Assembly (NCBI GenBank): GCA_003990765.1
Contig: RBNJ01000152.1
Location: 1-39,117 of the forward strand
Direction of reading: 5' to 3'
DNA: 39,117 nt
DNA from: Jimgerdemannia flammicorona
Lineage: Eukaryota
Every line of letters starts with the position of its first letter. The first letter of the stretch is position 1. The position numbers and the translations under genes are program-made. Below are positions 1 through 39,117 of this stretch, in pieces. A model generated the notes under the pieces. It did no database searches. It had not been told where the DNA came from and worked only from the letters and a program-made list of their open reading frames with translations.

Positions 1-132
1 TAACTGAGTGGTGCTCAGGCAGGGGGAGGACGAGGGGGGTGGGTTGGGTCCACAGAGCATTGGTTGAGGGTGGGGGTGATATTGTATTGTTAGAATTATA
101 GATATCAGTAATAAAGAGCAGTCCAAGGGACA

Positions 133-163
<31 letters not shown>
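1..163 (+). mobile_element. 3' end of a non-LTR retrotransposon (poly(A) tail) inserted into the LINE below; runs off the window edge
   Basis: G-rich, CpG-poor tract, AATAAA at ~110, then an A run at ~136-163 that abruptly interrupts the opposite-strand RT coding region. Confidence 0.6.
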
Positions 164-166
<3 letters not shown>

Positions 167-3100
167 CACCATACATGGTCATAGGCCTTCTCCTGGTCCA
201 AAAAGACCAACCTTCCATCCAATCTACAAGCCTGGGCCCCTTCAATGATATCATGCACCCATGCAGTCTCATCCCTTATAAGTCTGCTCCTAACAAAGCC
301 CTGCTACTCCTCTCCCAGCACCTGTTGAGCAACTTTCTATAGCCTTGTGACAATCACCTTAGTTACCATCTTTCTGTCTATATCCAGAAGCATGATCAGT
401 CTCCAATTCTTCCAGTCTTCCCTCCTCCCCTTGTCTTTGTACAATAAGGCCACCAGCCTAAGGTCCTGCTCTCCAACCCACTCACCACTCTGAAGAACAT
501 AGTCACAGAGAGCAGCCATCTCACCCAAAACTTCAGAGACTATTACCATCTTCTTCCAGAAGTCCCACAGTAACCCATCCTCCCCTGGCACTGTTCTAAG
601 CTTAGTTGCTGCAAGGATACTCTGGATCTCCTCTCCTTGCACTGGTAAGATCAAGTCACCCAGTCCTGCTACATGTGGCAGCTCCCACTCCTCCAGTATA
701 TCTTCAATTGCCTCCTCATCAGTACCCCCTTCCCCCTCACTCTACAAACCCTGCCATCTCTCCTTCAAAACTCCTAAGATTTGTTGTGTACCATGCACCA
801 TATCTCTCTCAGCATCCAAGACCCCATCCCACCAATGTCGCACCCTCCTAGCTTTGAGGAGTCTTGACAAATACCTAGTAGGCTGCTCACCCTCCTCAAG
901 CTCCTGCCACTGTAACCTGGCAGCCATTCCTCACATATGAGTCTCCTCCTCCTCTCACAACACCTGTTGCAGTTCCACTACTTCCAATTTTGCCTGCTCT
1001 AACCTCCAATCCTCCACCTCATCAGAAGTAAGCAAATCTGCTCAATCCATTTGCAGTCTCCTCAGCCTGCTGGAAGCACACCTTGTGTGCTTCCTCCTTT
1101 GTCTCCCAGCTTCTCTACCAGCTCCTCCCCAATAGACCCTCACAGCCTCTTTCAATCTCATCCAATGGACACCCACAGACAAATCCTCATGCCTCCAGAT
1201 AAAAACCTTTGCCTGAATGTCCTCCACTCATGAGTCCCACAACTCCTTCTCAGCCAGCAGAGAGGAGTTAAGGCACCAATGTCTGGGTCCATCTCTACTC
1301 CCCCCAAACTGCCTCTGCCCCAAAAGTCCCCAGTGATCAGACCATGGGCACCACTTCACCTCTAATATCTTCCAAACATCTGAACCCCAACACTCAGCTG
1401 TCAGAATCCAGTCAATCCTTGTACCCAAGCCATTCACCCAATGTGTGTAGACCCTGGTATTGCCCCACTATGTTCTGCCCATATCCTCTAAAAAACTCAA
1501 ATTCTCCACCTCCTCCCACATATCCAGACCTCTACTTCTCCCCCCTGTATTCCTTCCTCCATCAGTTCTGTCTAGATGCTGATTCTGAATCATATTAAAG
1601 TCCCCACTGAGAACATTGACTCCTTTCTCCAAGAGAATACCCTCCTCCAGCAGCTCCTTAATCCATGCAGTCCTCTCACCCCTAACTGCTGGGCAGTAGC
1701 AAGAGTCAACCCTCACTGACTCCCACCCTGGCTGATGCCAATCTCCCCAGACCAAGTGATCACTCCAGCTCCTGATTCCCCCAAGTCTCCTCTATCCTTC
1801 CTTACCAGAATTGCCACTTTTCCAAACCAAGCAGTAGCCCCACCCCATTCCCTAGTCCACTCTACCTGATCATTCTCATCCTTACACCATACATCCTATA
1901 GTAAAAAGAGATCAACCTCCAATCCCTTGAGCCAAGTAAAAATGTTCTTATGCCACCCAGATCCTCTCAACCCATTCACATTCAAAGATAAAATATTGGT
2001 TGTACTATTCATAAGAAATAATATTATATAGCAATTCCATCCTCTATAAGTCTGTATTTGACTCCTCCTGCACCAAGTCCAAGTCATATTCAGCAGCTAG
2101 TTCCCTCTCTCCAGCTTCCTGTGCCTCCAACTCTCCTAGAAGTTCCACTATTGCCCTATCTTCTCTCTCCTCAAAGTTCTCATGATACTCTAGACAGACC
2201 TCCCACCAGAGCTGCAGACCATAATGCTCTTCCCAACAGCAGGCAGCCTGCTCACCAGTGACAACCCCCAGCTCTACCTTCCTCACCTCATCAATCTCAT
2301 TTTCCTCCTCCTCCAGGAAGATTGCAAGAATCTCCACCTTCAGTGCCTCCACTACTCCATCACTATGCAGAATCCATACCCAATACTCCTCAGATATTAC
2401 ACATAGGTTCACTTCTCCTAATGCCTCAGCCACAAGGTTATTCATCACCTTGCTCATCTACAGCAGGTTCCCCACCTCCTTCCCTCCCAGAGTCCCTGGC
2501 CGCCCTGCATCCAACATTATGGTATCAGCTCCTATACTGGCAGCCTCATCCCACTCCTTCTCTGGGATATCCACCAGCTCATCCTTGCCAACTGTCACCA
2601 CCTGACCCCCTTTTGCCACATCAGGGACCCCAAAGTGTACTCATGGGGCCCTCTGCATCTGCATATCTTCCACTACCCCTCTCTTCACCACTGGGCCCCT
2701 CCTGATAAGAGGAGGGGGGGTGGCATCCAACTTCTACTCCCAGACCTCAAATGTACCATCTGCATAAGGGTCCTTATTTGGGACCTTCCCAGCCCCCTCC
2801 TTGTTTGCCTCCACCTCTCCTCCTCCTTTACTAGCCCAGACACTAGCTTCGATGCCTCTAGACTCCTCAGTTCTATCTATCTTCTTCTTAGCCTCTTCTC
2901 TCATACTTGTCAATAGCTCTCTCTGTCTCATGCACCCCTGGGCCCACTCCCATTGCTTCTTATCAGTTTGAATCCACTTTCCACCAACAATCTCCAGATG
3001 TGTTGACTCCTCATACAATTTCCAGGCCTTTGCCCTCCTCTCAATAGCACTACTCAATTCCTCTAGAGTCTCCAACAAGTCCTCCTCCTCCTCTTCATTC

Positions 3101-4000
3101 CCTCTCACCCTTGACACCTTACATACAAAAGTCCCCCATATCAACACTGAGGGCCAGTCACTCAGCTTCCCTATAGCCTCCCTTCCTGCCAGTCTAATCC
3201 TCATATCCATGTCACTAGTTCTAATGGATGTTCCCTCCTATACCTGGAAACCAACATCTACCACCTTGCCATACTCTGTCATCACTGTCTCCACCTTCCT
3301 CCTAGTCTCCTCCTTCATTACTGTAGGCACCCTCTTCACCAACAGCTACACCACCCTGGGGTCCTACCTCAGGCAGCATATCATGGGGACTGCCACCTCC
3401 CCAACTGTCACTCCATTCTTCAGAGCCTCCTCCAGTAGGCCCACCTCCTCAAAGCCCACTTTGACCCCCTCCAGGTCCTTTACAAACTTCACCGAGGCCA
3501 TCTCAGCCACTTATTTCAAGATAGGCCCCAAGACCATCCTCACTGTTACTGCCAAGCCTCTGAAGCACAGTGTCACCACAAACTCCAAGATCGATTTCCT
3601 GAGTAACAGTGCCACCACCAGCTCTGTTATACCATCAGCCAGATCCCCCTTCTGCATCAGGAACTCCTGCTCTATACCTCTATCAACCATCACATCTCTT
3701 TTTTTTTCCTGATTACCTATCACACAGCTATCAGCAGTCCCACCCCCAGCCACTGCTCCTCTAGCACCTACACTTGTATCTTCCACCTATATACCTCTCC
3801 CTCTCCCTAGGCTCTTCTTGTCTTTTCCCACAGCAGCACCAGCTCTTGATCCAGCTGGCCATCCACTCTCTTTATCTTATCTGCAAAACTTGGGAGGCCC
3901 AGCCACCTCTCATTACCACCAGATACCAGTCCTCCTCCAGAGCCCTCATCACCTTTTGACTCTCCAAAGGCCCCCATCCCCAGGCCATAACCCCTCCTGA
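164..4000 (-). mobile_element. Degenerate L1/Tx1-like LINE: ORF1 region (~2050-3990) and ORF2 (ATG ~2012) with APE endonuclease and the start of reverse transcriptase
   Basis: APE motifs in order: ILSLNVNGL...DLFLL*, GDFNMIQNQHLDR, TRIDWIL, WSDH. Linker motifs EGEQPTRY and PGEDGL. RT start LLYKDKGRREDWKNWRLIMLLDIDRKMVTKVI, with a frameshifted LDQEKAYD motif at ~175-205. Many stops and frameshifts; CpG nearly absent. Confidence 0.9.
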
Positions 4001-7000
4001 CATTCTGCTAACCAAAAGCCCCAGGTCTACCAGATCCAGCATGCTCATCAGAACACTTGCTCAATGACATTTTTATAATATCTTTTCTCCAAGTTGTGTC
4101 AAAAACTATTGCTTGAGATTGGTGTAACATGAATTGTACAGGAGAAAGATGATGATCAGGTTTGCTTAATACTCTCTCATTAGCAAAAATCTCAGTATTA
4201 TATCTGGTGATATTATTTCTTACCTCACTTTCAACTTTACTAGAACTTGAATCTTCTGTTCTCTTTTTATTAGTAGAGACCTCAGTCTTGTTTTCAGTAA
4301 TATTATTTTTGATTTCATTTTCTATCTTGCTTTCAAGCCTTGCTCTCAGAGTTATTTTTCTCATTATTTTCAATATTATCATCTTGTTTCTTATACTTCT
4401 TATATACTTCTTTTCTGTCTCTTATACTTTACCCTCTATAATATGATAATTTAAAAAATTATCATTAGTAAGTCTGAAAGTCTAATTTTAGTTATTACTA
4501 AAATGAATAGATATACTACATCTTTAATAGATATAAATGTCTAAAATTTCAGCAAACTCTTTATAATTTAAATTTGTAGCATATTTCTAAAGAAGATAAA
4601 GAGTATATCAGATTTATATATAAAGTTTAAAAAGAAGTCTATTTTGAGATATAGAGGAAAACAAAAGAGAAAGCTAAAAAGATAGAATATAATTAAGAAG
4701 TTAAACATTTTATAACTATTATATTATATAATTAAAGAACTAGATAAATTACTATTATTTACTACTCAATAGTCTTACTACTTTACTATAATCTTATCTA
4801 TATATTAGTTTTACTATATTACTTTACTGTAATCTTACTCATAGTTTTGGCTTAATAATATTATAACCAATTAAAGTTTTTAAACAAATTAGTTCAAATT
4901 GATCATATGATAGGTAAATTTGAGTTAGATTTAAATTTCTCTAACTTATTCAGAAGATCTTATATATACTTATAATAAGTAGTATTATCTATATAAATAT
5001 AGATATTATTATTAAGCTAATCAATAGAATATAATTTAAGAATATAATTATATAAATTTGTAAAATATGTCTCAAAGTTATTAAAGTTTATATTTTTGTA
5101 ATAATCTCTATTATTAGTATTTACTTCAAAGATAACTAATTGTCTAATCTATCTATATATATATTTCACTATAGTGTATAATAATCCAATAATATTCTTA
5201 TTTTTCTCTATATATAATTATTTATATGAAATCATGACTGACTATCAATATAATATTAATTGTAATATGATCTATCTAGCTAGAGTTGAATAGCATTTGG
5301 TCTGTTTTTCTTAATTCAGTTATAGTGTTGTAAATATTTTTTATACTATTTTATAATATTTACTAATTTCTAATAGTTGATTATTTTTGAAACTTAATTA
5401 TATTTACAGTCTATTTATTATAAAGGTTGAATATATATTATATCCCTTAGTACTAAGTTATAATCTCTAAGATCCAAATTTATCTCTTTAAGAAATTTTT
5501 TAAACAATAACTAGTTTACTATCTATATTGAATCTTATAGCAATTGTTTTTATATCAGATACATTAATGTATTCAGTATAGTTTCTAATTATCTCTCTTT
5601 CTATCTGAGTCTATAGCTGCAAATTTCTTATTCAACTCCTATTTATATCTAATATTCTGTATTATATTCTTTGAGAGTTTAATATATTTTGCTATTTATA
5701 TAAGAGCAGTTATAATAGTTACTATATTGACTATAGTATTTGTATAAGTTTTATAATAAATATAAATTATCATTAGCTTTTCTTCTAGAGAGAGAAGCTT
5801 TTCTTAAGATCAAGAAGAAGAAAAGTTTGAAAGAGATGCTTTAAACTTTTGAATTTAAGATGAATAATTCTCTTATTGATGTTCTTATTAATTATATTTA
5901 ATATATAATAATTTAAGAGTTGAATACTAACTTTGAGAATATCTACTACTATATTTCTTACAAGTATATCTATAGTCCTTATTGAATATTGTTCTGTTAA
6001 AATATTTCTGATTTCAAATAATTTTAGATGAAGATGGTTGATCTATACTAACTTAGTAAGAACTTATAAAGACTGGATGACAAAATCTATTCTATATTAG
6101 TGTTTTGTATCTTGTATTAATCAGAAAGGTTGAAGGTGATATATGATCTCTACTAGGAGTGATAGCTAGAGATATTAATGGTGGAGATATTGGTAATAGA
6201 GTTGGGATGAGATGTTACTACCTCTTAGCTTATGAAACTAAATATATTAGAGTTGCAGGTCAATTATACTTTATATAGTTATGCTTTATATAATTAGAAG
6301 AAGAGCTAGAGCAGGATGATAGTGAGCTATCTTTATCCATGGCAGACAATTATGAGACAGACAAGATGAGACAAGATGAGATAAGATGGATGAGATGAGA
6401 CAAGATGAGATGAGACAAGATGAGATGAGACAAGATGAGATGAGACAAGACAAGGCAAGATTGAGATGAGATGGGACAACCAATTGAGGTGGGATGGATG
6501 AATGGGAGACAGACAATGGGAGACAGATGATGGGACAGGATGGACAGATGATTTATATGAGACGAGATGAGACAACCGATTGAGGTGAGATGGACAAACA
6601 GGAGACAGACAACAGGACAGGATGGACAGACAATTTATATGAGACAGGATGGAACAACTGATTGAGGTGGGATGGAGACAAACGGGAGACAGACAACAGG
6701 ACAGGATGGACAACCAATTGAGGTGGGATGGATGAATGGGAGACAGACAACAGAATAGGATGGACAGACGATTTATATGAGACAGGATGGGACAACCGAT
6801 TGAGGTGGGATGGATGAACAGGAGATAGACAAACAGGACAGGATAGACAGACAATTTATATGAGACAGGAGACAGACGATGGGACAGGATGGACAGATGA
6901 TTTATATGAAATGGGATGGGACAACTAATTGAGGTGGGATGGATGAACGGGAGACAGACGACAGGACAGAACGGACAATTGAGATGAGATGGGACTGGAC

Positions 7001-7131
7001 AGACGATTTATATGAGACAGGATATTGATGACAGGACAGTATGGACTATTGAGACAAGATGGGATGGGACAGACAAATAGGACGGGACGGACGATTGATA
7101 CAAGACGGGATGGCAATTGAATGGACTACTG
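4001..7131 (-). mobile_element. Heavily decayed DNA transposon, probably hAT superfamily, cut on the left by the LINE
   Basis: Sharp composition boundary at 7131, where the minus strand begins CAGTAGTCC (hAT-like CAG terminus), followed by a subterminal repeat array. At ~5900-6030 the minus strand reads SKII*NQKYF...YTCKKYSSRYSQS*YSTLKLYIK*Y, which back-mutates to a BED-finger-like W..F/CxxC/LxxH pattern. The rest is too eroded to read. Confidence 0.45.
6345..7120. repeat. Degenerate tandem array (GAGAT/GAGAC pentamers and ~60-80 bp GGACAGGATGGACAGACGATTTATATGAGAC / GATTGAGGTGGGATGG units)
   Basis: Directly visible recurring units. Variants differ mostly by CG>CA/TG, consistent with an ancestral GGGACG-rich subterminal array. 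Confidence 0.85.
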
Positions 7132-7901
7132 TCAAGTGGAAATTGTGGCTTGGTGAAAATATGCAGTCACCCAAATTTGCCCTGTATATACTCTGTTCAG
7201 CATCCTTGATACGGAGTCTTCCTTTTGGTCGTCAATCGGGTGGAGCTTTTTGTTCGGTTTAAGCGCAATGCTCTTTTCAATCATGAAAGCGCCGAGGGCT
7301 TTGTGACGCTCTTCATGATCCGGTGTGTTTTCGCTGCTAGCCCAGGCCCATTCTATGACACATAGTAGCAAGTCGTTCTCCGATGTTTTAATTTGGAGTC
7401 TAGCGCAGCCTTAAGTAAGAACTCGAGGGCGTCAGCGGAAAGCCCATTTAAATCACCAAGGACAAGACGCCGAGTGCGAAATTGTTTCATTGGGATGCAC
7501 GGCGGCAACAGCTTCATTTATCAATGAAGCCACCATATCAAGACCTTTCGTCTCCTCTGTTTTCTACATAGCCAACTTCATCAAGTTGGGCGCAGAAAAA
7601 AAGTCGCTGCACGATACGTTTGGATGACCAACTCGGGTGGCAATGGAAGGGCGGATTCGATTCCATCGGTGTAGATGAATAGGAGGACGACACGAAGCGC
7701 GTCAGACTTGATCTCCCGGAGAGCGACCTTGTCCGCGTCCCGTTCGCGCATTTCACCATAGAGCATCGCGCTGAAGACCGCGCACCGCGCCGCGAGGACG
7801 CTACGCGTGGCGCCGAGCTCCACCCCGTGGAACCGCGAGTCGCTAAGGAAAAGAGCCAGGTTGATACCGAGGCTGGTTCCGGGGTTGGTCGAATTGGACA
7901 T
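7132..7901 (-). pseudogene. BTB/POZ-BACK domain pseudogene, frameshifted and truncated by the transposon at 7131
   Basis: ATG at 7901. GATRSVLAARCAVFSAMLYGEMRE...VALREIKSDALRVVLLFIYTD is a BTB core. After frameshifts and stops, LNGLSADALEFLL and SENDLLLCVIEWA resemble BACK. Confidence 0.8.
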
Positions 7902-7974
7902 AAGGCTGATATTTGGATGATGGGCAGGAGAGTTATTGGGGAGAGGATTTTTATAATATCTCAGGGCGAAAAGA

Positions 7975-8051
7975 ACGAGACAAGATGGAAAGGAATAAGG
8001 CACGATAAAAAGGAGCAATGCTTTACAAATGATGAGAAACGCAAGGCAAGG

Positions 8052-8092
<41 letters not shown>

Positions 8093-8173
8093 AACACAAG
8101 GCAGGACAAAGAGAACAAAGAACAATGCTCGCAAGGCGCATCAATAGCCAAGAGGGACCGTTAACCATCATTA
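7975..8173 (-). repeat. Dispersed ~200 bp leader module, copy 1 (upstream of the BTB pseudogene)
   Basis: Shares GAGAAACGCAAGGCAAG-poly(A)-GAGCAACACAAGGC...CATCAATAGCCAAGAGGGACC..TA.CCATCATTA with 19465-19661. Confidence 0.85.
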
Positions 8174-8592
8174 GCCATAAATCCTTGTTTAGCCACAAAT
8201 GCTTGTACGGTATATCGATTCCGTGACTTCTCGCAAAATCAAATAGACGTCGCCTCCTTGTGCCCGTGGAATCGTTCTCCAGGCTTTGCTGGAAAAAAGC
8301 AGCAGTTGGTCACATGATGATTTAGGCAGTAATAGTCACTCCTGTCTGAGTCCATCCGCCCTCAATATTACGAGGACACGGTAGCCACTGCTACTCAAAA
8401 AACGCAAAGGCTCGCTCACTCCACCCACAAGAAAAAAAGCGAGTCCAATGACGTGTAGCTACACAATTACGCACAAAAAAAATTTTGTGATAAAAAGTCG
8501 CAACTTTTGCAACACCAAATTCCACAACCGAGAACAGCCTTTTCAAAATAAATTCCCTTTTGCAACCGCTCAGCTCCCTCACTTGTAAGTCC

Positions 8593-11500
8593 CTACGCCC
8601 TCTTCCCGACCCAGACCCTAGCATTCCTAAACATCCTAGCCCACGGTCCCAACTGCCCCCACCTCTCATCAGGGGGGTACCAGCTATTTGCCTGCTTGAG
8701 TACGACGCGCTCCGGATGGGGCATCATGACGAGGCACCTCCCATTGGGAGTCTTGACAGCGGTGATCCCGTGCGGAGACCCGTTCGGATTGAACGGGTAC
8801 CTCTCTATAGGGTTCCCATAGTGATCCACAAAGCGCGCGGCGACCAGTCCCCGCTCGCGCAGGGCATCCAGGTCGGCCGAGTTGCGGAACTCGGCCCTTC
8901 CCTCCCCGTGGGCGACGGCGATGGGGAAGCGGGAACCGTGCATACCAGCAAAGAAGACTGAGGGGGTCGCGTCCCCAGTCCCAGTGTTTTCGACGATTTC
9001 GACGAGGGAGACGCGGGCCTCGAACTGCTCGCTCTCGTTGCGCTTGAAGTCTGGCCACGTGTCCGCTCCCGGGATGAGCTCGCGTAGCTGGGACATGAAC
9101 TGGCATCCGTTGCAGACGCCTAGTGCGAAGGTGTCGTCGCGTTCGTTGAAGAAGTTGGAGAACTCGTGCCTCGTACGCGCGTGAAGCAGGATCGACCGCG
9201 CCCAGCCCGACCCGGCGCCCAGCACGTCACCGTACGAGAACCCGCCGCATGCCGCGAGTCCCACGAAATCGCGCAGCGAGACGGTTCCGCCGATGATGTC
9301 GGACATGTGTACGTCCACGGCCTCGAACCCTGCTACATGGAACGCGAAGGCCATCTCCGTCTGTCCGTTCACGCCCTGATCACGCAGAATAGCCACCTTG
9401 GGCCTGCGATCTACGGGGGCGCGGTGGATGTAGGGTGCGGCGACGTCCTCTGCCGGGTCGAAGGTGAGGTGATAGGACAATCCTGGATCGTTTACGTCGA
9501 GGATAGCGGCGTATTCCTGCTCTGCGCACGTCGAGTTATCGCGGATCGACTGCATCAGATACGATGTCTCGGCCCACATACGCTGCAGCTCGACCCTCGA
9601 CGTCGACAACACCGCCTCCCGGTTGCACCGGAACACAATCGTGTCCTTGGCCGTGTGCGCCGTCACCGACCCAATCCGGTGCACGTGCTCTGCGGGGAAA
9701 CCGGCTTCGGTAAGCGTCGTCGTCAGCCGCAAAACATCCGACTCCCGCACCTGCACCACCGCCCCGAGTTCCTCGTTGAACAGCGCCGACACCACGTCCC
9801 CGTCCCGTACGATCGTCGTCAGGTCAACCTCAGCGCCCACATGTCCCGCAAAGCACATCTCCGCTACCGTCGCGAACAGCCCCCCGTCCGACCGATCGTG
9901 ATACGCCAGCACAATATCCTCCTTCTTCGCGCCTTTCCTCACATCTTGCATTGCCTGGAAGAAGTTCCGAATCAATCCCGCGTCCTCCACATCCGGCGCC
10001 TCATCTCCAACCTGTTTATACACCTGCGCGAGCGCCGACCCGCCCAACCTCTGCCTTCCCTTCGCCAAATCCAAAAACACCAGAGCCGTCTCCCCGGCCA
10101 CATCCCCCCTCAACTGCGGTGTCAACGTACGTTGTGTATCGACAACGCCGGCAAACCCTGTGACGACGAGCGAGAGCGGCGCGGTGACCTCGTGCGTCTC
10201 ACCCTCGGCCCGCCACTTCATCTTCATCGACATCGAGTCCTTCCCAACGGGCACCGATACACCGAGCGCCGGACACAACTCCATCCCGACGGCCTTGACG
10301 GCTTCGTACAAACCAGCGCCCTCGCCCGGATGGTCCGCAGCGCACATCCAGTTAGCTGACATGCGCACACGCGACAGGGACTCGACGTTCGCTGCCGCCA
10401 GGTTAGTGACACACTCTGCAACGGCCATGCGAGCGGACGCGGCCGGGTTTAGCAAGGCCAGCGGTGTGCGTTCGCCCATGGCCATGGCCTCGCCCGTACG
10501 AACGTCGACGCCGTACGAGGTAGTCGTGACGGCAACGTCGGCGACAGGAACCTGCCAAGGGCCGACGCACTGGTCACGGGCGACGAGGCCTGTGATGGAT
10601 CGGTCACCGATGGTGATGAGGAAGGATTTTGAGGCGACTGCGGGGAGACGTAGGACGCGCGAGGCGGCGTCGAGGAGCGCGGCGGTCGGGGGCATGGGAT
10701 GGAACAGGTAGGACTGGAGGGTTGTGTCGAAGTGCGGGCGCGGGGCGTGCAGTGTGGTGGCGACGCGGGACATCTTGGGGGGTTTGCCGAAGAGAACCGA
10801 CATGGGGAGGTTGATAGGGGTGGCGTGTAGGAGCGAGTCCGTCACGAGTAGGGACTGCTCTGATGTCGCAGTCCCGACAACCGCGTAGGGACACCGTTCG
10901 CGTGCGCAGAAAGCTTCGAACTCAGCCAAGCGCTCGGGCCCGACGGCGAGGACGTAACGCTCCTGCGACTCGTTGCACCAGATCTCCATGGGCGACATGC
11001 AAGGGTCTGCGTTGGGCACCTTTCGAAGCTCAATCTGGGCGCCCAGCGCGCTATCGTGCACAATCTCGGGGAGCGCGTTGGAGATGCCTCCGGCGCCGAC
11101 GTCATGGATTGACTGAATGGGGTTCTCCTTCCCCATTGCGGTGCATGCGTCGATGACCTGCTGACACCTCCTCTGCATCTCAGGGTTATCGCGTTGTACG
11201 GAGGCGAAGTCGAGGGCTGCGCTGCTCTGCCCGGACGCCATGGAGCTGGCCGCGCCGCCTCCCAGCCCGATCAGCATAGACGGCCCGCCCAGAACAATCA
11301 GGTGTGCGCCAGGGGCGATGGGCCTCTTGGACACGTGGTCCGGACGCACCGTGCCCATCCCGCCGGCGATCATGATCGGCTTGTGATACCCCCTGATCTC
11401 AGTGCCCCCGTCGGTCGTCGGGACCCGTTCGGCGAACGTGCGGAAGTAGCCCGTGATGGCTGGGCGGCCGAACTCGTTGTTGAAAGCGGCGCCGCCGAGC

Positions 11501-12822
11501 GGGCCCTCCAGCATGATGTCAAGCGCCGAGGCAACATGAGAGGGTTTGCCGTAGTCCGTTTCCCAGGGACGGATGCTGCCCGGGATCAGTAGATTCGAGA
11601 CCGAGAAGCCCACCAGACCGGCTTTGGGCTTCGAACCTTGGCCAACGGCGCCTTCGTCGCGGATCTCGCCGCCAGAGCCGGTCGCGGCACCGGGAAATGG
11701 GGAAACGGCTGTGGGGTGGTTATGGGTCTCGACCTAGGTTTTTTTTTTTTTTGAATGGCGTGGGCGAAATCGTAGTTAATGATGGTAATATGCTGCATCA
11801 GAATTCCTGCCAAAATAACACGTAACTACCTTCGCAACAACATGCACATCCTCCTCGAAATGCTCGTATCGATTATAACTCTTCCCATCCGGCGCAAACC
11901 TCGTGGCCTTGAAACCCTCCAACACAGCCGCATTATCCGAGTACGCCGATAACGTATACTTGGGGTTAAGCTTGTGCGTATTTTTGATCATGGCGAACAA
12001 CGACTCGGGTCGTTTGACGCCATCGACGGCCCAATCAGCACCAAAGATCTTATGCCTGCAATGCTCGGAGTTGACCTGTGCAAACATAAACAGCTCGACG
12101 TCTGTCGGATTCCTCGCGAGTGTCTGCACGAAGGCCTCTACCAGGTAGTCAATCTCGTCCTCTGCTAGTGCGAGCCCGAGTTCCTTGTTGGCGCGGGCGA
12201 GCTTGTCGCGCGGCGAAGCCTGAGCGTCCCCACCCAGGAGGTCGACGTGAGTAAGCGCGGCGGGTGAGCCGTGCTTGAAGATGGTCTCGGAATCTGGGAT
12301 GGCCGGGAGGACGGACTGGATCATGCGGTCGTGGAGGAGGTGGGAGAAAGTGTCGAGCTCCGCGGAGCTGAGGCTGGCGCTGTCAGACTTTTCGACTAGG
12401 TAAGCAACGCCTCGTTCGATGCGTTCGACTTGCGACTCGAGATTGCACATGTGGGAGATGTCGGTGGCCTTGGAGGACCATGGGGAGATGGTACCCGGGC
12501 GTGGGATCACGATTAGGAAAGTGTGGCCCTTGGCGAGCGGGGTGGAAACGGAGGAGGCGAGGAAGGCCTCGATAGTGCGGACGGCGTCAGCGGAAGCGTG
12601 GACAGCGGACTTGGAGCCATAGTTGAGAAGGCTGTCGAGGATGGCACGCTCATCGGAGGTCGGGTCTTGCAGACGAATGGTAGTGTCGTTGTTGGTGGGC
12701 TGGACGAAGTGGACGTAGAGGGCAGTAATGGAGGCGACGCTGGGGACGTGAGCCTGCACATTCTTAAGCAGATTTGTTCGTTTGAAGTCGGAGAGGGCGG
12801 GTGTACCGGGCAGGACCAACAT
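8593..12822 (-). CDS. ADE6: Phosphoribosylformylglycinamidine synthase (FGAM synthase, PurL), ~1377 aa; exons 12822-11830 and 11733-8593
   Basis: Hallmark motifs [41 protein letters not shown] across the splice, [22 protein letters not shown] (catalytic Cys) and MMPHPER. A 96-nt phase-0 intron GTAGTT...TAG (11829-11734) restores the frame. Confidence 0.97.
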
Positions 12823-12901
12823 AATGGATGTAATATGTATAGTGGGTGTAGTAGTGTAGTGTAGTGCCTTTTGCCTGATCCAACGTTTTTTTTCGGAAAA
12901 A

Positions 12902-13067
12902 ACGCGTCCCATCGACCAATCACAGTCGAACAGTCCCTCAGTGAGTCACTTCATCAAAGCAATCGCGTAAGTCGCGTGTTCCAAATTGAATATCGCAAAA
13001 GTCGCGTGTTCCAAACGGAATATCGCGAAAGTCGTCTGTTCCAAACGGAATATCAAAGCCTGATTGG
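12902..13067 (-). promoter_or_regulatory. ADE6 upstream region with TGAGTCA (12942-12948), CCAAT boxes (~12916 and ~13063) and ACGCGT (12902-12907)
   Basis: Motifs seen 80-250 bp upstream of the ATG. TGACTC/TGACTCA is the Bas1/Gcn4 element of yeast ADE genes; function here is inferred. Confidence 0.5.
12961..13054. repeat. 30-bp tandem repeat x3.1 (consensus TATCGCGAAAGTCGCGTGTTCCAAACGGAA)
   Basis: Units start at 12961, 12991 and 13021, with a partial unit at 13051; few substitutions between copies. Confidence 0.9.
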
Positions 13068-13204
13068 CTCAATCCATTTGAGTATCAATTCCCGCCCGCG
13101 TCACTCCTTCAAGTGACGGTGTTCAATATGTCGCATGCCTATAGAAACTATTTACAATTCATCAAACCCCGAAGGGCTCAGCATGAGATGCATCTGCGGC
13201 GACA

Positions 13205-13212
13205 TAAATAAG

Positions 13213-13251
<39 letters not shown>

Positions 13252-13287
13252 TAAATAAAAATAAAATAAAATAAACCCCCCCCCCCC
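13205..13287. repeat. (TAA)n/(TAAAA)n microsatellite followed by poly(C)
   Basis: Directly visible simple repeats. Confidence 0.85.
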
Positions 13288-15134
13288 CTCGACCGGATGC
13301 ATCAGCACAACGATTGTCAAAATACCCACCACCACCGTTTACCTTAATACCAACCACGTTGGGTAACCCAAACCATCACGTAAACCATAGATACAAACTT
13401 GGCGATATTTCCATATTTACGCCTATGTTGGCGCATCCATTCAATCCTCAATTAATATAATACACCAACGATACTAATGCATATATGTAGGGCAATGCTT
13501 CCGAAATTCAGGCCCGCTTTTCTCTCAGGGCCACGCTTCGACTCCGTTACACGTCCCAGCCAATTGCTAGCTAGGTTTCTGGTTTAAAGCACTAAATTTT
13601 TAGAAAACAGACTTTGGTATATATAAATAGAATACTTGGTCTCGTCAATTTATGATGTAATATACATACGCAATAATAATGACCACGAACATTCGGATTT
13701 TTTCGTTTACAGGGATGAGCAATCTAAAATTAATGTGCGTAATTGCATCACGAAAGGTTCATTGCACGAAGAAGCAATTCTCTCCTGGATTCTCTCTAAC
13801 GCCATACATTATGAGTGTACGAAAGGGCGTATCAAATTTAGTAATTATATGCAGCCCCCTCCCCACGCCCCGGCAATCTCACCACCATTTGACGTCAAAC
13901 GGTCACCACGCTTCACATTTGGTCGCACGATCCAATCCTCGTTGAATGGCGTGGGACATTTAGGTCCAGATTATCATATGGTGTGCTACGCGCCTACGCG
14001 CACATTCTCACGGCGAGCTTGGACCCCTCCTCATCACTTCGTCACCGGCGGAGTTTGCAGATGTGAAAAAGGGATCGATCAACAACAGATACATCTCACC
14101 TGGTTCCGGGTCCGACCTTAAACAGCCGGTTCCCTCGCTAGAGGAAAACAATTCGACAGATTGCCTTTTCATTGGACCCGAACAATAGGGGTTTTCGATT
14201 GTGATGTGCAGTGACGATCAATATTGGGCGTTTCCATACGCCCGCCGAATTGACGGCGTTTGTTAAACCTTGAACCATTTCACTGGGTAGTTCGATTTCA
14301 GGGTGGCCTGCAGATTATCAAATGCGTGTTCGGGATGGCGTCATTTCTAGTCGTTGATCAAATCGATGACTTCCCCCGAAGTACGGCACATTCCCCCGAA
14401 GTACGCCCCCCCACCCCCGCGGCCCTCGGCCCCAGTCTCCGGTCCCCCTGCCCTCTCCTGGATCGCCTCGTGGAGAAAAGTTTCTTTGAGCATCACTGGT
14501 CGTGCATGCAATTCATTCTGGTCAAGCATAAACTTCGAAGGATCGGTATCCTTTTGCGATACTTGCCTTTGGGGGGGTAGCACCGAGCGACAATCGGTTT
14601 AGCCTTAAAGAAATTGTCAAAAAATGAACGTCACGCCCCTCCCAACGTGGAAGCCATCCGAAATTATGCAGTGTGCACATATTTAACACATACTTAATGC
14701 TAACAACATTCCCGATGGTTGAAATTCTCCAAGGTTGCCTTGAATAAATGCCATTTTGTCAATCTATGGAACCAGAGGTTCACACCGGAATCTCCGACCG
14801 TCATTTTTCAGTCAGGGTGCTACCAATGCCGCCTGCGATGCAGAGAGGATATGGTATTTTCATTTGGTCTGCAGTGCCGAGGAAGTCAGAAGTATACTTT
14901 TGGCTTTGAGCAGGAACTCTAAGCAGGAACCCAAATACACATTTGTTTCGTCACAGTTTTGTATCCGTCGAAAAGTGAATGAAAAGAAAACGAGAAACCG
15001 ATTTATTATCTACAAGAGATCGTGTTGTACATTATGAGCTTGGAGCGCAAGAAAATATCAACGAAATCAACGTAATCTATACATTAAAGCATCCCAGAAT
15101 TAAGGTATTCCAGATAAACAAGGGAAATATGAAA

Positions 15135-17101
15135 TTAAAGCAGTAGAGACAAGGCGATGGTGATCATCGAGACCGACAGAAGGGTCAAGCCTTGAGTGAG
15201 ACTAGTGGCAGCCGAGGTCGGAGTCGAAGTGGCGCCAGGGCCGGAGGCCTCAACTCCAGTTGGCATCGACGACGCTTTCTTGCTAGTGGAGCAGTTCTTG
15301 TTGCAGGTGTGATAACAATCATCATCAGGCCATGTAGGGGGCTTGGAGGCGTTCTTGTGGCCCCATCCGAGATCAAGCCCGCAGTCGGAGAACGGTTGGA
15401 AGTTCTTGGAGCCGTAGTAGTCGACCAAGCCGGCAAGCGCACCAGTGAAAGCAGCGTTGTAGTCCTATGGAATAGTGTGGAACAAAATAAAAAATTAGCC
15501 AATGTGTGGCAAAGATAGCATGACTGGAAATGTGGAAAGGTAAAGATGAAGCTTACCTGAGTCACTTCAGTATACACATAGTTAGTCCTATCGTCAAAGT
15601 ATGAATCGTCCATCGCTGGCCCACCTTCCAGAGCACCGTACAGGATGAAGCGATTCAGGGTGAAGCTGTTCAAGAAGTCGTCACCAACAAGGCTTTGGTT
15701 CTGTCCGCGCATGGGATAGTCGATGTAGGAGTTGTAGGACGACTTGTGGTAGGGACGCAGTGGTGAGTTCTCACCAAAGCCAACCACCCATGAACGGCCG
15801 CAGTCACCGAGTATGTAGTTTATTTGTTGGATTGCGAAGTTGACGAGTGTTTTGGCATACGAGTCCGTGTATCCAAGATCCTTAGCATGTCGGAGCATCA
15901 GGAAGACGGCATTTGCAGCGTAGGAAAGGGAGCCCCAGTTCTCGTAATATCCAAGCCCGCGCGGAGTCTGCCTGATCGTCTGATTTGACCCAATCCCAGG
16001 CAGCCATTGGGTGAAGTACGTTTTGGCATTCGTGGCGTACACCGGGTCCTTGGTGATGTGATATAGCAGAACGTGCAAACCAGCACCCTTGGAATCCCAG
16101 GAGTACTCACTCCACGAGTCCTGGGTCGACTGATTGTTGTAGTATGTGATCGAGTCGTTAAGGTATGCCTTCTCGTTGGTGGCAATGTAAAGCCAGGCGG
16201 CGGCCCAGGCGATTTCGTCTTGGAATTGCGAGGATGGGTACCATTCCTTAGCAAGCGCGAATTTAGTGTTATTATTGTAAGTGCCGGGATAAGTCTTGGC
16301 GAAGTTGTACAGGACGCGAGAGTGGTTCAGCAGCGTAGCGGCGTACGCAGGATTGGTATCCTTGAAGAGGACGGAGGCGGCAGCCATGGCGGCAGCAGAT
16401 TCACCGGTGATTTCCGAGGAAGGCTCTTGAGGGGTCACATACAATGCTGTATGCATGATTCCGAGCGGAACCCACATTTCGTACTCCTCCGGAGGGCCAA
16501 AGTAGCCGAAATCAACATCGGTGGTGCCCACCGCAGACGTGCCGAGTTGTCCAACGAAGATGTAGTCTTGTGGATGCGCGTTGATGAGGTAGTCGGTACC
16601 CCACTTTACGGCCTCCAAACCTTCGTTCCACTCGTTGATGGCTACGTAAGCGTCAGGGAATGCCCACAAGTTGAACGCAAGCTGGGTGATGATGAATCCC
16701 AATGGCAAGCCCCATTTCATGGTGTTCGCGGCCTCATAGTATCCGCCACTAAGATCCTCACCGTAGCTACCAGTGCACTTGAAGCAAGAATCGCCACGCC
16801 ATGCCAGACGCTGGTATGGGAGCTTGCCGGAACGTTGCGAGTGGTAGAACAGATAACTCTTGTGGATGACCTCGGCGTAATCGTACTTGGCGGTGGTAGG
16901 GGCGACGTAGTTGCCAGTGTAAAGTGGGCCGTTGGGGGTGATCTTCGGGTCAATGGTGGCATTCACCTGCCAGGGACCATAGTACGGGCCAGTAGCATTA
17001 ACAGGTGCGGAGTCGTCCGACTTCTTGGTCGTCTGCGCCGACACCATGGTTGCGCACGTCGCAAGGAGCGCTACTGAGCCAAAGCGCTTGACGAATCCCA
17101 T
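15135..17101 (-). CDS. Glycoside hydrolase family 9 protein, secreted and probably GPI-anchored, ~624 aa; exons 17101-15557 and 15464-15135
   Basis: Signal peptide MGFVKRFGSVALLATCATMVSA. GH9 motifs LFYHSQRSGKLP, AWRGDS, DLSGGYY, VKWGTDYL, DEIAWAAAWLY, YSWDSK, QINYILG, ILYGALEGGP and D.R.NYVYTEVTQ|DYNAAF. A 92-nt intron GTAAGC...GCTAAT...TAG. S/T-rich linker and hydrophobic C-terminus LTLLSVSMITIALSLLL. Confidence 0.93.
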
Positions 17102-17554
17102 TATTTTGGTATTAGTGGAATAACTTGCTTGATGAGAAGGGGGGGGGGGGTGCAATACGAGGTACAAGCAAAGATATAGGAGACGAGTGTTCATCTCACC
17201 CATTTTATACTTCAAAGATGGAAACGCATTTTGGACTATGCCGGTAATAGGATTCTGTGCACAAATTAAATTTTTTTTTTGAAGGTTTCGATCATCACTC
17301 GGCGCAACACGATCAGACTTTACACAATACCCCTCCCTGCCTATATTCCGCGGTCACGATGTGGCGTTCCCATTCCAACATCCACCTTGGCAACAGAGCG
17401 GACAAACAGATCCCTAAATAGTCGAGGTGATACACGTAAACGCCCATACATGGCCGTACGCTTCATGTATGCAGTCGACATGCCACCTCGTCCCATCCAA
17501 AGTCCCTAAGTCTGTAATTGACACTTTGACAGAGAACGTGTGCCTGCGCCTCTA

Positions 17555-18023
17555 CTATGGGGTTCCAAAACTGGGGTCCCTTGCCTCCTTTAGACGAAAT
17601 TCATCAATAGTAGAATACTTTTGAATAAAAGTAAAGTTTTTAAATAAATACTGGTACAACATTTTGTGATCTGTGATACATTATACTAAGATGCGTCTTG
17701 TCTCATAGTTGCAACGCGAAATCACCACGTCCTGCTCGCGATCTCGCGACACACGTCTCTCCGACACGAAATCACCACGATCTCGTGGAGCTGAAGGCGA
17801 CTGGTGCAATATTGAGAATAGGTGGCAGAAAATGTGATCATTGGTTCTGTATATCTTATAGCTTACTTCCTTAGTGTAGTCTTGTTCTGTATCTACATAT
17901 CCTATTTGTCGTCACATTCGACGTTCGAATAGTAGGTTAATAAGAATGGTATTTGTTGGTGTCACTACATCAAATTTGGATCGTTAAAGGAAGCAAGAGG
18001 ACCTCAGTTTTGGAACCCCATAG
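17555..18023. mobile_element. MITE (469 bp) with ~43-bp terminal inverted repeats and TA target duplication (Tc1/mariner-type)
   Basis: Left TA|CTATGGGGTTCCAAAACTGGGGTCCCTTGCCTCCTTTA; right TAAAGGAAGCAAGAGGACCTCAGTTTTGGAACCCCATAG|TA. No internal ORF. Confidence 0.88.
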
Positions 18024-18376
18024 TACGGACACCTTACGTGTACGATTCGATTTTCTTCAGAGGTAAATAATTACGTACCCCACGACGCCAAGCCCCGAAA
18101 GTGTGCGCCTGGGCGTAAGGACGAATATTGTCACGGTTCTCCAAGCCTGGGGTGCGTAGATCGCTAATCACTTGTTTGGTTGTTAGGGAGCTTTTGAGTA
18201 ATTTGATCTCCATATTACTAGATTTGCATATCCGGACCAGGGGAATCCATGTGATTGGTAGTAAACACAACAATGATCTACAATGCAATGATCCTGATCG
18301 TCACTTCTGTCAATCGCCACACCCGAACAGAAACACATGCATAGACCATTCCGCTTCACCGTTTAGTCTGCAATAG

Positions 18377-18575
18377 CCTGCATTTTGGCCGACATTCCTT
18401 CGGCCATTTATGTGTGTAGGGTGCTCCAACATCCACGGTAACTAGTCGCTGGCTTGCTAGTTGTCGGTCGCGTGGATGACGCACTAGCCTCATACGGTTT
18501 CCTCACGCAAGCGATCTACAATGACCGTCGGGATTTAAAAAGTTGGTTGCAGCCTCTTCCGTGCTCGGAAAGAAC
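18377..18575 (+). ncRNA. Candidate structured RNA (four consecutive hairpins), family unrecognised
   Basis: Stems CCTGCA/TGTAGG enclosing TGGCCGA/TCGGCCA; GTGC/GCAC enclosing CATCCACG/CGTGGATG and GGTAACTAG/CTAGTTGTC; ACGGTT/GACCGT; TTCCG/CGGAA. G-U wobbles favour the + strand. Confidence 0.35.
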
Positions 18576-18987
18576 GTTTTATTCTTAAACTCACAAACAC
18601 TACGAAAGGGACAAAAGAGCCGTTGATTCTGTCAAACCGCGCGTCGATTGTAGTTATGTTACCTGATGCGCTTGGAATGACTTAGAAGGCGCGATGGCCA
18701 CAAATTCGCTCCCGCACACTCCGCCGAGATTCTCCATTTGGAAACATCGTTTGATGCGAAAAAGACAGTACCGTGATGCCCCTCGTGTTCGGCCTAACAG
18801 GCTTTGTCAGCTTTTATTTATACCACAATTTTTTTTTTGCTTGGCATGGCGCTTGAAAATAACTCTCCAAAATCGAATGTCTATAAATGAAACCCGGGTT
18901 CCGGCATTCATAATCATTCAGCAGACCTTCAACGTCAGCTTGCGGTGTATCCAAAAATTCACAGTCCTTGGCTAAGAAAATACAACC

Positions 18988-19104
18988 ACTGCATTGGTAT
19001 ATACTATAGGTCAGCAGATGGATTTCATTACACCAATACTAGGTAATTCCAAGCAACTCTTAGCAATCACTAGTACGACTAGCATTGCCATGCTCTAGAG
19101 CATG
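18988..19104 (-). ncRNA. Putative omegaRNA/right-end scaffold remnant of a Fanzor element
   Basis: Lies immediately 3' of the Fanzor stop: palindrome CATGCTCTAGAGCATG (19089-19104), hairpin GCAAUGCUAGU-CGU-ACUAGUGAUUGC (19088-19063), and 11-bp stem GUAUUGGUGUA/UAUACCAAUGC (19039-19029 with 19001-18991) that pairs fully only on the minus strand. Confidence 0.5.
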
Positions 19105-19205
19105 ACAACGGCTCCATCAAGCAATGCCCGTAGGAGAATCCCACGAGCTCTATTGTAATCACAGTCAATGCAAGTCCCACATCCTTGACATCGATAGATC
19201 TTGTT
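19095..19205 (-). pseudogene. C-terminal fragment of a Fanzor/TnpB nuclease (second CxxC of the zinc ribbon and RuvC-III), in frame within a chimeric 104-aa ORF (ATG 19409)
   Basis: NKIYRCQGCGTCIDCDYNRARGILLRAL matches the TnpB/Fanzor pattern K.f.C..CG...DRD.NgArNI. The DRD>DCD and NGA>NRA deviations are explainable by CpG transitions (CGT>TGT; AAC GGA>AAT AGA). Confidence 0.8.
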
Positions 19206-19464
19206 GAGATAGTGGACGTCAGGATTGAGGGAGCAGACGTTGAGGCATTCTGCTTGGGTTCGCAGGAGACAATAACGTCCTTCTCGTAGGCCCAGATGAA
19301 TGTCCATTGTTTCTGTATATTCAGGTTTTTGTGGCACAGGCCGCTCTATCGCTTGGGGCGGCTGCTCGGGTGGAGGCTTGGATGGAAGTGGGGTTGACAT
19401 GATTGACATATATAGAGATGGATGGACGCCTTTGTGCCAGCGACGAAGTATGCTTGATGGGCAG

Positions 19465-19661
19465 AAAGAAGAGAAGATGAAATGGACAGTGCGAGGCAAG
19501 ATGAAAAGGAGCGATACCTTAAAAAATGATAAGGAGAAACGCAAGGCAAGAAAAAAAAAAAAAAAAAAAGGAGCAACACAAGGCGGGACAGAGGATAAAG
19601 AGCAATGCGAGTACATCCGTCAATCCATCAATAGCCAAGAGGGACCATTAGCCATCATTAT
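19465..19661 (-). repeat. Dispersed ~200 bp leader module, copy 2 (upstream of the chimeric Fanzor-tail ORF)
   Basis: Homologous to 7975-8173 in the same orientation and at a similar distance (~55-75 bp) from a downstream ATG. Confidence 0.85.
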
Positions 19662-20146
19662 TGAACAGCACGGCGCAAACCTTTGACGGCACACTAGGGA
19701 TGAATAAACGAAGAAAGGTTCGCGGCGCTGTTCAGTGTCGTTGTCGCCATCTCGGATTACGAGTATGCTAAATGATAGCGACACACATGACGCAGGATGT
19801 TTTTAATGTAAAATCTATATCCACCAGTTTTCCAGGGAATTCCTTTTTTCACCGTTGGTTAGGTGCATTTCATACACATTGAAATAGACCGCGAGGTTCC
19901 GGGGGACAGGTGAGGCCGTCTCGTGTTTGTGGCGGGTATCTTTTTTTTTTCGCGTGCTCTTTGTTCCCGGGTGGTATCAACTAGATTTGCCTGTCTCACT
20001 TAAAGACTGTTTGCTTTGTTTATTGTCGAAGATGAGAAGAAAGGGGGACATCAATGTGGTCGATCGTCGTGCAATGCATTGCAACCCAATCTCATTATAA
20101 TATATCACGACGAGCGCGCCAGGCGCTGCTAAAAGGTCCCAAAGTA

Positions 20147-21130
20147 TTACAATTTTATTAACACACCCCTGACCGGCAATCTTTTCTTAGGGGGAGCACC
20201 CTTGCCGGCCAAACCCCGGTCACGACCAGTCAACTTCCTATCGGTCACGCAATTCTCCATCGACATGGACCGCATGACTCGCCGGAGCTCATGCACCTCC
20301 TGTTCGCTTTCCATACATTGTGCACAACACCCATTATTTATCACGCTGACCTCATGGCATTTCCAGCAGAACGTCCGGTACTTGTGGCATTTGCGGCAGG
20401 GTGCCATGATCATGGCAAGCGATGGATTGTCGGAGCAGAGGTGGCATATTGCGGCCTTACAGGTATAGCACTCATACCATGGGTGGCAGGTCGCGCAGAT
20501 GTAGACCTGCTTGAGTCCGCAGTAGCCGCAGATGATGGGATCGTACATGGCGACGCGGTTGTCGCAGGAGTTGCAGATGTAGCGATCGAATTGCATGGGA
20601 AGAGAATCTACGACGTCAGCCGGATTTCTGAAAGTTTGGTAGGAGTCGAGGAATTTACGCACTTGAACGACGGTCTCCTTCGAGCTGGGCAGGTGGCCGG
20701 TCTTAAGGCGACGCAAGGAGGGGGCAGGGTACGCTTCGAGGAGCATCATGATATCGCGCATCGAAATCAACATGCAATCGTCGAGGTTGAGTTCGAAGAG
20801 GTTGGGGCAGTTCGCGAGGATGCAGGCCAATCCTCGGGGGGTGAAAAACGTCGATCCCAGATTGATGCGTTGGATGGAGTAAATCGATGTTCGGGAGAGC
20901 TTCTCGGTCAGGAGCCGAACCACTTCGCGATTGACGTCAAGGCTGCGGTTCTTGAAGCCGCCGAGGTCGATGGTATGCCATGTAAGAGGGTTATCGAAAA
21001 CGGTGCGGTTAAACAAGTCGCAGGTCGACGCCAGGGCATAGCGAGCTGGAAGTGGCAGGTAGGGAATTATGTGACCGCAAAGTATTTCAGTGGGGACAAG
21101 AAGGAGTGGGGCCCTTTCCTCGAATGTCAT
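20147..21130 (-). CDS. F-box protein with LRR-like middle and Cys-rich (multi-CxxC) C-terminal region, ~327 aa; start codon uncertain
   Basis: F-box LLLVPTEILCGHIIPYLPLPARYALASTCDLF...W.TIDL. LRR-like INLGSTFFTPRGLACILANCPNLFELNLDDC. About eight CxxC pairs. The frame is open up to 21388. Confidence 0.82.
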   Translation of the reverse strand: MTFEERAPLLLVPTEILCGHIIPYLPLPARYALASTCDLFNRTVFDNPLTWHTIDLGGFKNRSLDVNREVVRLLTEKLSRTSIYSIQRINLGSTFFTPRGLACILANCPNLFELNLDDCMLISMRDIMMLLEAYPAPSLRRLKTGHLPSSKETVVQVRKFLDSYQTFRNPADVVDSLPMQFDRYICNSCDNRVAMYDPIICGYCGLKQVYICATCHPWYECYTCKAAICHLCSDNPSLAMIMAPCRKCHKYRTFCWKCHEVSVINNGCCAQCMESEQEVHELRRVMRSMSMENCVTDRKLTGRDRGLAGKGAPPKKRLPVRGVLIKL

Positions 21131-21832
21131 TTGGGGTACGGCGTTTGAGGGCCGATTTCGCTCAGGCCAGAAGTGGGCAAAGCACGAGCGTTTAAAAAAT
21201 TGGAGGATATCGAAATAGATGGTGGTAGCATTTATGACCAACATGATGTAAAGGGGGGGGGGGTGGAGTAAGGCTTTGGGCAAAGAGATGCAGCGGCCGC
21301 AGTTATGCGAGATGGATGTCGAGAAGTCATGGGCCCTTTGTTCGCCTTCTGTGCTGGATTCAGGCAATGCATAAAGGTCGGCGTCCAATAAAATTGTGAC
21401 GGTTATCTGTCCGGAACATTTCCATTGCTAACCGCATGAAAGTGGCTATCTTTGTGTTTGGCTGTTGGTCCGATGACCCCACAACAGTCGTATCCTTGAC
21501 CTCTCGCCTCTCCAATCGCCATCCTCAGAAGCCCCGAAGCCTTCATTAGACGGACGCACCTCTCTACCGCAGGCCATCGATAACTGATACGGCGCAGAAT
21601 TTAATTTCTGCGCATGAACCTTCCACAAGTAGGTTTTCGCTGCGCCCCGTAATCTAATTACATAACTGAAGAGTGCATGGTCCAAGAAAACGGTCGACTC
21701 TGTTGTGTTAAAAAGACAATCCAAGACAGGGAGATTCCGCAGGCGTGGGGGAAAAAATGGAATCGGAAGCTCCCAGGGCAGCGCGAAGAGTATTTTAGGC
21801 TTCATTGCATTATAGTGTGGCAGATAATTATG

Positions 21833-24010
21833 TAAACGTCGTTTATTTTTTTTGCAAGTTCGCGCCAATGAACAAGGACTCTCAAGTATATATACATGGG
21901 CATGGTTCGATATCTCATGCGATGCTTCCTATCATCCCCCTTTTATGCCAGACTATGTTTGATATTGACAGCATCAAAAAACATTGACCTAGCTTAAATT
22001 TGTTGAACAAAACAACCAGAGCACATAGTCCAAGAACCGTTATTCCCACGCCACTTGTGCATCCACTGGGTCAAGAAGCTGTCGGCCTGCATGCCACAAA
22101 AGGAGAAAAAATCACTAAGAGCGAAATCATTGCCAAATTAATCAAGGCTGGGTTCGTCTTATCGTCCGTCAACCTAAGCACAGGGAACTGATGTAAAATC
22201 CGCTCGATCCCACCCTTGATTATGTCGCAGCTGAAATAAATACGTCGAGAGCCGATACGGAACGCCTGCGTGTCCGACACGATGTTCAGGTACATGCCGA
22301 GCGCAAGTCGCAGGCTGCGGTAGTCGTTGTGAACCCACGCTGTTACCACTTCGTAGAGCATCAAGTCGTCCTCCGCGACGAATTCGCCGATGGCGTAGCC
22401 GCCTGTAGAAGGATTTTGGCAGCGGAAGTGAGAGAGCGTTTCCAATAAGCAAGCGTAATGGTTACAGTTAATCCTACCGTGATAATGCCGACCGTGGCTA
22501 ATTGAACCACGCTTTACGGAAATTGTTAACCGGAAAGACACTACTCCATTTCCAGTCGGGAAATCCTAAGAACTGTTCCACAGATTCGCATCCATCTCGG
22601 CCTCCGCGGTGACGCCATACCCTTCCCCCCTAAATTAAGGGTCAATTCGATTCAATTTGAATTGAATCGAGGTCCAATTCGATTTGAAGTCCAATTTGAA
22701 TTTAATTTTTCAAAATTCAAAAAACTCAACCAAAACATATCCAAATTTAATAAATTTTAGCTTGTTTAATGTGCCTTATGATGGAGAATCTAGTACAATA
22801 AAGAATATTAAATATGGACATATTTCCATTGAGTTATTACATTTTTAATTTGGGATAAATATTTCAAATCGAATCAGACCCCAATTTGATTTGATCAAAT
22901 CAAATCAGGCCTCAATTTGATTCACTAGTTGAGGGTTTGATGGTGGAATTATCATCTGAGGAATTGGGTTCAGCTGTGACCTGCATATCGACACCGCTTG
23001 CAATCTCAACAGCAGGCATGCCTTCGGGCAGAGCCTCATTATTAGGTTTAAACTCGATGGTGGTTTCATCAACGGGCTCGCATAGATAGGTGTACAATAA
23101 GTTCATCAGCTGTGAATATACTTCAACGTCTCCTAAAGATGATCCTATTTTCTCTAAAAACGAGTACAAATTCAGATCCTTCTCTAGCCAGCGCGACCAA
23201 TGTTCTTGGATGTCATCTCCGATTTCCATTCTCGCGTGTCTCGTAGCTTTAAAACACTCTACTAGGATTTTAAATCGAGCTAGAGAAATAGGGGTTGACA
23301 AACCCTGGAAAGCCAACGCATCGCCCTCTGCCCAATATACCCTGCTCGAGACGATTTTCTCGTACGCCTCCCTCGTCCGCCAATCCATCTCGTTCAACTT
23401 GTGCTTCGGAACAATACCAAGCGCCTGCGCCACAGTGGTGTAATACGCGGCCAACACAATCCAGCGTAGCCCCTCGTGCGGATCCCAGGCACAGATGGCG
23501 GGATACATGTGGCAGAGGCACACAAGGCACTTTGTGAACACAGAGTCCGAGAGCTTCTTATCCTCGGGGAGCGTGATCAGCTGGACAAGGAGGGCTATGG
23601 AGCGGGTGAGGTGGTCATGACGGCGGAGCATGGCGGGCTTGCAAGTGACCACCCGAATCGTTATCTTGTTGATAAGGCGGATGACGTCCGAATCGTCGAT
23701 TATGGTGTCGAGTCCCATCCTGCACAATTGCGGGAGGAAGAGTTATTTTTCGCGTTTTAGGGACGCGAGATCGGTATCGGAGATCAACATCACAAAATCC
23801 TGGTACCTTACGAGACTCACATGAATATTTCCAATGAGTTCAATTCGAAACATTTACGATCCTGCAGCTCATACGAATTGTGCGACGACTCGGACAGAGC
23901 GAGACCATCCCATGACGATATCCACTTTGGGCGGCGGGGACTGGTCCGTAGCTGGTGTAGCTTCGCCGTTTCGTTCCATAAAAATAGGACGGTAAAGTGT
24001 GTGAAAGCGG
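21833..24010 (-). pseudogene. Internally deleted tandem duplicate of the adjacent large gene
   Basis: 22920-24010 matches ~29420-30510, and 21833-22635 matches ~24060-25135. The ~4.3 kb middle is absent. There is an 11-nt frameshifting deletion in exon 1 (~23905) and further deletions in the 3' part. Confidence 0.9.
22635..22915. mobile_element. MITE-like insertion (~280 bp) with ~54-bp degenerate inverted repeats built of ATTCG/AATCG pentamers
   Basis: Left TTAAGGGTCAATTCGATTCAATTTGAATTGAATCGAGGTCCAATTCGATTTGAA aligns with the reverse complement of 22863-22915. Differences are mostly CpG transitions; the core is AT-rich; no clear TSD. Confidence 0.65.
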
Positions 24011-24440
24011 GGAGGCTTAGCTTTAATATTTCGGAAGCTCGCGAAAGACCATTTTAGGCAAACGCCTTATAATTATATTTTTGCAAGTTCTTATCAATGA
24101 ACAAGGACTGTTCAAGTACGTGGGCATGATTTGATATTTCATGTAATACTTCCTATCCCCCTTTTATGCTCCTTGGCCACTAGACTATGTTTGATATTGA
24201 CAGCATCAGGAAACACTGACCTAGATTCTCTATTGAAAAATTTCGTGAACAAAGCTCAAGATCGCTCTTTTTTGAGAACAATCAGAGCACATAATCCAAG
24301 AACCGTTATTCCCACGCCACTTATGTATCTTGCATGCATCCACCGGGTCAAGAAGCTGTCGACCTGCATGTCGCAAAAAAAAGAAAAAATCACTAAGAGC
24401 GAAATCTCAAAGGTTTTTCTAAAAAATATATATAGACGAA

Positions 24441-27400
24441 TCAAAATACCTTCATTGCCAAATTAATCAAGGTTGGGTTCACAACCACATTCTCAAACTG
24501 CTCCTCCACCTTTTTATCGTTCGTCACGGAATACGAATCTTCTCTTCGGACGACAATCATGTTGAGCAGCTGCGGCGGGCCCCGTGCCAACAACCTAAGC
24601 GCGGGGGACTGATGTAAAATCCGCTCGATCCCACCCTTGATTATATCGCAGCTGAAATAAATACGCCGAGAGTCGATACGGAACGCCTGCGTGTCCGACA
24701 TAATGTTCAGGTACATGCTGAGCGCAAGTCGCAGGCTACGGTAATCGTTGTGAACCCACGCTGTTACCACTTCGTAGAGCGTCAAGTCGTCCTCCGCGAC
24801 GAATTCGCCGATGGCGTAGCCGACGACATCATCGACCTGTAGAAGGATTTTGGCAGCTGAAGTGAGAGAGCTTTTTCAATAAGTAAGCGTAATGGTTACA
24901 GTTAAACTTACGGTGACAGTGTCGACCAGTTTCATGTGGCTAATTGAACCATGCTTTACGGAAATTGGTAACCGGAAAGAGACTACTCCAGCATAATTGC
25001 TTTTCCAGTCTTTCCCATTGTCTGATTCTCCGGTTTGCTTGTGAGATGAATCGAGAAAACCTAAGAACTGTTCCACAGATTCGCATCCATCTCGGCCTCC
25101 GCGGTGACGCCATACTCTTTTTCCCCCCAAATTGAGAATACATTGTTAATTGAACCTTGGTTCTCAAATACAACCAAAAATTATGTGCCCTTCAACATAC
25201 TTATCCTCGTTCTTGTATATCCACTTCATTACCTCCGCTTGCATAAATTTGCTCAATTCGGATAATCGCATAATATGTAGGTTATCCTTCAACACTTTCT
25301 TCATATTCTTTAACTGTACACATCCAACATGTGGAATAAAAAATTTAAATATATAAAAATATAATTTATCAGAAGAAAAAACATTGTTACAAAATTTACT
25401 TGCCTTTGGCAGAACATACGATCGTTTGCCGTCTTGTAGTTCATCATTGTCAAGCAACAAAACCAGATGATTCATGAGCTCGTGGAAATGACTACGGTTG
25501 TCGAAAAATAAAGCTTCTGCGTCTACAGTTCGGATCCATGTCGAGACGTGTGATAATGCGAGTTGGACAATGAATGATACAGCCATTTCCTATATGATTT
25601 GATAATTCACTAATTCTGTCAGATCCCTGATATTTTGTATTCAGTGTGGAATGGCATGCCAGAACCAGAATCATTGCATACCTTGCAATCAAGTTGCTTG
25701 AAACGCTCTTCCTCATCTTTAATCTGATGTTCTGATGGCACAATCCCTCTATCCAGATCCAAAACCGCCTCTGCCGTATCCTCCCTCCTTTCCCGTGCGT
25801 TGGTTGTGGATGGCAACTTTCTTTGCCACCGTTCGTAATCAAACGCCTCTGCAAACTTCGCTTCGTTCACGTTTCCGTAAGCGCAAATGTCACTGATGAC
25901 GGTCGATATCAAATGCCCCACCGGCAAAAACGCAGACAACACTGGCGACCGACGCAGGTGGTGTCGCACGAACAAGGTGAAGATCCTTCCGGCGAGATCT
26001 TGGTTATGGAAGCGAGATTGAGCTGCGTAGTCTTTGACTGTTGTTTCCGTGATACGGATCGGAGTAGATGATGTGGGCGGTTTGACAGGCGGGTTTATGG
26101 AGGGATTGGCAATCTTTCTTTGGAGAGGTTCATCTTCAATGGGCGATGGCAAATGTGGCGGCGGAACGTTGAGCACATTCGATGTTGTCTCGTACAAAAT
26201 CCCTTCGGTAGAAGAATATGCCTCCGCCACAGCATCCAAGGACTCTGGTAACAACACGACATCTTCTCCTGCTCTAATTTTTTCTGGAGCATAATCGTAA
26301 TAGGACGCCATCTCGGTAAAGAAATCCTTACAAACAGTCAACACAGAGGACATTAGGACCGGCTTGATGCCCGCGTCAAGTATGAGCGAGAAAGTGCGAG
26401 GATCTGGAAATCGGAGCGGCAAGATGATGGCTGGAACGTACGGTGTCTGCATATCCGTATTATGCGGTGGTGAGAGCAGATTTCGGAAGACAGTCAGCCA
26501 GATCTTGCTTGTATCGAAAATATGTCCGTTTGTATACGCCTTGAACACATAGAGCCCTTCATCAGTCATAAGTGTCTCCACGTTCTCAATCTCCTTGGCA
26601 ACGCCATCTGACTCATCCAGAATCCTGATCAACAGACTGTCGCACCGAAATCCAATCTCGAGGGGTCTTTCACAATGGGAACCCTTTGGGGAATAGCACC
26701 CAGCGATGGAATCAGGACACGACGACAAGCAGGCAAAGAAAGATGTTTCGATTCTGACGGTGAGGTTCTTGAGCGCGTCACGTTTTACCAACAGCATGGA
26801 TTTCTGCAATTCATATGAGGCTTCGATTTCATCTTCTCGAGCGAGCAAGTCAAACTACAAAAAATCGAACGTCACAGTTTAGTTTTTTTTTTTTTTTTTT
26901 TTTTTTAAGAATATATATATATATATATACTTTCACCTAAAACAAATGTAAACCTTATACCTTGGCATCCACCAATTCTGGTATCTCCTTCTTCCGCAAA
27001 GCTTGATCTACTGCACGCATCGCCAATGCCCTTTTTGACTTGAGCTCATTCACGCTATCATTAGCCCCGAATAACTTTGCAACATCTACGTTCGCACCAT
27101 TCGCCAAAATCACAGTATCACATCTAGCCAACCTTAGCATTCGCAGCACAAGATTCTGAAAACAATCATGCAACGTTATACGATACGATGTCTCCGCATT
27201 ACCGAGCGGCACGTCAGAGAACTGAAGCCTCAGCTGAACATTTTCGAAGAGGATAGAATGATATCCAGCGTCTATGAAACGAGTCCGGAGGGATCGATTA
27301 TTGGGATGAGAGGCTATGAACGAGTGAATGTGGAGTATACGGTGGGCGAGGCGATCTGAGGGTGGGAGCATGGGGTTGAGGGGCAACTGGCTGGACAGAA

Positions 27401-30400
27401 ACTCGCGAAGAATAGTTTTGGCGTAGGCTTTGATGGGCTTGTAGTGCGCGATGTCTAGATGTTCGATGCGAGACACGGCAATCCCAAGGGCGTGTACGGT
27501 TTCTTTGTCGTTGATGACTTCAGCAGGAAGGCGTGTGGTGAATAGGGCATGGGTCTCTTCGGGCGAATGATTGATTGCGTCCAGAAGAGTCGGAGCTGGA
27601 GATTTGTCTTCGTCGTCATCAGAAATAATACGGAGGAGGGAGACAAGCAAAATATTGTCGGTGGCTGTGGAGACGACGTCGGCGCTGATCCTGTGCATTT
27701 CAAGATGTCAATCCAAGGCCTGAACCAACTGTCCGGAAACTAATATCCAAGTACATACCTATTCATTAATAAATTATCTTCAAACTCTTTAAGTATGGCT
27801 AACACCAACGGTTCCACAAACGTATATGTTGCGAACGCCTTCTGCTCCATAAAACACACCGATAACATCGTGCTCACTGCCTCCAATCGCTTCATATTAA
27901 CCGTGCGTTCATTAACCAGTTTCTCAACGATAGTCGCGTACATATGATGGGTGAGCTCCGGTCTACATACCCGGTGTAAGGCGTATACATCCTGGCGCCT
28001 TGCCTTGCGGATCATGCCGCGAAACATCCGCGTAATCCCAATGATATGTGCAGGAAATTGGGTACAGAAGAAGTCGAAATCGGTGTTCAATATCAGCAAG
28101 GAAAGTGATTGTTGATGCACACGGTCAAGGACGAAGCGATCCAGGAGCTGGTCGGAGAGATCCCGGAGGTCGGTGAGCATATCAGTGTTAGAACCATTGT
28201 GGGTGCCAAGCTTCAGGATCAACGGGAGTCCGGATGAGAGGAGGTCGGGAGATGGCTTCCCCGATTCGAAAACGTTATTGATACTTTCCAGCATGTGGTT
28301 GAGTAGCTGTGGTTTTTCATCAGGTGATAGTCCCTCTACACACTCTACATTTTCCATTAACTTTTTGATCTCAACGAAGAATTGAAAGGCCGAGCAACGC
28401 GCCAAAACGACACCAGCGGTACCCACGCCAAAGATATGGGTTACAAGAGACAAACTACAAGAGTCTTTCAAGCAAGATGGGATGGTGACAGCAAATGTGT
28501 AAACAAGATCTTGATCAAGTAATAGCAGAGCCTTGCCAAGAGAAAGGAGATTGACAACTAGTGATAAAAATTCGGCGTCTTCGAGAACATTTTTGGGATC
28601 CTCAGCGTCATCCTCCTTAAATTCTTCTTCCAGACTTGTCTCGCCATTCGTGGAGAAGGGCTGTGTGGTAACTATATCAGCTGCCTCAGTTTGTTCATTC
28701 AACCCATTCACCTCATTTTTTATGCTGGAAGTCTCAATGGTCTCGTTAACAACTGAATCACGCATGTTTTCTTTATCATCCACAGAATGAATAGTATCTC
28801 CAGTTCTTATAGTGTGATCCATCTGAGGTACCAAACTCTCCCCCACCGACTCTATCTTGACTTCCTCCTGCAATGCCGTTCGCTCATCTCCCCTCTTTTG
28901 CCTTCTCCTAGGTTTCCGCACAGGTCGATACTTTTCTATCAATCCCTTCAAGAACCAAAACCCTTCCTTCATGACTTTCTTATACTGCTTGCTCTGGAAC
29001 GCCAGTTCCCCCAACTCCATCATGCGCACGTGTGTTTCTGGTTGATCGGCAAGTTTAATCCCGACGAGCGGTCCCATGAGGTTGGGCAGATACAGGCAAA
29101 CGAAGGCGAGAGGTGCCCAGCCATGTTCGAGTGCCGTAGCGAGAAGTGAGAGCATCGCGGATGCAGTAGGCAGTGTAGTGTGGTGGGAGAGGAGAGCCGG
29201 GAGGATGTGGCGAAGAAAGTGAGTAGTCACGCGGGTAGAGTGAACGGCGAGGCAGATGCGGGTTGTGTGGATGAGGTCCGGGATAATGGATGGGAGAAGC
29301 GTTGCAGGAAGGTCGACGAGAGTGAACATGAGGAGGGGCCAGGTTGCAGGTGTAGGCTCGAGGATAGGCGGTAGAGGTTCAAACGGTGAGGCAGGTTCGC
29401 TTGTTGCCTCTGCTAATGTCAAGGTTTTGATGGTGGAAATATCATCTGGGGAATTGGGTTCGGCTATGGCCTGCGTATCGAGGAATACTTCATCGCCGGT
29501 AATCTCAACAGCAGGTATGCTTTCGGACAGAGCCTCATTATCAGGTTCAACCTCGATGGCGGGTTCATCAACGGGCTCGCATAGATAGGTGTACAAGAAG
29601 TTCACCAACTGTGAATATACTTCAACGTCTCCTAAAGGTAACCCTATTTTCTCTAAAGACGAGTACAAATTCAGTTCATTCTCTAGCCAGCGCGACCAAT
29701 GCTCTTGGATGTCATCTCCAATTTCCATTCTCGCGTGTCTCGTAGCTTTAAAACACTCCACCAGGATTTGAAATCGAGCAAGAGAAATAGGGGTTGACAA
29801 GCCCTGGAAAGCCGACGCATCGCCATTTGCCCAATATACTCCGCTCGTGACGATTTTCTCGTACGCCTCCCTCGTTCGCCAATCCATCTCGTTCAACTTG
29901 TGCTCCGGAATGATGCCAAGCGCCTCCGCCACAGTGGTGTAATACGCGGCCAACGCAACCCAGCGTAGCCCCTCGTGCGGATCCCAGGCACAGATGGCGG
30001 GATACATGTGGCAGACGCACACAAGGCACTTCGTGAACACGGCGTCCGGGAGCTTTTTATCCTCGGGGAGCGTGATCAGCTGGACAAGAAGGGATATGGA
30101 GCGGGTGAGGTGGTCATGACGGCGGAGAATGTCGGGCTTGCAAGTGACCATCCGAATCGTGATCTTGTTGATAAGGCGGATGACGTCCGAATCGTCGATT
30201 ATGGTGTCGAGTCCCATCCTGCACAATTGCGGGAGGAGGAGTTATTTCTTCGCGTTTTAGCGGCGGGGGATCAGTAACGGAGATCAAGGCGAAGCAAGAC
30301 TCACACGAATATTTCCAACGGGTTCAACTTGAACCATTGACGATCCTGCAGCTCGCCATACGATTTGTGTGACAACTCGAACAGAGCGAGACGGAAGTCA

Positions 30401-30477
30401 TCCCATCCCATGACGATATCCACTTTGGGTGGCGGAGACTGGTCTGCAGCTGGTGTAGTTTCGCCGTTTCGTTCCAT
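24441..30477 (-). CDS. Large uncharacterised protein (~1811 aa), helical N-terminal/middle region with C-terminal GNAT-like acyltransferase domain; exons 30477-30305, 30218-27759, 27690-26961, 26854-25682, 25589-25404, 25313-25201, 25116-24912, 24836-24441
   Basis: Seven 68-106 nt introns with phase-consistent donors (GTGAGT, GTATGT, GTATAA, GTATGC, GCAAGT, GTATGT, GTAAGT) join the separate ORFs into one 5436-nt frame. The last exon VVGYAIGEF...YEVVTAWVHNDYRSLRLALSMY resembles GNAT motif A. An alternative ATG lies at 30525. Confidence 0.75.
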
Positions 30478-30982
30478 GAAAATAGGACGTAAAAGTGTGC
30501 GAAAGCAAGGAGGGTCTGCAGTCATACTAACGTGGCTTGGCTGTAATATTGAGGAATATTAAGGTTTAGGTCTTTGAATGATACCAAATCCTTTCGCATT
30601 ACCTACGCATTATTAACCAAAATATTCAACCTTTGCCTTTGGCTTCACCCTTCATCGAGGATTTCTTCCTATTACAGTTGTGATCGCTGCTCCGGAAGAG
30701 ATAATATTTGATGGGATTGGGTATTTTTGTGAGGTTCAAGACGCAGCCGCGACTGCTCTTTAATTCCCATTTACTTAGTGCCCCTCTCGGAAGAGATCAT
30801 TCTCCCCATCCTCTACTCCTTTCCAACCACCAGCCTCATCCGCCTCACCTATGTACTGATACTTAATTACCTGCTACTTACTAATTTGATATGAATACCA
30901 CCTAGTCCTGTCAATTATTTAATCTGATATTTATATTAAGTATAATATATAAGTATAATTAGATATATAATAATATATAAAC

Positions 30983-31446
30983 TGTAACAGTTCTAGTTTC
31001 TTTAAGAGGAAGTGGCTAAATCTGGAAGTTCTAGTTGGCCTAAAGTAGCTTGAAGAGATATTTAAAGGTTCAAGTGTTCTTGAAGGATTTCTGGGAGAAA
31101 ATATTCTGAGCTTTATTCAGGCAGAGAACAAGGATATTTATACATGATCTGAAAGAAAGATCCAGAAGGATCTTGGAAAGAAAGAGAAATGTCAAAAAAT
31201 AGGTTCTCAACAAAGCTGACTAATATTATTCTACAATGTTCCAAAAGGTTTCATGACTAGCTAAGATAAGATACTTGGTATTAAGGAAAGACAAGAATGT
31301 TCTAGTAGTGTCTAGGCACTGAGAGAAGGTTTCTAAGCAAGTAGAAGATAGCAGAACATAGTAGAATATTTAAGAAATGACAAGAAAAGACTAACTAAAA
31401 GATGCGAAAATGTACTAAGACTAAATATGACTGTGAAATTGTTACA
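30983..31446 (-). mobile_element. Solo LTR (464 bp) with 5-bp target-site duplication
   Basis: TAAAC|TGTAAC...GTTACA|TAAAC. Minus-strand TATAAATA (31142-31135) followed by AATAAA (31117-31112). Confidence 0.88.
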
Positions 31447-34400
31447 TAAACTATATATTGACTACATACGTATATTTATTAGATATCAAATTTATATTAG
31501 AGATAAAAAGATCAATATAATTGTTTTTTATATAGTAATTTATATATTATAAAGCTAAGAGAAAGTATATTATACTTAAGTTAAGAATTACAAATAGATT
31601 CTTAATATTTAAATTTATTTAAAGATAAAATCATTATTAAAAATAAATAAATTTTTAAATTTTTAATTAAAAATAAAAATTAATTAATTTTATTTACTAA
31701 AAAATAAATGTATAAAATATATATCATCAAAAAAAAATCTATTAGTCTCTATTATCATTAACTTTAAAGAAAAAAAAAAAACAAGTTAAGAGAATTTACT
31801 TCAAAACTTTATACTAACTATAAGAAATTTAATAAAGTAACTAAAAAGAACTATTAGTCTCTATCTCTTATCAGTAATATCCTAGTTATACTAGAAGATA
31901 AAGACTAATACTCAGTACTCTAAATAGATGCAATTTATCTAGATAGGATTCAATTCAGATTCATCATATAATGGATTTGAATTAATTTGAATTAATTCTG
32001 TGATCTAATCTAGATTGATCCAGATTGATCTAGATCACTTGAAATCTTTAGTGACATCATCCTTTCTTTATCTTTAGTGATATCATTCTCTTTATTCTCC
32101 TTTTCTTTGTTCTCTCTAATATTCTAATACTCCTTTTTATTTCTCTTACTACATTACAAACAAATAAATAACAACTCTTAATTACATATTAGTCTACTTG
32201 TTTTTTTATCTAATAATTATCAAAAGAGGGAATATTTGAGGTAGGAATATACTCTGCTGATAATATTAAATTCTTTCTCATATAAGTAATATATAAGCTA
32301 CCCATTAAGAGCCAAAGTAGTAATAGTAATAGTGATGATAATAGTGATAAGAATGAGGGAGAATTCTGATAATAACTCATAATAATCCTTCAGACCTCAG
32401 AATTCATAGATCTCACTACTATATATATAGCAGCCTTTTTAGAGTAGTCAATAGTAAATATAGATTACCTTTTTGCTACTATATTTAAATTCTCACAATA
32501 TGACTAAGTTTATTTTATACTATTTCCCTTTTTTCCAGAGTCTATAGCTCTATAATAAGATTTGCTAACTTTATTCACAATATCTAGTCAAGATGAAGAA
32601 AGGCTGGAGAATGTGGTGAGATATATCTTTGGTGGCTGAGCTGTTGAGTCAATATATTACATAGTAGAAATCTCAAAAGAATCAGAAGTAAGTCTTTGTG
32701 AGTAATATTATATAACTTATCTATATGTAACTTATCTATAAACAACTTATTCTCATGTTCTTTTTTCTACTTTATATTTTATTTAACTTTATTTTTATAT
32801 ATTCTTTTCTAAAAACTTCTACATAATACTTATATATAATCTATCTATATACTTAACTCAGCCTACTACTCATATCAAGACTCAGTTCTACTATAGAGGA
32901 GAATTCAAAGTTACTCAAGTTCAACTATATCTGGTATCTAAAGTTTGAGGGTAAGTTATTCAGTATGAACAATACTAGTATTACTATTAAGGCTTAAGGG
33001 TCTATATTCAAATCAGAGCTAATTATTCTCAATCAAGAAGCCTATTGACCTGCTGGAGTATTCAATGATGAAAAAAACTACATCATTGTTAATAAATATA
33101 GAGAGGTTAAGTAAGAAATCTCTACAGTGACAATCTTTATTACTATATCAATGAGGTTTATAAGAATTATATCAAATACTGGATAGTAGAAAAGAGGAAG
33201 TATAAAAAGCAGAGAGGGGGAGTTTAGACAGGAATCAGATATACTATAACATTGGTAAAAGGTAAGTTCTCCAGAGTTTTTTCCATATTTGTCTTCTTTT
33301 TTTTAGATTTTCTTTACTAATCTATTTTTGATAAATTTCCAGAGATATACAAAATTCTGTATCCTTATTAGAACTTTAGAAGTACTATTAAAGAATAAGC
33401 TGCATGTGAGCATGATATGGTCTGTATATCAATAGCAGCCATGATCTGAGATTCTTTGAGCAGATTACTAAACTGAATAGTAGGTCAGCTTAGTAATACT
33501 CTCAGTATTACTATATATATATTTTTGATATAATTTAGTATACTATATGAGATAAGAAGCTTAACTTTTTTTTGATATAGTCTGAGAGTTTCTGTTCCTA
33601 TATGTGAAAAGGAAGAATTTAACCAGATACTATCTATTTTAGTAGATTTCTAAGCCAGAGCTCTCAGGGCTAAATAAAGGACAGATATCCTCTAGTACTG
33701 TCTGGCAATATGAGGTCCTGAGTTAAGAATTCACCCAACCATATACTCATATCACATTGGGGTATGTCAGGTGTAATATTTCTCTATTCACACATATAGA
33801 TAATAATATTACTCTGGTAATATTTTATATTTCAGAAAGGAAGGGCCTAACTTGGGAGAATAGCATTGATATCTAGTATGACCTTATCTATGGTTTTAGG
33901 GTCCTATTTGTGGCCAACATGGCCATCTTATTTCAACCACATAATCTCTATGATACTGTCACTTTTGAGGAGAGCTCAGATACTACAGTCATTATACTTA
34001 TAATAGATGATAGGCTTATCAAGACCTAGGACTAGTAGGTGGAGTAGTTTTGTGAATAGATAGCCTTTTATATAGATTAGGCAGTCTTTTGTGAGGGTTA
34101 GGCAGCTGGATATCTCTTTTTGTTTATAGTACTAGTTTTCAGCTTTTAGCTTTTTGCTAAGCTCTACTGGTCTCTTAGTTCTGCTTTATAGTACTACTAG
34201 TTCAGTACTATGATATAGAGCCAGAGTACCTATAGGGCCCAAATCTGTACCAGAGTCTGATCTATATTAGAGTCTGATTACTTAAAGTTGCTTCTTATAG
34301 TAGGTCAGTAGGCTGCAAATTCTGCATACTCTCCAACTTATACTCTATACCAACTTATACTTAGGGCTACTCCTTGCTATTAGTAAAGAACCACAAATTT

Positions 34401-35300
34401 TGCACACTCTCTCTATTAACTCCACCAACCCCACTAATCTCTACTCTGCTCTTTTTGTTTTGCAGTACTAGTTTTTGCTTTTGCTGAGCTCTACTGGCCC
34501 CTTAGCTCTACTTTGTGGTACTACTGATATAGTGCTATAGTATAGGGCCAGAGTGTCTATAGGGCCTGAATCTGTACTAACATTCAATCTGTACTAGAGT
34601 CTGACTGCTTAGAGATGCTTCTTGTAGTTGGTCATTGGGCTGTAAATTCTGCATGCTCTCTCTGATCTGGACTTTCTATACCAACTTGCAGCTTGGGGTT
34701 ACTCCTTGTTGCTGGTAGAGGGCCATAAATTTTGCACACTCTCTTCACTAACCCTGTTGACCTCCACCAACCCCCTACCAACCCTGCTGACCTCTACCCT
34801 ACTTGGGATAGCAAGGGGTCACAAATACTGGTATACTCTTGAGCTAAACTCTTCCTTTTTTTTTTTCTTTAAATAATTTACAAAAAATAATTTATTTCTA
34901 ACTCTTTTTATTTAAAGCTGCAGAACTTATCCAATTTTAGCAGTCTATACTTCACTAAGACTTTAGGTATATGTAGGCCTAGATTGCCTTAGTATTCAGT
35001 ATACACCTCTTAGGGGAAATGAGATTCATTCTACCAGAGAACACCTGCTCAACTAGAGTACTGATGATAGGAATGGCTAGATAGTTCTGAGCTATACTAT
35101 ATAGGATAGGAAAGTCTGTTTGATGCATCTGTAGCTATATATTCTGGGGGTCAGAATGGTGGTTAGAATAGTGGTTAGAATAGTAGGTAAAATTGGCCCA
35201 ACCCTACCAACTATCTGTAGAAAGACAACTCACCTTCTACCAGTTAAGTACCTCTATATCCTCCAGTAGGACCATATAGTTGCTAGTGAGATAAATGATA
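31447..35300. repeat. AT-rich, CpG-free decayed repeat DNA of unassigned type
   Basis: No ORFs and visible TpA excess. A GATCC/GATTC-type pentamer cluster at ~31943-32040 resembles a DNA-transposon end. Confidence 0.6.
34114..34800. repeat. Diverged ~335-bp tandem duplication (34114-34449 and 34450-34800)
   Basis: Shared blocks AGTACTAGTTTT, GCTCTACTGG, CTATAGGGCC, AGAGTCTGA, AAATTCTGCAT, CTATACCAACTT and AAATTTTGCACACTCTCT. Confidence 0.85.
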
Positions 35301-36073
35301 AGTTTGTCTATTGATGACAATTCTTTTACTGATAGTTCCCTCTTTCTCTTTCTACTGAAGTAAATATATAACAAAAGAGATTCTTTGGTATATTTGTCTA
35401 GACTTCAACTAGAACCTTATGGTAGTATATAGTTTTTTCAGTAAGTTTCAATTATAACTTACTTGGCTTCTTTAAGATAGTGCTGCTCTCAGCTCTAATT
35501 TTTATATTTTTTTTTTTTTTTTGCTAGGCCCAGCTCTGATCTTTGTAGTATTATAGCTTTAAGCATAGATTCAATACTGTTTTGAGAAAGAGGGTGATTT
35601 TTGCAAAGATTTTTCTTTTTTTTTGCAAGGAGCAACTACTATGCTGATATATCTATACTGATTAAATATATTGGGGCATCTGTTTTGGAGTAGTATTTTC
35701 TAAGCTTGTTCAGAGCAACTACTATAGCATCTCTCTGATCTGGGCTAAACCAAAAATTACTACTATTCTCTAGCTTTTCCTTAAGCTTGTCCTTTAGTTA
35801 GTTAATCAAAAGATTATATACTGATATTGCAGAGCTTATTGTTAGAGTGGTTTGTTTGATAATATTTTTTATATAATCATTAAAATACTAGTAGTTAAGA
35901 ACAATATATTGTTACATTACTATACAGAGACAGACAAAATAAATATAGAGCCAAAGCAATCATCACTTACTTTCAAAACTCTAATAATATTCCTTAGTTC
36001 ATCTCACTTACTTTCATCTATAGTATCACCCTACATTTTCTTATTAGTAGCAACTGTAGAATCTATTGACTTA

Positions 36074-36109
<36 letters not shown>

Positions 36110-37300
36110 ATCAGTTTGAAATTAATTAATTAACAATTCTCAGTCTTCTGAAACAATTTACTTCAGCTAACCAAAAAAAGAGTACATACTATAGCAAACT
36201 CCAGCATATACTGGATCATTATAAATGTCAAGTTCCAATATATACAGATATCTAATATCAGCTCTTTTAGGACTAAACTGATTGTTTTATACTATATAAC
36301 AAATTTGTCTTATTATTGTAGAGATGATTAGACCAATATAACTAGTTTGTGTAGCTTAGAAATAATATTCAGAGTTCTTTAACTTCTGGATGTTTTGTCT
36401 ATATACATAAGATAATTCTGAATAGCAATATGGACCTGACAATATACATAGCAGTTTTCTGCACTGAAGGCTACATTTTTCTATTAAAGGTTAGCTACAA
36501 AAATGTTGAGTTATTTGTAATATTATCTATTATAATGGCCAAAATCTATACTTGAAATTTTCTATTGGCAAATTTATGTAAAAATAGATAACTATTAAAA
36601 TATATTTTATTTTAAAACTTCTCTCAAAATGCCAACCAGATAGTAATCCCCTATTTTTTACTTTCATTGTGATCCTAAGCTCTCAAATACATATAACTAA
36701 TAAAAGTATCTACAATATTTTCTCCTGAATGAGAATCAGTAAGTTTGATAAAGTTGAGGATAAGAGATTTAAGTTGCCAATTGAGGTCAATCTAATGACT
36801 AGTAATGTTTAAAAATGAAATTACATTGAGAGATATCTATGTATTAATTATAAATAAAATTCTGTCTGCTGAATTCTGTTTATTGAATGTGAGATTAAAT
36901 TGGTGAGCTCTTTATATATATATGTATATAATTACTTATAATAGTCACAGTATTGCTCTTATTTATTTATTTTACCTAAAGTATCTAGCAAAGATTATTA
37001 TATTTCTTTCTATAGATCTCCAGAATATCTTTACAAATAGTATCAGTACTTGGCAGATATAAATCATATTTGAGGAGATCAAAGATACTACATATGCAAC
37101 TGGTAACTCTCAATAATTGTAAATAGTTGATCTATATATACAATTTAGCAAATAAATTAATTTCAAAATTCTGCTGAAGAATATGACTAAATATTTTTGA
37201 TTAAATAGAGTTATTGATATAGAATTAGTTGGGCAATCAGATAAATATACCCACTATAGCTTGAATATTGATTTTATTTATTTTTATATTCTTTTTGATT
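35300..37300 (-). mobile_element. Decayed hAT (Ac-like) transposase pseudogene; boundaries approximate
   Basis: Minus-strand relics in the correct order: DQLFTIIES (~37130), LPSTDTICKDILEIY (~37056), SLNVISFLNITSH*IDLNWQLKSLILNFIKLTDSHSGENI (~36835-36715), and KELILDICIYWNLTFIMIQ (~36268-36210), which back-mutates to DVxTRWNST. Confidence 0.85.
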
Positions 37301-37370
37301 TTGTTAGAGTATTTGTCTTTTATATATTAAGCTTATTTTAATGTATCTTTATCTTCAATTACTAGTATTG

Positions 37371-38770
37371 TGTAAGCACACAACCTCTAAACTACTGAAA
37401 TCACACGTCACCCTCTGAACGAGCCACTAAAATCACATACGACCTCCAAACAAATCTGGAAATCACCTGCTTGATCATGAAGCTGAGTCAAACTGAAGTC
37501 ACAGTACACAAAGCTGAGTCAATATGAAGTCATGGAATACAAGATTTATATAAACAGAATATTACCAATCAGGACCAAATGCATATATACTAAGTACCGA
37601 GATGCATCAAAACAGAGAACCAAAACAAATAATAACTACAACTTCTGAACATATACAAATATAACCACCAAGATCTATAACTATATCTACACTGACATTT
37701 GGAATGCTATTGTCAACTGAGCCACACCCCCTCTGCCCCTCATAAATATCCATAGTCTAGCACCCTCTACTTCATAGAAGCCCAATGGAATGCCCTGAAC
37801 ATACTTAACAAGGCCCACCAAATCAGACAAATCTCAAGTTACTATCAGATCAGCTACCTCCTAGAAGATATGGTCGAACACTACCATGATACAGACATCA
37901 CCCAGATGTCTCAACACCAGAAGCTCATTGCCTGCAAACATTGAGAACTCTTCTATAAGTATAGCACTGTTATTCCCTGTCTCTGAGTTACTATAGCCAA
38001 AATTGTTGCTACTCTATCCTATGGCCAAATTGATGATATGATACAAGAACTTAACCATAGGTACCTTAAGTATATTGAAACTATAGACAGAACCTTCCCA
38101 CACCCCAACAATTATATTCTGCAAATGCCTCAAGTCAGATATACCATAAAGGACATCTATGATATAATCTGATTTGATGAAGATGAAGCAGAAGACAATG
38201 ATCCCTCTGATGCCAACATGACCTCAAGCCAAGGATCTCTACCAACCCTGATTATACTGCCAACCTTGCCAATGAACTTACAATAGTTCATAACCGCATA
38301 CAAGACTTATTGGGACAATGACCACTGGCATGAATACCAATCTGCATTTACCTCTGATTACTTTAATTACAATGAAGAGACTGGAGAATATAATCTGTAC
38401 CTTCAGACAATCCTTGAGATTGAACCAACAACTCCACCACCTAAGTATAAGTGATATGAACTACAGCCGCCAGCTTACTACAACTCTGTGACTCATAGTG
38501 CTGTAACCTATAGAAGGTATGCAGACAGCAAATCTGAGGAGAGCAAAGATGATGTATGTACCACTTCTTTGCCCACCAACACCTTATCCAGCATATGAGA
38601 CAGACAATGCAATTCTGTAGGATGGTGACAAAGTTCCAATGTATTATTATCTCAGTGACCAAGGAGAAGTAATCCATGAATCACTCTTCCTAGACAACTA
38701 CTTTATCAGAGATGATGCAATCTATGGTGATGTTATCGAAAACTACCCAGACAGCATCTAAACTTATAAA
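37371..38770 (+). mobile_element. LTR-like segment (TGTAAG start, TATA ~37547) followed by a decayed unknown ORF
   Basis: Composition shifts at ~37370. One + frame (~37770-38600) reads as protein interrupted mainly by TGA stops (CGA>TGA); CpG depleted. Confidence 0.4.
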
Positions 38771-38817
38771 TAGCCTAGCAGTCATAGTATAGTTAGATTA
38801 GCCTTGTACAACATAAC

Positions 38818-39117
38818 TGTGAAATGACTCAGTAGTCAGATGATCTCTTAACATATCAGATCACACTTGTACTATGTGACTGTATTCTGACTCAGCAAGG
38901 CACTTAGTGCTACATCCATATTTAGCATAGTCCAGATAGCCCCTCATTAGTATAAATACTCCCTCTCCCAGACCTCAGAATCTCAGACTTGAACAATCTG
39001 AACACAACTCCTGAGTACTTCCCCAACAATATCCCTTCACACAACTACTCCTAGTATAGTAATATCATGAATAGTAAATAAATCTATTTAATAATCCACA
39101 AATCACTTTTATTTTTT
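38818..39117 (+). mobile_element. Probable LTR, cut by the window end
   Basis: TGTGAA start, TATAAATA at 38951 and AATAAA at 39077; CpG-free. The 3' CA end and TSD are not visible. Confidence 0.45.

What the first reader, a model, noticed from the sequence alone, without database searches (positions are those of the whole stretch)
18988..19409. Fanzor/TnpB nuclease tail plus omegaRNA-like hairpins, fused in frame to an unrelated ORF
Seen: only the last ~36 codons of a TnpB-type protein survive (KIYRCQGCGTCIDCDYNRARGILLRALLDGAVVML*), followed directly by three stems, two of which need G-U pairs available only on the coding strand. Established: TnpB/Fanzor omegaRNAs overlap or follow the ORF 3' end and take their guide from DNA flanking the element's right end. 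Inference: this is the right end of a Fanzor (possibly IS607-associated Fanzor2-like) element reduced to roughly the part needed for a guide RNA. It could be a stand-alone guide locus used in trans or simply a relic, and it implies a full-length family elsewhere in the genome. The fragment is in frame with a Pro-rich host-like ORF (ATG 19409), so it could be transcribed from a borrowed promoter.
Basis: partly seen in the sequence, partly recalled or inferred. Interest (0 to 1): 0.8.

Follow-up and report, generated by a model that had tools for sequence, protein, structure and literature searches.

The report
Dead miniature Fanzor2 transposon, fungal genome
This is a small, broken-down copy of a known kind of jumping gene (IS607 with the RNA-guided nuclease Fanzor2) that kept both of its ends and a well-folding guide-RNA scaffold, but the supposed host gene fused to it is only scrambled transposon sequence and no working nuclease was found to use the guide.

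Summary
The Fanzor2 tail and hairpins are real, but the upstream 'host-like' ORF is not host DNA. Window 19665→19015 (minus strand, 651 bp) is a complete, internally deleted, non-autonomous IS607/Fanzor2 element: left end, scraps of the serine transposase TnpA, the WED/RuvC-I motif (D→N), then the last zinc-finger half, RuvC-III and an ωRNA-like right end. The ATG at 19409 reads TnpA out of frame; the continuous frame is specific to this copy. The right end is sharp at 19015 (0 of 42 other matches extend into the flank). Both junctions are CCG (decayed to CTG here). Five right-end subfamilies share one fold (closing stem plus two hairpins), but covariation was not significant. All long Fanzor2 and all 8 TnpA matches in this assembly carry stops. 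Contigs from two guessed-RNA runs bridge the right end; strand unknown. Leads beyond the relic: left flanks favour ACCG while right ends read TCCG (predicted TAM, self-avoidance), and eight copies share nested 5′ flanks with unique 3′ flanks, suggesting flank capture. The scan had already reported dead IS607-Fanzor2 copies elsewhere in this genome; no note on this miniature family came up.

The parts
19669..20092 (-). 5' flank shared, in nested lengths, with 7 other copies of this subfamily (family A); outside the canonical left end
19666..19668 (-). left junction core, CTG here, CCG in relatives (inferred CpG decay)
19474..19665 (-). left end and 5' untranslated part; TGGCTAA-like short direct repeats; lacks 11 nt (first repeat) relative to the longer relatives L144/L177; TnpA start codon deleted
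   Evidence: alignment to L144 and L177, z 33-34
19337..19473 (-). four deletion-joined scraps of IS607 TnpA: N-terminal MerR-like HTH, linker, and a frameshifted remnant of the catalytic RVSSPKQ motif; contains the out-of-frame ATG 19409
   Evidence: vs L120 TnpA, z 16; the 19426-19325 part alone z 4.3 and 5.2
19211..19310 (-). Fanzor2 WED end (WTFIW motif) and RuvC-I strand with catalytic D read as N; one 1-nt frameshift near 19265
19095..19207 (-). Fanzor2 second CxxC, RuvC-III motif and C-terminus with stop codon; everything between RuvC-I and here is deleted
19015..19131 (-). ωRNA-like scaffold / right end: mini hairpin 19129-19119, closing stem 19118-19113 with 19022-19017, hairpin 1 19110-19083 (stop codon in its loop), hairpin 2 19076-19036, terminal core 19017-19015. 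The true scaffold may start further upstream.
18995..19014 (-). unique flank = putative guide (length assumed from published Fanzors, not measured)
   Evidence: no copy extends past 19015; for native guide lengths
18933..19392 (.). stretch covered by locus-specific contigs in two runs guessed to be RNA; strand unknown
20147..21244 (-). neighbouring host gene (weak F-box-like hit), not part of the element

Best explanation
A dead, MITE-like, non-autonomous derivative of an IS607-type element that encoded a serine transposase (TnpA) and a Fanzor2 nuclease. Shown: a parent was reduced by several internal deletions to about 650 bp keeping both ends; such copies are dispersed with precise CCG junctions and no terminal inverted repeats. 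Inferred: they were mobilised in trans by TnpA of full-length relatives, by recombination across a short identical core inside CCG, as for bacterial IS607 across GG. The ωRNA scaffold survives because it is the right end that the transposase needs; while Fanzor2 was active these copies could have acted as 'ghost' guide donors protecting their own insertion sites (target RCCG + flank), with the TCCG right end avoiding self-cleavage. Today the partners in this assembly are broken and this copy is decaying; its open frame is accidental.
For: 43 matches to the flagged stretch in the genome, none extending past 19015. Left end shared with decayed TnpA+Fanzor2 relatives; 24 left-end pattern matches vs 0 for the control, 14 with CCG at the junction. 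26 of 31 aligned right ends finish in CCG, the other 5 in single-transition variants. Near-full-length relatives L129/L130 carry TnpA followed by Fanzor2 with 16 and 22 stops; 8 of 8 resolvase matches have stops. Only the window copy, of 7 in which the C-terminal motif was found, keeps the Pro-rich frame open into the zinc finger. About 6% divergence from sister copies, scaffold 3/117 vs rest 31/452, p 0.12. No compensatory changes within family A. Published IS607 mechanism: passages of PMC6188088 and 10.1101/2023.11.20.567912.
Against: The window copy has one of the least damaged scaffolds (3 differences, no gaps) and contigs of two guessed-RNA runs bridge its right end, so it may be transcribed. 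The assembly has 35,354 contigs and only 65 of 154 candidates were scored, so a young intact Fanzor2 could be missed. The right ends were partly picked with a motif ending in CCG-like letters, which inflates the 26 of 31. No empty-site allele was found to prove the core. The shared 5' flanks of family A are not explained by simple two-ended transposition.
Confidence: 0.8

Rival explanations
1. Active stand-alone guide locus: the copy is transcribed on the minus strand, trimmed by a Fanzor2 made elsewhere, and directs cleavage or binding at RCCG + flank-matching DNA.
For: Intact fold matching the family architecture; locus-specific contigs across the right end in two studies; ghost ωRNAs of SpuFz1 work in trans (passages of PMC10432273).
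Against: No intact Fanzor2 among 68 matches; 3 non-self one-mismatch hits to core+guide, the best 19 nt with one mismatch in two copies of an AT-rich repeat, with no further homology; terminal CCG decayed; run type and strand unknown.
Confidence: 0.07
2. The element has been co-opted or simply read through as part of a longer non-coding transcript unrelated to Fanzor biology, possibly on the plus strand.
For: Contigs reach 82 nt into the flank, much more than a mature guide; a TATAAAT lies on the plus strand at 18882-18888, about 50 nt before the place where the contigs begin (sequence).
Against: Contigs give no strand, start or level; no sign of selection. This would add to, not replace, the relic origin.
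Confidence: 0.1
3. A new chimeric protein gene (Pro-rich host exon plus Fanzor zinc-finger tail).
For: 104-aa open frame; the three differences in run X2 over 18933-19373 do not break it (one missense, two silent by my reading of the codons).
Against: The Pro-rich part is frameshifted TnpA; sister copies lose the frame; only half a zinc finger remains.
Confidence: 0.02

Closest known systems
Fanzor2 in IS607-type elements, e.g. ApmFz2 (mimivirus L79, PDB 9B0L); Bao & Jurka 2013 (PMC3627910); Yoon et al. (10.1101/2023.08.09.552727)
   Same: Serine-recombinase TnpA followed by Fanzor2 in the parents; no TIRs; DPG-type RuvC-I; P0009's best PDB match is 9B0L (E 1.7e-17); long-range pairing between the 5' part and the last bases of the scaffold resembles the ApmFz2 description.
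   Different: This copy is non-autonomous and multiply deleted; junction core is CCG rather than GGG; right-end hairpins are unalignable between subfamilies; pseudoknot not tested.
'Ghost' loci of Fanzor elements (Spu-1 ghosts of about 550 nt; Saito et al. 2023, PMC10432273)
   Same: Short element keeping both ends and an ωRNA-like right end without a functional nuclease gene; similar size.
   Different: Spu-1 is Fanzor1 with 30-nt inverted repeats and well-conserved intact genes in the same genome; here no inverted repeats, recognisable TnpA and RuvC scraps inside, and no intact partner found.
NlovFz2 (TAM 5'-CCG; PMC10432273) and ISXfa1 (TAM GGG, guide flanked by CGG; 10.1101/2023.08.09.552727)
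   Same: CCG next to the insertion; one base of difference between target motif and right-end motif, as in ISXfa1.
   Different: TAM here is inferred from flanks only; the paper reports no clear transposase association for NlovFz2, while this family is TnpA-linked.

Membership tests
IS607-type element | TnpA serine recombinase with N-terminal HTH | tested here: met
   Remnants in the window align to L120/L138/L144/L177 TnpA; PF00239 hits in relatives. Non-functional in this copy.
IS607-type element | No terminal inverted repeats; short identical core at both junctions | tested here: met
   No end-to-end inverted repeat among the 25 longest listed; CCG-type core at left and right junctions; CTG at both ends of this copy.
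IS607-type element | Core exchange without target duplication shown by an empty site | tested here: inconclusive
   No empty-site allele found; 3 identical bases at both ends fit a core or a 3-bp duplication.
Fanzor2 | DPG RuvC-I, shifted RuvC-II glutamate before the zinc finger, C4 zinc finger, RuvC-III aspartate, N-terminal HTH_OrfB_IS605 | tested here: met
   Met for the lineage: P0009 has PF07282 and PF12323 and aligns to 9B0L; relatives L129/L130 cover residues 13-683 and 63-683.
Fanzor2 | Intact catalytic triad in this copy | tested here: not met
   RuvC-I D read as N; RuvC-II and first CxxC deleted.
ωRNA | Structured scaffold overlapping the ORF 3' end and ending at the right end | tested here: met
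   Same architecture within 0-1.4 kcal/mol of the minimum in 11 of 16 natural copies from 5 subfamilies, including this one; closing stem 90% paired vs 16-44% when slid.
ωRNA | Significant covariation | tested here: inconclusive
   Closing stem: 2 of 6 pairs with double changes, 34-388 of 500 shuffles as high; none in family A; RNAalifold found no common fold on the cross-subfamily alignment.
ωRNA | Discrete small RNA extending 14-21 nt into the flank, bound by Fanzor | not testable with these tools
   Only unstranded contigs were available.
Ghost guide locus acting in trans | Intact cognate nuclease in the same genome | tested here: not met
   None among 68 matches; 65 of 154 candidates scored, fragmented assembly.
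Helitron / TIR MITE / retrocopy | CTRR end with hairpin, terminal inverted repeats, or poly(A) tail | tested here: not met
   Right ends finish in CCG followed by unrelated flanks. The CTRR feature is recalled, not from a call.

The most novel reading that the evidence does not exclude
A fungal IS607/Fanzor2 mini-element that moved host DNA: after an 11-nt lesion removed the first left-end repeat, TnpA paired the intact right end with variable upstream sites, so successive copies carried nested 5' flanks (30 bp to over 750 bp, including a host promoter region) while always gaining a new 3' flank, that is, a new guide. Combined with an RCCG target and a TCCG right end, this would be one-ended, flank-capturing IS607 transposition in a eukaryote that also spreads ωRNA cassettes, at least one still transcribed.
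Probability: 0.25. Interest if true: 0.65.

Novelty: new member of a known kind. Interest (0 to 1): 0.3.

Why it matters
As a single locus it is a fossil. As a family it gives precise ends, a predicted TAM (RCCG) and an ωRNA architecture for a fungal Fanzor2 clade whose intact members exist in public data (P0009 and named chytrid and Glomeromycotina proteins); a GC-rich TAM would be useful for editing, and the right-end/target one-base difference would extend the ISXfa1 self-avoidance rule to eukaryotes. If the shared 5' flanks reflect capture by TnpA, IS607 elements can reshuffle eukaryotic host DNA, which two searches did not show in print.

Tried and rejected
Host-ORF fusion: rejected. Right end near 18985: rejected, conservation stops at 19015. 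Guide target: pattern search gave 3 non-self one-mismatch hits, no extended homology; viral collections were not searched. Rfam: 1 chance match, E 0.7. Cross-subfamily RNAalifold: no common structure, alignment of the inner hairpins unreliable; no covariance model was built. Metagenome scan with P0009: 1 weak locus, not used. Family-A copies as paralogs of the F-box gene: no hit outside the window among fetched loci. Guide-driven ectopic homing as the cause of shared 5' flanks: the first bases of the 3' flanks are unrelated by inspection. CG/CCG at family-A 5' breakpoints: exact CCG in 1 (L064), CG within a few bases in 1-2 more, absent in 3; too weak. L137 as empty site or donor of L060: its downstream sequence does not match L060's 3' flank and its gene copy is the frameshifted one; direction unresolved. 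Sequencing runs: no holder is on record as RNA. In one search both guessed-RNA runs have no contig over 18300-18932, and 19743-19964 is uncovered, and both stop at 18933; the DNA run covers only 19909-20063, so this does not meet even the weak-hint standard and depth was not used to rank genes. Earlier-findings look-ups by sequence and by words returned nothing. Papers were read as search listings and keyword passages only; supplements were not opened and could hold fungal Fanzor2 ends or ghost lists that bear on novelty.

Full report
Observation. The minus-strand frame from ATG 19409 to the stop at 19097-19095 is open and ends in the quoted peptide. Its Pfam hit is weak (PF07282, E 0.005, below cut-off), but it matches an intact 685-residue Fanzor2, P0009, found with a relative from this genome, at E 1.1e-8. 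P0009 carries PF07282 and PF12323 and its best PDB match is ApmFz2, 9B0L. The RNA after the ORF folds better than shuffles on the coding strand (z -2.3; -2.6 vs -1.2 antisense). The window's genes (FGAM synthase, GH9 hydrolase, BTB, F-box-like) and the named homologs (chytrid, Glomeromycotina) point to a fungal genome; that is inference.

Boundaries. The flagged stretch is a dispersed repeat: 43 matches in the 231-Mb assembly (40 of 58 candidates scored), and none of the 42 others extends beyond 19015. Several unrelated Fanzor2 subfamilies in the genome end in the same CCATCCG; 26 of 31 aligned right ends finish in CCG and 5 in single-transition variants, always preceded by T (these ends were partly chosen by that motif). 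The left end is at 19665: the sequence from there aligns to the start of longer TnpA-bearing relatives L144 and L177 (z 33-34). A left-end pattern gave 24 matches against 0 for the control; 14 have CCG at the junction, 6 near-variants, 1 unclear, 1 is an internal duplicate and 2 look unrelated. The window copy has CTG at both junctions, which I read as CpG decay.

What the 'host-like' ORF is. Relatives L120, L138, L144 and L177 encode a typical IS607 TnpA, HTH first, then the RVSSPKQ catalytic motif. Window 19473-19337 is four deletion-joined scraps of that gene (z 16); ATG 19409 falls inside it in another frame. 19310-19211 is the Fanzor2 WED end and RuvC-I strand, with the catalytic D read as N and a 1-nt frameshift (z 8.1 against the best parent, 1.1-4.9 against three others). 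A further deletion joins RuvC-I to the second CxxC at about 19207. Of 7 family copies in which the C-terminal motif was found, only this one keeps the Pro-rich frame open into the zinc finger. So the element is a 651-bp internally deleted IS607/Fanzor2 derivative with its own left end, and the fusion is an accident. A sister family (B) shares the same 5' deletions but has the right end of L144, while family A has the right end of another subfamily; a right-end swap is inferred.

ωRNA-like fold. With a six-pair stem between the GATGGA of the last codons and the TCCATC before the terminal CG enforced, 11 of 16 natural copies from five subfamilies stay within 1.4 kcal/mol of their minimum and show the same layout: optional mini hairpin, closing stem, hairpin 1, long hairpin 2 (the 16 were chosen as the less damaged of 36 folded). 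The closing stem is 90% paired versus 16-44% when slid, but covariation is not significant; family A shows no compensatory change and RNAalifold finds no common fold across subfamilies. Long-range pairing of 5' scaffold bases with the last bases is described for ApmFz2 (passages of PMC11832414). The window's scaffold differs from its sisters at 3 of 117 positions versus 31 of 452 elsewhere (p 0.12): intact, but no demonstrated selection.

Partners and targets. The genome holds 70 zinc-ribbon matches, 68 matches to P0009 and 8 resolvase matches. The two near-full-length Fanzor2 copies have 16 and 22 stops, stop-free matches span under 125 residues, and 8 of 8 resolvase matches have stops. Only 65 of 154 candidates were scored and the assembly is fragmented. 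The putative guide begins at 19014; core plus 13 guide bases gave 3 non-self one-mismatch hits without extended homology.

Expression. Two runs of different studies, guessed by the tool to be RNA, have contigs specific to this locus: 18933-19208 and 19179-19392 with no differences in X1, 18933-19373 with 3 differences in X2; both bridge the right end by 82 nt, and both also cover the F-box-like gene. The closest paralog is 86% identical. X2's differences suggest the insertion is shared by two isolates. Contigs give no strand or ends; a plus-strand TATAAAT at 18882-18888 makes an antisense transcript as plausible as an ωRNA precursor.

Mechanism. Bacterial IS607 TnpA binds short direct repeats near the ends, excises a circle and integrates across an identical GG core without duplication (passages of PMC6188088 and 10.1101/2023.11.20.567912). 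I infer the same here with a core inside CCG, supplied in trans. Of the 14 CCG left junctions 10 are ACCG (background 24%, p 2e-4), 3 GCCG (one of them an internal inversion) and 1 TCCG (p 0.07 for depletion), while right ends are TCCG. This predicts an RCCG TAM that spares the element's own right end, as reported for ISXfa1 (GGG vs CGG; passages); NlovFz2 has a CCG TAM (passages of PMC10432273). The scaffold persists because it is the right end; past use as a ghost guide is possible, present use unlikely.

Unexplained. The window and 7 sister copies share DNA upstream of the left end in nested lengths (to 19693, 19828, 19835, 19872, 19872, 19902 and 20092 in window coordinates), yet each has its own 3' flank. 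Three of them continue instead into the upstream region of an intact small secreted-type host gene at L060, 530 and 760 bp of which travel with L062 and L061. Family-B left flanks are all different. Family A lacks 11 nt of the left end. Right-end-anchored flank capture would explain this; later deletions of a larger composite element would too. Breakpoints are at CCG in one case only. Searches for IS607 with 'one-ended transposition' (1 paper, where the term concerns Helitrons) and with MITE and eukaryotes (12 listings, titles and abstract starts only) showed no such report.

Comparison and verdict. IS607-associated Fanzor2 (PMC3627910, passages; PMC10530073, passages) and ghost elements are known, and this scan has noted dead IS607-Fanzor2 copies elsewhere in this genome (8 of 21 notes shown). 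This locus is a new, dead member of that kind: interest 0.3. The family-level leads (RCCG target, shared ωRNA layout, possible flank capture) are the parts worth following.

Noticed in passing
window 7967-8207 (minus strand): A second, left-end-only fragment of the same transposon family (CCG junction at about 8208) runs directly into a BTB/POZ-domain ORF (7581-8171) and supplies its first codons.
   Followed up: partly
window 17553-18025: A 473-bp element with 45-nt terminal inverted repeats (80% complementary), MITE-like, upstream of the GH9 gene.
   Followed up: no
L060:2159-3737 and L137:1300-3041: A small secreted-type gene without Pfam match and its upstream region are duplicated; L060's copy is intact, L137's is frameshifted, and the duplication ends about where the family-A segment begins.
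   Followed up: partly
L053/L129 (C2583), L033: In near-full-length relatives the TnpA C-terminus overlaps the Fanzor2 N-terminal region in another frame.
   Followed up: no
L128 (C591): A family-B mini-element lies about 450 bp upstream of a different, decayed TnpA+TnpB element in the same orientation.
   Followed up: no
L012/L069 right end: The right-end junction plus 36 nt of flank is tandemly repeated, giving repeat-spacer-like copies of the end and its guide.
   Followed up: no
L008, L009, L020, L021: Several copies carry internal inversions, with one part of the element flipped against the rest.
   Followed up: no
window 21900-30550: Tandem duplications: a partial copy (22912-23718) of the 825-aa ORF at 27740-30217 (about 90% identity, 6.5 kb apart) and a 2.4-kb-spaced repeat at 22170-25119; the ORF has no Pfam match.
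   Followed up: no
window 6360-7070: Purine-rich degenerate tandem repeats next to an AT-rich block at 4000-6000.
   Followed up: no
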